Part shown: piece by piece, positions 1 to 64,000 of the stretch
Layout: every line of letters starts with the position of its first letter
Numbering within the stretch: position 1 is the stretch's first letter
From: Atribacterota bacterium
GTDB lineage: Bacteria > Atribacterota > Phoenicimicrobiia > Phoenicimicrobiales > Stramentimicrobiaceae
Assembly (NCBI GenBank): GCA_040767965.1
Contig: JAXGNR010000010.1
Location: 53,420 to 117,419 of the forward strand
Reading direction: 5' to 3'
DNA length: 64,000 nucleotides
Translations under genes and position numbers: made by a program
Notes under the pieces: generated by a model
Told to the model about the DNA's origin: nothing
Database searches by the model: none
The model's input: only the letters and a program-made list of their open reading frames with translations

Positions 1-894
1 GCTACCGGTTGGGTGAATGCTACCACTACGATAGCCAGATGGTTTGCAAAAAAAAGAGGTTTAGCCACCGGGATTACCAGCACCGGGGTAGGATTAGGTA
101 GCGCATTGTTTATTCCTCTGGCAACCATAATGGTTGCATCTGCTGGCTGGAGAGCCAGTTATCGGCTTTTTGGAATAGGAGTAATACTAATAATGGTCCC
201 GCTGGGATTTTTTTCTATAAAATCTCCCCAGAATAAACCTGTATTGGCTGCAATGAAACAAGGAGTAAAAGCCAGAAATTTTTCCATTTTAGATGAGAAA
301 AATTCCATAAATTTAAACCAGGCAGCAAAAACGGTCACTTTTCAGATTATGTTTTTAATTCAACTTCTAATGGCCTTTCAGCTAAATGTTGTCATGGTTC
401 ATTTTATACCCTATGCTACAGATATGGGGATTACGCCATTGGTGGCTTCCAGAGATATTGCCCTTTTAAGTATTGTTAGTGTTTTTGGCAGAATGTATGG
501 TGGATGGCTTTCTGATAAAATTGGCAGGAAAACCATAGTAACATTTGCTATGTTAACTCAGGCTATTTCCTGTTTTTTTCTGCTGTTTATAAAAGATTAT
601 ATTTTCCTATACTTATTTATCTATACTTTTGGAATAAGTTATGGTGGATGGGCTTCTCAATCTGCTCCTTTAGCAGCTGACATTTTCGGGAATAAGCATT
701 TTGGTACAATCTGGGGGATTATTACCCTGGCTATTGGTTTGGGTGGAGCAATAGGTCCACTATTGGCAGGTTGGATTTATGATTTTACAGGAAATTACAT
801 TGCTATTTTTTCTTTTAATGTTTTTATAAACCTGTTATCTTTCATTTTATCGATAATTTTTATTAAACCTTTATTATTGAAAGATAATAATTAG
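1..894 (+). CDS. MFS transporter (OFA/MCT-like), 5'-truncated by the window edge
   Basis: Hydrophobic helices; motifs WFAKKRGLATGI and GWLSDKIGRK (MFS motif A); reading frame runs off the window start. Confidence 0.85.
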   Translation, partial: ATGWVNATTTIARWFAKKRGLATGITSTGVGLGSALFIPLATIMVASAGWRASYRLFGIGVILIMVPLGFFSIKSPQNKPVLAAMKQGVKARNFSILDEKNSINLNQAAKTVTFQIMFLIQLLMAFQLNVVMVHFIPYATDMGITPLVASRDIALLSIVSVFGRMYGGWLSDKIGRKTIVTFAMLTQAISCFFLLFIKDYIFLYLFIYTFGISYGGWASQSAPLAADIFGNKHFGTIWGIITLAIGLGGAIGPLLAGWIYDFTGNYIAIFSFNVFINLLSFILSIIFIKPLLLKDNN

Positions 895-983
895 ACAGAT
901 ATTTTAAAAAAACGGTTATTGCAAATCAAAAAACTGGCGGGTAAGTAAGTAATATTTAATAATTTCTTTGCCTGTCAGTCTTT

Positions 984-2381
984 TTAATCCTCTAACATTT
1001 CAAATAAATTATTTAATGCTTCAGATATGCTGGGATGTGCAAAAATAGCATCTCTGAGTTCTGTATATGGTAATTTGCCCATCATGGCAACCTGTAAAAT
1101 TGCCATAATCTCTCCACCTTCAATACCTAAAATAGCAGCACCCAGGATTTGCTTGCTGGATGAATCAACAAGAACTTTCATTAAACCTGCAGTTTCTCCT
1201 GTCTCGATAGCTCTGGCAACCCAGCTCATGGGCATTTTAGCTACCTGGTAATCATATCCCAGATCCTTTGCCTTTTTTTCAGTTAAACCAATCCGGCCAA
1301 GCTGAGGATCAATAAATACTACATAAGGCAATAATCTGCCAGTGGTGTGGGTATTTTTTTTATGCAAGATGTTATTTGTGATTATTCTGAAATCGTCATA
1401 AGAAATATGAGTAAATTTCGGCCCTCCGTTAACATCACCAATAGCGAAGATGCCTGGAACTATAGTTTCCAAAGAGATATTTACTGGAATAGATCCATCC
1501 TTGGCTGTTTTTATGCCAGTTGCGTTAAGGTCCAGGGCGGATGTATTGGGTATTCTGCCGGTTGCCACCAGAAGGTGTGTTCCTTCAACTATCTTCTCTT
1601 TCTTTTTTTCCTTCAATATTAGTGAAATTTTCTTTTTTTCAGATGAATTAACTTTAATAACTTCTGTTTCCAGATGGATTGATAAACCTTCTTTTTGGAG
1701 TATTGAAGAAATCTCCTGAGATATATCTTTGTCTTCATTAGGAAGAAGTTGACTATTCCTTTGGATAATAGTAACTTTACTGCCAAAACGATTGAACATT
1801 TGTCCGAACTCCAAACCAACATATCCACCACCAATTATTAAAAGATGCTCTGGTATGCTGGTAAGTTCCATTATTGCTGTAGAATCCAGATATTTAACAT
1901 TAGCAAGGCCATCGATTTCAGGTATTGCAGGGCTGGTTCCGGTATTGATAATAATTTTTTCTGCTTTCAAGTATTTCTTTTCCTGATTTTGTAAAGAGAC
2001 TACAATTTCTTTTTTCCCGATAAAAGATGCCTCTCCTTCTATAAAAGATAGCCCGGAGGTTGATAATAACTGGTTTTTACTGCCATCACGGAAGCTATCT
2101 ACTATTTCTTGTTTGCGCTGCACTATTTTAGATAAATCAATTGACTTCAGAGTGAGGTTGATTCCATAGTTTTCTGCCTGTTTTATTAGATAAGCAATTC
2201 TTGCAGAAGCAATCATGGTTTTGGTGGGGGTACACCCATAATTAATACAGGTACCACCGACATGATTTCGCTCTACTAAAGCAACTTGCCAACCTGCTTT
2301 AGCTAGAGTAGTAGCCAGTGGAGTTCCGCCTTGTCCGGCACCTATAATGATAGCATCAAAGTTTTTAAAATCTTTTACCAT
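984..2381 (-). CDS. Class I pyridine nucleotide-disulfide oxidoreductase (mercuric reductase/RclA/LpdA-like)
   Basis: GAGQGG FAD motif, GGTCINYGCTPTK redox disulfide, GGGYVGLE, C-terminal HPSISE; no MerA C-terminal Cys-Cys. Confidence 0.85.
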   Translation of the reverse strand: MVKDFKNFDAIIIGAGQGGTPLATTLAKAGWQVALVERNHVGGTCINYGCTPTKTMIASARIAYLIKQAENYGINLTLKSIDLSKIVQRKQEIVDSFRDGSKNQLLSTSGLSFIEGEASFIGKKEIVVSLQNQEKKYLKAEKIIINTGTSPAIPEIDGLANVKYLDSTAIMELTSIPEHLLIIGGGYVGLEFGQMFNRFGSKVTIIQRNSQLLPNEDKDISQEISSILQKEGLSIHLETEVIKVNSSEKKKISLILKEKKKEKIVEGTHLLVATGRIPNTSALDLNATGIKTAKDGSIPVNISLETIVPGIFAIGDVNGGPKFTHISYDDFRIITNNILHKKNTHTTGRLLPYVVFIDPQLGRIGLTEKKAKDLGYDYQVAKMPMSWVARAIETGETAGLMKVLVDSSSKQILGAAILGIEGGEIMAILQVAMMGKLPYTELRDAIFAHPSISEALNNLFEMLED

Positions 2382-2558
2382 TTGTTTAACCTCCTTCTGG
2401 GAGATGGTTTTTTGGAAGGAATACTTTTTCTTTATCTTTAATATTTGAGAGAATTATTAACTGCATAATATCATGCAATAATAAAAATGGTCAAATATCA
2501 TAGTTGAATTTACAGGATGATTTGTTGACAGATTTATTAAAAAACACGAAAAGTGAAT

Positions 2559-3536
2559 TTACCCTACAATTCCAAAAGTGAACAGGATATAAAAAGAATA
2601 GGCAAATAATAAAATAAAACCATACCGCCTCTTAAAATATTTATGACTGAAAAAGGAAAAACTTATTGTTGCAAATACAATCATTAAACCAAAGGGCAAA
2701 TGTATATTTAATACTTTCGAATCAATAGAAATAGGGAAAACGGTTGCTGAAGCTGCTATAACCAGTATTATATTTAAAATATTTGCCCCTAAAATATTGC
2801 CCATGGAAATATCCTGGGCTTTTTTGCGCAAAGCGGTTATTGCTGTCATTAATTCTGGTAGAGAAGTTCCCAAAGCAGTCATTGTTAAACCTATTACTAT
2901 ATCCGGAACTCCTATAAGTAAAGCTATTTTCTCACCATTTGCTACAAGCAGACGAGAACCGGTTATGGTTAAGGAAAGGCCAATTACAAATGAAGTGATA
3001 ATAAACAAAATTGTTTTATAATCTTTTTTACAAAATTGAGATTCTATATTTTGACTTGTTTTGGCATTAAAAAGAAGACTTTCTCTAATATTTTGTATTA
3101 TATACAGAATCAGAATCCCAAATAAGAAAAAGCTGGTAGATTTAGATATTTCTCCATACTTCAAGCCTAGAAGAAAAACCAATACTAAAAGAGAAGTCAA
3201 TAAAATTCCCTTTTGCTGAAATGATTTTTTTTCTTTAAACTCAGGCCTGGAGATAATTATAACCATAGCTAGAATTAAACCGGTATTACAGATAATTGAA
3301 CCCAGAGCATTGCCTAAGGCAATATTTGAATTTTGTTGAGCAGATGCGCTTACAGATACCATTAACTCTGGAAGGGTAGTACCAACACTGACCAGGGTAG
3401 CGCCAATAATCAAATCAGGGATTCTGGTTACTCTGGCAATCCAGATCACAGAATCTATAAACAGATCACTCCCTTTAATAATCATTATCAAACCAATTAG
3501 AAAGAATGAAAATGGCATTATATTTGTTAATGTCAT
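2559..3536 (-). CDS. Ca2+/cation antiporter (YrbG/NCX family), probably a Mn2+ exporter
   Basis: Two alpha repeats GTTLPEL and GTSLPEL, plus GNALGS and GNILGAN; about 10 TM segments. Confidence 0.9.
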   Translation of the reverse strand: MTLTNIMPFSFFLIGLIMIIKGSDLFIDSVIWIARVTRIPDLIIGATLVSVGTTLPELMVSVSASAQQNSNIALGNALGSIICNTGLILAMVIIISRPEFKEKKSFQQKGILLTSLLVLVFLLGLKYGEISKSTSFFLFGILILYIIQNIRESLLFNAKTSQNIESQFCKKDYKTILFIITSFVIGLSLTITGSRLLVANGEKIALLIGVPDIVIGLTMTALGTSLPELMTAITALRKKAQDISMGNILGANILNIILVIAASATVFPISIDSKVLNIHLPFGLMIVFATISFSFFSHKYFKRRYGFILLFAYSFYILFTFGIVG

Positions 3537-3562
3537 AAAAACCCTACCTATAATATAATATT

Positions 3563-3612
3563 AAATAAAAAAGACTTTTATCTATAGAATTAATGACTAT
3601 AGATAAAAGTCT
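3563..3612 (-). terminator. Intrinsic terminator of the riboswitch expression platform
   Basis: Perfect 16-bp stem AGACTTTTATCTATAG (3572-3587 vs 3597-3612) followed by a U-tract on the minus strand. Confidence 0.85.
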
Positions 3613-3717
3613 CGCTATCATAATTATATGAAAATCTGACCGGGCTTTAAAATCTTAGCCGTGTTGACGATCAGATTAATGGCTTATAAAGTTAAGTCAC
3701 CAGCTACTCCCTTTTAT
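3603..3717 (-). ncRNA. yybP-ykoY manganese riboswitch
   Basis: Minus strand reads AUAAAAGGGAGUAGC...CGUCAACACGGC...GCCCGGU...GCGAGACUUUUAU, matching the yybP-ykoY hallmarks; P1 3' strand overlaps the terminator. Confidence 0.88.
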
Positions 3718-3727
3718 ACTGAATCGT

Positions 3728-3756
3728 ATTATATTATGAAACGTAGAAAAAGGCAA
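3728..3756 (-). promoter_or_regulatory. Sigma70-type promoter for the riboswitch/antiporter transcript
   Basis: Minus strand TTGCCT-N17-TATAAT about 10 nt upstream of the aptamer. Confidence 0.7.
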
Positions 3757-3953
3757 TACCAGTATGATGATTGTTGTGATTAATTTGTGATAATGTCACC
3801 TTATTAATTATCTTGATAAAATGTGTCTACTTGCTAATATGCTGATAAGCTTTATAAATGGTATAATAAAAATAGAAATTCATAAATAAAACACGAGAAA
3901 AAATGCTAATGTTTTGTTAATGGTTATTTATAGATAGAAAAGGAGTTACTATT

Positions 3954-5075
3954 ATGAAAACTAATTTACATGAGTTATTTAGCTTTGGTCAAAGCCCGTG
4001 GTTGGATTATATCAGCAGAAAAATTATTGATAATGGACATTTACAAAAGATGATAGACAAAGGGATTGTGGGAGTAACTTCTAATCCCACCATTTTTGAA
4101 AAGGCAGTATCTGCAGGTAATGACTATGAGTCTATGCTTGAGAATCTTACTCAAAAAGGAAAAAGTAAGGAAGAAATTTATGATAATATAACTATAAGAG
4201 ATGTTCAGGATGCCTGTGATTTGTTTATGCCAGTGTACCGGAAAACCAACTGCAAAGACGGATATGTAAGTTTAGAAATTAATCCACAGCTGGCTTATGA
4301 CACAAATAGGTCAGTTGAAGAGGCTGAAAGGCTGGTCCAGATAGTCGACAGACCTAATTTAATGATTAAGGTTCCTGCTACAGAAGAAGGCTATCCGGTA
4401 ATTGAAACCTTGCTTAGCCAGGGGATAAATGTTAATGTTACTCTTATTTTTTCTCTTGATCAGTACAGGAAAAGTGCTGATGCTTATCTTTCAGGGATAG
4501 AAAAGGCTTTTTTAAAAAGAAAAGACTTAAGTAAAATAAATTCAGTAGCAAGCGTTTTTGTTAGCCGTGTTGATAGCTTGATAGATTCATTATTAGAAAA
4601 AGAGATCAATAAATCAGATAATGAAAGAGAAAAGAGCGAGCTAAAAAGCTTAATGGGTAAATCTGCTATTGCAAATAGTCAGCTAATTTATAAAGAGAAT
4701 AAAAAAATATTTTCTTTACCTCGCTTTCAGGAGATGACAAAAAATAATGCCAATAAACAGCGTGTATTATGGGCTTCCACCAGCACTAAAAATCCTAATT
4801 ATTCTGATGTGAAATACGTTAAAGAGCTTATCGCTCCGGAAACTGTAAATACAATGACTGAAGATACTATCGAAGCATTTATTGATCATGGAAAAGTAGA
4901 AATTGCTATAACAGACAATGTTGTTGCAGCTGAACAGGTAATCTCCAATTTAAAAGAGAGAAAAATTTTTATTGATGAAATCTGTCAACATCTATTGGAA
5001 GATGGAGTTAAGAAATTTATTGATTCATTTCAATCTTTACTGGAAGCTATTGAGAAAAAAAAGGAATCATTTTAA
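3954..5075 (+). CDS. tal: Transaldolase (long type)
   Basis: SPWLD, GVTSNPTIF, Schiff-base MIKVPAT, VNVTLIFS, SVFVSR, LWASTSTK. Confidence 0.93.
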   Translation: MKTNLHELFSFGQSPWLDYISRKIIDNGHLQKMIDKGIVGVTSNPTIFEKAVSAGNDYESMLENLTQKGKSKEEIYDNITIRDVQDACDLFMPVYRKTNCKDGYVSLEINPQLAYDTNRSVEEAERLVQIVDRPNLMIKVPATEEGYPVIETLLSQGINVNVTLIFSLDQYRKSADAYLSGIEKAFLKRKDLSKINSVASVFVSRVDSLIDSLLEKEINKSDNEREKSELKSLMGKSAIANSQLIYKENKKIFSLPRFQEMTKNNANKQRVLWASTSTKNPNYSDVKYVKELIAPETVNTMTEDTIEAFIDHGKVEIAITDNVVAAEQVISNLKERKIFIDEICQHLLEDGVKKFIDSFQSLLEAIEKKKESF

Positions 5076-5285
5076 TAAACTACTATTGATATAGCTTTTG
5101 TTTTTTCTAAGGTTATTTGTAATACATAAACCAGGAGTAACATGAAAAGTATGTTTGAAAAAATTATTGAATGAAAAATTAAAAAATTTGTCAAATTACT
5201 TTTGTTCAATATAGAAATTATTTAAAAGATGTTATAATATTTTTTTACCTATTAAAATAGAAAAAATTCTAGGAGGTTTTGCAAT

Positions 5286-5678
5286 ATGGATGAGTTTTAT
5301 TATCCTGATATAAATCGTTCAGCATTAATTGTGAAAGTTAAAAAGCCTTTTCTTGATTGGCTAATATATACCAGCAAGGAATACGACCCTCCTGAAGATG
5401 AATTAGACCCTAATTTATTAAAAACGGAAGGATTTGATTCCAAATTCGTATATCTTATTCCAATATATGATGATATGGACAGTTATGAAAAATTCTTAAA
5501 AGAAAACTATAAAGAAATTTTCGAGCATGAATTAAGTGGTTGGTATACTGATCCTAAAATGTGGCCTAAAAACAGATCATGGAAAGTATTTCAAGAATGG
5601 TTTGAATATGAAATTCAGTCAATGGTTTTTGATATGGTGAAAAATGAATCTTTAAATTACTTAGACTATGATGAGTAA
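5286..5678 (+). CDS. Conserved hypothetical acidic protein
   Basis: 130-aa ORF with GGAGG RBS; INRSALIVKVKKPFLDW...FEHELSGW...WP..RS...F.EWF pattern of a widespread uncharacterised family. Confidence 0.7.
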   Translation: MDEFYYPDINRSALIVKVKKPFLDWLIYTSKEYDPPEDELDPNLLKTEGFDSKFVYLIPIYDDMDSYEKFLKENYKEIFEHELSGWYTDPKMWPKNRSWKVFQEWFEYEIQSMVFDMVKNESLNYLDYDE

Positions 5679-5826
5679 GTTTTCAATGATAATATATTAA
5701 TTTACCTGGTGAAATATCCATTAAAATCTAAAGCCAAGAAAAACTCTGCTTCTTTAAGTATTAAATGACACCCGATTTACAATGAATAATATATATTAAA
5801 AAAATTGAAGAAAAAGAATAATTGCA

Positions 5827-5878
5827 TTGACAAAAATTAATTTTTATTTTAGTATAAATACTACTAAAACAATAGTAT
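5827..5878 (+). promoter_or_regulatory. Promoter TTGACA-N17-TAGTAT with adjacent palindromic operator ATACTACTAAAACAATAGTAT
   Basis: -35 at 5827-5832, -10 at 5850-5855, operator at 5858-5878; a near-identical operator lies at 8643-8663. Confidence 0.7.
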
Positions 5879-5901
5879 TACTAGTAAAAAAGAGGTTTTA
5901 A

Positions 5902-6327
5902 ATGAGACTTTCAACTCGTGCAAGATATGGTACCAGGCTAATGGTTGAATTAGCATTAAATTACAGTAAAGGATTGATCTTTTTAAAAGATATCGCGGAA
6001 GAAGAAGAAATATCTGAAAAATACTTAAGCCATCTTGTTATACCTTTGAAGGCAAGAGGATTAATATCTTCTTCCCGGGGAGCCCATGGAGGGTATAGAC
6101 TGGCAAAACATCCTGTAGAAATTACCGTTAAAGAAATAGTGCAGACTTTAGAAGGAAATATTAGTCCTGTAGAATGTGTAGCAAATCCTTCAATTTGCAA
6201 AAGGATTTCAACCTGTAAAACACATGAAGTGTGGGATATACTGGATCAAAAAATAACTGAAACGCTTAATTCAATTACCCTAAGTGACTTGATTGATAAT
6301 AAAAAACAAGCAAATACAAGCAAATAA
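5902..6327 (+). CDS. Rrf2-family transcriptional regulator (IscR/CymR-like)
   Basis: MRLSTRARYG, ISEKYL, SSRGAHGGYRLA; three Cys in ECVANPSICKRISTC. Confidence 0.92.
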   Translation: MRLSTRARYGTRLMVELALNYSKGLIFLKDIAEEEEISEKYLSHLVIPLKARGLISSSRGAHGGYRLAKHPVEITVKEIVQTLEGNISPVECVANPSICKRISTCKTHEVWDILDQKITETLNSITLSDLIDNKKQANTSK

Positions 6328-6396
6328 TTGAAGATTGATCTTACCTGAATTGGAATCAATTTTTTAGAATATTTATCTTGAGGAGAATAATTCAAA

Positions 6397-7581
6397 ATGA
6401 ACAATAGATTAGTTTACATGGATAATAATGCCACTACTCCCTTACATCCTCTGGTAAAGGAAGAGATGATAAAAACTATGGAAATATTTGGTAATCCCTC
6501 AAGTCTGCATCAATTTGGAAGACTTGCCAAGCAAAGGGTTAAAGAAGCAAGGACAGCCATTGCCTCCTTTGTTGGCAGCAAACCTGAAGAAATTATCTTC
6601 ACTGGATCAGGATCTGAAGCAAATAATACAGTGTTATCAATAATAGCTTGCTCTTCTACTCAGTGTGATTGTTCTGGAGCAGGCAAATACCATAAAATTA
6701 TCACTACAAACATAGAGCACCCTTGTGTTTTAGAAACAGCCAGATGTATTGCAGAAAGAAATATTCCGGTAAAACTTTTAGAAGTAGATAAATATGGAAA
6801 AATCAAGCTGGAAGAATTAGAAAAAGAACTTAAAAAAAGCCCTGCTTTAGTTTCAATTATGGCAGCTAATAATGAAATAGGTACTGTTCAGGATATTAAG
6901 CAAATTGCCGATTTGACACACCAATATGGAAGTTTGTTTCATACTGATGCTGTACAGGCAGTAGGCAAAATACCTATGGATGTTAATGATTTGGGAGTAG
7001 ATTTTCTTTCAATGTCTGCTCATAAGGTATATGGCCCAAAAGGGATTGGGGCATTATATGTACGGAAAGGAACTCCTTTCTGCCCGTTAATCAGGGGAGG
7101 GCACCAGGAAAGCGGACGACGTGCTGGTACAGAAAATACTTTAGGCATTATAGCATTTGGGAAAGCTATAGAGTTGAGAAAAAAAGAAATGTCTTCTGAA
7201 CATGATCTTTTATTAAAATTTAAAGAAAAAATAAAGAGTCAATTGAAAAATAAAATAGATCATATCTATTTTAATGGGCATCCTCAAAATAGTTTGCCCA
7301 ATACCTTAAATGTTTCTTTTCCAGGCGCAGAAGGTGAGGCAATTTTATTATATCTGGATTTAGCAGGAATAGCAGTATCCACCGGTTCAGCCTGTGCTTC
7401 TGGTTCATTAGATCCTTCTCATGTTTTATTAGCTACCGGGACACCTATAGAATATGCTCATGGATCTATCAGGATAAGTATGGGTAGGGATACAACCCTG
7501 GAAGATGTTGATTATTTGATAGAGACATTACCGGAAGTAATTACTAAAATTAGAAAAATGTCCACTATGAAGACAGGTTAA
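6397..7581 (+). CDS. iscS: Cysteine desulfurase (IscS/NifS)
   Basis: YMDNNATT, HTDAVQ, SAHKVYGPKG (PLP Lys), STGSACASG (catalytic Cys). Confidence 0.95.
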   Translation: MNNRLVYMDNNATTPLHPLVKEEMIKTMEIFGNPSSLHQFGRLAKQRVKEARTAIASFVGSKPEEIIFTGSGSEANNTVLSIIACSSTQCDCSGAGKYHKIITTNIEHPCVLETARCIAERNIPVKLLEVDKYGKIKLEELEKELKKSPALVSIMAANNEIGTVQDIKQIADLTHQYGSLFHTDAVQAVGKIPMDVNDLGVDFLSMSAHKVYGPKGIGALYVRKGTPFCPLIRGGHQESGRRAGTENTLGIIAFGKAIELRKKEMSSEHDLLLKFKEKIKSQLKNKIDHIYFNGHPQNSLPNTLNVSFPGAEGEAILLYLDLAGIAVSTGSACASGSLDPSHVLLATGTPIEYAHGSIRISMGRDTTLEDVDYLIETLPEVITKIRKMSTMKTG

Positions 7582-7591
7582 GGAGAAAACA

Positions 7592-8212
7592 ATGAGCAGT
7601 CAAGTTGATTGGGTTTATTCAGAAAAATTAAAAGAGCACTTTATTAATCCGCGTAATATCTTAGAGGACGAAGACTCCTACCATGATGACGGAAAAGGGA
7701 TTGTTGGAAATATGAAGTGTGGAGATCAGATGTTGGTTGTTATCAAGGTAGATAAAGAAAAAGGAATTATATCTGATTGCAAATGGAAAACATATGGTTG
7801 TGCCAGTGCTATTGCCAGCACTTCCATTTTGTCAGAGATGGTCAAGGGAATGACTTTAGAACAGGCATACCATCTTTCACCCAAGGATATAGCCAAAGAG
7901 TTAGGCGGATTGCCTGAAAACAAAGTGCATTGTTCTGTATTAGGAGATAAGGCCTTAAGAGCAGCAATTAATGATTATTATAAAAGAAACGGAATGCATG
8001 ATAAAATTAAAACTGAAGAAGCCAGAGTAGTTTGTCATTGCATGAATGTAACTGATGAAGAGATTGAAGATGCAGTTTTAGAAGGTGCACGTAGCTATAT
8101 TGAAATTCAGGAAAGAACAAAGGCCGGAACAGTATGCGGTCAATGCAAAGATGATATCTTAAGATTGTTAGATAAATATACAAAAGAACATTTTGGAGAA
8201 AATAAAAAATAA
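7592..8212 (+). CDS. nifU: Fe-S scaffold IscU/NifU with C-terminal BFD-like [2Fe-2S] domain
   Basis: GNMKCGD, YGCASA, KVHCS; C-terminal VCHC...CGQC. Confidence 0.9.
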   Translation: MSSQVDWVYSEKLKEHFINPRNILEDEDSYHDDGKGIVGNMKCGDQMLVVIKVDKEKGIISDCKWKTYGCASAIASTSILSEMVKGMTLEQAYHLSPKDIAKELGGLPENKVHCSVLGDKALRAAINDYYKRNGMHDKIKTEEARVVCHCMNVTDEEIEDAVLEGARSYIEIQERTKAGTVCGQCKDDILRLLDKYTKEHFGENKK

Positions 8213-8232
8213 AATAAAAAGGAGGTGATAAT

Positions 8233-8427
8233 ATGGTTGTTGATCCGGTTTGCAAAATGGAAGTAGATAAGCAGACTTGCAAGTATAAAAGTGAATATAA
8301 AGGAAAAACCTATTATTTCTGTGCTCCAGGATGCAAAATGGACTTTGACGAAAATCCTGAAAAATACCTGCAATCTTCAGGGAAACCAGAGAAAAAAAAT
8401 GAGATGCCACCCTGGGGTGTTTGCTAG
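8233..8427 (+). CDS. YHS-domain small protein
   Basis: DPVCKMEV...YKGKTYYFCAPGCK...F..NPEKY; AAGGAGG RBS. Confidence 0.85.
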   Translation: MVVDPVCKMEVDKQTCKYKSEYKGKTYYFCAPGCKMDFDENPEKYLQSSGKPEKKNEMPPWGVC

Positions 8428-8642
8428 AGATATAGGTAAGTTTTGAAAAGTATTCATAGAAACAGGAAAAATTTCTTTTATCTTGAATTTTTCTGATTCG
8501 GTATCCATTAATAATAGAAAAAATACATTCTAAATTTGCAGAAAAGAAGCAGCCCAATGGATACCGGAAAATATTAATTTACATTAGACATAAAAAACAT
8601 TTAGTGGTTTAATTTTAAGGCCACTATTTTTATTTATTTTAT

Positions 8643-8663
8643 ATACTACTAATATAATAGTAT
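8643..8663. promoter_or_regulatory. Second copy of the putative Rrf2 operator, upstream of cysK
   Basis: ATACTACTAATATAATAGTAT, 19/21 identical to 5858-5878, ATACTA...TAGTAT dyad. Confidence 0.65.
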
Positions 8664-8797
8664 AAGTAGTGAATGAAATTGTAATTAAAATAATACATCA
8701 ATTCAGGTCAGAAAAATATTTAAAAAGTTTTAGTAATCATTAATTAATATTTATTTGATATTTGAATTGTTTTTGCAAATAAGGAGAAGAGAAGAAG

Positions 8798-9736
8798 ATG
8801 GTTAAAATTGCCAGTGATATAACTGAACTGATTGGGCATACTCCATTAATTAGTTTAAATAGAATAACTGAAAACACTGAGATAAAGATTATTGCAAAAC
8901 TGGAATTTTTCAATCCGGGAGGCAGTATAAAAGACCGAATTGGTTTACATGATAGTAGCTGCAGAAAAACAGGGAAGTGTTTTAAAAAGATTCTGTAATT
9001 GTTGAGCCAACCAGTGGGAATACACAGGAACTGTAACTTTGGCTTTTGTTTGTGCAGTTAGAGGATACAAATTGATTCTTACCATGCCGGAGACAATGAG
9101 TGTTGAGTGAAGAAAATGCTGGAAATATTTGGGGCTGAGATTGTTTTAACTCCAGGGAATGAAGGCATGCAGGAGTCATCAGTAAAGCAGAAGAGATTGT
9201 CAGAAGAATCCACAATCTTTTATGCCTCAGCAATCAATAATCCTGCTAATCCTGAAATTCATCAAAGAACCACCGTGATTGGAAATCTGGGAAGACACAG
9301 AGGGCCATAAGATATCCTGGTTTCTGGAGTGGGAACAGAGGAAATAATAACTGGGATATCCTTGCAATCAAAAAGATGAAATCATCAGTTAAAACAATTG
9401 CAGTCGAACCTGCGAATTCTCCCTGTCTTTTCCGGCGGAGAGCCTGGTGTATACATAAAATTCAGGTATTGGTGCTGGTTTTGTAAGCCAGCTATTCTAG
9501 ACAGAAGTATTATTGATGAAATAATCAAAGTTACTGATTTATGTAGCTTTAATTTAGTGCTGTACACTTGCGAAAGAGGAAGCGAATTTTACAGGTATAT
9601 CTGCAGGTGCAGCAGTCTGGGCAGCACTAAAGATAGCCAGCAGGAAAGAAAATAAAGAAAAACAACTTCAGAAACATTCTTCCGGAGGCCCCATATGGTC
9701 TTTGCTTGTCTTTCAACTGAGCTTTTTCAAGACTAA
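8798..9736 (+). pseudogene. cysK: Cysteine synthase A, multiply frameshifted (pseudogene or sequencing errors)
   Basis: LIGHTPLI, AKLEFFNPGGSIKDRIG, EPTSGNT, NPANPEIH, AVEP fragments in shifting frames; ends TELFQD*. Confidence 0.8.
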
Positions 9737-9774
9737 AAAGATAGTTGTAAAGATAGTTGGGTCTATAATTGAAA

Positions 9775-10020
9775 AATAACATTCAACTATAGAATAGTCT
9801 GATCAATCAGGATAGTCAAACAACTTTCTTTGTGCCAGAATAATACATATGGCCGAAGGAGCATTTGTGGCTTTTGGGGTTTGTCCAAAGACAACTTGTT
9901 TGTCTTAGGTGACTCGATCTGAACTGCCGGATGTTCCTCGGCCTCCTGTATAAGTCTAATGGGAAGATGCCTTTAAAGTGGCTATTATAGACGCGATAAT
10001 ACAGGAGGCCAGGCCACAAA
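9775..10020 (+). ncRNA. Putative IS110 bridge RNA (target-binding and donor-binding loops); boundaries approximate
   Basis: Stem GGCCTCCTGTAT/ATACAGGAGGCC encloses ATGGGAAG (same as right-end sequence) and ATTATAGAC (reverse complement of left end GTCTATAAT); stem GGAGCATTTG/CGGATGTTCC encloses TTGGG and TGAAC, matching the insertion flanks. Confidence 0.75.
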
Positions 10021-10036
10021 ACAGGAGGAGAAGAAA

Positions 10037-11242
10037 ATGAAAAGACTATCCGGTGGAATCGATATCGGAAGATACACACATCATATGATTATTCTGGATG
10101 AGAAAGAACAGATCCTATACCAGAGGAGCCTACCCCATCAATTAGGGGAAATAAAGGAAACCATGAAACAGTTGAAATCTTTACAGAAAAAAGAAAATGC
10201 TCAGCTTTCCTTTGCCTTAGAGGGTAAAAACGGTTACAGTAATCCCCTGGACCGGCTGCTTTTATCCGAGGGTTTTACTCTCTACAATGTGGATAATTAC
10301 AAACTCAAACGCTTCCGGGAGGCATTTGCCGGAGAGTGGCGGGATGATAACAGAGATGCCCTGATGCTCTCTAAGATGCTAAACTTAAAAGAACATATTA
10401 ATGCTAAAAAGGAAAAGGTCTTTATCGAAATAACAAAACCTTCCCTCATTCCTGAAAGCTTGAAACTGTTTTCCCGTCATCAGCAGCTTTTAATTGATGA
10501 AAAGATCAGACTGACCAATCGTCTGGGCAAGAAATTGCTGGAAGTCTGTCCTGAGCTATTAACCTTGGGTAAATTAAAATATCAGAAGATCATTGCCATC
10601 CTGGCCAAATATCCGGATTTTTCAAGATACTCCAGGATAACCCTCAAATCTCTGTTAAAGATACCGGGAATCGGCAAAAAGCAGGCACCACACCTATTGG
10701 CCGGGTTGCATGAGTTAGCCTATATGCCAGACCTAACTGATATTTACAAAACCATTATCTCCTCCTATAGCAGACGTATCCTGCAATTACAAAAAGAGAT
10801 CAAAGAAATTGATACAAAGATGGACGAAATAGGACAACAGGATAATTCAATCAGACATTTAAAGAGCATACCCGGAGTAGCGACCAAACTGGCCAGCCGC
10901 TTTCTTGGAGAAATCGGTGATATCAGCCGTTTCCCCTCAGAGAAGAATTTAGCCATCTACTGTGGTATCGCCTGTGTTAACAATGCTTCCGGTAAAACGA
11001 ATAAGATCAAAGCAGTCTATAAGGCCAACAAGATTGCCAAACAAACCTTGATTATGATGGCCGGCTGCAGTATCCGGGTGAATCCTCAGTGTCGGGATTA
11101 TTATCTCAAAAAACGAACAGAAGGGAAAGCTCATAATCATGCCCTGAGATGTCTGGCCAGGCAGATGATTAAAGTCATTTACCGGATGCTAACCGAAGAC
11201 AGAGATTATCAGATAAAAAGAGAAGCTTTGAAAGTGGCATAA
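10037..11242 (+). CDS. IS110-family DEDD recombinase/transposase
   Basis: GIDIG, ALEG, DDNRDA (DEDD), SIPGVA, NASGK catalytic Ser loop, ALRCLARQM. Confidence 0.95.
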   Translation: MKRLSGGIDIGRYTHHMIILDEKEQILYQRSLPHQLGEIKETMKQLKSLQKKENAQLSFALEGKNGYSNPLDRLLLSEGFTLYNVDNYKLKRFREAFAGEWRDDNRDALMLSKMLNLKEHINAKKEKVFIEITKPSLIPESLKLFSRHQQLLIDEKIRLTNRLGKKLLEVCPELLTLGKLKYQKIIAILAKYPDFSRYSRITLKSLLKIPGIGKKQAPHLLAGLHELAYMPDLTDIYKTIISSYSRRILQLQKEIKEIDTKMDEIGQQDNSIRHLKSIPGVATKLASRFLGEIGDISRFPSEKNLAIYCGIACVNNASGKTNKIKAVYKANKIAKQTLIMMAGCSIRVNPQCRDYYLKKRTEGKAHNHALRCLARQMIKVIYRMLTEDRDYQIKREALKVA

Positions 11243-11291
11243 AAAAAGTTTAAAAATTAATTGATTTTTCAGATGGGAAGTTCATTAGTTC

Positions 11292-11341
11292 CAACATTTG
11301 ACATTGTCTTAGTGAAATGTCAAATGTTGAGACCTGACCCC
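11292..11341. repeat. REP-like palindrome (GGGGTCAGGTCT type)
   Basis: 14-bp perfect inverted repeat CAACATTTGACATT/AATGTCAAATGTTG followed by AGACCTGACCCC. Confidence 0.6.
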
Positions 11342-11388
11342 TGAACTGTAATTATCTGCCCGTTAAAAGCAATGGAGGTTAATTTCTG

Positions 11389-12030
11389 ATGTTTAAAATT
11401 TTAAAAGAAGATATCCAAAATGTATTTGCTAAAGATCCTGCTGCCAAGAGCGTATTAGAAGTTATTCTATGTTATCCAGGCCTTCATGCTATTTGGCTTC
11501 ATCGTGTTGCTCACTGGCTCTATAAAGTTAAATTATATACTATTGCCCGAATCATTTCTCATATCAGTCGCTTTTTGACTGGTATCGAAATACATCCTGG
11601 TGCCAGAATAGGGAGAAGATTTTTTATTGATCATGGTATGGGGGTTGTGATTGGAGAAACAACTGAAATTGGGGATGATGTTCTTCTATATCAGGGAGTT
11701 GTCTTAGGCGGGAAAAGTATGGAAAAAAAGAAACGCCACCCAACTTTGGGTAATAATGTAATAATCGGTGCTGGAGCAATCATTCTCGGTGCCTTAAACA
11801 TTGGAGATTATGCAAAGGTAGGTGCCGGGACAATTGTTGTAAAAGATGTTCCCTCTCATTCAACTGTTATGGGAATTCCAGGGAAGAACAGTAAAGATTT
11901 TAATACAGGGAAAACTGACACAGAAAATCCTGATAAATTATCTATACCTGTATCAAAATTAATTCTCTGGCCTCTGGAAGAACAGGGGAAAAGTGAAAAT
12001 AAGCATAGTAATTGTAATATAAAAAAATGA
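11389..12030 (+). CDS. cysE: Serine O-acetyltransferase
   Basis: [43 protein letters not shown]. Confidence 0.95.
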
Positions 12031-12038
12031 TATTTAAC

Positions 12039-12500
12039 TTACAAAAATAATAACCAGGATGTTAAAATGCTAAACAGTAAACTATATATAATCATTTCAT
12101 AGTAGAGTTTCCAGAATAAATTCTTTTTCTGATACCGGCTCTTCATGTAGACTAACCCCTCAATATTATTAGGGAACGGGACGGCACTGGAAAAATCTGT
12201 ATAAATAAACATTAAACTACTGAAAAAAATAAATCTAAAAATAAAAGATATATTTCCCAACAATCCTAGAATAGGGTAGAGGGCAAAAGACATAAGCAGA
12301 CCTCGAAGCAGCTGTGCTGGCATGAACCATTTTGTTACATGTTTTCTGTCAGTTTCATCAGACATATCTCTTATAAAATCAAGCAGTCGTTCCTTTTCTT
12401 CATAAAGATCCTTGCTAATCTTCAATGCCAGCATACCTGCAATAGTATAAGCAATTGTGTGAATAATTGTAAATCCGAGGCTAAAAAACAAATATCTCAT
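12039..12500 (-). CDS. Hypothetical membrane protein
   Basis: 153-aa ORF with about 4 hydrophobic segments; PNNIEGLVY motif. Confidence 0.65.
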   Translation of the reverse strand: MRYLFFSLGFTIIHTIAYTIAGMLALKISKDLYEEKERLLDFIRDMSDETDRKHVTKWFMPAQLLRGLLMSFALYPILGLLGNISFIFRFIFFSSLMFIYTDFSSAVPFPNNIEGLVYMKSRYQKKNLFWKLYYEMIIYSLLFSILTSWLLFL

Positions 12501-12566
12501 CTGGTTCCCCCGGTTCTATTCTTTGATTTGTATTTCTTTTCCGAATCATAATAAATATCTTTGAAA

Positions 12567-13478
12567 TCAATGAATATTTTTTGACATTATTTTTTCATTA
12601 GAAAAGTAATAATCATAGATAAAAAGAACTAGATTAATCATTAAAAGAGCTGCAAAACCGGATAATCCTGTTATTCCTGTTGTTAAATCGTTTCCCCCTT
12701 TTAAGACCATTAAAGGTAAACCAATAGAAGCGTTAAGGGAACCATGAATAATTGCTGCTGCAAGAACTGATTTTGCCTTTAAACGCACATAACTGAAAAT
12801 AGGAGAAAGGAGCAAGGTAAACATAATCATCATCAAAACACCAAATTGAGGATTTTCCGGGTAGTTGTGCCCTTGTAGGATAAGTGGTGCATGCCAAATA
12901 CCCCAAACAAACCCTATTAACAGGGATGATTTCCAAAAGCCCAGATAGTTTAACTCTTTTTGTAAGAACCCTCTCCAGCCCAGTTCTTCACCAAAACCGG
13001 CAACAGCATTGATAGTCACTCCGGCAAGCAGCGCTTGAAATATTCCAATCCAGAAAGGATGAGCTGGAAAATTTTCTGCTTGTTGTTTTATCAGTGCCAG
13101 CTGTTCAGGACTTAAGGATGATTCAAGTCGGGCAAAAAATCCTCCCAAATCCGGGGAAAATTCCACACCTGGCAACATTATATTAATTCCTAGAGTTAAA
13201 AAAGTAAGCAAAATAGGTAAAATCCATGCTATTATAAACCAGCGATTTATCCTGAAGGAAACATCTAATGATTTTTTTATATCTTCTTTATAGATTACTT
13301 TTTGTAAAAGAATAGTTACAGTCAAAGGAATAAACATATAAGCGGTACTTATAATTAGAGAGCCAGGCATAACCCATTGACCACCAAAAATAAAATACAT
13401 TATTATCAGAATCCAGCTAAGAAAAAAGGTAAGAATTATAAATAAAAAAGCTTTATTAAAAAAAATATCGCTTTGCAT
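12567..13478 (-). CDS. CPBP/CAAX (Abi/Rce1) intramembrane glutamic protease
   Basis: GEELGWRGFL, WGIWH, AAIIHGSLN. Confidence 0.92.
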   Translation of the reverse strand: MQSDIFFNKAFLFIILTFFLSWILIIMYFIFGGQWVMPGSLIISTAYMFIPLTVTILLQKVIYKEDIKKSLDVSFRINRWFIIAWILPILLTFLTLGINIMLPGVEFSPDLGGFFARLESSLSPEQLALIKQQAENFPAHPFWIGIFQALLAGVTINAVAGFGEELGWRGFLQKELNYLGFWKSSLLIGFVWGIWHAPLILQGHNYPENPQFGVLMMIMFTLLLSPIFSYVRLKAKSVLAAAIIHGSLNASIGLPLMVLKGGNDLTTGITGLSGFAALLMINLVLFIYDYYFSNEKIMSKNIH

Positions 13479-13711
13479 ACAAAAACCCTTTTTAAATATT
13501 TCTAATAATTATAATAAAGGTTTGTCAATGTATCAAATTATGCACCGAATAGTTATTGGAATAAATACCATGCTATTAATTTAAAACGTAATAAATTTTA
13601 AACAACTTTCCTTGCTTTCTATAAACATATCAGAATATAATAAAATCACGATACACGCCTTTTAACTAAAAAAATATATTTTATTAAAATTAGTAAAAAG
13701 GAGATTATGTT

Positions 13712-14908
13712 ATGAATTTAGATTACTTTAAACCTCTGGAAAAATGCCACTTTTTTTCAGCCCCCAAAAGGATCATGTTCGGTACTGGTGTAGCCAAAAA
13801 TGTTGGTGGAGAATTAGAATCTTTTCAGCAAAAAAAATTATTAGTAATAACTGACAATAAAATTGCTGAAACAGATTCAGTTAAGAGCCTAATAAATTCT
13901 CTAAGCGCATGCGATTATAAAACAAAAATATTTCTAAGTGAAACAAAAGAACCTACTGCAGAAATGATAACTGAATTTATTAAGTTTTGCCGAGCAGAGA
14001 AAGAAGGTATTGTCATTGGAATTGGCGGAGGAAGTATCATGGATCAAGCCAAGGTAGCTTCTTTTATGACCTTATGTGAAGGAGAAGTTGATGACTATTT
14101 AGGGACAAACAAAGCAATTAAGAGTAGGCTTCCACTGGTATTAATACCTACCACTGCAGGGACCGGTGCAGAAACAAGCCCAAATGCCGTTATAAAAAAA
14201 CAGACAAAAAAATATACAATAAGCAGTACTACCATTTTACCAGATCTGGCTGTTGTTGATCCCTTACTAACTCTTTCTTTGCCAAAAAAACCAACTGCAT
14301 TTACTGGAATTGATGCCTTGAGTCATGCCGTAGAAGCTATTATATCTTTAAATTCCAATCCTTTAACAATGGCTACTTCTTTAGAGGCAATTTCTCTAAT
14401 TGATAAGAATTTGCCACTGGCGTTTTTTAGCGGGTACAATATTGAAGCGAGATACAATATGAGTCTTGCAGCCACATTAGGTGGATTATCTTTAAATAGT
14501 GGAGCAACCTTAGCTCACTCTATCAGCTATACCTTAGAAAAGTTTGGCGTACCTCATGGCCTGGGATGTGCTATCGGTTTGCCGCAGGTAATCAGATTTA
14601 ATGTACCGGTAATGAAGGAAAAAATTAAAAGAATAGCAGTTGCTCTGGGATTTGATGAGCTGAATTATAGCAGCTATGCAGAAATAGCTTCTTATGTAGT
14701 TAATAGAGTGAATGATTTAAATGCCATGCTTGATATCCCTTTAACCTTAAAATCCATGTCTATTACAATTGAAAAATCAAAAGAATTAGCCCAGGAATGT
14801 TTTCAGAAATATCCCAGACCAAATAATCCAAGATTATATTCCGAAGATGATATAATCAAACTCTATGCTGATTTATGGGAAGGAAAATTAGAAATAGAGA
14901 ATATTTAA
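13712..14908 (+). CDS. Iron-containing alcohol dehydrogenase
   Basis: GIGGGSIMD, IPTTAGTGAE, DALSHAVE, LAHSISY, PHG. Confidence 0.92.
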   Translation: MNLDYFKPLEKCHFFSAPKRIMFGTGVAKNVGGELESFQQKKLLVITDNKIAETDSVKSLINSLSACDYKTKIFLSETKEPTAEMITEFIKFCRAEKEGIVIGIGGGSIMDQAKVASFMTLCEGEVDDYLGTNKAIKSRLPLVLIPTTAGTGAETSPNAVIKKQTKKYTISSTTILPDLAVVDPLLTLSLPKKPTAFTGIDALSHAVEAIISLNSNPLTMATSLEAISLIDKNLPLAFFSGYNIEARYNMSLAATLGGLSLNSGATLAHSISYTLEKFGVPHGLGCAIGLPQVIRFNVPVMKEKIKRIAVALGFDELNYSSYAEIASYVVNRVNDLNAMLDIPLTLKSMSITIEKSKELAQECFQKYPRPNNPRLYSEDDIIKLYADLWEGKLEIENI

Positions 14909-15074
14909 TATCAATTTGTTATAAAATTAGAACACTGGATTATTGCCATAAATATTGATAATATATAAAAATATATTGCATATTTGAATTAAGGAAGAGT
15001 AAATTTGTTGAAATAAGGTACCGACAGAGAGTATTTAAGGAACCTGAATAAAATATAGATGTTCGAGGTATTGT

Positions 15075-16244
15075 ATGAAATTTAAAGGATATAAAAGAGC
15101 TGATGGCAGAATCGGTGTGAGGAATTATCTAGCTGTTATTCCTTCAGTGTTTTGTGCTAATCATGTAGCTCGCAAGATAGCAGAGAATGTTAAAGATGCT
15201 GTTTGTTTAACGCATCAGGTAGGTTGCAGCCAGGTAGGAGAAGATTTAGAGCAAACCGCTAGAACTTTAGTTAACATAGCTACTCATCCTAATATAGGAG
15301 GAGTGTTGATAGTTGGTTTGGGATGTGAAAGATTTTCCGCTCAGGAATTTTATGAAAAAGTTAAAGAAACCAAAAAACCAGTGCAGAAAGTTTTAATACA
15401 AGATGAGGGAGATTCTTTAAATGCTATAAGCAAAGGAACTACCCTGCTGTTAGATCTCTACAATCAGATTATCAACTCTGAAAAAGAGGAGTTTGATATT
15501 GCTGAACTTATTGTTGGTATTGAATGTGGTGGAAGTGATGCTTTTTCAGGCATTGCTGCCAATCCGTCAGTGGGAGCTTTTTCAGATAAATTAATATCCC
15601 AGGGAGGTACTGTTATTTTCAGCGAGGTTACTGAATTACTGGGGGCAGAAAACATTTTAAAAAAACGTTGTTTTAATGAAGAAGTGGAAAAACTATTATT
15701 GGAAACTATCAAAAAAACAGAAACATCATTAAAAAAGGCAACTGCTGATTTATCCTATCAGAATCGTACTGATTTGATATCAAAGGGTAATTACGACGGA
15801 GGAATTAGCACGGTAGCAGAAAAAGCATTAGGCAACATTGAAAAAGCAGGTAAATCTCCCATAAATGGTGTTTTAAAATTTGCAGAAAAAGTAAATAAAA
15901 AAGGTTTGTTTTTAATGGATACACCAGGTCATGATGCAGAATCCACAACAGGTTTAGTTGCGGGAGGAGCGCAAATTGTTTTGTTTACCACCGGCAGAGG
16001 TACTCCAACCGGTTTTCCTGTTGTACCAGTGGTGAAAATAACCGGGAACTCAGATACTTATAACAGGATGAGAAGTAATATCGATATTAATACTGGTGAG
16101 GTTATCGAGGGGAAAAGAACAATAATTGAGATGGGAGAAGAGATTTTTAATTTTGTATTAAAAACTGCTTCCGGAGAACAAACAAAAGCGGAAATATTTG
16201 GAAATGATGAACTTTTTTCAGTTGCGAGGGTTTTGTACAGCTGA
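15075..16244 (+). CDS. UxaA/GarD/SuyB-family dehydratase large subunit (no SAF domain)
   Basis: GYKRADGRIGVRN, PSVFCA, HQVGC, GLGCE, ECGGSD, FTTGRG. Confidence 0.9.
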   Translation: MKFKGYKRADGRIGVRNYLAVIPSVFCANHVARKIAENVKDAVCLTHQVGCSQVGEDLEQTARTLVNIATHPNIGGVLIVGLGCERFSAQEFYEKVKETKKPVQKVLIQDEGDSLNAISKGTTLLLDLYNQIINSEKEEFDIAELIVGIECGGSDAFSGIAANPSVGAFSDKLISQGGTVIFSEVTELLGAENILKKRCFNEEVEKLLLETIKKTETSLKKATADLSYQNRTDLISKGNYDGGISTVAEKALGNIEKAGKSPINGVLKFAEKVNKKGLFLMDTPGHDAESTTGLVAGGAQIVLFTTGRGTPTGFPVVPVVKITGNSDTYNRMRSNIDINTGEVIEGKRTIIEMGEEIFNFVLKTASGEQTKAEIFGNDELFSVARVLYS

Positions 16245-16312
16245 TTAAAAATAAAATTAAAATCAATCAAAAGAATGTTGATATATTAAAAAAAATTCTG
16301 GAGGAAAAAATA

Positions 16313-17095
16313 ATGAAGATAGTAAGATATCAGAAAAATAAGGAAACTTATTATGGAATTTTAGAAGGCAATAAGATTAATCGAATTGAAGGTAATGTAT
16401 TTCAAAGCATCAATCCAACAGGCATTATGGATGACAGAAGTGAAGTAAAATTGCTTGCACCTGTAAAACCATTTGATATTATTGCTATTGGGCTAAATTA
16501 CAAAAAGCATGCTCAAGAATCAGGAGAAACCTTCCCTGAAAGGCCATTGATATTTATCAAAGCTAACTCCAGCCTTATTGGCCCGGAGGATAATATTGAA
16601 ATCCCTGAAATGGCTCCCAATGAAGTCGATTATGAAGCAGAATTTGCAATTGTTATAGGGAAAGAGGCTAAAAATATTGCAATAGAAGATGTGCCAGAAT
16701 ATGTTTTAGGATATACATGCGGAAATGACGTTTCAGCACGGGATTGCCAACTACGTATTGATAAACAATGGGCAAGAGGAAAATCTTTTGACACTTTCTG
16801 TCCATTAGGTCCCTGGATTGAAACAGAACTTGCAGACCCTGATAACTGTAGAATAAAATCTATCTTAAATGGCAAAGTTATGCAGGACTCTAATACAGCA
16901 GACCTTATTTTTGGAACAAAAGAATTAGTTAGTTATTGTTCAAAAAACTTTACTTTGCATCCAGGAACAGTTATTATGACTGGTACTCCAGGAGGCGTTG
17001 GCTTTGCCCGTAATCCACAGGTATTTTTAAAACCAGGTGATGTTATTGAAATTGAGATAGAAGGCATTGGTAAGTTATCAAATAAGGTAATATAA
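16313..17095 (+). CDS. Fumarylacetoacetate hydrolase-family protein
   Basis: IGLNYKKHA, VDYEAE, NDVSARD, GKSFDTFCPLGP, MTGTPGGVG. Confidence 0.92.
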   Translation: MKIVRYQKNKETYYGILEGNKINRIEGNVFQSINPTGIMDDRSEVKLLAPVKPFDIIAIGLNYKKHAQESGETFPERPLIFIKANSSLIGPEDNIEIPEMAPNEVDYEAEFAIVIGKEAKNIAIEDVPEYVLGYTCGNDVSARDCQLRIDKQWARGKSFDTFCPLGPWIETELADPDNCRIKSILNGKVMQDSNTADLIFGTKELVSYCSKNFTLHPGTVIMTGTPGGVGFARNPQVFLKPGDVIEIEIEGIGKLSNKVI

Positions 17096-17187
17096 AAATA
17101 TTAAAGATTTCTTGATCAGAAAAATTTTAAAAAGTTGGCTCCAAAAATTAATTAATTATATTGCAGCAAAGGTTCAAGTAAAAAGAA

Positions 17188-18351
17188 ATGAAATCAATAT
17201 CAGGATATAAGAGAAAAAACGGTAAATTTGGCGTAAGAAACCATTTGCTAATTTTACCAACCTCAGTTTGTGCAAGTGAAACAGCCGTAAAAATTAGTCA
17301 ACTTGTTCCAGGAAGTGTTCCTTTGCCACACCAGCATGGCTGTTGCCATGTTGGTGTGGATTATGAACAAGTTCTAAGAACCTTGATTGGTTTTGGCAAA
17401 AATCCCAATGTCGGTGCAGTCCTTATTATAGCTTTGGGTTGTGAAGGGATTAGTCCTGATATTGTGAAAAATGAAATTGAGAAATCATTAAAACCTGTTG
17501 AACAGCTAGTTATTCAGGAGCAGGGCGATACCTTAAAGACAATTGACGCAGGTGTGAAAATTGCTCAAAAGATGATGCTGGAAATATCCACCCAGAAAAA
17601 AGAAATATTCCCAATAGAAAACCTGATCCTTGCCTTAGAATGTGGTGGTTCTGACCCTACCTCAGGTATTGCTGCTAATCCTGCAGTAGGTGTGACTTCT
17701 GATTTACTTTTAACCGATGGAGGTAGAACTATCCTGTCGGAAACTACTGAATTGATCGGTGCTGAACATGTACTGATTAAAAAAGCTGCCAATAAACGAA
17801 TATCCCAGAGAATACTTTCAATGGTGGAGACTGTGGAAAAAAGGGCGAAAGAGATGCATGTGGATTTAAGAGGAACTCAACCTACCCCTGGCAATATTGC
17901 TGGTGGATTAACCACTATTGAAGAAAAATCCTTAGGATGTATCCATAAAGCAGGCAACAGCCCTATTATTGGTATACTAGAATATGCAGAAGAAATTCCA
18001 GACAAAAAAGGGCTTTATTTTATGGATACTCCCGGTCAGGACATTGAATCAATTACCGGAATGCTTGCTGGGGGAGCACAGATTGTAATTTTTACAACCG
18101 GCAGAGGAACACCAACCGGATCTCCAATTGCCCCGGTTATTAAAGTTACCGGTAATAGCATGACTTATCAGAAGATGATTGCTAATATAGATATTAATGC
18201 TGGTGGAATAATAGATGAAAATAAAACAATCACTGAAACAGGTACGCAGATATACGCAAAAATGATTGATGTCTGTAATGGTGAACTAACCAAAGCAGAA
18301 TTGCTAGGGCATAAAGAATTCGGAATCTATCGAATTGGCTACACTTTCTGA
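17188..18351 (+). CDS. UxaA/GarD/SuyB-family dehydratase large subunit (no SAF domain)
   Basis: GVRN, PTSVCA, HQHGCC, LGCE, ECGGSD, PTPGNIAGGLTTIEEKSLG, FTTGRG. Confidence 0.9.
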   Translation: MKSISGYKRKNGKFGVRNHLLILPTSVCASETAVKISQLVPGSVPLPHQHGCCHVGVDYEQVLRTLIGFGKNPNVGAVLIIALGCEGISPDIVKNEIEKSLKPVEQLVIQEQGDTLKTIDAGVKIAQKMMLEISTQKKEIFPIENLILALECGGSDPTSGIAANPAVGVTSDLLLTDGGRTILSETTELIGAEHVLIKKAANKRISQRILSMVETVEKRAKEMHVDLRGTQPTPGNIAGGLTTIEEKSLGCIHKAGNSPIIGILEYAEEIPDKKGLYFMDTPGQDIESITGMLAGGAQIVIFTTGRGTPTGSPIAPVIKVTGNSMTYQKMIANIDINAGGIIDENKTITETGTQIYAKMIDVCNGELTKAELLGHKEFGIYRIGYTF

Positions 18352-19773
18352 ATCTTTTTTTCGCCAGGAATAAAAAAGTTTTACTTTTATTCTTTGAGGC
18401 CATTTTAAAGGGCTTGATAAACGTTTCCATGCTCTTTTTACTTTTTCCATCTGCTGACTGCTAATTGTTTGTGCACCATATATTTTTTTATTAAAACTAT
18501 CTATAATTATTCCAATATCATTATGGTTTTGCGGGAAAAATGTTGCTAATAACTGTCCATATTCCAGTGGAGTTCTGGAATCTTTTTTAGAAAGCCCATT
18601 AAGGTGTCCCCAACGGCATAGTTTCTGAAAAATAATCAGAATATTCTCCTCTTTCCTCATGAATTTTTTCTTTATTTTAGCTAGAAGTTTTTTACTGAGA
18701 ACAAAAAAATAGTTAATCCAAAAGCTTAATTCCTGGAAAAATCCTTTTTTATTAGAATCTAATCCGGTTTTTGCAGAAAGCCATTTCCAGAGAGCCCAAA
18801 GTAAAATTCCAATAAAGATTAACAGAACAAAAATAATTAAGATTAAGAACAATCCGCCAATTATTCTACTTAACACTTGAACCCACCAGGCAAGTTCGGT
18901 TTCTTCAACCATGGCAATTGGCTTTTCCTCAGGAGGAGATGGAATTTCTGTGGAAGCAGTATTTCTGTTAAGTCCAAATAAAAAAGAAATAATTCTTAAT
19001 AATAAGCTACCTAAAGGTCTGGAAGCTAGTTTTAACAGGCTGTTTCCTGCCTGAGCAATTGTTGTCATTTGCGGAAGGAAAAACAGCATCATCCAACTAC
19101 CCAATATCAATATTAACAGGATAAAAGGGAAAACCAGATTTGTCTTATTTAACTGCCAGGAATTATTGGTAGCAGAAGTTGAGCTCTCTAAGTTCTTTGC
19201 TAAAGAAATAGCCAGCATGCTGAAAAGGAAGTAATATATAATCAGTAAATTTGAATAAGGTAAGAAAAAATTCATAATTCCGGAAAGTATAAAAACAAAA
19301 ACCAGAATCATAATACCAAAATCAAAACGGGTGGCAATCAACAAATGATCATGCGAACGATTTGTTAATTTTGTTCCATTACTCCAGAAAAGAGAAATAA
19401 AAAATAATATTAAAATATAAGAAAAGCCATCTATGGAACCATAATTTCCGCTAAGAAGCATTTCTAACCATTGGAATTTCAGAAAAGAACCCTGACTTTG
19501 CCAAATACCATAAGAATAAAAAGTATATAATAGGATAATTAAGTAAAAAATAGAATGGACTAAAAAATATACAATAACTCTTTTTCCTCGGCCCTGTAGT
19601 GTAAAAGTTATTAAGACTGGTACAAAAAAAGATAAAACAGCTGACCATATTGGTAAAACAGAAAAGTCAAATATAAAAAAGATGGTACATGACAAGGCAT
19701 AGAGCCATGTTAATTCCATCATACTGGCAGAGATAAATAGCATTGTTTTTTTTCTTCCGGTATCCTGGGTCAT
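18304..19773 (-). CDS. DUF4129-type membrane protein of a MoxR operon
   Basis: Many TM helices; C-terminal SRTPLEYG...YG; position downstream of DUF58. Confidence 0.7.
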   Translation of the reverse strand: MTQDTGRKKTMLFISASMMELTWLYALSCTIFFIFDFSVLPIWSAVLSFFVPVLITFTLQGRGKRVIVYFLVHSIFYLIILLYTFYSYGIWQSQGSFLKFQWLEMLLSGNYGSIDGFSYILILFFISLFWSNGTKLTNRSHDHLLIATRFDFGIMILVFVFILSGIMNFFLPYSNLLIIYYFLFSMLAISLAKNLESSTSATNNSWQLNKTNLVFPFILLILILGSWMMLFFLPQMTTIAQAGNSLLKLASRPLGSLLLRIISFLFGLNRNTASTEIPSPPEEKPIAMVEETELAWWVQVLSRIIGGLFLILIIFVLLIFIGILLWALWKWLSAKTGLDSNKKGFFQELSFWINYFFVLSKKLLAKIKKKFMRKEENILIIFQKLCRWGHLNGLSKKDSRTPLEYGQLLATFFPQNHNDIGIIIDSFNKKIYGAQTISSQQMEKVKRAWKRLSSPLKWPQRIKVKLFYSWRKKDSESVANSIDSEFFMP

Positions 19774-19798
19774 CTTATTTCCTTAAATTTAATATTTA

Positions 19799-20995
19799 TT
19801 AAATATTATTATTGATATATCCACCGTGCAACTTTTCTAATAAAAATATTTCTGGTTGACTGCCAATGGCCAAATCAGGCATTTCTGAAATTATAAAATA
19901 AGCTGGTATATTATATTCCTTTAATAAACCGGTAATTTGGATATTTATTTTATCTAACTTATAAGCGCAAAAAATAACACCTATTCCCCCAATAAGTAAT
20001 TTATTTTGAAATAATATTTCTTCCAGAGGATGTTCTGGTTCCATTTGTATTCTTGCTAAAAACTCCATGGCTTCCGAGAGTTGATCAGATCCGGTAGCAA
20101 TTGGTAGCCTTGTTGAATATCCTCCTGCCATTTTGCTGTTGGTGATAATTCCAAAAGGGATTCCCTGCTCATTTAACTGGAGAAAGTAAGCAGCGGTAAC
20201 TTCCAGTGTTTTTTCAAAAGATTGTTCCTGATTTTCTGAGTTGAAACTGGTAACATCCAATATAAATAGTATCTTTTTTTGAGAAGAAGGTTCAAAAATC
20301 TTTGATTGCAATTGAGAGTGTCTGGCACTGGCTTTCCAATGAATATGTTTTGCCGGATCTCCTGGATAATAATTCTGAGTAGAAATTGGATATATCGGAT
20401 CTTTAACCGGACTTGTTATTCCGGGTTTTCCGAATAAATCTTTGGTTGGAGCAGATATGAAATTTAAAGCTATCTGCCTAGGATAGACAATCATCTCCAT
20501 AGATTCAGATAAGTATTTCCTTTTTTTAAAAAAACCCAGTAAATCACCAGATTCTAAAAAGGGAGGACCTATTTGAAAACATCCTCTTTTAGTGGCAGTT
20601 AAATCCCATTGCCAGGAAATCTGATCATACCAAAGCAGATAAAAATCTTCATTTATGGAATTGTTATCTTCCTTAATTATTTCTTTATCTATTGGTATCC
20701 GTAAAGTTATCCAAACCGGTAATAACTTATTATTAGATATCCTGGCCTGCAATTTGACTTTTTCTCCAGGGAATCCTTTTTTCTTTTCTGCATCAAAACT
20801 ATAATGAATTTTCCTAATACTGAAATAACTCCATGTTTTAGCTCCATAGAACATGAGTAGGATTAGAATGGAGATTAAAATCAAATTTTTTTGTTCATAA
20901 AGTAAAGAAACAAAAAGCAGGACTACAGCAAAAAATCGAAACAAGCCATCTACAAAAATAGATGAAAGTGGATTATCATAGTTTACTTTCTTCAT
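19799..20995 (-). CDS. DUF58 (vWA-associated) protein
   Basis: N-terminal TM, NNKLLPV, KRGCF, IVYP, YYPGDPAKHIHWKASAR. Confidence 0.88.
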   Translation of the reverse strand: MKKVNYDNPLSSIFVDGLFRFFAVVLLFVSLLYEQKNLILISILILLMFYGAKTWSYFSIRKIHYSFDAEKKKGFPGEKVKLQARISNNKLLPVWITLRIPIDKEIIKEDNNSINEDFYLLWYDQISWQWDLTATKRGCFQIGPPFLESGDLLGFFKKRKYLSESMEMIVYPRQIALNFISAPTKDLFGKPGITSPVKDPIYPISTQNYYPGDPAKHIHWKASARHSQLQSKIFEPSSQKKILFILDVTSFNSENQEQSFEKTLEVTAAYFLQLNEQGIPFGIITNSKMAGGYSTRLPIATGSDQLSEAMEFLARIQMEPEHPLEEILFQNKLLIGGIGVIFCAYKLDKINIQITGLLKEYNIPAYFIISEMPDLAIGSQPEIFLLEKLHGGYINNNI

Positions 20996-21935
20996 TTGTT
21001 ATTTCCGATGCTGGTATTTTGGTTTGCTCTAATATTTCAGTTAAAACCTGTTGAACAGAAATACCTTTTAATTTTTCTTTTGTATTTAAGATAATCCTAT
21101 GCCCAAGGATTGGTATGAAAAGTTCTTTGATATCATCAGGCAATACAAAATCTCTATTTCTGAGGGCAGCTAAGGCCTGGGCAACTTTCATAAAATGAAT
21201 GGATGAGCGTGGACTGGCACCATAGCGTATTTTAGGTGATTTTCTGGTAGAACCGGTTAAAGCTACAATATATTCATTTATTTCATTGGACACATATATA
21301 TTTTGTCTTTTCTTTTGCAGGGCAAGAATTTCTTCAGGGGTTGTCACTGTGCCTATTTGACCCAAAGGATTTTCTTTTTGGAAGCGCTGTAAAATTAGTA
21401 TCTCTTCTTCAACTGTTGGATAGCCAAGGTTAATACACATCAAAAATCTATCCAGCTGTGCTTCTGGTAAAGGAAAAGTTCCTTCAAGTTCTATGGGGTT
21501 TTGGGTTGCTATAACAAAAAAAGGGCGAGGCAACTTCATGGTTACGCCATCCACAGTGACCTGCCTTTCTTGCATGCTTTCCAATAGACTGGACTGGGTT
21601 CGGGGTATAGTCCTGTTTATCTCATCAGCTAGCAGAATATTAGCCATTATTGGCCCTGGCTGAAAAACAAATTGAGCTTTTTTTTGATCATAAATATTAA
21701 AGCCGGTAATATCGGCAGGCAGTAAATCAGGAGTGAATTGTATGCGGTTAAAAGTACCTCCAATACTTTTTGCTAAAGATCTGGCTAAAATAGTTTTTCC
21801 AACGCCAGGAACATCTTCCAGAAGGATATGCCCTTCTGCCAGTAGTCCTGCAAGAATCAACTCTATTGCTCTTTTTTTGCCAACAACCACTTTATTAATA
21901 TTTTCAGTAATTTTTTGGCATGTTGAAAAAGTCAT
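20976..21935 (-). CDS. MoxR-family AAA+ ATPase
   Basis: DVPGVGKT, RIQFTPDLLPADITG, LADEINR, ATQNPIELEGTFPLPEAQLDRF. Confidence 0.95.
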   Translation of the reverse strand: MTFSTCQKITENINKVVVGKKRAIELILAGLLAEGHILLEDVPGVGKTILARSLAKSIGGTFNRIQFTPDLLPADITGFNIYDQKKAQFVFQPGPIMANILLADEINRTIPRTQSSLLESMQERQVTVDGVTMKLPRPFFVIATQNPIELEGTFPLPEAQLDRFLMCINLGYPTVEEEILILQRFQKENPLGQIGTVTTPEEILALQKKRQNIYVSNEINEYIVALTGSTRKSPKIRYGASPRSSIHFMKVAQALAALRNRDFVLPDDIKELFIPILGHRIILNTKEKLKGISVQQVLTEILEQTKIPASEITNEESKL

Positions 21936-22101
21936 TTTGATTAATTCCTTATTCCTTTTATTGATTTATTGATATTGTTTATTTTGTATTATAATTCATA
22001 AAAACTTGCTAACAGATTATAACAATTTACTAAAATTAAAACAAGCCAAAGAGAAGAACAACTTAATTGTCCTGGTAAATATTTAGATAATTCAAAAATA
22101 A

Positions 22102-22749
22102 TTATTTAATATTATCAATGATAGCAATTGCTCTTACTGGAGAACCGTCAGAATTCTTGAATTTTAAAGGAAAAACTGCAAGGGTGAAATATTCCACATT
22201 TATGGCATCCAGGTTGGTTAAATTCTCGATAATAAGCATATTTTTTGCAAAAAATAATTTATGGATATTAAAAGTTGTGGAATCAGACTTATCAATTGAT
22301 ATAGCATCAATACCAATTCCATTCAAATTAAATTTTGATAACCAGCAGGCTGCTTCTTTGTTTAAAGAAGGATAGTTGTTAAAATATTTGCCATCCATCC
22401 AAAAATTGCTCCAGCCCGTTTTCAGTATAACAAAATTCACTTTAGTTAATTTTTCTTGAAAATTTATAATATCAGACAATGTAATGAGATGTTTACAAAA
22501 ATTAGAAAAATCTAAAATAATTGCTCTTCCAATAAAAGAATTAATAGGCATATTTTCTAAATAAAATCCATCTGAAAGCATATGGGCTGGGGCATCAATA
22601 TGTGTTCCTGTATGGGAATAAAAAGAGAGGATGGTTTCTCGAAATCCGTCTTTTTCTAAATCATTGCCTTTTTTCAGGCTGGGAGGCTTGGTTCCGGGAT
22701 AGATAGGTGTGTCTGAACTGAAAAGATGTGTTAAGTCTATTATTTTCAT
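22102..22749 (-). CDS. Cyclase-family (kynurenine formamidase-like) metallohydrolase
   Basis: HTGTHIDAPAH, GIDAISID, IIENL, DGSPVRA. Confidence 0.92.
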   Translation of the reverse strand: MKIIDLTHLFSSDTPIYPGTKPPSLKKGNDLEKDGFRETILSFYSHTGTHIDAPAHMLSDGFYLENMPINSFIGRAIILDFSNFCKHLITLSDIINFQEKLTKVNFVILKTGWSNFWMDGKYFNNYPSLNKEAACWLSKFNLNGIGIDAISIDKSDSTTFNIHKLFFAKNMLIIENLTNLDAINVEYFTLAVFPLKFKNSDGSPVRAIAIIDNIK

Positions 22750-22912
22750 TTATTCTCCTTTTTATGTTTTTTATTTAAATAAACTTAGAAATTAGACTCA
22801 AATAATATTATAATAAAAAATATGTCAAATAGAAAAAATTAATTATTTTATATTTTACTATACAATTCAGCAAGAAAAATAAATTAATTTTTTGGATATT
22901 CAGGAGGAGAAA

Positions 22913-23746
22913 ATGAATATAAAAGCTACCGTTCTTTGTGAGAATTATGTATACGGAAAAGCAGGAGCAATTGCAGAACATGGCTGGTCTGTTTATTTAG
23001 AAACTAAAGAGGGTAATTTTCTTTTTGATACCGGGCAAGGAAAAGGAATAATAAATAATTCTCTTTATTTTAAGAAAGATTTAGCAGAGGTTAAAGGTAT
23101 TATTATCAGCCATCATCACTATGACCACACTGGTGGATTATTATCAGTACTGGAGCAAACTGGAAACGTAAAAGTTTATGCCCACCAGGATCTTTTTAAG
23201 AATAGTTTTGGTATTAGGGATAACTTAGAAAAAAATATAGGGATTCCTTTCCGAAGAGAGATATTAGAAAGCAAAGGTGCCAAATTCATTTTGAATAAAG
23301 ATCTTCTTGAAATTGCACCTGATATGTTCTTAAGTGGCGAAATACCCCGCAAGACATTTTTTGAAAGAGGTGATGATAAGTTAGTAGTGAAAGATGGTCT
23401 AGGACACTACATCCAAGACAATCTTTTAGATGACCAGACTTTAATTACCAAAACAAATCAAGGATTGTTTATTCTTCTGGGCTGTTCTCATGCGGGTATT
23501 ATTAATATTATTGATTATGCTATTGAAAAAACAGGAATAGATCATATCAGTGCTATTATTGGAGGAACCCACCTTGGTCCTGCAAGCGATGAAACCAGAA
23601 CAGAAAGTATAAAAGCTCTAAAAAAATATGATATTGGTAAAATAGGAGTATCTCATTGTACTGGATTGGAGATGTCTTTTCATTTAAAGCAGGAGTTTGG
23701 AGAAAGGTTCTTTTTCTGTAACGTGGGTACAGTAGTTGAATTGTGA
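22913..23746 (+). CDS. Metallo-beta-lactamase-fold hydrolase (MJ0448-like)
   Basis: AEHGWS, LFDTG, SHHHYDHTGG, GCSHAG, GGTHL, HCTG; ATG at 22913 after AGGAGG. Confidence 0.88.
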   Translation: MNIKATVLCENYVYGKAGAIAEHGWSVYLETKEGNFLFDTGQGKGIINNSLYFKKDLAEVKGIIISHHHYDHTGGLLSVLEQTGNVKVYAHQDLFKNSFGIRDNLEKNIGIPFRREILESKGAKFILNKDLLEIAPDMFLSGEIPRKTFFERGDDKLVVKDGLGHYIQDNLLDDQTLITKTNQGLFILLGCSHAGIINIIDYAIEKTGIDHISAIIGGTHLGPASDETRTESIKALKKYDIGKIGVSHCTGLEMSFHLKQEFGERFFFCNVGTVVEL

Positions 23747-23861
23747 TGAAAGATCCAATATATTTTTATAGAAAGATTGATTTATTCATTATAGAATATT
23801 AGAATAAAAAAGTCATAATTTAATATTTAAATTTAATTTTTATAAAAAAGGAGAAAGAGAA

Positions 23862-25175
23862 ATGCAGGATTTTTTAGAAAAAAAGTTTCAATTGTCCGAG
23901 AATGGAACTGATGTAAAAACTGAAATCATAGCAGGTTTTACAACTTTTATGACCATGGCTTATATTATCTTTGTTAATCCCAGTATTTTAAGTGATGCTG
24001 GTATGCCATGGAACGGTGTTTTTATCGCAACAATTATGGGTATTATTTTGGGGACGGTTTGTATGGCTTTATTAACAAACTATCCTTTTGCTTTAGCATC
24101 TGGAATGGGATTGAATGCCTTTTTTGCCTATTCAGTTGTAATAGGAATGGGGGTTAGCTGGCAAATAGCCCTTGGTATCGTCTTTCTGGAAGGAGTTTTG
24201 TTTATCATTTTAAGCGTAACACCAATAAGAGAGATGGTTATTAATTGTATTCCCATGAGCTTGAAGTCATCAATCAGTGCCGGGATTGGTCTTTTTATAG
24301 CCTTTATCGGTTTGCAAAATGCAGGATTGGTGGTAAAAAATGATGCTACATTGGTTGCCTTGGGAAATGTTATGAGTGGACCTGGTTTGGTGGCTATTGC
24401 AGGACTAATTATCATGGCTGTTCTGCATACTCTCAAGGTCAAAGGCTCAATCTTGTGGGGTATTCTTGGTGCCACTTTGATTGGTTATATTCCTGGGTTA
24501 AATGTTACACCGCCATTCCAGGGGATATTTGCTATGCCCCAGTTCAGTGACTGGAATCAAGTATTGCTAAAGATGGATATTGGCGGTGCTTTGGACTTGT
24601 CTTTACTTGTAGTTATCTTTTCTTTCTTATTTGTAGATTTATTTGACACTGCTGGAACTCTCATAGGAGTTAGTACTCAAGCTGGTTATCTTGATAAAGA
24701 TGGTAATTTACCAAAAGCCAGCAAAGCTCTTTTAGCAGATGCTATTGGCACAACTGGAGGAGCAATCTTTGGAACCAGCACTGTAACCACTTATATTGAA
24801 TCTGCCTCTGGAGTTTCTGAAGGTGGGAGAACAGGCTTAACTGGTATTGTGGTAGCAGTCTTATTCTTTTTGTCTTTGTTTCTGAGACCTTTAGTTGGCA
24901 TAGTTCCCGGTGCTGCTACTGCACCTGCTTTGATTGTAGTAGGTACTATGATGATAGGTAATATATTAAGCATCAAATGGGATGATTTCTCAGAAGCATT
25001 ACCTGCTTTTGTTTGTTTAATCGCCATACCTATGACCTATTCTATAGCCAATGGAATTGCCCTTGGATTTATCACCTATCCTTTAATAAAATTATTAAGC
25101 GGGAAAGGGAAAACTGTGCATGGTTTGGTTTATATATTAGGGATTCTATTTGCTATTAAATTTATCTGGTTATAA
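23862..25175 (+). CDS. NCS2/AzgA-family purine permease (PbuG-like)
   Basis: AGFTTFMTMAYIIFVNP, SGMGLNAFF, DLFDTAGT, TYIESASG, GGRTGL. Confidence 0.93.
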   Translation: MQDFLEKKFQLSENGTDVKTEIIAGFTTFMTMAYIIFVNPSILSDAGMPWNGVFIATIMGIILGTVCMALLTNYPFALASGMGLNAFFAYSVVIGMGVSWQIALGIVFLEGVLFIILSVTPIREMVINCIPMSLKSSISAGIGLFIAFIGLQNAGLVVKNDATLVALGNVMSGPGLVAIAGLIIMAVLHTLKVKGSILWGILGATLIGYIPGLNVTPPFQGIFAMPQFSDWNQVLLKMDIGGALDLSLLVVIFSFLFVDLFDTAGTLIGVSTQAGYLDKDGNLPKASKALLADAIGTTGGAIFGTSTVTTYIESASGVSEGGRTGLTGIVVAVLFFLSLFLRPLVGIVPGAATAPALIVVGTMMIGNILSIKWDDFSEALPAFVCLIAIPMTYSIANGIALGFITYPLIKLLSGKGKTVHGLVYILGILFAIKFIWL

Positions 25176-25213
25176 AATCAAAGTTTTTAATATTAAAACC
25201 TGAAAACACTTCT

Positions 25214-25256
25214 AAATAAAAAAGAGTGTAGCTAAAAACTACTCTCTTTTTTATTT
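25214..25256. terminator. Intrinsic terminator after the NCS2 permease
   Basis: AAATAAAAAAGAGTGTAG...CTACTCTCTTTTTTATTT inverted repeat with T-tract. Confidence 0.75.
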
Positions 25257-25390
25257 AGATTTTTCTTCAAAAATCACAATTAGCACACATAAGCAATCTT
25301 TGATTATGCTATAATTATATAATTGTTATCTAACTTATTTTAAAATCTTTATTTTTGAAATAATTATTTGATAGAGAAAAGGAGACATCA

Positions 25391-26164
25391 ATGAGCATAT
25401 TTCAAATTGGATTAATACTAATAACGGGCATTGCAGCTGGGTTTCTTAATACTATTGGTGGAGGTGGATCTTTATTAACCATGCCTATGCTGATTTTTTT
25501 AGGCTTACCAGCGGCTACTGCCAATGGGACTAACCGAATTGCAATTATTATCCAGAATATTGTAGGTGTGACAAATTTTCGCAGTAAAGGTTTCTTCTTT
25601 CCTAAGCTGGGAATTATTTTAGGGATTCCTGCAATAGTTGGATCAATTATCGGAGCAAGAGTTGCTGTTTCTATGTCAGGGGAATTATTTGAAAAAATAT
25701 TGGCAATTGTTATGATAATGGTTTTAATACTCATTTTGACACGCCCGGAAAAGAAGTTTATCAAAGAAATTGATAGTGAAAATATGAGTACTCCCCGTTT
25801 GATTGTTGCTATAATTGCTTTCTTTGGTGTTGGTTTGTATGGAGGTTTTATTCAGGCAGGAGTAGGTTTTATAATCATTGTTGCTTTAACTTTAATAACC
25901 GGTCTTTCTCTGGTAAAAGTAAATTGTCTCAAAGTTTTCATAATATTAATATATACCATTGCTTCCTTTTTAGTTTTTATCATAAACGGAAAAGTGAATT
26001 TTGTATTAGGCTTTACCTTAGCAATCGGAAATGCCTTTGGCGCATACCTTGGCAGCAATTTTGCAGTGAATAAAGGTGATAAATGGATTAGAATATTTCT
26101 TATTATTACGATACTGGCTATGTCGGCAAAACTGTTTGGTCTTTTTAAATTAATTGGACTATAA
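25391..26164 (+). CDS. TauE/SafE-family (sulfite exporter-like) membrane protein
   Basis: AGFLNTIGGGGSL, ANGTN, GLYGGFIQAGVG; about 8 TM. Confidence 0.88.
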   Translation: MSIFQIGLILITGIAAGFLNTIGGGGSLLTMPMLIFLGLPAATANGTNRIAIIIQNIVGVTNFRSKGFFFPKLGIILGIPAIVGSIIGARVAVSMSGELFEKILAIVMIMVLILILTRPEKKFIKEIDSENMSTPRLIVAIIAFFGVGLYGGFIQAGVGFIIIVALTLITGLSLVKVNCLKVFIILIYTIASFLVFIINGKVNFVLGFTLAIGNAFGAYLGSNFAVNKGDKWIRIFLIITILAMSAKLFGLFKLIGL

Positions 26165-26254
26165 GATTTGCTCTAAATGTAAATTACTTCTATTACAGGT
26201 ATATTAAATAAAAAATGCTATAAGTGTAAATTAAAAACAGAAAGGTAGGTAAGA

Positions 26255-27871
26255 ATGATTTTTGACACCCAATATTATCCTTATCCCTCTCAAAGAAAAG
26301 TGGTTTTTGCAAAAAATGGAATGGTAGCCACTTCGCAATCTCTAGCTGCGGAAGCCGGCTTGGAAATACTAAGACAGGGAGGAAATGCAATTGATGCAGC
26401 TATTGCTACTGCAGCGTGTCTAACTGTAGTTGAGCCTACTTCCAACGGAATCGGAGGAGATGCCTTTGCTTTAGTTTGGACCAAAAATAAGCTTTATGGA
26501 TTAAATGCCAGTGGTCCTGCTCCCAAATCTATTTCTATTGATTCTGTCAGAAAAAAAGGTTATCAGGCAATGCCTGATTTTGGCTGGATACCGGTGACAG
26601 TTCCAGGTGTTCCTGCAGCCTGGGCAGAGTTATCCCGGAAGTATGGTCGGATTTCTTTACAAAAAACTTTATTACCAGCTATTAATTATGCTGAAACCGG
26701 GTTTCCAGTTTCACCAGTAGTAAGTTATCTATGGAAAAAAGCTTATAATAAATTTTCAAGTTATCGTAATGAAGAAATAAGCAAGTACTGGTTTGAATCT
26801 TTTACTTTAGATGGGAAAGTTCCCAGCCCTGGTGATTTGTGGAATTTCCCTGCGCAGGCTAAAACATTACAGATGATTGCCGAAACCAATGCTGAAGATT
26901 TTTATCAAGGAGAGATTGCTGAAAAAATTGATTCTTTTTCCAAAAAATATGATGGATATTTACGTTTAGAAGATCTGAACTCTTTCTCATCTGAATGGGT
27001 AGAACCTATTAATATTAAATACCATGATTATCATGTTTGGGAAATTCCTCCAAACGGACAGGGATTAGTTGCTTTGCTGGCTTTGAATATTTTAAAACAA
27101 ATGAGCATTAATGGAAAAGAAGACCCGATTACCTATCACCAGCAAATCGAAGCAATGAAATTAGCTTTTGCAGACGGGAAAAAATATATTACTGATTACA
27201 GGCAGTCATCAAAAGTAATTAAAGATTTGCTTTCAGAATGTTATGCTGCTGAAAGAATGAAGATGATTGGTGAAATTGCCCAGGATCCCTATCCTGGTAA
27301 ACCTTACGGCAGTGATACAGTATATCTGGCTACTGCTGATAATGAAGGAAATATGGTTTCCTATATCCAGAGTAATTATATGGGATTTGGATCTGGTCTG
27401 GTAGTGCCAGATACAGGCATATCTCTGCAAAACAGAGGTGCCAATTTTTCGCTTGACATTAATCATTACAATAGCCTGCAGCCAGGGAAAAAAACCTATC
27501 ATACAATTATCCCGGGATTTTTAACAAAAGAAAATCTTCCGATAGGACCTTTTGGTGTAATGGGTGGATTTATGCAACCACAGGGACATGTTCAGATAAT
27601 TATGAATATGATTGATTTTAAATTAAATCCGCAAGCTGCTTTAGATGCACCCAGATGGCAATGGTCAGAGGGGAAAAAAATAAAAATTGAACAGGTTTTT
27701 CCCAGATACGTTGCTGAGTATTTAGAAAGAAAAGGACATTCCATAGAAATACCTATGGATTACAGAGGCCTTGGAGGTTTTGGAAGAGGTCAGATTATCT
27801 GGAAAGATAAAAACAATGTATTGCTGGGAGCTACAGACCCGAGAGCAGATGGGGCTGTTGCAGCCTGGTAA
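26255..27871 (+). CDS. Gamma-glutamyltransferase family (YwrD/oxamate amidohydrolase-like)
   Basis: GGNAIDAAIA, VEPTSNGIGGD, nucleophile DTVY, LQNRG, GVMGGFMQPQGH, DPRADG. Confidence 0.92.
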   Translation: MIFDTQYYPYPSQRKVVFAKNGMVATSQSLAAEAGLEILRQGGNAIDAAIATAACLTVVEPTSNGIGGDAFALVWTKNKLYGLNASGPAPKSISIDSVRKKGYQAMPDFGWIPVTVPGVPAAWAELSRKYGRISLQKTLLPAINYAETGFPVSPVVSYLWKKAYNKFSSYRNEEISKYWFESFTLDGKVPSPGDLWNFPAQAKTLQMIAETNAEDFYQGEIAEKIDSFSKKYDGYLRLEDLNSFSSEWVEPINIKYHDYHVWEIPPNGQGLVALLALNILKQMSINGKEDPITYHQQIEAMKLAFADGKKYITDYRQSSKVIKDLLSECYAAERMKMIGEIAQDPYPGKPYGSDTVYLATADNEGNMVSYIQSNYMGFGSGLVVPDTGISLQNRGANFSLDINHYNSLQPGKKTYHTIIPGFLTKENLPIGPFGVMGGFMQPQGHVQIIMNMIDFKLNPQAALDAPRWQWSEGKKIKIEQVFPRYVAEYLERKGHSIEIPMDYRGLGGFGRGQIIWKDKNNVLLGATDPRADGAVAAW

Positions 27872-27915
27872 AAACTACATCAATAAAAACATACAATAAA
27901 TGATATGGAGGGATT

Positions 27916-28722
27916 ATGCTATTAAATCTTGATGAATTAACCAAAAGGGCAATAGAAGTTAGAAACACTCTCTTTGATTTAAAAGGGAAAAATGCATTGA
28001 TAGTAGGAGGAAATAAAGGGATCGGACAGGCGATGGCTTTAGGGCTTGCCGGTGCTGGTGCAAATGTTTGCGTTGTAGGAAGAGGACCTGCAGGATTAGA
28101 TGAAACAGCAGAAGCTGTAAGAGAAATTGGATCAATTGGTGCATATTTTGCCGCAGACGTTACTGTTGAAGACCAGGTAAAAGAAATGGTTGCTTATAAT
28201 GTTGAAAAATTTGGCAAGATAGATATTTTAATAAATAGTCAGGGTTTAAATTATTTACAGGAAGCAACAAACTTTGATACAGATCAGTGGCAAAAAGTTA
28301 TTGATGTAAACGTAAAATCAATATTTTTATGCTGCAAGCATGTTGGAAGAATTATGTTACAGCATAAAAAAGGTAAAATTATAAATATTTCTTCTGTCCG
28401 CGGTTTTCAGGGAAGGAAAGAAGATCTGGCTTACTCTACAAGTAAAGGAGCTATTAATCAGCTTACTAAATCTCTGGCAATCGAATGGGGTCCTCAGGGT
28501 ATAAACGTTAATGCTATTGCCCCGGTATTTACTTTAACAAATATGACAAAATCGTATTTAACTGATAAGGAAAAGCTGAATTGGGTATTAAGCAGAATAC
28601 CCATGGGAAGATTAGGTCAGTTGGATGATTTTTTTGGTCCTCCGATATTTTTAGCTTCAGAAGCCTCAAATTTTGTTAATGGTCATATTCTTCTGGTTGA
28701 CGGAGGATGGATAGCCGCTTAA
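27916..28722 (+). CDS. SDR oxidoreductase (KduD/gluconate 5-dehydrogenase-like)
   Basis: GGNKGIG, YSTSK catalytic YxxxK, NVNAIAP, RIPMGRLG, VDGG. Confidence 0.88.
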   Translation: MLLNLDELTKRAIEVRNTLFDLKGKNALIVGGNKGIGQAMALGLAGAGANVCVVGRGPAGLDETAEAVREIGSIGAYFAADVTVEDQVKEMVAYNVEKFGKIDILINSQGLNYLQEATNFDTDQWQKVIDVNVKSIFLCCKHVGRIMLQHKKGKIINISSVRGFQGRKEDLAYSTSKGAINQLTKSLAIEWGPQGINVNAIAPVFTLTNMTKSYLTDKEKLNWVLSRIPMGRLGQLDDFFGPPIFLASEASNFVNGHILLVDGGWIAA

Positions 28723-28760
28723 AATAAAAACCGGTTCTTTTAAAGAGAACCGGTTTTTAT
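28722..28760. terminator. Bidirectional terminator between SDR and Hsp20
   Basis: AATAAAAACCGGTTCT...AGAACCGGTTTTTATT perfect inverted repeat between convergent genes. Confidence 0.85.
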
Positions 28761-28779
28761 TACTATTTAGTATTTTTAC

Positions 28780-29214
28780 TTACTCAGCTTCAATGGTAAT
28801 TTCTTTGGGTTTGACTTCTGGTTTTTTAGGCATAATTATTTCTAGAATACCGTTTTTAAACTTTGCACTAATTTTATCCTTATCTATTTCTGTCGGCAAT
28901 GAAATAGTTCGAGAGTAACTGCCAAAAGCTCTTTCTCTATAATAATAATCTTCTTTTTTGGTTTCCTCATCTTTTTTCATTTCTCCCTGGATAGTCAAGT
29001 TGTTGTTATCAATAGAAAGTTTGACATCTTTTTTATCCACACCAGGTAATTCAACATTGGCTACTAATTTGTCTTTTTTGTCGACTAAATCTACTGCCGG
29101 TGACCAAATTCCGCCATCAAACCAGTTTCTTCTAGGACTTTCCATCATATCAAAAAATTCATCAAACAAACTTCTTGATACACTTCTTCTAGGTTCCCAT
29201 TTTATCAGATTCAT
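28780..29214 (-). CDS. Hsp20/alpha-crystallin small heat-shock protein
   Basis: WSPAVD, ELPGV, ERAFGSYSRTISLP, AKFKNGILEI; GGAGG RBS before MNLIK. Confidence 0.93.
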   Translation of the reverse strand: MNLIKWEPRRSVSRSLFDEFFDMMESPRRNWFDGGIWSPAVDLVDKKDKLVANVELPGVDKKDVKLSIDNNNLTIQGEMKKDEETKKEDYYYRERAFGSYSRTISLPTEIDKDKISAKFKNGILEIIMPKKPEVKPKEITIEAE

Positions 29215-29321
29215 AGTGACACCTCCTATAATTATTCTAATAGCACATAATGCCATTAGCATATATTTCTATTAACAATTATAATCTAAAAATAAAATTT
29301 GTCAAGGGTTAATCTGAAATA

Positions 29322-29520
29322 TGTGAATTAAAAATTAAAACTGCACACTTTTTTAACCGATTTAAAAATTAAAACTGCACACCTGAAACTATAATCTAAA
29401 ACAAAAAAATATAAGAGTTTTAATGATTCTGCGGAATTATCTATTTACTACTCCCCAAAAAAGCCAATCAGGAAAATCTCAGAAGACTTGGAGAGAAGTA
29501 TTAAAAGAAGACTAATAGGA
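29322..29520 (+). mobile_element. Deleted remnant of an IS1202-like element (left end plus transposase fragment)
   Basis: TGTGAATTAAAAATTAAAACTGCACA and CACCTGAAACTATAATCTAAAA match the end at 33600-33644; RKISEDLE-coding fragment matches 33345-33430. Confidence 0.75.
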
Positions 29521-29624
29521 GATCTCCATACTGGTCTAATTCCTCTTGTAAAATAGATTTGATTAAATTAATATTTAGTTAGGACATCTTGAACTATACT
29601 CATTAATTTTTTAAAGACGCTTTA

Positions 29625-29870
29625 ATACACATAGATGTAGCTGCAAATCATTTTTTAAATAGTAAAAATGGAAAATACAACCTATCATCAGAAAACAAAC
29701 AATTAACTCCTTCTGAAATGATAGAATGTTTGGAAAAATTTGTTAGGCAATATCCTATTTATGCGATTAAAGATGGACCAAGAGAAGAAGGTTGGAATAA
29801 TTGGCTGCCCTTACCAAATAAATTGGATCAGAGGTTGAATTAACTGGTGATGATTTTTCGTTACCAATGA
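29625..29870 (+). pseudogene. Degraded enolase-like fragment
   Basis: IDVAANHF, YPIYAIKDG and ELTGDD remnants homologous to 43190-43430. Confidence 0.7.
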
Positions 29871-30435
29871 AAATATTGAAGAAAGAAAAGACTTATATTA
29901 AATTCTAGAAGAATAGATGGTAGAAGTTATCCTAACAATAATATTAAAAAACTAATAAGGATTGTAAAAAATAATCTAATTAGAGGTAATCCTGAAAGTA
30001 TCCTTATAGACAAAAAAGAAAATGAAATTGAACTGAAAAAATTAGAGTTCTTTAGGAGGGCATACATTTTCTAATGAAGATCGTGTAAAAGGATGTAAAA
30101 AAAATAATTGAGATTGTAAAAGATTGTTGGAAGGAAGATTTAGTTTTCATAGTGGCAACCAATAGGATATCTTCTTTGCCCTATTAACACCGGTTGTAAT
30201 GATGGGCCAGGAGATCAATTTAAGAAAGGTAAAAATTTCTACCCTGGCAGGTGGGATGGTAAATGGGTATACTGCAAGAGAAGCAAGGAAAAAAAGGATT
30301 GATTTGTTTAAGGAAATTACAAAACACAATACAAAACCTGCTTTGTTGGAGAAAAATAGTGGGATAATTGCAAAACATAATATTAGCGTAATTGACCTAA
30401 CTGCTATTTTGATTAAAAATAATAAAAAGGTATAA
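29868..30435 (+). pseudogene. Degraded, internally deleted MOFRL glycerate-kinase-like gene
   Basis: IDKKENEIELKK, KGCKKI and TLAGGMVNGYTAREARKKRIDLFKEI...HNISVIDLT match segments of 43753-45201. Confidence 0.75.
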
Positions 30436-30508
30436 AAAACCAAAAAGTGTTTTGTAATGACAAATAACATAAATATAAAGAAATATTACAAATGAAAGGA
30501 TTAAAAAG

Positions 30509-31792
30509 ATGGGGAAAGGTACAAATATTAAATCAGTATTTGCAAGGGAGGTATTTACTGAAAGAGGACATCCAGGCGTCGAAACAACAGTAATTACTGA
30601 AGATGGAAGTATTTCAAAGGCAGTATCTACAAGTGGTGTTTCGATGGGGCAATATGAAGCGAAATTTACTCTTGATGGTGGTACTCGATGGAATGGTTTG
30701 GGTGTAATTAAAGCAGTCAATAATGTGAATAATATTATTGCACCAAAAATTATTGGTATTGAATCTGAAAAACAAAGGAAAATTGATGAAGTAATATTAG
30801 AATTAGATGGAACTAAAGATAAGTCTAATCTTGGTGCAAATGCTACAGGCAGTGTCTCAGCGGCAGTATTGAAGGCAGGTGCTTCCAGTTTAGGTATTCC
30901 TCTTTATCAACATATAGGAGGAGTTCATGCTTGTATACTTCCTGTACCTGGAATAATTTTTATGATAGGTTCAAAAAGGTATGGAGGGGGCTCCAAATCA
31001 GGAGGTAAACCTTCTTACAGTGTAATGGCTTATGGGTTTGATACATTTAGTGAAGCTTCTTATGCAGCATGGGAAATCAAAACAGATTTTGAGAAAAAAA
31101 TTATTGATAAACTAAACCTTACACCATCTCCAAGTCTTTTTACCAATTTTGTAATACCATTTGGAGTGATTAAAGATGATAGGGTTTTTTTAGATATTTT
31201 AACTGATTCTATTAACTCTTTAGGATATAAAGACAAGGCGGGAATTCAAGTTGATGTGGCTGCTGGTACATATTATGATAGAAAAAAATATAAATATATT
31301 GGTATTTTTTCAGAGAAAGAAAAAAATAGAGAAGAAATGATTTCTTTATATAAAGAATTAGTAGAAAATTATCCTTTTGTAATAATTGAGGATCCGTTAG
31401 AGGAGGATGATTTTGAAGGTCATTCATATTTGAAGAACAATTTAGGAGTTGAAATTGTTGGTGACGATCTTTTTACAACCAATATTGAAAGAGTCAAAAT
31501 AGGAATAAAAATGGATTCTGCACATTCTGTCCTTCTAAAAGTATATCAAATTGGAACAATAAGCGAAGCCTTTGATATGGTTAATTTTGCCAATAGGAAT
31601 GGTATGAATATTCAACCGTGTAGTAGTCGAGGAGAAGGTCAAGATATAGCAGATTATTCAGTAGGTTTAAATGCAGGATATATAAGGGAGAGCGCAATTG
31701 GGAATGAGGGGAATAGGTTATTAGAAATAGAAGCTCAATTAGGGAATCAAGCAAAATTTTTAGGGAAAAAAGCTTTTAAAGGTTTTCTTTAA
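30509..31792 (+). CDS. Divergent enolase-like protein (non-canonical active site)
   Basis: Enolase fold: LDGTKDKSNLGANA, DVAA, IEDP, VGDDL, LLKVYQIG; lacks GGxH, QEF, GDEGG, the SHRS His and the KTG Lys. Confidence 0.85.
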   Translation: MGKGTNIKSVFAREVFTERGHPGVETTVITEDGSISKAVSTSGVSMGQYEAKFTLDGGTRWNGLGVIKAVNNVNNIIAPKIIGIESEKQRKIDEVILELDGTKDKSNLGANATGSVSAAVLKAGASSLGIPLYQHIGGVHACILPVPGIIFMIGSKRYGGGSKSGGKPSYSVMAYGFDTFSEASYAAWEIKTDFEKKIIDKLNLTPSPSLFTNFVIPFGVIKDDRVFLDILTDSINSLGYKDKAGIQVDVAAGTYYDRKKYKYIGIFSEKEKNREEMISLYKELVENYPFVIIEDPLEEDDFEGHSYLKNNLGVEIVGDDLFTTNIERVKIGIKMDSAHSVLLKVYQIGTISEAFDMVNFANRNGMNIQPCSSRGEGQDIADYSVGLNAGYIRESAIGNEGNRLLEIEAQLGNQAKFLGKKAFKGFL

Positions 31793-31936
31793 GAATAACC
31801 TCAAAAATTAAAAAAGAAAAAATTACAGTAAAATAAAGAATATTTAATAAAGGTTTTAATATTTCTCTTAAAAAATAAATAATTTGATGACTAAAATTTT
31901 ATAATTTTATTTTTTAGAATTTTATGACCCTATTGA

Positions 31937-31988
31937 AATATTTAGAAATATCCTAAATTCTTAAGAATTTAGGATATTTCTAAATATT
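31937..31988. repeat. Perfect 52-bp palindrome with no loop
   Basis: AATATTTAGAAATATCCTAAATTCTT|AAGAATTTAGGATATTTCTAAATATT. Confidence 0.9.
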
Positions 31989-32049
31989 AGACCAGTATTT
32001 TAATATTCATTATTCCCAAAATATTTATTAATAATTTTGCTAAGAGTAA

Positions 32050-32289
32050 TCTATTTTTTAAGGTAATAAAAAGGGTTAATGGTACTATATAGCCAGAATA
32101 TCTGGATCGATTCTATGATGAGACGAATATAGTTAGAATCAATGAAATACTTTTATGACTGTCTCACTGAGTATAATCACTTCTATCGTCCCTATAGGGG
32201 TTTAAATCTTTTGGATGCCAATAGAATGTTGTAGTAAGTTAATAAATAATAAAGACCCCTGCTATTTTGCAGATGTATTGACGCAAACA
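32050..32289 (+). mobile_element. Possible 3' remnant of an IS481-like integrase element with terminal ...ACA
   Basis: Degenerate RVNG...EYN..YRPYRGL integrase C-terminal pattern; end reads TGTTTGCGTCAATACATCTGCAA on the minus strand. Confidence 0.4.
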
Positions 32290-32294
32290 GGTAC

Positions 32295-33644
32295 TGTTAG
32301 TTAATTTTTAAAAGTGCACATTTTAAGTTTTAAAAATGCATATTGAGATCACTATTTTTCACTATTTGTGTACCTAAAAATTGATCTTTATGCCAGAATC
32401 TAACTTCAGATAGGCCGGATCTTTTTCCGGATATTCGAAGTTGTATTCTTTCATGAATAGGCATTGGGAACTTTGAATTCTAATTTATTGATAGATATCT
32501 TATGATAAGACATTGATCATCCTTTCTGCTCTTAAGCAGAAGATATCCTTGTTTTCTTGACTGAAATGGTGGTGTAATACTAAAGGTTCGAAAGAGAGTT
32601 TTATTTTCTCTTATAGCTCTTTGAAATCTCATATAGGGAACTTCTTTTTTGTGGTAGAGTGAATCCAGTGGTGATTGTATTGGTTAATTAGCTTATTTAA
32701 AAATAATTTGAGCTTTGTTAATATCAGTAATTCCTTCCTGGCACAGGTTCTCACCAAATGATCCTGAATCCATTGATAAGGTCTTTCAATCTTGCCTTTG
32801 GCCTGCGGGGATAAGGCATAAGTCACCTTGATCCGACAATCATCCAATACGTTTCACTGTGGACTTATCTGGTCAGTCAGACGGTAATGATTGCTACAGT
32901 AACTATCTCTGCCCTGGACAAAGCGAAAGACTAAAATGGCTGTCCACATAATAACACAGGGGAATGCCATAGTTTAATAAAAATATATTCCAAGGCTAGA
33001 ATATGCTCCTGCAGCTGGTTTCTTGGCAACCAGGATAGCATAGAGGATAAGCTAAATCATCCAGTGAAGTAATAATACCATTTGTCAGCATATGGTGAGA
33101 ATTTGTGATGAGAGGAATCATGCTGAATGAGCTGTCCTGGATAATAGTCAAAACCTCCTGTCATGAGCTTTCTCTCTTGCTTTTGGGAAATAGCAATTAT
33201 TTGCCTCGCCCGGTCAATGATGGTGGAAGTGATACCTTCTGTTGGTAATCCTGTTCTAATAGATCTTTAATATAGCTGTAATTGTAATGTTTTATTGGTG
33301 TATTCGGATTTTCGATTAATGATTTTTCCATTTGTAGTTCTCTTTAATATTTTTCTCCAGGTCTTCTGAGATCTTCCTGGTTGGTTTGTTACGGGAATAA
33401 CAAATAGAGAATCCCTCAGGATCATTCTTGAATTCTTTGACTAACTGAAAGAATCTTCTCTTTTTAATACCCAGGATTTCCTGCAGGTATTTTCTCTCTA
33501 TCTTATTCTCCATATATCGCTTCAATAGGTCTTTTGACCTGATCATTGTTAAATTTCTTGTGCAACTGAACCATAACCTAAAACCTCTCATGTTTTTGTT
33601 TTAGATTATAGTTTCAGGTGTGCACTTTTAATTTTTAATTCACA
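32295..33644 (-). mobile_element. IS1202-family (ISNCY-type) element with 26-bp imperfect TIRs and a 16-bp target duplication
   Basis: TIRs TGTTAGTTAATTTTTAAAAGTGCACA and TGTGAATTAAAAATTAAAAGTGCACA (21/26); flanking direct repeat TGACGCAAACAGGTAC at 32279-32294 and 33645-33660. Confidence 0.85.
32370..33591 (-). pseudogene. DDE transposase of the IS1202-like element, frameshifted (boundaries approximate)
   Basis: YPGQLIQHDSSHHKF, YALSPQAKGKIERPYQWIQD, YNHHWIHSTT fragments in several frames. Confidence 0.8.
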
Positions 33645-33660
33645 TGACGCAAACAGGTAC

Positions 33661-33688
33661 TTGACAGTATTAAAGTATTTATTATGAT
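33661..33688 (+). promoter_or_regulatory. Putative sigma70 promoter TTGACA-N16-TATGAT next to the IS target duplication
   Basis: Near-consensus hexamers facing the catabolic cluster; AT-rich context lowers specificity. Confidence 0.4.
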
Positions 33689-34621
33689 ATTTGTTAAGAA
33701 TAATTAAAAAAACAAAATAAAATAGAAATATAAGTTGTATATTTATATTATATTCGTACCTCATTTACGTAATAACACCTCAACAGTATTCTCTACATGA
33801 TAATGTTTGCAAAAAGATTAATATTAGAGAGTATAAATGCAATAATATTAATAGTCCATTATTATTAAAATAAACAATATTTTTATTGTAATTTTAAGTA
33901 AACAAATATCCAAAATTTCAATCATTAATATTTAAAGTACTAAATTTTACAAATTTATTACTCATAAAAATTAACTCTTAATCCAAAAAAGATTTCCTTA
34001 CTAATAGGCTTTTATATTTTTTAGTTTGTTGAAATATAATTACTGAAAAGATAAGTATTTATAATAAAAGAAACGGAAATTCCTTATTAATTTTCACTAA
34101 AAATATATTTTATAAAATTCTTTATATTATCTATATTTCTTTAATTTAGTAATTTATTAAAATATTTTCAAGGTCTAAATATAACTTAAATATAACTGAA
34201 GGTATTTTTTAAAAAATAGTCTTATAGTCTTAAAAATAGATCTTTGAAAAATAAATATTAAAAAAAACAAGATTAGCTTATTTTTTAATGATGAAAACTT
34301 TTTTATTTTTATATTCTTATTAAAGAAGATACAAAATACTAATTTGCCAAAAATCTAAACGAATACTCCAAAGAAATATATAATCAAAATCTCCAAATCT
34401 AAAGACGAGTATTGAATATCTTTAATTCATTTATAAACTAATTTATTTCTTAAAAATTTATAAAAAATTAGACATACTGAGGCCCTCTTTATTTTAAATA
34501 AAAGAACTAGCAAAGTAAAAGAAGGCAAGCTCTAAAGGAGGTGATTTTTAAAATAACATAATAGAAATTTATAAGACTTTTAAAAATGTTACTGGAGAAA
34601 GGAGAAATAAAAAAAGAAATT

Positions 34622-35818
34622 ATGAAAATTACGAGTATAGATGTAATTGAAGTAACTACTGCTAGAGCAACTGTAAAAGGAGTTCCTTGGTTTCCAGTGA
34701 TAGCAAGGATTAACACAGATGAAGGAATTAGTGGTTTTGGTGAGGTAGGATTAGCATATGGCAACTCCCAAAAAGCAGCATTTGGTATCCTGAGAGATTT
34801 TGCTCCTTTAGTAGTTGGCATGGATCCCTTTGATACAGAAAGAATTTGGCAGAATTTATTAACTAAGACATTTTGGGGTCAAGGAGGTGGTGGGGTAATT
34901 TTTGGTGGAATAAGTGCAATAGACACAGCTCTTTGGGATATCAAAGGGAAGGCGTTAAATTTACCTGTTTATAAACTTCTTGGAGGAAAGACAAGGGATA
35001 AATTGAGAGCCTACGCTAGTCAAATCCAGTTTGATTGGGGCAAAGAAAGCAATCCGTTATGTAAACCAGAAGAATATGCCGAAGCAGCACTTAAAGCAAA
35101 AGAAGAAGGGTATGATTGTGTTAAAGTAGACCCGGTGGGGTTTAATCTTAATAAGCAATGGGTTTCAACACATGAAGACTGGGTTTTATCTGGTGTATTG
35201 ACACAAGATAAAGTAAGACTAGCTTATGAAAGAGTAAAAGCAATAAGAGAAGCCTGTGGCCCTGATATGGATATTATCATCGAACTACATTGTTTTACAG
35301 ATACAAATACTGCTATTCAATTAGGAAGGATACTTGCAGATTTAAACTGTTTTTACTTTGAAGAGCCGACAGCCCCATTAAATACCAAATTATTTACTGA
35401 AATTGCCAGAGAAGTAAAAATACCCATTGCAAGTGGAGAGAGGATTTATACAAGGTGGGGTTACAGGCCTTTCTTTGAAGAAAGATCTATCCATGTTATA
35501 CAGCCAGATTTAGGTACATGTGGAGGCATAGGTGAAGGTAAAAAGATATGCGATATGGCACATATCTATGATATAGGAGTCCAAATACATGTTTGTGGTA
35601 GTCCTATTGCCACCGCTGCAGCTTTACATGTAGAGACTGCTATTCCGAATTTTGTAATTCATGAACATCATGCCGCTGCCCTTTTAGAAGACAATATTAA
35701 TACCTGTAAATATGATTATCAGCCTAAAGAAGGTTGTTTTAAAGTACCTGAACTTCCAGGAATAGGTCAAGAACTTTCAGATCATGCTATTAAGAATGCA
35801 AATATTATTGCTAACTAG
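34622..35818 (+). CDS. Mandelate racemase/muconate lactonizing-family (DgoD-like) dehydratase
   Basis: SAIDTALWDIKGK, KVD, IIELH, FEEP, SGER, QPD, QIHVC, IHEHH, PGIG. Confidence 0.92.
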   Translation: MKITSIDVIEVTTARATVKGVPWFPVIARINTDEGISGFGEVGLAYGNSQKAAFGILRDFAPLVVGMDPFDTERIWQNLLTKTFWGQGGGGVIFGGISAIDTALWDIKGKALNLPVYKLLGGKTRDKLRAYASQIQFDWGKESNPLCKPEEYAEAALKAKEEGYDCVKVDPVGFNLNKQWVSTHEDWVLSGVLTQDKVRLAYERVKAIREACGPDMDIIIELHCFTDTNTAIQLGRILADLNCFYFEEPTAPLNTKLFTEIAREVKIPIASGERIYTRWGYRPFFEERSIHVIQPDLGTCGGIGEGKKICDMAHIYDIGVQIHVCGSPIATAAALHVETAIPNFVIHEHHAAALLEDNINTCKYDYQPKEGCFKVPELPGIGQELSDHAIKNANIIAN

Positions 35819-35858
35819 CAATTAAAATTTTTATTTATAAAAATAAAGGAGCTAAAAA

Positions 35859-36917
35859 ATGAAAATTAAAACAGAAAAATTATTTTTTGTATCTATTTTA
35901 GTTATGGTGGTTATGTTTAGTGCTATTTCTGCAATTAATGCGCAAGACAAGGTTTATAGGTTAGATTGGGTCTCAGGAGAACCTGGCACACATACTTATC
36001 AAATTTCTGCAAGTTTAATAGATGCATTGAATAAAGCAGCTGAAGGACGTTTAATAGTAAATCACGTTGGGCAAGGCGAAATTGTTCCAAATACTCAAGA
36101 AATGCAAGGTGTTAATGATGGGATTATTGATATGGGAACATGCCCTTGTGCATGGGCACAATCTCAGGTACCTCAATCTTCACTTTTTTCTGGTGCAGTA
36201 GGAGGGCTTTCTGATGCTGCTATGGATATTTGGTTAAGACATTATGGTGGTTTTGAATTAATGAAAAAAGCTTGGGAGAAAGGTTTCCCAAATCTTGTAA
36301 TGTTTTCCCCTCCAGGCTCAATTATGGGAGAAGTTTGGGGATATTCAAAGAAAAAATTAGAAACACCTGAAGATATAAAAGGTTTAAGGATGCGTTGTAT
36401 GGGTGATGCAGGAGAAATCTTCAATAGAATGGGTGCGTCTGTTGTATTCCTTCCAGGAGGAGAAATATATGAAGCAATGAGCAGGGGTGTTATTGACTGG
36501 GCTGAATGGGCTGATATAAGAGCAGGTTGGGATTATGGTTTTCAGGAATTAGCTGAATATGCATATTTTTCATTAACTAGAGCTCCTTCGAACAGACAGG
36601 CTATGTTTATTAATAAAGATATTTGGGAATCTTTACCTGAAGATTTACAAAATTTACTTGTAGTCTGGGCAGAATATTTTAAGAGAGTTCGTTATGAAGA
36701 TTATGTAACAAGCGATATGGAATATTTGTCAAAATTAGAAGAATTTGGAGTAAAAGTCCAAAGGGTTCCAGAAAGTATTGAAAATGCTTTACTTGCAGAA
36801 GCAGATGCTTTTTATACTGAAAAATCAGAAAATGATCCGCTTTTTGCAGAAATTTATAAGTCACAACAAGAATTTAAAGAAAAATATGAAAATTTTGAAC
36901 AATATATGCTCAGATAA
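35859..36917 (+). CDS. dctP: TRAP transporter substrate-binding protein DctP
   Basis: Signal peptide; EDIKGLRMR, LPGGEIYEAMSRGVIDWAEW, WESLPEDLQ. Confidence 0.92.
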   Translation: MKIKTEKLFFVSILVMVVMFSAISAINAQDKVYRLDWVSGEPGTHTYQISASLIDALNKAAEGRLIVNHVGQGEIVPNTQEMQGVNDGIIDMGTCPCAWAQSQVPQSSLFSGAVGGLSDAAMDIWLRHYGGFELMKKAWEKGFPNLVMFSPPGSIMGEVWGYSKKKLETPEDIKGLRMRCMGDAGEIFNRMGASVVFLPGGEIYEAMSRGVIDWAEWADIRAGWDYGFQELAEYAYFSLTRAPSNRQAMFINKDIWESLPEDLQNLLVVWAEYFKRVRYEDYVTSDMEYLSKLEEFGVKVQRVPESIENALLAEADAFYTEKSENDPLFAEIYKSQQEFKEKYENFEQYMLR

Positions 36918-36982
36918 TATAAATAGTTTTTTAATTTAAATATGAGTATATAAATTAAGATTAGTTTGATAAACTATTTGTT

Positions 36983-37050
36983 CATTAAAACAAAGGGGCT
37001 AAAACAGGATTTTAAAAATTTAAAAAGATAAAAGTCCCTTTGTTTTAATG
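36983..37050. repeat. Inverted repeat between dctP and dctQ (mRNA stabiliser or terminator)
   Basis: CATTAAAACAAAGGG / CCCTTTGTTTTAATG 15-bp perfect arms. Confidence 0.6.
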
Positions 37051-37312
37051 TATTATCTTTTTCTAATTATTCATAATTTTTAAATTAGAAAGTCAATAAC
37101 ATATAATTAAAAGTTTGAATGGTTTTTCAAATTAATTTGATAGCTTATTAATTTAATTTTAAAAATACTAAAAATAATTAATATTATTTTTAACACTTAA
37201 TGATTAATAATTTTATACAATTAATATTAAAAAGTATATTAAAAATATACTAGAAGAAAAAATAATAAATAATTGTTGAGATAAAATATTAAAGGAGGTT
37301 AAGAATTATTTA

Positions 37313-37833
37313 ATGCAAAAGCAAAAAGTATTTTTATAAATATATAGAAATAACTGAGAAACTTGTTAATTTGTGCTTTTAATATTAATAGATGGGTGAC
37401 ACTTCTTCTGATCTTAGTTATTATTTATGATGTTATTGCTAGATATATATTTAATTCTCCAACTATATGGGGTTATGACACAGTATGTATGCTTGGACTT
37501 GTTGTATATACTCTTGGATGGAGCTATGTTCAACTCAATGACTCACATGTTAGAATTGATGTTTTTTATGAAAAAATGTCAGATAGACAAAAAGCCATTG
37601 TTGATGCAATTGGAGACATTTTAATAGGAATCCCTGTTTGTCTAATTTATATAAATATTACCTACAACTATACAAGAAGAGCCTTTTCTTCAGGAGAAGT
37701 GTTGCAAAGTTCTTTTTGGTATCCCCCTGCCGGACCTGTTAGAACTGTTTATTTTATTGGAATGGTATTTTCTTTAATTGTTCGCAGATTAATCCAATCA
37801 TTTTATTTAATTTTTAAAGGAGAGAAAATATGA
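37313..37833 (+). CDS. dctQ: TRAP small permease DctQ (5' end apparently frameshifted)
   Basis: YDVIARYIFNSPTIW, HVRIDVFY, 4 TM; AGGAGG RBS before 37313 but an early stop in that frame. Confidence 0.8.
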
Positions 37834-39164
37834 GTCCAGAAGCAATAACATTAATTTTGGTATAGCGATATTGGGGGAGGAGTAACTGGCTATCCTATAG
37901 CATTGATTTTAGGGGGATCGGCACATTGATAGGGTTATGGCAGTTGGGGCCAATGGCCATAAGCCTCATTTATATGAGAAGCTTTGGACACCTAATGAAC
38001 TATACCCTATTGGCTATTCCTTTATTTGTTTTTATGGGGGGTATATTCTTGGTCATTCAGGAGTAGCTAGAAAATTATATGATACATTATATTTAATGTT
38101 TGCTAGAACAAGAGGAGGACTGGCCGCTGCTACGGTTATTATAGGGGCAATAGTTGCTGCATGTGTTGGAGTAATAGGAGCATCTATTGCAATTCTAACA
38201 GTGCTTGCATTGCCTTCAATGCTTGAAAAAATATGATAAAGCGCTTGCATCAGGAGCAATATGCTCTGGTGGAACTCTTGGTATACTAATACCACCTAGT
38301 GTTATGCTGGTAGTGTATGGGCCGATGGCTCAGATTTCAGTAGGCAGATTGTTTTTGGGGGCTTTTGCACCTGGATTTTTACTAGCAATTTTATATGTTG
38401 TTTATATTTTAATTATAGCAAGGCTAAAACCAGAATTAGGGCCCTCAGCTCCAGCAGAGGAATTGGAAGGAGTAACCTTAAGCAAAAAACTAGTTTCACT
38501 ATTAACCTCTTTGGTGCCAATTGCTTTTATTATTTTAGCAGTATTGGGAGTTATATATTTGGGAATCGCAGCCCCAACGGAGGCTGCTGGGATGGGCAGT
38601 CTTGGTGCTGTTATCTTATGTATTTTTTACAAAAGATTTTCTATGAAACTTGTTAAAGATGCTTTGCTGGATACTTTAAATGTTAGTTCTTATATTGCAG
38701 CTGTAGGAGTGTTTGCAAACGGGCTTGTTGGTATTTTTTTAAAACTGGGTTGTGGAGATGTAATCAGTAATCTCATTTTAAGTGCTCCAGGTGGAAGGTG
38801 GGGCTCTTTTTTAGTAATTATGTTAGTACTTTTTGTTCTAGGAATGTTTATCAGTTGGGTAGGGATTATTTTTATTATGGTACCTTTGATATCACCCATT
38901 GCAATTCATCTTGGTTTTGATCCAGTGTGGTTTGCCATAGTAGTGTGTGTAAATTTACAATTATCATTTATGACGCCACCAATGGCTCCTTCGATTTTTT
39001 ATCTTAGAGGTATGGTTACAAAAGAACAAAAAGTTACTACTACACATATTATTAAAGGCGTCTTGCCTTTTTTGGGTATTATTGTTTTTACAATAATACT
39101 TTTAGTAATTTTCCCTGAAATTATTACCTGGCTTCCTAATAGCATGACCAGAACCGGATGGTAG
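37830..39164 (+). pseudogene. dctM: TRAP large permease DctM, frameshifted in the 5' third (likely sequencing errors)
   Basis: ATGA overlap with dctQ; LAIPLF, GGLAAAT, GTLGILIPPS, PTEAA, SFMTPP. Confidence 0.8.
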
Positions 39165-39231
39165 ATTATTAAAAAATAATAATTATTAAAATAAAATTAA
39201 AAATAAAAGTAAAATAAAAAGGAGAGTATTT

Positions 39232-40404
39232 ATGAAGATTACGAAAATTGAAGTGATTCAGGTTAAAACAAGTCGTGAATTGTGGCGTCCAATAATTTGT
39301 CGTATTTATACTGATGAAGGTATTTATGGAGACGGTGAAGCTGCTTTGGCTTATAGAAATGCAGCCCCTGGAGCTTGGAATGATTAAAGAATTAGCTTCT
39401 TTAATCATTGGCATGAACCCCTTAGACAATGAGGTTATCTGGGAAAAATTATACAAACAAACATTCTGGGGACAAAATGGAGGGCCTGTTTTCTTTGCTG
39501 GTTTGAGTGCTTTAGATGTACTTACTATGGGATATTAAAGGTAAGTATTTCAATGTGCCTTTATGTGTACTCCTTGGTGGTAAGAGGAATGATAATATTC
39601 GTTGTTATGCCAGCCAATTACAATTTGATTGGGATTCAAAGATTACTCCAATGTCTTCTACTCAAGATTATATTGAAGCTGCCAAAAGCTTTAGCTGATG
39701 GATATGATGCTGTAAAAGTCGATTTCTTCACATATGATAAAGATGGTACTCCCTTTACTTCTAAAGACACAGCGAAGCTTTTAAGCCCATATTATGTTGA
39801 TCTTATAGAAGAAAGAATAGCAGCAGTAAGAGAAACTGTTGGTCAAAATGTTGATATAATTATGGAAAATCATTCATTTCCTGATGCCCAATCTGCTGTT
39901 CAATTAGGACGTAGGGCACAAAAGTATAATATATTCTACTATGAGGAACCCAATACACCAACACCTAAGCTTGCAAAGTATATTTGCGACAAACTGGAGA
40001 TGCCTATTGCTCATGGAGAAAGAATCTATACAAGATGGCAATATGCTCCTTATTTTGAAAATTGCTCTGTACAGGTTATACAGCCTGACATTGGGAACTG
40101 TGGTGGATTAACTGAAGCTAAGAAGATATGCGATATGGCCTATACTTATGATGTTAACGTTCAGGCTCATGTTTGTGCTAGTCCTCTATCTACAGCTGTT
40201 GCCCTGCATCTTGAAGCAGTAATTCCTAATTTTTTAATTCATGAGCATCATCGGTATAATTTACTTGATCTTAACAAAGAGCTTTGTATTTACGACTATC
40301 AACCAGTAAATGGTAAGTATAAAATTCCAGAATTACCTGGAATTGGGAATGAATTTTCTGAAGTCGCTTTAAACAATTACAAAGAAAAAGTAACAGTTGA
40401 ATAA
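39232..40404 (+). pseudogene. Second mandelate racemase-family dehydratase, frameshifted
   Basis: MKITKIEV, TFWGQNGG, LWDIKGK, YASQLQFDW, KVD, MENH, YEEP, HGER, QPD, HEHH spread over several frames. Confidence 0.82.
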
Positions 40405-40428
40405 ATATAATTAATTTTTTTAATAAAG

Positions 40429-40462
40429 AACATTCCCCATCTTTATAAAGATGGGGAATGTT
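40429..40462. terminator. Perfect 34-bp palindrome or terminator after the dehydratase
   Basis: AACATTCCCCATCTTTA|TAAAGATGGGGAATGTT; weak T-tail. Confidence 0.55.
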
Positions 40463-40498
40463 GTAAGTTTTATTTTTAATTTTAATAGGGAGGTATTG

Positions 40499-41494
40499 AT
40501 GAGTTTTAAGGTAGTTTCTGTTGATAAACGGTTTCAAATAATTGATGAAGATAAAGAAAGGCTAGAAAAAGAAGGAGGCATATACATAACATTAGATAAA
40601 GAAAAGCCGACAGAAGAAGAAATAATAGATGCTTGTAAGGATGCAGAAATAATTATATCTGTCTACTCAAAAATTACAAAAAAAATTATTGATAATGCTA
40701 AAAAATGTAAAATGCTGATTAGGACAGGAATAGGAGTTGACAATATTGATGTAGAAGCTGCCACTAAAAAAGGAATACCAGTTGCTAATGTTCCAGACTA
40801 TTGTTTAGACGAAGTTTCTGATCATGCTGTTTCCTTGGCTTTAATCTTATCAAGACAAATTTTGATTCTAAATGAGGATGTTAAAAAAGGTAAATGGGAT
40901 GAAAGTAAAGATAATATCCAAATATTAGCAATGAAAGGTCAGAAATTTGGATTGCTGGGAATAGGCAAGATTTCTCAAAGAGTTGTAAAAAAAATAAAAC
41001 CTTTTGGATTTGAAATAATAACTTATGACCCATATGTGGATAAAAATATAGCAAAAGATCTTGGTGTTGAGATGGTAAGCCTTGAAAGGTTGTTTAAGGA
41101 ATCTGACTTTATATCATTACATGCTCCTTTAACAGAAGAAACAAAACACATAGTAAACAAAAATACCCTGAAATTAATGAAGCCAACTGCTTATTTAATT
41201 AATACAGCCAGAGGTCCCCTTATTAATGAAAAAGATCTATATATTGCTCTAAAAGAAAAATGGATAGCTGGAGCCGGAATTGATGTAACTGAGATAGAAC
41301 CTTTACCTTTTGATAGCCCTTTGTTAACTTTAAACAATATTATTATTACACCTCATGTAGCTTTTTTATCAGAAAAATCATTTCCAAATTTAAGAAAAAG
41401 AGTTATTGATGAAGCGATAAGGGTAGGATTAGGTAATAAACCTGTAAATTGGTTTAATAAAAAACAAATGGAAAAAGATTTAAAAAACGAATAA
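40499..41494 (+). CDS. D-isomer-specific 2-hydroxyacid dehydrogenase (CtBP/SerA-like)
   Basis: GIGVDNID, NVPDYC, GIGKIS, YDPY, LINTARG, DVTEIEP, TPHVAF; GGAGG RBS before 40499. Confidence 0.92.
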   Translation: MSFKVVSVDKRFQIIDEDKERLEKEGGIYITLDKEKPTEEEIIDACKDAEIIISVYSKITKKIIDNAKKCKMLIRTGIGVDNIDVEAATKKGIPVANVPDYCLDEVSDHAVSLALILSRQILILNEDVKKGKWDESKDNIQILAMKGQKFGLLGIGKISQRVVKKIKPFGFEIITYDPYVDKNIAKDLGVEMVSLERLFKESDFISLHAPLTEETKHIVNKNTLKLMKPTAYLINTARGPLINEKDLYIALKEKWIAGAGIDVTEIEPLPFDSPLLTLNNIIITPHVAFLSEKSFPNLRKRVIDEAIRVGLGNKPVNWFNKKQMEKDLKNE

Positions 41495-41514
41495 TAAATT
41501 AAAAAGAGGGAAAA

Positions 41515-42306
41515 ATGAAAATAGTAAGATACTTGAAGGATAATGAAATATTTTATGGGAAAATTGATAATGGAAAGATTAGAAAAATAAAAGGATGTAT
41601 TTTTGATGAACATAGTGTAACGCAAGAAGAGGTCTCAAGGGAAGAAATAAAACTGCTGGCACCTGTAATGCCCTATGACATAATAGCTATTGGGCTTAAT
41701 TATAAGAAACATGTCGATGAGGGTGGCAGATTATCTTATCCTGAAAGACCAGCTATATTTTTAAAAGCCAGATCTAGTTTAAATGGTCCTGACAGCCCAA
41801 TTATAATCCCTTCTATGGCTCCAGATCAAGTAGATTATGAAGGCGAGCTAGTAATTGTAATAGGTAAAAAAGCAAAGAATATAGAAAAAGAAGAAGTCAA
41901 AGATTATATTTTTGGTTATACATGTGGAATTGATGTCTCAGCAAGGGATTGCCAGCGGACTTTAGATGTTCAGTGGGCTAGAGGAAAATCTTTTGATACT
42001 TTTGCGACTTTAGGACCTTGGATTGAAACTAGCTTACCTGAACCTAACAATTGTACTATTATGACAAAATTAAATGGAAAAATTATGCAAAACTCCAGTA
42101 CATCTTACTTTATATTTAATACAGAAGAATTAGTAAGTTATTGTTCCAAGAATTTCACTTTATACCCAGGGACAGTGATAATGACTGGAACTCCTGAAGG
42201 AGTAGGATTTGCCAGAAAACCACCTGTTTTTATGAAGCCTGGTGATACGATAGAGGTTAATATTGAAGGGATTGGGACTTTAAGTAACAATATTGTAAAA
42301 GCATAA
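41515..42306 (+). CDS. Fumarylacetoacetate hydrolase-family protein
   Basis: IGLNYKKH, VDYEGE, DVSARD, GKSFDTF, MTGTPEGVG; close paralog of 16313-17095. Confidence 0.92.
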   Translation: MKIVRYLKDNEIFYGKIDNGKIRKIKGCIFDEHSVTQEEVSREEIKLLAPVMPYDIIAIGLNYKKHVDEGGRLSYPERPAIFLKARSSLNGPDSPIIIPSMAPDQVDYEGELVIVIGKKAKNIEKEEVKDYIFGYTCGIDVSARDCQRTLDVQWARGKSFDTFATLGPWIETSLPEPNNCTIMTKLNGKIMQNSSTSYFIFNTEELVSYCSKNFTLYPGTVIMTGTPEGVGFARKPPVFMKPGDTIEVNIEGIGTLSNNIVKA

Positions 42307-42467
42307 AAAATTTTCTTCACAATATAGGATATGCTGGTGATTTTATAATTCATTTATCTATAAGACAAATTGAATATTGAGTATGCTGCTTGTTGATAAG
42401 AGATAAGAATAGAATAAAAATAGAAAAGTATAAAAATTAAAATAATAAAAATAAAGAAGGTATAATT

Positions 42468-43742
42468 ATGAATTCCAGAATAGAATCCATTAAAGCAAGA
42501 GAAGTATTAGATATTGGATGTTTACCCACTGTAGAAGCAGAAGTAGTTCTTGAATCAGGAGTAATGGCAAGTGCTATTTGTCCAGCTGGTACTTCTACTG
42601 GTACCAATGAGGCTAAAGAATTAAGAGATGGTGATAAAGAATGGTATGGTGGCAAAGGAGTATCAAAGGCTGTAAATAATGTGAATAATGAAATTAAGAA
42701 GAATTTGATCGGTCTAGATGTATTCAAGCAAGAAGAAATAGACAAGCTTCTTATTGATTTAGATGGGACATCAGATAAATCAAGGTTAGGCGCAAATGCT
42801 ATTGTGGCAACATCTTATGCTGTAGCTAAGGCTGCTGCAAAAGCTAAAAATGTTCCTTTATATAAGTATTTATTAGGCAATAAAGGAATAGATCTTCCTA
42901 TGCCGTGGATCCTAATTATTAGTGGTGGACTTCATGCCAGAGGAAATATTGATTTTCAAGAATGGTTAGTAGCCCCAGTTTGTGCTAGATCATATAAAGA
43001 GTTCTTTAATATTACATGGAATGTAAATTCTTGTGCTGAAAATATGTTAACTCATGAAATGAAAAATAAATTAGCATTTTCTCCAGGAGGCAGGTTAGCA
43101 CCAATATTTGACTCAAATGAAGAGGAGACTGATTTTTTAAATAAGGCTATCAAAAAAGCAGGATATATCCCAGGGACAGATGTTCTTGTTTATATAGATG
43201 TAGCTGCTAGCCATTTTGTTAATGACATTAATAAATATAACCTTAAAAAAGAAAATAGAAATATTTCTTCAACTGAGATGGCTAACTATTTAGATAGTAT
43301 TATTGAAAAATATTCTATTTATGCAATAGAAGATGGATTAGGAGAAGATGATTGGAATGGGTGGATTGAACTTACAGATAAAATTGGTAAAAAAGTGGAG
43401 TTAGTTGGAGACGATTTATTTGTTACCAATCCTGTAAGATTAACTAAAGGAATAGAAAAAAATATTGCAAATGCAGTTTTAATAAAAGTTAATCAAATAG
43501 GTACTATTACAGAAGCACAAAAAACAGTTAAAATAGCGAAACAGAATAATTACAGGACTGTTATCTCATCAAGATCTCGAGAAGCAGTTGAAGAGCCAAT
43601 TATTGCACATTTAGCAATTGGTTTAAGTGTTGATGAAGGAAAGATGGGTAGACCAAGTGCAATAAATGAATTTATTAGAATAGAAGAATTATTAAAAGAA
43701 AATAATGTTCCTTTTTCTTATTCTTGGATAAATAAATTCTAG
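42468..43742 (+). CDS. Divergent enolase-like protein (GDEGG acid lost)
   Basis: GTSTG, EAKELRDG, GGLHA, DFQEW, DVAASHF, IEDG, VGDDLFVTN, IKVNQIG; GDEGGFAP replaced by SPGGRLAP and SHRSG by SSRSR. Confidence 0.85.
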   Translation: MNSRIESIKAREVLDIGCLPTVEAEVVLESGVMASAICPAGTSTGTNEAKELRDGDKEWYGGKGVSKAVNNVNNEIKKNLIGLDVFKQEEIDKLLIDLDGTSDKSRLGANAIVATSYAVAKAAAKAKNVPLYKYLLGNKGIDLPMPWILIISGGLHARGNIDFQEWLVAPVCARSYKEFFNITWNVNSCAENMLTHEMKNKLAFSPGGRLAPIFDSNEEETDFLNKAIKKAGYIPGTDVLVYIDVAASHFVNDINKYNLKKENRNISSTEMANYLDSIIEKYSIYAIEDGLGEDDWNGWIELTDKIGKKVELVGDDLFVTNPVRLTKGIEKNIANAVLIKVNQIGTITEAQKTVKIAKQNNYRTVISSRSREAVEEPIIAHLAIGLSVDEGKMGRPSAINEFIRIEELLKENNVPFSYSWINKF

Positions 43743-43752
43743 GAGGATTGAT

Positions 43753-45201
43753 TTGAGAATATTAAATAAAAAGCAAATAACCTCCCATGGTAACATAGAT
43801 GGAAGAAATGATTTATATGAAATATTAGAGGCAGGGCTTATTGAAGCAGATCCATATAACAAAATTAAAAAATTGATAAAAATAAAAAATAATTTTTTAA
43901 TTATTGGCAACAAGGAAAGTATACCAAAAGGAGACCCAAATACTGAACCTGAATCAATAAATTTAACTAAAATAAACAGGATCTTTGTCGTAGGTGCAGG
44001 AAAAGGAATTCAAAAAATTGCCAAAGCGATAGAAGATGTCTTGGGTGATTATCTTACAGGTGGTCATGTTATAGATAAAAAAGGGAACAAAATTGAGCTA
44101 GAGAAGATAGGTGTTACTTTGGGGGGGCACCCTGTTCCTGATAATGATTGTATTAAGGGGTGTCAGAAAATATTAAAAATTTTGGATAGCTGTCAAGAAG
44201 ATGATCTTGTTTTTACTATGGCAGGTAATGGAGTTTCCTCTTTATTAAGTTTACCAGTTGAAGGAGTAACATTGGAAGATGTTAGAGATACAATTTATAA
44301 ATTACAAATAGAAAGAGGGGTTCCTACATTTGACCTCTGTCATGTGAGAAATCACTTGGATTTAATGAAAGGAGGAAAGGTAACAAAGCATATTTGGCCA
44401 GCAAAGGCAATACACTTGATTGCCTATGATTATGACTATGAACATCTGATTTATAATAATCCCTGGTTACATTTTCTTCCGGATAATATGACCACCTTCG
44501 AAGGAGCTGTTCATATACTAAAAAAATGGAATGCTTGGGATAATATCCCTTCTTCGGTTAGGAACTTCCTCATCAAAGCAGACTTGAATCAGGAGGTTTT
44601 AAAACCAGATGAATTTTTAAAACATCATTTTCGTATTTTTCGATTAGCAGGAAATAATGAAATGATGAAAGCAGCAAAAATAAAATCGGAAGAATTAGGA
44701 TACAAGACTTATATGTTAACAAAATGGCCAATGAAAAGCATGTTGCAAGCAGAAGCCAAGTTGAAATGTTATCTGCTATTGCTAATAATATAGAGATTAA
44801 TGGAGAGCCTTTTAAACCTCCTTGTGTATTGCTGGCACTGGCGAGATGATAGTAACTGTTGTTGGAAATGCAAAAGGTATTGGCGGAAGGAATCAGGAAT
44901 TCACTTATCTGCAACGTACAAAATTGAGGGTAGTAAAAGTATTGTTATTGGTTCAGTTGATAGTGATGGTGATGATGGTCCTGGAATACAATTTAGTAAA
45001 GAAAAAGGATTTCAGACACTTGCAGGAGGGATAGTAGATGGATATACAGCAAATGAGGCAAAAGAAAAAAGAATTGATATATTCAAAGAAATTGACAATC
45101 ACAATACAACTCCTGCATTATTATCACTGGAAAGTGGAATATTAGCTGAACATAATATTAGTTTGGTTGACTTAACTGTTATTCTCATTCAAGGTACGTA
45201 A
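43753..45201 (+). CDS. MOFRL-family glycerate 2-kinase-like protein (frameshifts near 44750-44870)
   Basis: VVGAGK, GGHPVPD, RNHLDLMKGG, GIGGRNQE, DSDGDDGP, AGGIVDG. Confidence 0.8.
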
Positions 45202-45253
45202 GCAGAATTTAAAAATAAAAATTATAAATAATGATTGAAGGGGTAAATAAAAG

Positions 45254-46741
45254 ATGTTTTTTATACTTTTTTTTGTACTTTTAATTCTTTTTTTCGCATT
45301 TAAATCAATTGAAGTGAATTGCTGTACTTCTTTTATTGTTGGTAAAGATGCGACCATAGATGGTTCTGTTATTGCTACTCATATTGAAGAGTTGTATGGT
45401 GGAGATACAGCACAAACAATTGAGGTAATCCCAAGAAAAATATAAAAAAAATAGTGTAATTAAATTACAATCAGGGTTAGAAATTCCACAAGTAGAAATG
45501 ACCTATAAATATATACAATTTCTTAACTCAAACTATAGCCATCTTGTAACTCCAAGGAATTTATATAGTAACGACAACCCAAATGGACTAAATGAATGGC
45601 AAGTATTTACAGGAGATAATGCAGATACAGCAAGAGCAGAATTGCATGTTGATTATCTAACAAGGGAATATCCCCAGCTGAATTAAAGAGGTTTGTGGCT
45701 GAAGGGCTAGAACAGCAAGAGAGTAGAAATAATTGGAAAAATCAGTAGAAACATACGGTTTTGCCAAAGATGGTAATGGAGGAATGATGTTTTTAATAGC
45801 AGATCCCAGTGAAGGTTGGTGGGTAGAGGCTTATGTAGGTAAGCATTGGGCTGCTATGAGATGTCAGATGACGCGATTATGTTAAGGGCAAACGCTGGTC
45901 GTATTGGAAGGATAGATTTGAATGATAATAAGAATTATCTTGGAGCAAAACATCTGATTCCATATGCTATAGAAAAGGATTGTATAATCCTTCAGTTGAT
46001 GGTATTTTCAATTATAGTAAGGTTTATGGTAATGAAGAAAATAGAGTTAAAAAAGATAATTTGCAGAGAGAAATAATGGCCGTTCAATATTTTTCACAAT
46101 ATAAAGATCTAAATATTGCAAACGAAAATTTACCAGAAAACATGATTATCATACCAGAAAAAAAGATTTCTAAGGAAGATGCTATAAACTTTTTGCGCTG
46201 GCATTATGAAGGTACTAAATATGATAAGACTGATAATTATCATTTAGAAAGCCCACATCTAACTACAGAAAGAACAATATGTAGTAAATTAGCTCAGTCA
46301 GCAGCGGTAGCTCAATTGCGTGGGTTTTTACCAAATCAAATAGGTGGATGCTTGTGGTTGGCATTTGGTTCTCCTTGCACAAGCGCTTTTCTCCCCTGGT
46401 ATCTCGGTATTAATGATTCACCAGAAGTATATGATAAAGCAATCGATATATATGATGAAAAAAAGGCTTTTTGGCGCTTTAAGGAAATTTCCATATTATC
46501 AAATGCCAATTATAAAGAGCTCTATAAAATAATTAGACCTATTTGGGAGAATCAAGAAAAAGAAGAGTTTACTTTGCAATCAATTATAGAAAAAGTAGCT
46601 CTTGATACTTTTAATAGCGATAAAGAAAAAGTAGAATTATTTCTTAATAATTATTCAAATTCATGGGCATTAAGGGCATATGATAAATTAAATCAATTAA
46701 AGAAAGATTGTTTAACAAAATTAGCAGAGCAGAATAACTAA
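45254..46741 (+). pseudogene. Secreted C69-family dipeptidase/Ntn-hydrolase, frameshifted
   Basis: Signal peptide followed by CTSFIVGKDATIDGS; GLNEWQV, IADPSEGWW, LRWHYEGT, WLAFGSP...FLPWY, AFW. Confidence 0.75.
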
Positions 46742-46809
46742 AAAAATTTAAGATTTTAAAAGTTAGTTAATTTTTTAATATTTACAATTTTATTTGAAAA
46801 ATTATTTTT

Positions 46810-48100
46810 TTAAGAATTACTGGAAGCGGTAACAGTATTCTCGTTTTCTAATTTTAAAACTTGGGTTTCTGGTAGCATTCTTAAAAGAATAATTGCTGAA
46901 AACTGACATATAATTAATAAAAAAATTAGTGAAAATGGTCCAAAAATACCCCATAATGTACCGCTGGAAACATTGCCTATTTGGGCCATTATTCCTTTAA
47001 GTAAACCCTGAAAACCAAACCATTCAACCATATATTCTTTTGATACTGCCTCGGCAGCCATTCCTCCTGAAGTTACAACACTAAAGAAAACAAATCCTTG
47101 GAAAAAACCGGATATTATTAACATAAATTGAGATTGTGCCGTAGATAACATTATAAATGAGAGTATTGAGATTAATAAAAAAAATGTAATAGTGGTTTTT
47201 CTTCCAAACCTATCCGCTAATCTTCCTGCAGGTATTGCTAATAACAGAGTGCAAGCCCAAAAGGCTGACTGCATTAATCCAATAATTAAAGGACTGGCAT
47301 TTTTTGCCTGTTGTGCAAATAAAGGAACATAAATATTTAGAACGAACCAAGGAATTTGAATTAGAGACAAAGTTATGATGAGTAGTTTTAGGTTCAAATA
47401 CTTTTTTTGATTTAATAAATTTTTTATAGTTACAAAAGATTCTTTTTTATCGGCTAATTTAATAGGTCTTCTTTGTTTAATTAAAAAAGAAGGATCCAAG
47501 TACCATTTTTTTACTGCTAAAAAAGTTATTAAAAATCCCACTGTGGCAATTATATAAAGAATTGAAATTCCTGAGAAATCCGAATTATGGTTTTGTTTGT
47601 GAGTAAAAAATATTAATAATACAGAGCCTATTGAGGGTGCAATAATTTTTGGAATACTAGCAAGCATGTCACATGTTTGCATAGCAGTAACACGCGTATC
47701 ATTATTCAAACATAATCCACATACTGTTGGGCAGTGATGCAACATTGTATGCCAGGAAAACATAAATAAGCCTACACCTAAAGCAGCAGTAAAAGAATTT
47801 TTTGCTGTAGCTAATAAAACTGAGCTTATACCTATGCTTATAATTGTTAATAAAAAAATGCTTTAAGACTATATTTTTTTATATTATTTACTGCTAAAAA
47901 AGAAATTATTCCACCAGTAATTCCAGCAAAGCTAGTTATCCATCCAAGTTGAGTTGGAGATAACCCCAAACTAAATGCATAAATTGATTGTAAAGGAAGT
48001 ACTAAATAATAAAAAAATGAACAAATATAACTCTAATTACGTTAAATTTAAAAGCTTTTTCTTGTTGGTTAAAAATATTTGCTATATTTTTAAAAAAAAA
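46810..48100 (-). pseudogene. MFS transporter, 5' part frameshifted (start uncertain)
   Basis: GRLADRFGRK; upstream frames encode LPLQSIYAFSLGLSPTQLG-like TM segments. Confidence 0.7.
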
Positions 48101-48315
48101 TATAATAATATTTTGCATTTTTCTTTTTTACGATTTTCTTTTTAAGAATGTTGTATTCTAGCATGCATTATTATCATAGTCAATATTTTAATTTTTCTTC
48201 AAAAATAAAATAAATCATTTTCGCTGTAAATATTATCTTTGTTGGAAGATTATAATTTCCAGTATTAGGTAGATGGAGTTAAGGTTATTTTAAAAAATCA
48301 AACATAAAGTCAAAT

Positions 48316-48349
48316 AAAAAACCCTTTGCTTTCGCTAAAGAGGGTTTTT
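48316..48349 (-). terminator. Terminator of the RRM gene
   Basis: AAAAACCCT...AGGGTTTTT stem with T-tracts on both sides. Confidence 0.75.
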
Positions 48350-48361
48350 GTTATAATTTTT

Positions 48362-48640
48362 TTAATTAAAATCTTCTTCTGGGACCAGAATTAAAATCTC
48401 TTCTGGCTGACGAGGACGAGCTTCATCAATTTTTAATGGGCGTCCCTGGAATTCCTGGTCATTTAATGCTGATTTTGCTGCTTCTGCTTCTTCTTTAGAA
48501 GACATTTCAACAAAACCAAACCCTTTGCCTTCAATGATGTTGACGCTTTGAACAGTACCATGGTTTTCGAACAGTTCTTTCAGTTGGTCTTCATTGACTG
48601 CATAGTTCAGGTTTCCTACATAAAGTTTGTTTCCTTCCAT
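48362..48640 (-). CDS. Single-RRM RNA-binding protein (RbpA-like)
   Basis: RNP2 LYVGNL, RNP1 KGFGFVEM, GRPLKIDEAR; C-terminus may be frameshifted. Confidence 0.92.
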   Translation of the reverse strand: MEGNKLYVGNLNYAVNEDQLKELFENHGTVQSVNIIEGKGFGFVEMSSKEEAEAAKSALNDQEFQGRPLKIDEARPRQPEEILILVPEEDFN

Positions 48641-48863
48641 CTATCTTACCTCCTTCTTAAGTTTTTTGATTCAGTAACATTTCTTTAGAGGCAAGGTAGA
48701 GCAAAGAAAAAGAAAACAGAAAGCTCTAATTAAATATCACTGAGAAAATCCAAAATACCTTGCAATATCTTTGATATTTTTACTATTGGGTATCTTATTT
48801 ATATTATAAATAACAAACTTAATTATAATGAAAAAATATTTTATGTCAAATATTTTATTTTTG

Positions 48864-50547
48864 GTCTGTGTCAAATTTTGTAGGTACTTTTTTCCACTGC
48901 CAAAATGTTTATGGTTTAAGGCAGAGCTACCTTACAGATTTGAAAAGACTATATTAGTTTTAATACACATCAAATACCCTTTATTTATTTACAGTCATAA
49001 ATACTAAATATGCTTTTTAAATTTTTTCTATTTAATTACACAAGCTCTAATTGAGATAATTTTTCAAAACACCTACCCAGGGTTTATCCTGATTCGGTCC
49101 ATCCAAGGCCGGGATCTTAGCCTGATTACCGGGGAAGAAGAAACTTTTGGTAAAAGAAGATGCTGATAAGGGTGGTTTAAGTGGTGTTATCTTGATAGGA
49201 TGGTTCCTTTCTTGCCCCACCAGAATCCCACTTGCCATTAGAATGGTTTCTTTTACCTTCAGTAAAGAGAATGCCCTTTTTTGCTCCAGCTCTGCCCTGC
49301 TTTTAAAGCGGTTAGCAATGGCCAGTTTGACATTGATCAATCGCCTGTTTTGGCGATGTCCTTGTCCTTTAGAGTTGCCTGATTACTGATCCCTGGCGGT
49401 TGTTCGCTATATAGAGTAAAAAGTCTGCCAAAAGCTTTTTCTGTTTTGGCTCAGAAGAGACTACCAAGAGATTGTCAATCCTGGCTAGGCTTATCAATCC
49501 GTCGGATAAAAGTAAGCTTCTGATCAGCTTCTGCTGGGTCTTATTGCCCGGAAGAGCTTCCTTGAGGCGTTTGTTCAGGTGAAACGGCAAGTAGATAAGT
49601 GGCAGAAGGGAAGTAGTCACGGATTCCGAGGTGATCCACTTGTCTCCGTCTGCCCCGAAGTACTGCTTTTTAGATTGGGAGATGTTTAGTTCTTCTTCTG
49701 CTCTTAGGCTAAAGTTATACATAAAATTCTTGCCGGTACCCAGGTAGAGGAACTTTTCTTTCAGTCTTTGGGAATTACGGAATAACGATTTTCCTTACCA
49801 CAATAACCGATCCCGATTTTGACTTCCAGCTTTTTGTCTTTTTCCGGTTTCTGTAGTTTGAGATAGGTGGCATCAGCTTCGGTATAGACAACATCCGGTG
49901 CTTCTTTTGCGGAAATATCCAGATTCTCCAGCTGCTGTAGTCTCTTTTTTCATGTTCGATGATCAGCCTAGCCTCAGATAGTACGTTTTTGCGTATAGAT
50001 CATGGCTGCGGGTATGACCCAGTAAAAGCTGGTTTGGCCTACCACTTCCGGTAGGAAGATACTGGCAAGTAAACACCGGTCATGGCACGGGAAGGCTGAT
50101 CCGCTGGTTTTTGATGGTAGAAAGAGCCTCATCCAACAGGTATTGGGCTTTACCGGTCTTCTCAAGGTAACGGGTGCGGGAAAGGAGACATCACCAAAAC
50201 GGGTTAAGAAGGTTTTGCTTTACCGGTATTTTTCAGTTTTCCACGTCTTCTGTTCTTGCGCAGGTAGTCATCAATATCAGAGAGCACTTTGGTAAAGACC
50301 ATCTGGGCAATTTTTTGCATCATGTCAAAGATCAGGTTCTCTAGAGTGTCAAAGGTGAGATCCTTTATTGGAATTTCTACCTTGACTGGGGAAAAGTTAT
50401 GGTTATCATATCAATATCCATAGGTGTAGTCTTACCTCCTTTATTTAAAGGATACTTGATGGGTATTTTTAGGTAAGTCTACACCTTTTTTATGTTAGTA
50501 AGCAAGTTTAAAGTATCTTTAAGTACCCCAGTAAATTTTACACTAAC
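48864..50547 (-). mobile_element. ISLre2-family insertion sequence with 7-bp target duplication
   Basis: Ends GTCTGTGTCAAATTTTGTAGGTACTT and GTTAGTGTAAAATTTACTGGGGTACTT; ATTTTTG duplicated at 48857-48863 and 50548-50554. Confidence 0.8.
49047..50421 (-). pseudogene. ISLre2/UPF0236 transposase, multiply frameshifted
   Basis: FLTRFGDVSF, YTEADATY, GADGDKWI, FHLNKRL, YIANNRQG, IANRFK fragments; AGGAGG RBS before 50421. Confidence 0.78.
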
Positions 50548-50635
50548 ATTTTTGTGTACTTGTATAAAATAATACTTTTGTATTGATTTAAAAGCTTATC
50601 TTGCGCATCGCTAAGGAATAATCTATAATTACTTT

Positions 50636-51595
50636 ATGATTAAAAAAAATAACTTAAAATGTCTTTTTATAATTATATTATTACTTCTTGCCATTATTAG
50701 TTTTCCTGTTCACTTAGCTGCCCAGAATAGACCAAAAATTGGACTTGCATTGGGAGTTGGAGGAGCCCGGGGTTATGTTCATATTGGGGTAATAAAAGCA
50801 TTGAAAAAGAAGGTATTAAAATAGATTATATTGCTGGAAGTAAAAGCCGGGAGTTTGATTGGATCCCTTTATGCCCTAGGATTCAGTATTTCTGAAATCG
50901 AAAAGGTGATGCTGGAAGAGGATTTTAAAGATTATATAACATTTGAAAATATTTCTCTGAAGATGGAACAAGATGAAAATAATAGAAATTTTCTAAATTT
51001 CGCATTAAACATAAAAAATATATTTTCCAAACCCAGTTTGCCTATGGGGCTTATTTCCGCCATTGGTATCAGAGACCGGCTTGATGATATTACTAACTGG
51101 GCTCATTTTGAGCTTGATTTAAAGATCCCTTTTAAGGCAGTTGCTACTGATTTAGTTACAGGAGAAATGGTTGTTCTGGATGAGGGGAAAGTCTCTAATG
51201 CAGTAGCGGCTTCCATTTCAGTTCCCGGAATGTTTGCTCCTTTTCAATATGACGGGAAAATACTGGTAGATGGTGGCATGAAAAATCCTGTTCCTGCCGA
51301 TATAGCAAGAGAGATGGGTGCGGATATTGTGATAGCCGTAAATCTATGGGACATTACAGAAGAACCAGATAATCTGATGAGTATTTTTTATGTTGCTGAA
51401 AGAAGTATTGATATAATGGTGAGAGATTTAACTGAACGTTCTCTTGTCAATGCTGATATAGTGATACAACCAACTTACCAGGGAAAGTATTCTTTTTTTA
51501 TGGATAAAGAAGAGAGAATAAATTATATTAAACTTGGAGAGTCAGAGGTTCAAAAAAAAGTAACTTCTATAAAGGAATTAATTAATAATTTCTAA
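50636..51595 (+). CDS. Secreted patatin-like phospholipase (frameshift at the nucleophile motif)
   Basis: Signal peptide, PKIGLALGVGGARG, IAGS../AGSLIGSLYA, AVATDL, LVDGG. Confidence 0.8.
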
Positions 51596-51774
51596 AAAAT
51601 AATCTTCTCTTTAGCTACTCATTTTCCCATTAAAATATATTTGCAATCTGCATTTAAGATAGATAAATATTTTTATAATAATTATAATAATAATATAACA
51701 TTTTAATAATTAGACGATTGAATTTGAATATTCAAGTGTGTTACAATGTTGCTAATTCAAATCGCGTTAAAAGC

Positions 51775-51828
51775 CATTCTATTTCCTTGTTTTATTTTTA
51801 AAGGCAAGGGGATAGAATGGTTCTTTTT
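51775..51828 (+). terminator. Terminator/attenuator hairpin upstream of the MFS gene
   Basis: CCATTCTATTTCCTTGTTT / AGGCAAGGGGATAGAATGG (with G-U pairs) followed by TTCTTTTT. Confidence 0.65.
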
Positions 51829-51900
51829 AGGAGAAAATTTTCTGTATTAATAAAAAAATAATGATAATATTTATATCTTGATAAATAGAAAGAAGTAGAA

Positions 51901-53205
51901 ATGATTGCAAAAATATTTTCTGAGAATAAAAAAAATCTGAACAACAATGAGTCTTTTATCCATTTATTTGCCTACATCCTGGGTTCTGTGTCTTATATGT
52001 TCACTGTTTTTAATAGAATGAATATCGCAGTATTGACTCCTTATATAGAAGAAATGTTTCAGGTAACCAGCAGTTCTTTGGGTTTTTTGTCTGGATTATA
52101 TTTTTATATTTATTCTTTTTCACAACCTTTTGTGGGAGTGTTGGTTGATAAATTAAAACCACGGAAAATGTTAGTCTTATCAATTTTGATTACTGCCTTA
52201 GGGACTTTTATATTTGCCTTTGCGACTAATATTATTTATGTTTACCTGGGCAGATTTTTAATAGGAGTAGGCAGTTCTGGGATTTTTATACCCGTTAACT
52301 GGATAATTAATAAATATTTCCCTTTTGAACAAAGAGGGTTTTTGATATTTATTTTACAATTTTTAGGAAATTTTGGTTCAATATTGGCAGCAGGTCCGTT
52401 TGCTGGATTAATCAGGCTATTAGGCTGGGAAAAGTCTTTATCTGTAGTTGGGATAATAGCATTAATGCTGGGAATTTTTGTTTGGATGGTAGTACGGGAT
52501 GAAAGTAAAAATGCTCCAGAAAGCCATCTTCAAAAAGAAGAACTATCAGTAGAAGAGAAAATAAGCTGGCTTTCTATTATAAAAAGTGTATTCAGAATGC
52601 GCATCATAAAATATTGCCTTCTTTCTGGCATTCCGTTAGCAGCTATGATGTCTTTTCAAGGGTTGTGGGTAGTTTCATATTTGATAGACATCCATCAATT
52701 CGATAAATCTTCAGCATCTTCTTTAGTAACTTTAATTCCCACAGGATTTGTAGTAGGTTTACTGATATTCAGTAAATTGAGTGACAAAGCTTATGGTAAA
52801 TATATCTTTTTAGGTGCCAATACTTTTGTTACTTTTGAATACTTGTTTTTTGCTTTTTTTACAGACAGAATTTCTGTTAATTCTCTCGCAGTAATTTTGT
52901 TTTTATTTGGAATGAGCCATGGTACAACTCCTTTTATCTTAAAGGTTTATACTCTGATTTTACCTAAAAAATACTATGGCACAGCTTTAGGGGCTGTTAA
53001 TATTATTCCTTTCTTTACAACAGCTCTCTATCAGCCTTTTACCGGGCTTTTGTTTGATATATTCGGAGGAAGCAGTGTTTTATCAAGAAATGCTTCCTCC
53101 TATAGGATTTATTTTTTATTTTCAGCTTTCACATTAATGATTGCTGTCTGGGCAATTTACAATATTACTATGATCTTAAAAAAGGATTATGCTGGTAAAA
53201 TATAA
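51901..53205 (+). CDS. MFS transporter (ACS/OPA-like)
   Basis: FNRMNIAV, YFYIYSFSQPFVGVLVDKLKPRK, GRFLIGVG, FQGLW; about 12 TM. Confidence 0.88.
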   Translation: MIAKIFSENKKNLNNNESFIHLFAYILGSVSYMFTVFNRMNIAVLTPYIEEMFQVTSSSLGFLSGLYFYIYSFSQPFVGVLVDKLKPRKMLVLSILITALGTFIFAFATNIIYVYLGRFLIGVGSSGIFIPVNWIINKYFPFEQRGFLIFILQFLGNFGSILAAGPFAGLIRLLGWEKSLSVVGIIALMLGIFVWMVVRDESKNAPESHLQKEELSVEEKISWLSIIKSVFRMRIIKYCLLSGIPLAAMMSFQGLWVVSYLIDIHQFDKSSASSLVTLIPTGFVVGLLIFSKLSDKAYGKYIFLGANTFVTFEYLFFAFFTDRISVNSLAVILFLFGMSHGTTPFILKVYTLILPKKYYGTALGAVNIIPFFTTALYQPFTGLLFDIFGGSSVLSRNASSYRIYFLFSAFTLMIAVWAIYNITMILKKDYAGKI

Positions 53206-53226
53206 TGAAAAAATTATCAATTATCT

Positions 53227-54495
53227 TTATAATTTGTTTATTATCTCCTTATTTTCATTAAAAGAAAGCTCTTCCCAGTCACCATTGGCAATTATACTTT
53301 TATTATTCTGCAGGTCGTCCCAGATTGCTTTTGATATTAGCAAATTTTCCAGTTCTAAAGTATTTTTAACAATAATTAGTCTTAGTTTTTCAATATCAGG
53401 CTGCCAGCAAGTTTTGTAGGCTATTTCCAGGGCTTCTTTTTCTGTTTCGACAGTAACCGGAATCTGGGCTCTTTTTAAAAATGTACTGGTAATTGTATTA
53501 GCATAAGTATCTTTAAAATTTATTTTATTCACTAGTTTTCTGGTTGTAACATCAGCCAATCCTACTCCCAGGGCATTGCCATGAGATTCATCTGTTATAT
53601 CTAATACGATTAACTTGCTTATATCTGGTTTATGAGAATCATCTACTCCATTTATGCCCAGTTTTCCAATAACATTTGTATCCAATCCTGTACCGCTGAT
53701 ATTTTTTCCCATCTCCTGAGCAATAAGAATATCTATTTTTTCAGTTGGAAGAGAAGGGAAGACTTCTCTGCATTTTTTTAATAATTTTTTATCAGTCTGA
53801 ATAATATTTTCAGGAGTACAGAATTCAATTTCCATTGTCTGGTCATAGCCGTTTTCTACAATACCAATTCCCTGAATAATTGGCGTTTTATTAATAATTA
53901 ATTGAGCTGCCTGAGGAAGTATTTCTTTTAAGCCATATATGCCTAAAGAATGAATGGATTCGGCTCCATCTTTTTTACCCAGTCCAATGACCATAACCTT
54001 TGACATGCCGCTTTCTAAATCGCTTTCAAAATCAGTGTGCAATTTAACTCTGTTCAAAGCAATTATTCCGTCTGCCTTAAGGGCGTCCTGGCTAAAGTAT
54101 ACAGGCACCTTGTCTGCAATTATTCCTATCCGGGTTGTTTCCATAGAGGAATAAATAGTTACTCCCATAGATTCTTCTGTTATTCCATAAGAAGCGAGGA
54201 CTTCTCTTTGCCCTTCGCTGGTTGCCCCGCCATGGCTCCCCATTGCGGCTAAAATAAATGGTTCTGCTTTGATATTTTTCAATTCATTTATTAGCTGCTT
54301 TGCAATAATATTCATATTGGCGATGCCTCTGCTGCCTACAGTTATTCCAATTTTATCTCCCGGCTTAATTTTTGATGGCAGATTAGATGCTTGAAAAGCC
54401 TGACTTATATATAAAGGAATATCCGCAATATAATCTTTACAAAAGACCTGTTTTATTTTTCTTATTTTGATTGGTTTTGGAATACTATAAATCAT
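53227..54495 (-). CDS. LarA-N/DUF2088 (DUF362-like) nickel-pincer racemase-like protein of unknown function
   Basis: ITVGSRGI, AMGSHGGAT, NRVKLHTDF, ESGMSK...GLGK, GKNISGTGLDTNVIG, HGNALGVG. Confidence 0.75.
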   Translation of the reverse strand: MIYSIPKPIKIRKIKQVFCKDYIADIPLYISQAFQASNLPSKIKPGDKIGITVGSRGIANMNIIAKQLINELKNIKAEPFILAAMGSHGGATSEGQREVLASYGITEESMGVTIYSSMETTRIGIIADKVPVYFSQDALKADGIIALNRVKLHTDFESDLESGMSKVMVIGLGKKDGAESIHSLGIYGLKEILPQAAQLIINKTPIIQGIGIVENGYDQTMEIEFCTPENIIQTDKKLLKKCREVFPSLPTEKIDILIAQEMGKNISGTGLDTNVIGKLGINGVDDSHKPDISKLIVLDITDESHGNALGVGLADVTTRKLVNKINFKDTYANTITSTFLKRAQIPVTVETEKEALEIAYKTCWQPDIEKLRLIIVKNTLELENLLISKAIWDDLQNNKSIIANGDWEELSFNENKEIINKL

Positions 54496-54571
54496 TTTTA
54501 AAATCTCTCTTTATCTTATATTTCTTATTTCTTATTATTTAATTATTGTTAAGGATAAAAGATAGAGCAAT

Positions 54572-55609
54572 CTATTTTGAAAAATTAATGGCCATCAAGA
54601 TAGCCTCTAGCATACTCTCTTCATTGGCTCTGCCTTCTCCTGCTTTTCCAAAGGCAACTCCATGGTCTACTGAGGTCCTGATAATAGGCAGGCCGACAGT
54701 TACATTTACCCCGCTCATACTGGACCATTTATTTGTTTCTACGTTAAATTTAAATCCGGTTACTTTCATGGGAATATGTCCCTGATCATGGTACATAACA
54801 ACAACAATATGGTATTGTCCTCCAATTACTTTAGAGAAAACTGTATCTGGTGGGATAGGTCCCTCTGCATTTATTCCTTCTTGTTGAGCCAGCCGGATGG
54901 CCGGAATTATTTCTTCAGTTTCTTCCCAACCAAAGAGGCCGCCTTCTCCGGCATGAGGGTTCAATCCGGCTACAGCTATTTTAGGATTTTCTACATTTAA
55001 ATCCTGTAAGGCTTTGTGTGCTAATCTGATTACTGTTAGCACCCGTTCCTTTTTTACCAGGTCACAGGCCTTACGCAACTGGACATGTGTTGTTACATGA
55101 ATGACTTTTAACTCTTTATCTGCCAGCATCATGGCATAATCTTTTGAGTTGGTGCGTGTGGCAAAGATTTCGGTATGGCCAACATGAGAAGAACCAGCTG
55201 CTTTGATAGATTCTTTGTGAATAGGTCCGGTAACAACTGCAGCAATTTTTTTCTCCAATGCTAAATCAATTCCTTTATTGATATATTCCAGAGATGCCTG
55301 ACCAGCTTTAGTATTAACCTGCCCGTATTTAAAATCTTCCAGCTTTATATTGTTTAAGTCCAGTAAATCAATTTTCCCGAATTCTCCCAATGCCTGGGAA
55401 ATATCTTTAATTGAATTTATCTGTAGAGCAGAACCGGTAAATTTAATGGCATCTTCCATCGGTTCACGGCTTCCGATAACTATGGGAATAGATTTTTCAT
55501 ATATATCTTTTCTGGACAGGGCTTTAACTGTAATTTCTGCTCCTATGCCAGCAGGATCTCCCATAGTAATACCAACGATAGGCCTTTTCAGGTCTGTAGT
55601 ATTATTCAT
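54572..55609 (-). CDS. pdxA: PdxA2, 4-phospho-tetronate/4-hydroxythreonine-phosphate dehydrogenase
   Basis: ITMGDPAGIG, GHTE, HVTTHV, GLNPHAGE, MYHDQG, RTSVDHG. Confidence 0.93.
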   Translation of the reverse strand: MNNTTDLKRPIVGITMGDPAGIGAEITVKALSRKDIYEKSIPIVIGSREPMEDAIKFTGSALQINSIKDISQALGEFGKIDLLDLNNIKLEDFKYGQVNTKAGQASLEYINKGIDLALEKKIAAVVTGPIHKESIKAAGSSHVGHTEIFATRTNSKDYAMMLADKELKVIHVTTHVQLRKACDLVKKERVLTVIRLAHKALQDLNVENPKIAVAGLNPHAGEGGLFGWEETEEIIPAIRLAQQEGINAEGPIPPDTVFSKVIGGQYHIVVVMYHDQGHIPMKVTGFKFNVETNKWSSMSGVNVTVGLPIIRTSVDHGVAFGKAGEGRANEESMLEAILMAINFSK

Positions 55610-56942
55610 GATTATTTTTTCCCTCCGTATTATTAATATTTTTAAATTGTTTTATAATATTGTAAAGAGTGTCTTCTTCTCCAAAACCACCGGCTTTGGT
55701 TATTATATTTAAAGAATTTCCCTGATATCGGGCTACTGAAACAGGTATTCCGGGCAACACTTCTCTCATCAGTTCCAAATTAGAAATATTTAGTTCTCTG
55801 CAAACACTTAAGGCAATATCTCCGCCGGTGAGCACAAGATTAGAAATTGAAGCATTGTCTATTATTGATTTAGAGAGGATACCAAAAAAATTTTTAATAC
55901 CAATTTCTAATTCTCTGGGTTTTATATTGTATTTTTGCATTATTTTTGTATCGATAGACTGATTTTTGTTATAAGTGGCATCTGTATATATTATCAAATC
56001 TTGTTTGTTGAGAAGGCAATTCAAGGAGAAATTCTTATACTCATGCAGGGTATTTTCTTGACTGGAAAATATTTTTTCCAGATCTATGATCAGCTCTGCA
56101 AAAGGAATTTTATTTTTTAAAAACTTTATTTGGTCGCTTAAAATAGATCTTCGGGAACCAGCAACTATCAATATGGGCTTATTGCTGGATTTCACCAGAT
56201 CTTTTACTGTATTTTTTGACTGCTTTTGATAACGGGCAAGACAGTTTGCCAGCCCTGCAGAACCAGCAAAAACAATTTTCTTTTTGAAGGATAACCCATA
56301 AGTAATTATTTTTTGCAGATGAAAATCATCTACTGAATCGATAATCATAATCTGAGATTGCTTTTTATCATTTGAGGTTATCTTTTGTGCCAGCAGGTTT
56401 CTTTCTTCGGAAATATCAGTTAACCCGATATGCTCTATTGGTAGTCGGGATTGTTTTTTTAATAGATAGGGGAGATATGAATTTTTTTCAGGCTGAGAGG
56501 TGTTTTGACTATATTCACTATAACCCAGCAATTTATTCTGAACCAGCAGATAAGCTCCTACAGTAATTCTATTCTGAGCGGGAAAACTGGGACTTAATAT
56601 ACACCAATTTTTTTGTGTTAATTCCAGGATTTCTTCAATTTCTGCAGCTATATTCCCGCGAAAAGTAGAATCAATTTTTTTAAAAATAAGATCTTCTTCC
56701 TGAATGGTTAATCTGTTACAGATATCTCTAATAATATTACGAGCTGACTTTTCATCCATTTCCCTGGTTTCAGTATCGATTACCAGTACATCTGCATTCT
56801 TTTCCTGCCGGATGGAATCCATGTTATGCTTGTTTATAATAAAGAGAGAGGTTTTGTAATTATTTTTTACAAATTGGATCCCGGTATCACTTGCTCCGGT
56901 TAAATCATCAGCGATAATGTAGATCATTTGTATTTTCTCCAA
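55602..56942 (-). CDS. Four-carbon acid-sugar kinase (DUF1537; DtnK/DenK-like)
   Basis: IADDLTGASDTG, DTETR, KKIDSTFRGN, GSAGLA, TGGDIA, TKAGGFG. Confidence 0.92.
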   Translation of the reverse strand: MEKIQMIYIIADDLTGASDTGIQFVKNNYKTSLFIINKHNMDSIRQEKNADVLVIDTETREMDEKSARNIIRDICNRLTIQEEDLIFKKIDSTFRGNIAAEIEEILELTQKNWCILSPSFPAQNRITVGAYLLVQNKLLGYSEYSQNTSQPEKNSYLPYLLKKQSRLPIEHIGLTDISEERNLLAQKITSNDKKQSQIMIIDSVDDFHLQKIITYGLSFKKKIVFAGSAGLANCLARYQKQSKNTVKDLVKSSNKPILIVAGSRRSILSDQIKFLKNKIPFAELIIDLEKIFSSQENTLHEYKNFSLNCLLNKQDLIIYTDATYNKNQSIDTKIMQKYNIKPRELEIGIKNFFGILSKSIIDNASISNLVLTGGDIALSVCRELNISNLELMREVLPGIPVSVARYQGNSLNIITKAGGFGEEDTLYNIIKQFKNINNTEGKNNHE

Positions 56943-57206
56943 TGCTATTGTTATTAATGAACATAAAATATTTATTTAGATACTAGTTTATTTAGTGAAT
57001 TTTTGCAAGGATTAGCTGTTCTTTGAAGGTAATTTACTAAAGCTTAAATTTTTTTGAATTAAAAATCAAATATAACAATATTATGAAGTAATTATAAACA
57101 GTTTTAAATGATAAGTATAGCGGTAATCTTTTGATAACTAATTTGAGAAGTGCTATACTGAAAATGTTGAAAAACAAAAAATAAAAATAAGTTTTGGGAG
57201 GTTATT

Positions 57207-58001
57207 ATGCGAGAGAATAGATTAAGGGAACTTATCAAAAAAGGCGAACCCAGTATAGGTGTAAGATTACTGACTCCATGGCCTGGAATGGTCGAAGTAG
57301 TTGCCAATACTGGAATGATCGATTATATAGAGTTTGTAGGAGAATATGGCCCCTGGGATTTGCATGATTTAGAAAATATTGCCCGGGCAACTGAAATTCA
57401 CAATGTTTCCGGGATGCTAAAAGTGGATCAAGAACCAAAAGGTTTTATAGCCCAGAGAGCTCTTGGATCTGGTTTCCAGAGTGTCCTTTTTACCGATATC
57501 AGGACTGTAGAAGATGCAAAGAAATGCATTGAAATTGTGAAGCCTGAAACCCCTGAGACCGGTGGTATCAATGGCTGCCATATGCGCAGAAATGTTGGCT
57601 ATGTTTTAGAGGTAGCCAGCCAGGATTATGTTAAAGCCATGAATGAGGTAGTAATTGCCATAATGGTGGAGAAAAAAGGCTGTGTGGATAACTTAGAAGA
57701 GATTCTTTCTTTGGATGGTATTGATATGGTTCAGTTTGGTCCTGGAGATTATTCAATGAGTACCGGTCATGTTGGGCGGATGCAGGACCCGGAAGTAAAA
57801 AAAGCAGAGTTGAAAACTATTGAAATGGCAATCAAAAAAGGGATAAGACCCAGAGTAGAGATAGGACCTATCAATTTCAGCAAAGATGATATGAAAAAAT
57901 ATATTGATCTGGGTGTGAAAGATTTCCATCTTCCCAGTGATGTTGTAATAATGCATCAATGGGTAAAACAGGGTGCGGAAATTATTAAAGATCTATTTTA
58001 A
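57207..58001 (+). CDS. HpcH/HpaI-family (GarL-like) pyruvate aldolase
   Basis: NRLRELIKKGEPSIG, IMVE...NLEEI, GIDMVQFGPGDYSMS. Confidence 0.85.
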   Translation: MRENRLRELIKKGEPSIGVRLLTPWPGMVEVVANTGMIDYIEFVGEYGPWDLHDLENIARATEIHNVSGMLKVDQEPKGFIAQRALGSGFQSVLFTDIRTVEDAKKCIEIVKPETPETGGINGCHMRRNVGYVLEVASQDYVKAMNEVVIAIMVEKKGCVDNLEEILSLDGIDMVQFGPGDYSMSTGHVGRMQDPEVKKAELKTIEMAIKKGIRPRVEIGPINFSKDDMKKYIDLGVKDFHLPSDVVIMHQWVKQGAEIIKDLF

Positions 58002-58039
58002 CTGAGCATTAACCCTTTTAAAAGAAATGGGGGAAATAT

Positions 58040-58888
58040 ATGACATTAGTTAACATGAAGGAAATGTTGCAGGATGCCAGAGATCGACAATATGGGATCG
58101 GCTCTTTCAATATATTCAATGCAGAAAGTATAGAAGCTGTTGCAGAGGCAGCTGAAGAATTGAAGTCACCAGCTATACTTGCCTATGGGGAAGTAATGAG
58201 AGACTCAGCTAATATAGAAATAATCAGCGGTATTGCTAAAAAAGTAGCTAAAAAAGCAACTGTCCCGATAGCTTTTCATCTTGATCATGCCCACTCATTG
58301 GAATACATATTAAAAGCAATCAGAAATGGATTTACTTCAGTAATGATTGATTCTTCTAAAGACACTTTTGATATCAATGTTTCTAACACAAAGAGAGTCG
58401 TTGAAATATGCAAACCTTTGGATATTACTGTCGAGGCCGTACTGGGACATGTGGGTAATGGGCATAACAATACCACAGCTAATGATGAATCATTTAAAAC
58501 TGTCCCAAAAGAGGTGGAGGAATTTGTCAGGTTAACTGCAGTTGATGCGTTGGCTATTTCCATAGGCAATGCACATGGTCTTTATAAAAAAGAGCCAAAA
58601 ATTGATCATGACCTGCTAAAAAAAATAAATAAAATTAGTCAAATTCCACTGGTATTACATGGTGGCTCAGGTATTTCTGATGATGATTTTCGGAAAATTG
58701 TAGCAGAGGGAATTTGTAAAATTAATATTTTCACAGAAATGAGCGAAAATTCAATTAAGAACTTGCAAGAACTTTTAGCTAAAGGTAACTACAAATGGAT
58801 TCTTGACTTTTGTGAAACCTTGAAAAATAGTGTAAAAGAAGTTGCTGTAAAACGAATGCTGGTGTTTGGTTCAGCTGGCAAAGCTTAA
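58040..58888 (+). CDS. Class II fructose/tagatose-bisphosphate aldolase
   Basis: FHLDH, FTSVMIDSS, SIGNAHG, LVLHGGSG, KINIFT. Confidence 0.92.
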   Translation: MTLVNMKEMLQDARDRQYGIGSFNIFNAESIEAVAEAAEELKSPAILAYGEVMRDSANIEIISGIAKKVAKKATVPIAFHLDHAHSLEYILKAIRNGFTSVMIDSSKDTFDINVSNTKRVVEICKPLDITVEAVLGHVGNGHNNTTANDESFKTVPKEVEEFVRLTAVDALAISIGNAHGLYKKEPKIDHDLLKKINKISQIPLVLHGGSGISDDDFRKIVAEGICKINIFTEMSENSIKNLQELLAKGNYKWILDFCETLKNSVKEVAVKRMLVFGSAGKA

Positions 58889-59097
58889 AAATTAGCTTTT
58901 AAGATAATTCTATTTATCAGTTTGAGACTTTATTAGTAAATTGTTTCTATTGGTAAAATAAGCCCAGTCAACATGGAAACCGGAGTGAGTTAAGTATTGC
59001 TAAAATCATCTAAAAAAGATATATTAGAAGTAATCAAAAAGTGGGTCAACTTTCTACAAAAATAAAAACTGACCCACTCAAATATTTTTAAAAATAA

Positions 59098-60492
59098 GTG
59101 GTGAAGATGAAAAATTATAAAGAAAATATAGATACTTCAAATTGGAAAAAAATTGATATTGAATACTTTGATGATTTTCTAAAAGTGGAAGTACCTCCTA
59201 ATTGTGATATATTACAGCTGCAACCAACTTCTCCTTTGCGGGAACCTAAAAAAGATATTGAATTTGCTTTTGATAATCCCATTAATAATAAAACAATTGA
59301 TGATCTTGTCTCTTCTCACACCAAATCAGCCGAAAAGATAACGGTTTCTATTGCTGTTTCTGATAATACCAGACCTGTACCTTATAATTGTGAAAAAGAT
59401 GAGAATATTCTATCTCCTATCTTGAACAGGCTTGAAAGATCTGGCATAAAAAAAGAAAATGTAAAAATTATTATCGGTACCGGAACACATGCGGCTACCG
59501 GACAGGAATGGAAAATAAAAACCTTCGGAGAAAAAGTAGTAAATAATTATGATCTAATAGATCATGACTGCTATTCAAAAGATTTGGTTTCCATTGGAGA
59601 GGTTATGGGTATTCCTGTCAGGCTGGATAGAGATTTCCTGCAGGCTGATATTCATATTATTACCGGCTTAGTTGAAAGTCATTTTATGGCCGGAGCTTCT
59701 GGCGGAAGGAAAGCAGTATGCCCTGGTATGGTCAATATTGAAGCAACCCGGGTTTTTCACGGGCCTGAATTTATGGCCAACAAAAATGCAGACAATTTGG
59801 TCTTTGCAGGCAATCCATGTCATGAATTTTCCCTGGAAGTAGCCAAAAGGGCCAGAGTTGATTTCTCTGTGAATGTTTTAATAAATGGTGAACATCGAAT
59901 ATGCGGCATATACACAGGTGATCTGGAGGAATCACATCAGAAGGCAGTTCAGCAATTACAGAAATTATCAATTGTCAATATATCGCAAAAATATGATATT
60001 ATTCTCACTCATGGTGGTAAAGGAGCAGTAAATCATTATCAGGCCGTAAAAGGAGCCTGGGGTGCATTACCGGCAATCAAAAAAGGAGGCTCTGTTATCC
60101 TTTTAGCACATAATAATGATGAAGAACCTATTGGCAGTAAATATTATAAGGATTTATTAAAGAAATTTATGGAAGTGGGGATAGGCAATTATTATAAGCT
60201 TATAACCGATTCGGGATGGAACTTTACACATGACCAATGGGAAACCCAAAAATGGGATCAGTTTTTTTCTCAGATTGGAGATTTTAATAATTTAATTTAC
60301 TGTACAGTAAATATTCCCCCAAAAGTACTGGCCGAACTACCCGGGTATAGCGGGTATAATTTTGTGGAAAATAATGTCAGTGATATCAATGCTATGCTGC
60401 AAAATGCTATTTACGCCAGTTTTTTAAAAAAAGAAAATGCCTCAATGGCTTTCATTAAAGAAGGTCCATATGTAGTATTAAAAAATAACTAA
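59098..60492 (+). CDS. larA: LarA-family nickel-pincer 2-hydroxyacid racemase/epimerase
   Basis: SDNTRP, GTGTH, HFMAGASGGRKAVCPG, H in RVFH, YQAVKG. Confidence 0.85.
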   Translation: MVKMKNYKENIDTSNWKKIDIEYFDDFLKVEVPPNCDILQLQPTSPLREPKKDIEFAFDNPINNKTIDDLVSSHTKSAEKITVSIAVSDNTRPVPYNCEKDENILSPILNRLERSGIKKENVKIIIGTGTHAATGQEWKIKTFGEKVVNNYDLIDHDCYSKDLVSIGEVMGIPVRLDRDFLQADIHIITGLVESHFMAGASGGRKAVCPGMVNIEATRVFHGPEFMANKNADNLVFAGNPCHEFSLEVAKRARVDFSVNVLINGEHRICGIYTGDLEESHQKAVQQLQKLSIVNISQKYDIILTHGGKGAVNHYQAVKGAWGALPAIKKGGSVILLAHNNDEEPIGSKYYKDLLKKFMEVGIGNYYKLITDSGWNFTHDQWETQKWDQFFSQIGDFNNLIYCTVNIPPKVLAELPGYSGYNFVENNVSDINAMLQNAIYASFLKKENASMAFIKEGPYVVLKNN

Positions 60493-60561
60493 ACTTGTTT
60501 TTTATCAGAAAAAATCATTTTTATGTCATAAATCATTATGACAGGAATATAGGAGCAAAAG

Positions 60562-60864
60562 ATGATAAAAAAGAAATCCATAATTATTAATCCAAAAGAT
60601 AATGTAGCTACTGCCCTGGTAGATTTAAAGGCCGGAGATATTTTAGAGGAAGAATTTTCCAGTGAAATAAAAAAGATCAAATTAAATCATGATATCCCTT
60701 TCGGCCATAAAGTGAGTTTGACAGAAATTGCAGCAGGTTTGCCCATTATTAAGTATGGAGAGGTGATTGGCACTGCCACCGAGCTAATTCATGAAGGAGA
60801 TTATGTTCATGTGCATAATGTGAAAAGTAATCGTGGAAGAGGTGATCTAGAAGGGGGAAAATAA
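60562..60864 (+). CDS. SAF-domain small subunit of a UxaA/SuyA-type dehydratase
   Basis: DNVATAL, IPFGHK, IIKYGEVIG, VHVHN; stop overlaps the next start. Confidence 0.92.
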   Translation: MIKKKSIIINPKDNVATALVDLKAGDILEEEFSSEIKKIKLNHDIPFGHKVSLTEIAAGLPIIKYGEVIGTATELIHEGDYVHVHNVKSNRGRGDLEGGK

Positions 60865-62024
60865 TGAGCTTTTTAGGTTATCCAAGAGAAGATGGTCAGA
60901 CAGGAGTAAGAAATTATATTGGAATAATCTCCACAGTAGTATGTGCAAATGATGTCAGTTATAAAATAGCCCAACAGGTAAAAGGTACTGCAGCCTATCT
61001 GCATGACCAGGGATGCTGCCAGACCCCTGTTGATTTGGAAATTGTGAAAAAAACTCTAATTAATTTAGGGAAAAACCCCAATCTGGCTGGTGTATTGTTG
61101 GTCAGTCTGGGTTGTGAGTCAATTGTACCAAAGGAAATAGCTCAGGAAATAGCCAAAACCGGCAAACCAGTTGAGACAGTTTATATCCAGGAAAGCGGGG
61201 GAATGCTACCTGCTATTGCCCTGGGAACCAGCCTTGCCCATGATATGGCAGTTGAGGCCTCAAAAATTAAGCGAGAAGAATGCCCTGATGAGAAATTAGT
61301 TATTGCAGTAAAATGCGGAGCTTCGGATACTACCTCGGGATTAATATCCAATCCTTCAGCTGGAGCAGCTTTAGATATTGTGAATGATTTAGGAGGTACT
61401 TGTATTTTTGGAGAAACCACAGAATTTATCGGAGCAGAACATACTCTGGTAAAAAGAGCTATTAACAAAGAAGTGGGAGAAAAAATACTATATATTGTCA
61501 ATAGAATGGAAGGCCGATCCAAAAAAATGGGAGTGGACATGCGGGGAGGTCAACCTACTACGGGAAATATCAAAGGCGGATTGACGACAATTGAAGACAA
61601 ATCCCTGGGTGCAGTGGTAAAATCCGGTACAAAAAAGATTAATGGTGTTTATGAATATGGAGATAAGGTTACCCAGAAAGGTTTATATATTGTTGATTCT
61701 CCCGGAAGAGAGCCTGAATTTTTAACTGCGGCTGCTGCAGCCGGTGCGCAAATAATAATTTTTTCAACCGGTATTGGTGCACCGCAGGGCTTCCCTTTTG
61801 TTCCTGTCTTAAAAATTACCGGCAATCCTAATACTTATAAAAAATTAAATGATCATATTGATATGTATCTTGAGATACCGGAAAAAGGCACCAATAAAAT
61901 TGCCGAGACTGGTAAAGAAATTTTTCAGGAGTTGCAGAATATTGCTTCTGGTAAAAAAACCAAAGCAGAGGTATTGGGTTTTGGCCAGTTTTCCAATATA
62001 TATACAGTAGGTCCAGTTATTTAG
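60864..62024 (+). CDS. UxaA/SuyB-family dehydratase large subunit
   Basis: GYPREDGQTGVRN, TVVCA, HDQGCC, LGCE, KCGASD, GNIKGGLTTIEDKSLG. Confidence 0.9.
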   Translation: MSFLGYPREDGQTGVRNYIGIISTVVCANDVSYKIAQQVKGTAAYLHDQGCCQTPVDLEIVKKTLINLGKNPNLAGVLLVSLGCESIVPKEIAQEIAKTGKPVETVYIQESGGMLPAIALGTSLAHDMAVEASKIKREECPDEKLVIAVKCGASDTTSGLISNPSAGAALDIVNDLGGTCIFGETTEFIGAEHTLVKRAINKEVGEKILYIVNRMEGRSKKMGVDMRGGQPTTGNIKGGLTTIEDKSLGAVVKSGTKKINGVYEYGDKVTQKGLYIVDSPGREPEFLTAAAAAGAQIIIFSTGIGAPQGFPFVPVLKITGNPNTYKKLNDHIDMYLEIPEKGTNKIAETGKEIFQELQNIASGKKTKAEVLGFGQFSNIYTVGPVI

Positions 62025-62152
62025 AGCTTTCTAAAAATTAAAACGCTTTAAAAAGATATTTTTCATGTTTTGACTAAATAAATTATTAAGGTATAATTAT
62101 TACGATTTAGAAGGCAAGGCTATTTTATTTTGTTTTTATGCAGGAGTCTGCT

Positions 62153-64000
62153 ATGAGTTGTGATGTATCAGAGATTATCCAGGAATTAGAAAATGACTTT
62201 ACCATTCGACCTTATTTAACTGCAATTGAAAAAATACCTTCGAAAGAAGCTCAATTTACTGATTTTCCGCAATGGCTGAATAGCAACTTAATAAATATAT
62301 TAAAAAAAGATGGCATTAGCCAATTATACTCACATCAGGCCAGCGCTCTTGAGTCAGTTAAAAATGGGGGAAATATCATTACTATAACCCCTACCGCCTC
62401 CGGCAAAACACTCTGTTATAACTTACCGGTGCTAAATTCGGTTATAGAAAATCCCGGTGCCCGTGCGATTTATCTTTTTCCCACCAAGGCACTTGCTCAA
62501 GATCAGTTGGGAGAGTTGTACCACTTAATAGAAGAACTAAAAAAGCCCATAAAAACTTTTACCTATGACGGGGATACTCCGGTTTCTGCCAGATCTGTCA
62601 TCCGCAAGCAGGCCAATATAATAGTTACCAATCCGGATATGCTTCATACCGGTATTTTGCCTCATCATACAAAATGGTTACAGCTTTTTCAAAACTTAAA
62701 ATATGTAGTAATGGACGAAATACATATCTATCGAGGAGTGTTTGGCAGTCATATGGCAAATGTGATTCGCCGGTTAAAAAGAATTTGTGAATTTTATGGT
62801 TCAAATCCGCAATTTATCTGCTGTTCTGCCACAATTGCTAATCCGTTGGAATTTTCTGAGAAAATTAGTGGAGAGAAGTTTTCTCTGATCAATAACAATG
62901 GAGCTCCCAGTGGAGAAAAGTATTTTATGTTTTATAATCCACCGGTAGTTAACAGGCAATTGGGAATCCGAAAAAGCTTAATCAAAGAAACAGCCAGACT
63001 GGTCAGTAAATTTTTAAATCATAATATTCAAAGTATTGTTTTTGCCCGCAGTCGATTGACTACTGAACTTTTGACCAGTTATTTAAAAGATTATCTTGTT
63101 AAAATAGGTCATGATAAAGATCAGGTTAGAGGGTATCGGGGTGGATATTTACCAAATCTACGCCGTGAAATTGAAAAAGGCCTTAAAGAGGGGAAGATTA
63201 AAGGGGTAGTCAGTACTAATGCCCTGGAGCTGGGAGTAGATATAGGTCAGCTGGATGCTTGTTTTATAGCCGGTTATCCAGGGACAATTTCCAGCACCTG
63301 GCAACAGGCGGGCAGGGCCGGCAGACGTACAAATTCTTCTGTTGCTATCCTGGTAGCATCAAGTGTACCACTGGATCAATATATGATAAATGCTTCTGAG
63401 TATTTTTTTCAGGAAACACCGGAAAGTGCAGTGATTGATCCTAACAATTTAAGTATTCTAATGAGTCATATTAAGTGTGCTGCTTTTGAATTGCCTTTCA
63501 TTGAAGGAGAAGAATTTGGTTCAGAAAAGCTGGAAGAAATTTTAGAATTTTTAGAAAGTAAAAAAGTAATCCATTTCTCAAAGAATAAATGGCACTGGAT
63601 GAGTGAAGCATACCCGGCAGATGAAGTTAGTTTGCGGAGTGCTTCCACAGATAATTTTGCTATTATCGACATCAAAGAGGGAGAAAATAAAGTTATTGGA
63701 GAGGTTGACAGGGAAAGCGCACCAACAACTATTCACGAAGGTGCAATTTATATTCATGAAGGAGAGCAATTTACTATTACCAGATTAGATTATGAGGATC
63801 ATAAAGCTTATGCCAAAAAAGTAGATGTGAATTATTATACCGACGCCCAGGTAGAAAGTCATATCAAAGTTTTAGATGTTTTTGCAAGCCAGAACAAAGA
63901 AATATCAGGACATCAACATGGGGAGATAGCTATTACATCTATTTCTACTATGTATAAAAAAGTAAAGTTCTATACCCATGAAAATTTAGGCTATGGTCAG
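62153..64000 (+). CDS. DEAD/DEAH-box helicase of YprA/MrfA (DUF1998) type, truncated at the window end and absent from the ORF track
   Basis: Manual translation: LYSHQ, TPTASGKTLCYNLP, FPTKALAQDQ, TNPDMLH, DEIH, SATIANP, YRGGY, TNALELG, QAGRAGR; AGGAG RBS. Confidence 0.9.
   Translation, partial: MSCDVSEIIQELENDFTIRPYLTAIEKIPSKEAQFTDFPQWLNSNLINILKKDGISQLYSHQASALESVKNGGNIITITPTASGKTLCYNLPVLNSVIENPGARAIYLFPTKALAQDQLGELYHLIEELKKPIKTFTYDGDTPVSARSVIRKQANIIVTNPDMLHTGILPHHTKWLQLFQNLKYVVMDEIHIYRGVFGSHMANVIRRLKRICEFYGSNPQFICCSATIANPLEFSEKISGEKFSLINNNGAPSGEKYFMFYNPPVVNRQLGIRKSLIKETARLVSKFLNHNIQSIVFARSRLTTELLTSYLKDYLVKIGHDKDQVRGYRGGYLPNLRREIEKGLKEGKIKGVVSTNALELGVDIGQLDACFIAGYPGTISSTWQQAGRAGRRTNSSVAILVASSVPLDQYMINASEYFFQETPESAVIDPNNLSILMSHIKCAAFELPFIEGEEFGSEKLEEILEFLESKKVIHFSKNKWHWMSEAYPADEVSLRSASTDNFAIIDIKEGENKVIGEVDRESAPTTIHEGAIYIHEGEQFTITRLDYEDHKAYAKKVDVNYYTDAQVESHIKVLDVFASQNKEISGHQHGEIAITSISTMYKKVKFYTHENLGYGQ

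Follow-up and report, generated by a model that had tools for sequence, protein, structure and literature searches.

A complete IS110-group insertion sequence from an Atribacterota bacterium with a predicted bridge RNA and a TC core

Bridge recombinases are under development as programmable tools with which to insert, invert and excise DNA. In a 64,000-nucleotide stretch of DNA from an Atribacterota bacterium, analysed here as a whole and called the window, an earlier note had described an IS110 element with a readable bridge RNA, a GT core and a circle-junction promoter. The question raised by this locus is whether the element is intact and accompanied by its own guide RNA, and through which core it would recombine. 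We re-read the letters of the window, in which the stems, guide matches and open reading frame described before are all present, and compared them with 80 related metagenome loci (individual tests used smaller subsets, n = 55-73). The anatomy of the element, its conservation, the covariation of guides and flanks, the core and the junction sequence were observed directly in this material. Judged by its sequence, window 9762-11283 is a complete, intact IS110-group insertion sequence with its own predicted bridge RNA (Table 1).

The 401-aa enzyme that had been claimed is indeed encoded between the two ends. It carries an N-terminal DEDD RuvC-like domain (PF01548, 66.6 bits against a cut-off of 29, residues 7-172, E = 2.7e-18) and a C-terminal Transposase_20 domain (PF02371, 77.5 bits against 21.3, E = 1e-21), and it matches the NCBIfam equivalog NF033542, "IS110 family RNA-guided transposase", with 160.3 bits against a cut-off of 140. 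The residues at the catalytic positions, D9, E62, D104, D107 and S318, are invariant among 14 homologues. When aligned to the IS621 chain 8wt6, E62, D104 and D107 fall on IS621 E60, D102 and D105, in a weak N-terminal stretch of the alignment, and S318-G319 falls on the serine of the ESG motif, which we equate with IS621 S241 through an inferred 2-residue offset in the chain numbering. D9 lies outside this alignment and was assigned from the N-terminal GIDIG motif. With Pfam and NCBIfam scores above cut-off, the catalytic residues kept and both ends present, the element proved to be intact, as the earlier note had held.

The boundaries in the window read AGTTGG-GTCTATAAT on the left, with GT at 9761-9762, and TTGATTTTTCAGATGGGAAGT-TCATT on the right, with GT at 11280-11281. 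Among the related loci, (G)GG-TCTATAAT is common to 57 of 58 distinct upstream regions whose flanks are unrelated, and 72/73 downstream regions terminate in AGATGGGAAGT. The element belongs to the IS110 group rather than the IS1111 group, since its left end (273 nt) is much longer than its right end (39 nt) and contains the RNA structure. Long sub-terminal inverted repeats are absent, the sole candidate being an A/T-rich pair of 7 bp (TTTTTCA, 11265-11271, and TGAAAAA, 9770-9776).

Table 1. Features of the IS110-group element and its insertion site, in window coordinates.
Feature	Position	Strand	Remarks
Left TC core copy	9762-9763	+	directly 5' of TATAAT; assigned from empty sites and the L097 junction
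Left end, non-coding, predicted to encode the bridge RNA	9764-10036	+	273 nt; related loci conserved from 9764 onward, flanks differ
-10 box TATAAT	9764-9769	+	conserved in 57/58 distinct left ends
Bridge RNA core	9850-10016	+	closing stem 9850-9854/10012-10016 around both stem-loops; RNAalifold consensus
Target-binding loop	9856-9939	+	outer stem 9856-9871/9926-9939, inner hairpin 9883-9913
Left target guide UUGGGGUU	9874-9881	+	GGGG 9876-9879, core positions 9880-9881; GGGG matches the conserved left flank
Right target guide GAUCUGA	9916-9922	+	reverse complement of TC+AGATC; co-varies with the right flank, 61 loci
Target-loop handshake guide AC (putative)	9923-9924	+	pairs with donor GT 11280-11281; placed by the TC frame and the IS621 rule in the available part of PMC11208158
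Donor-binding loop	9940-10010	+	outer stem 9940-9951/9999-10010, middle helix 9954-9957/9994-9997, inner stem 9969-9971/9980-9982
Left donor guide AUGGGAAG	9959-9966	+	identical to right end 11273-11280
Right donor guide AUUAUAGA	9984-9991	+	reverse complement of TCTATAAT 9762-9769; frame from empty sites and the L097 junction
Handshake base C9992	9992	+	pairs with the G preceding the target core
Recombinase gene	10037-11242	+	401 aa; PF01548, PF02371, NF033542; alignment to IS621 chain 8wt6
Right end	11243-11281	+	39 nt; terminus ...AGATGGGAAGT
-35 box TTGATT	11261-11266	+	junction promoter half on the right end
Right TC core copy	11282-11283	+	read from the window
Remainder of the hit REP-like palindrome	11284-11342	.	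degenerate 5' arm, hairpin 11292-11329, intact 3' arm AGACCTGACCCC

That the left end holds a bridge RNA of the IS621 type is supported by its two stem-enclosed loops, of which the target-binding loop lies 5' of the donor-binding loop. The left end of the window copy folds with -77.8 kcal/mol (z = -3.3), and 0/200 shuffles fold as well. The 12-bp stem 9940-9951/9999-10010 is perfectly complementary and present in the minimum-free-energy fold; the second stem, 9858-9867/9928-9937, pairs at 10/10 positions, three of them G-U, forms part of the longer helix 9856-9871/9926-9939 and encloses TTTTGGGGT (9872-9880) and TCTGAAC (9918-9924). We tested the helices per sequence and on a MAFFT alignment, with a consensus fold obtained by RNAalifold from 55 sequences. 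Paired cells made up 98.4%, against 32-49% in a control with the partners slid, and the covariation score was 0.113 against 0.091 +/- 0.003, a value reached by 0/500 shuffles; these statistics come from related sequences and from a structure derived from the same alignment. Changes on both sides were found in only 5 pairs, a count that alone is not above shuffles (133/500). The outer stem of the donor loop is kept across 47 distinct arm pairs, at 7-12 bp, and the inner hairpin of the target loop in 49 distinct loop sequences among 55; the stems of the left-end RNA persist through sequence change across the related metagenome loci. An Rfam scan of window positions 9000-12000 at E <= 1 placed no family on the left end; it gave three weak hits elsewhere, below their gathering scores.

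Within the donor-binding loop, the guides match the element's own ends, as had been proposed: AUGGGAAG is the sequence of the right end and AUUAUAGA is antisense to the left end. The strand rules are obeyed, the former being sense of the right end and the latter antisense to the core plus left end. The sequence ATGGGAAG is found at 9959-9966 and 11273-11280 and has 4 occurrences in 64 kb, while ATTATAGAC occurs in the window solely at 9984-9992 and its reverse complement GTCTATAAT only at 9761. The 9-nt donor match reported before is real; its description as a 9-nt guide is not, for it consists of 8 guide bases and 1 handshake base, and the extra paired bases of the earlier count agree with handshake guides of the IS621 type. 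The left donor guide pairs with just one of the two core bases. In IS621 (PMC11208158), it is position 7 of the non-cognate DNA, rather than of the cognate one, to which handshake guides pair. The same arrangement appears here in the TC frame only: the A that follows the right target guide pairs with T7 of the donor but not with G7 of the target, and the C that follows the right donor guide pairs with G7 of the target but not with T7 of the donor. The handshake AC is constant in all loci.

The core itself had been read as GT. We read it as TC, the dinucleotide found both in unoccupied repeats and in a junction preserved in L097, the single metagenome contig that constitutes our junction record. 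Forty-nine unique unoccupied target-like sites were collected, 45 of which read GGG-TC-RT (GGGG-TC-AGGTC) and 4 GGG-T-TC-RT; in genome G000, 9 arms read GGG(G)TCAGGTCT and none has TT. The internal right-end/left-end junction of L097 reads GATGGGAAGT-TC-TATAATT (AAGT-TC-TATAAT). With a GT core, the same element and mechanism would comprise CTATAAT...ATGGGAA flanked by GT, with the junction AAGT-CTATAAT and a 16-nt spacer. GT does stand on either side of the element in the window, GAUCUGAAC (right target guide) and AUUAUAGAC (right donor guide) can be taken as 9-nt guides that include the core complement and each pair 9/9, 40/60 loci have a left target guide ending in GU, and four unoccupied sites read GGGTTCAGG. 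However, for the 42/60 occupied sites with at least 4 G in the left flank a GT core predicts empty sites of the form GGGGTTCAGG, which was seen in 0/49 unique empty contexts, 45 of them reading GGG(G)TCAGG. The two T's in the internal junction of L097 (AAGTTCTATAAT) also speak against GT, as does the outer crossover of L097, which lies at the C of a pseudo-donor without GT. We consider a GT core distinctly improbable and proceed with TC.

This choice of core bears on the proposed circle-junction promoter. Its two hexamers, TTGATT and TATAAT, do lie on opposite ends, but the N16 spacer does not stand: arithmetically right, it resulted from an inferred join through GT, whereas the evidence from the family sets the join one base later, through TC, which gives TTGATT-N17-TATAAT. 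The natural junction of L097 scores TTGATT-17-TATAAT with 10/12 consensus matches, and the window copy agrees with it in both hexamers and in its ends. As integrated in the window, the element lacks a qualifying -35 box before TATAAT. We looked for a second junction in viral contigs, where at least 117 stretches match the pattern and none of those listed carries the right-end motif; a stricter pattern had 0 matches in viral contigs and in 0/86 genomes of the phylum. Contigs from four runs show no circle or empty-site joints, and, as these are assembled contigs, neither presence nor absence of the circle follows from them.

It had also been noticed that the target loop matches the empty site in part. 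This match is real, and it is partial because this copy sits at a poor site, not because the loop is unreadable. Among the related loci, the right target guide matches the right flank 9/9 in 42 of 61. At the variable right-guide positions of these 61 loci we counted 210/244 matches against 169 +/- 5 when shuffled, and 0/10000 shuffles reached the observed number; guides of the AATC, GGCT and GGTC classes were each paired with their own flank class. In the left guide GGGG is constant, and the base immediately 5' of it varies together with the flank (27/60 against 16.5 expected; 3/5000 shuffles); no covariation with the left target guide was found at left-flank positions -7 and -8. The first core position of the left target guide is G, not U, in 19/60 loci. 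Fold and covariation analysis across homologous elements, which the earlier note had suggested as a check, was in this way carried out, with the stems kept and the right target guide co-varying with its flank.

These data also bear on a different view of the left end, namely that its structure is a leader acting in the translation or stability of the transposase without any guiding, its matches to the ends being protein-bound sub-terminal repeats. Such a role would suit the AGGAGG (10003-10008) in the 3' arm of the donor loop, near the true ribosome-binding site, and no RNA was observed directly; the assembled contigs of RNA run X15 span 9759-10263 as well as 10531-11234, with start and strand unreadable, and may be DNA. 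Yet a leader does not predict that the right target guide changes with the host flank across independent insertions, and IS621 is followed in loop order, strand rules and handshake positions alike. We regard the leader as highly improbable and retain a guiding RNA.

Elements of this family naturally target REP-like palindromes, in their arms (GGGGTCAGGTCT...). For the window copy this arm is a degenerate one, located between a broken cysK and cysE. Its flanks fit the predicted 12-mer TGGGGTCAGATC at 7/12 positions and differ at 5/12, the fit being confined to the left side and core, with 1/5 positions on the right side. Genome G000 has 9 sites resembling TGGGGTCAGATC with 1 mismatch and 71 with at most 2. 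The poor fit may reflect either a half-matched (off-target) insertion or later decay of the site. An empty copy of the insertion site of locus L028 was sought in G000, where only diverged copies of a second repeat, on contigs C4 and C9, were found.

A copy at such a site, with 5/12 mismatches to its guides, could be a relic, stranded or no longer active. One such relic is the sole further full-length copy in G000, on contig C8, with 90% identity, a broken frame and no right end; contig C4 carries a solo left-end fragment of 33 bp. We ruled this fragment out as a third full copy by the unrelated ORFs in the adjoining 1.4 kb. The IS110 inventory of the genome is one live copy, one decayed copy and one fragment. 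A scan of the genome_contigs collection with the single protein gave 4 loci only, 2 of them fragments. Against a relic, the frame of the window copy is open, and its catalytic residues, its two donor guides and the two halves of its promoter are intact. Moreover, a contig from a digester metagenome has 0 differences over 9759-11284 (1526 bases) and another right flank, and L028, with a protein 99.75% identical, occupies a third insertion site; the occurrence of these two at other sites suggests recent mobility. Landfill as well as digester runs contain the element. In addition, excision of IS621 is reported, in the portion of 10.64898/2026.08.31.748434 available, to need recognition of the donor arms only. 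A relic is in our view unlikely, though to be taken seriously, and we treat the copy as live.

Our model as a whole, an intact IS110 element with a bridge RNA from its left end, a TC core and guided recombination, is very probably correct. Its mechanism is borrowed from IS621, and by that analogy transcription, binding of RNA to protein and recombination can be envisaged as follows. The element would excise as a circle, in which the right and left ends, joined via TC, would build the sigma-70 promoter TTGATT-N17-TATAAT. Transcription of the left end from this promoter would yield a bridge RNA of ~240 nt, from about 9776 to about 10016, whose donor-binding loop would hold the circle junction while its target-binding loop would hold the chromosomal (N)GGGG-TC-AGATC, (U)GGGGUU pairing on the left and GAUCUGA on the right. 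Two short handshake guides, AC with donor GT and C with target G, would favour strand exchange, carried out by the 401-aa DEDD/Ser recombinase.

A bolder reading would make the element an orthogonal bridge system, with a TC core, a self-complementary, auto-inhibited target loop, a donor-loop gene that mimics the donor, and permuted insertion. In such a system the left and right target guides would be kept complementary, giving a self-closed or auto-inhibited loop; the duplex energy between them is -5.27, against -4.61 +/- 0.25 with swapped partners (14/2000). As the donor-loop gene would mimic the donor, the circle could insert permuted, as in L097. If so, the junction promoter of a permuted copy would stay assembled for good, and the RNA expressed by such a copy would be truncated to the target loop only. 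We hold this combination to be improbable.

With the borrowed mechanism as our working model, the element can be set beside known systems. Like IS621 of E. coli (Durrant et al. 2024, PMC11208160; Hiraizumi et al. 2024, PMC11208158), it combines a DEDD (RuvC-like) domain and a Tnp domain whose catalytic residue is a Ser, its left end is long and its right end short, and its targets are REP-like. In IS621 and in the RNA predicted here, the left-end RNA places the target-binding loop ahead (5') of the donor-binding one, left guides have the sense of the top strand and right guides are antisense to it, and a core of 2 nt is common to the two (PMC11208160). Handshake bases likewise stand on the 3' side of each right guide (PMC11208158). 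On the other hand, the IS621 protein is barely detectable from ours (phmmer E = 1.6e-4, significant over the C-terminal 145 residues only), and its chain has 328 residues against 401 aa here. In the same descriptions, its core is CT and its RNA has 177 nt, compared with TC and ~240 nt predicted here. Our element further differs in a predicted extra closing stem around both loops, supported by one-sided changes only, in a left donor guide that covers the core only in part, and in a left target guide with a flank-matching signal at about 5-6 positions only. The ISCro4 recombinase (PDB 9t56) is of the same family and gives the same C-terminal domain alignment, but with E = 4.8e-4 is not closely related. 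Insertion into REP arms is likewise described for ISPpu9 (PMC12288879) and ISPpu10 (10.64898/2026.03.19.712850) of Pseudomonas putida in the available text, the likeness being one of description.

Bridge RNAs have already been predicted in 85.7% of ISfinder IS110 elements, according to the accessible part of PMC11208160. The element is an ordinary addition to a known class of RNA-guided recombinases, with only distant kinship to IS621. It may also be a new bridge-editing orthologue, as the earlier note had proposed. Replacing GT by TC has a practical consequence: a construct with a GT junction would be one base short. Divergent orthologues widen the available cores and guide rules, and this recombinase lies far from the solved IS621 and ISCro4 proteins. 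The natural data set formed by ~60 independent insertions, with their guide/flank covariation and a preserved junction, fixes the core, the junction and the guide code of the element without experiment.

The ends that the earlier note had assigned to the element recur in its relatives, and the strings and coordinates it listed were all present in the window (Table). We surveyed left ends in loci with at least 300 nt upstream, drawn from the best 80 of the 242 metagenome stretches encoding relatives (n = 60, 58 distinct). The left end (G)GG-TCTATAAT is common to 57 of the 58 distinct upstream regions, the preceding DNA being unrelated between loci, and the sole exception is the metagenome contig L097. 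At the other side, AGATGGGAAGT terminates 72 of the 73 loci that have 48 nt or more of downstream sequence; the remaining one, L055, is a mis-hit of the pattern in a locus whose frame stops early. Related copies end as the window copy does, and the differing ends that would have spoken against the earlier reading were not found.

Table. Features of the element and of its predicted bridge RNA (window coordinates)
Feature	Position	Basis
Left end ...AGTTGGGTCTATAATTGAAAAA	9755-9776	window sequence
Recombinase ORF, 401 aa	10037-11242	window sequence
Right end ...TTGATTTTTCAGATGGGAAGTTCATTAG	11261-11288	window sequence
Closing stem	9850-9854/10012-10016	RNAalifold consensus
First stem-loop, with large internal loop	outer stem 9856-9871/9926-9939; inner hairpin 9883-9913	RNAalifold consensus
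Second stem-loop	outer stem from 9940/10010; middle helix 9954-9957/9994-9997; inner stem 9969-9971/9980-9982	RNAalifold consensus

The window ends carry two candidate core dinucleotides (GG-GT-C... / AA-GT-T... and GGG-TC-T... / AGT-TC-A...), and the window alone cannot separate them. Three lines of evidence, from unoccupied repeats, the L097 junction and handshake bases, point to TC as the core and not to the GT that had been proposed. Firstly, among 49 unique unoccupied target contexts, taken from the flanks of fetched loci and from G000 (the genome carrying the window), 45 read GGG-TC-RT and 4 GGG-T-TC-RT; nine arms in G000 read GGG(G)TCAGGTCT and none has TT. A GT core would predict the empty site GGGGTTCAGG at 42 of 60 occupied sites (those with at least four G on the left), and this was never found among the 49 contexts. 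Secondly, in L097 the right end is directly followed by the left end, GATGGGAAGT-TC-TATAATT, with two T's, and a donor look-alike in the same contig lacks GT. Both findings speak against the GT frame. Thirdly, in the TC frame the AC 3' of the right target guide pairs with donor GT, the A being unpaired with target G7, and the partner of the C 3' of the right donor guide is target G7 and not donor T7. These leftover bases would thus behave as the handshake guides that PMC11208158 places 3' of the right guides. The commonest left target guide, GGGGUC, equals the left target plus TC, and that of the window, GGGGUU, would still pair with the bottom strand by way of a U-G wobble. With a TC core the spacer of the junction promoter is N17 instead of the N16 first given, and a promoter scan of L097 returned TTGATT-N17-TATAAT, with 10 of 12 consensus matches. 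The scan found no -35 partner upstream of TATAAT in the integrated window.

In the account of guide strands in PMC11208160, left guides are top-strand sense, right guides antisense, and both include the core. As read from its sequence, the donor-binding loop obeys these rules exactly. Its left guide, AUGGGAAG, reads in the same sense as the right end, which forms the left side of the junction in the circle, and its right guide, AUUAUAGA(C), is antisense to the left end. The matches reported earlier hold: ATGGGAAG, located at 9959-9966, recurs in the right end (11273-11280), and ATTATAGAC (9984-9992) is reverse-complementary to GTCTATAAT (9761-9769), both 9-mers occurring only once in the 64 kb. 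Four loci (L046, L076, L105 and L107) have AAUUCAGAAG as left donor guide instead of AAUGGGAAG, with unchanged right ends (AGATGGGAAGT); the altered letters resemble the right junction (GT-TCAG).

The right target guide co-varies with the right flank. Over 61 non-redundant loci it matches the flank at 9 of 9 positions in 42, at 8 in 10 and at 7 in 5, the poorest having 6 (one locus), 5 (two) or 4 (one). At the four variable positions there are 210 matches out of 244, versus 169 ± 5 with flanks shuffled among loci, a value reached in 0 of 10000 shuffles, and guide classes sit at their own flank class in 3/3 (AATC), 7/9 (GGCT) and 31/35 (GGTC) cases. Loci with a common right flank can have different left flanks (e.g. 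L048 and L049), which indicates separate insertions into repeat families. On the left, nearly every locus has GGGG plus core in both guide and flank. Covariation with the left flank is confined to the position 5' of GGGG (27/60 versus 16.5 ± 3.3; 3 of 5000 shuffles), and none was seen at the two positions further out (n = 60).

The two target guides remain complementary to one another, the left through its 3' portion and the right through its 5' portion (9875-9883 with 9914-9921 in the window; 32 distinct guide combinations), as in the pairs GGUC/GACC, GGCUG/CAGCC and GGUU/GAUC. The mean duplex energy is -5.27, versus -4.61 ± 0.25 with swapped partners (14 of 2000), and in the GGCUG class this complementarity comes at the cost of one core match to the target. 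It may reflect a self-closed loop or be a by-product of the target repeat GGTC-A-GGTC.

The left end of the window folds better than 200 of 200 shuffles (z = -3.3). Both stems described in the earlier note are there: 9940-9951/9999-10010 is perfectly complementary over 12 bp, and 9858-9867/9928-9937 pairs at 10 of 10 positions, three of them G-U. We carried out the fold and covariation check that had been suggested on 55 distinct left ends, the consensus being derived from the same alignment of related sequences that was used to score the helices. In the core helices (40 pairs), 98.4% of cells are standard pairs, versus 32–49% with partners slid by 1–3 columns; the covariation score is 0.113, a value attained by 0 of 500 shuffles (0.091 ± 0.003), and 23 cells show two-sided changes versus 6.1 ± 2.1 in shuffles. 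Only 5 pairs have double changes, a count not in itself beyond shuffles (133 of 500). Because MAFFT misaligns the variable stem parts, these were folded one sequence at a time. A donor-loop outer stem of 7–12 bp persists in 47 distinct arm pairs of strongly differing sequence, and the target-loop inner hairpin in 49 distinct loops.

The targets of the family are arms of REP-like palindromes, e.g. GGGGTCAGGTCTCAACATTTGACAT...ATGTCAAATGTTGAGACCTGACCCC. One such palindrome family (window 11292-11342 and G000 contigs C4, C5, C11, C17 and C19) has arms GGGGTCAGGTCT(C/T)(A/C)ACATTTGACAT, nine of them in G000, and related repeats in metagenome loci with other arm endings (GGCTTCACAA..., AAATCTTTATT..., AGATACTGTCTTGAAAATCA...) are each targeted by elements with a matching guide. 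The window copy lies inside a REP-like element between a split cysK and an intact cysE. The 3' arm of its palindrome is intact (to 11342); in the 5' arm, TTGGG-TC-ATTAGTTC takes the place of GGGG-TC-AGGTCT. The target predicted from the window RNA, TGGGG-TC-AGATC, and the actual site disagree at 5 of 12 positions, of which four lie to the right of the core; G000 holds 9 sites with one mismatch to it and 71 with at most two. Near-identical copies occupy better sites, L028 at GGGG-TC-AGATAC and contigs from two sequencing runs (X1 and X2) at ...TC-AGATAACC. The window copy either inserted on a half match, limited to the left side and the core, or its arm was altered afterwards; for IS621, half-match insertion and donor-only excision are reported in a 2026 preprint (10.64898/2026.08.31.748434). 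The upstream cysK (8798-9655) is broken up into three or more frames. Compared with the window, a landfill-metagenome contig spanning 9207-9537 shows 14 substitutions and 10 small gaps; either cysK is a true pseudogene or the window assembly contains indel errors.

The 401-aa protein contains PF01548 (DEDD_Tnp_IS110) and PF02371 (Transposase_20), both above cut-off, and passes the NCBIfam equivalog 'IS110 family RNA-guided transposase' (160.3 bits versus a cut-off of 140). Its only matches among solved structures are IS621 (E = 1.6e-4) and ISCro4 (E = 4.8e-4), in the C-terminal domain only; the recombinase is thus only distantly related to the enzymes studied so far. S318-G319 aligns to the serine of the IS621 ESG motif, and E62, D104 and D107 to acidic residues; through a 2-residue offset in chain numbering, itself inferred, these would be IS621 E60, D102, D105 and S241. 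These four and D9, assigned via an N-terminal GIDIG motif outside the IS621 alignment, are invariant in 14 homologues (71–93% identity).

In G000 (2.33 Mb, 30 contigs) the element is represented three times, by the window copy, a decayed copy and a solo left end. The decayed copy (L002:1500-3060 = C8:127071-128594; 90% identity) has a broken frame (89 aa, then stops) and has lost its right end after TCAGA; a perfect 19-bp inverted repeat of itself (GCTAGTTGAATGGTCAGAA ... TTCTGACCATTCAACTAGC) stands in its place. The solo left end (L003:1501-1533 = C4:5145-5177) is 33 bp, GGGGTCTATAAT...CAACTATA, 100% identical to the window; it stops at an internal CTATA resembling the terminus, with unrelated ORFs beyond. 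In total, 684 proteins are related to the recombinase at E ≤ 0.001 (71–100% identity among the 120 matches listed), one 72%-identical homologue being annotated 'Candidatus Atribacteria' in one source, and matches at E ≤ 1e-40 occur in 11 of the 86 genomes searched from the phylum. Relatives with 78–87% protein identity (L011-L014) come from bins labelled Aminicenantes, Anaerolineales, Acholeplasmataceae and 'Candidatus Oleihabitans'; either the family has spread horizontally between bacteria of anaerobic digesters and sediments, or short contigs have been mis-binned.

A digester-metagenome contig (1603 nt) is identical to the window over 9759-11284 and has another flank. This copy, together with the open frame and the intact guides, ends and promoter halves, speaks in favour of a live element. 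In the assembled contigs of the available runs, neither a circle nor an empty site nor an RNA end turned up. The element has every family feature testable from sequence and, by analogy, would work like IS621, from which it differs in its core (TC versus CT), in RNA length and predicted closing stem, and in a recombinase almost unrecognisable at the protein level. Bridge RNAs are predicted in 85.7% of ISfinder IS110 elements according to PMC11208160, so the window element belongs to an already known kind. No description of this element family was found in the literature on bridge RNA with IS110/IS621 and on IS110 in Atribacter, supplementary orthologue lists lying outside the search.

L097 (1100-2768) is a permuted insertion of a related element, the permuted copy and the junction being contained in this one contig. 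At its left joint, the cognate target (TGGGG-TC) is fused to the middle of the donor-loop DNA; transposase, right end, intact junction and left end follow, the latter to ...AATGGGAAGATGC, so that half of the donor loop (the first) is included, and the series closes with the cognate right target AGGCTTCACAAG. The arrangement implies that the crossover used a donor look-alike within the donor-loop gene (ATGGGAAGA-TGC-CTATAAAAAG), at the C of that look-alike. Words shared at the joints do not exceed ~7 nt, which makes an assembly chimera unlikely. A contig from a leachate metagenome (X5) follows the window exactly from 9759 to 9992, where the right donor guide with its handshake base ends, and then continues into unrelated sequence beginning AAGATGGGGAAG; the contig may come from a diverged relative or mark a further break at a sequence resembling the terminus. 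L097 itself looks like the product of a circle that recombined via a donor look-alike in its own bridge-RNA gene, and in such a permuted copy the junction promoter would stay assembled.
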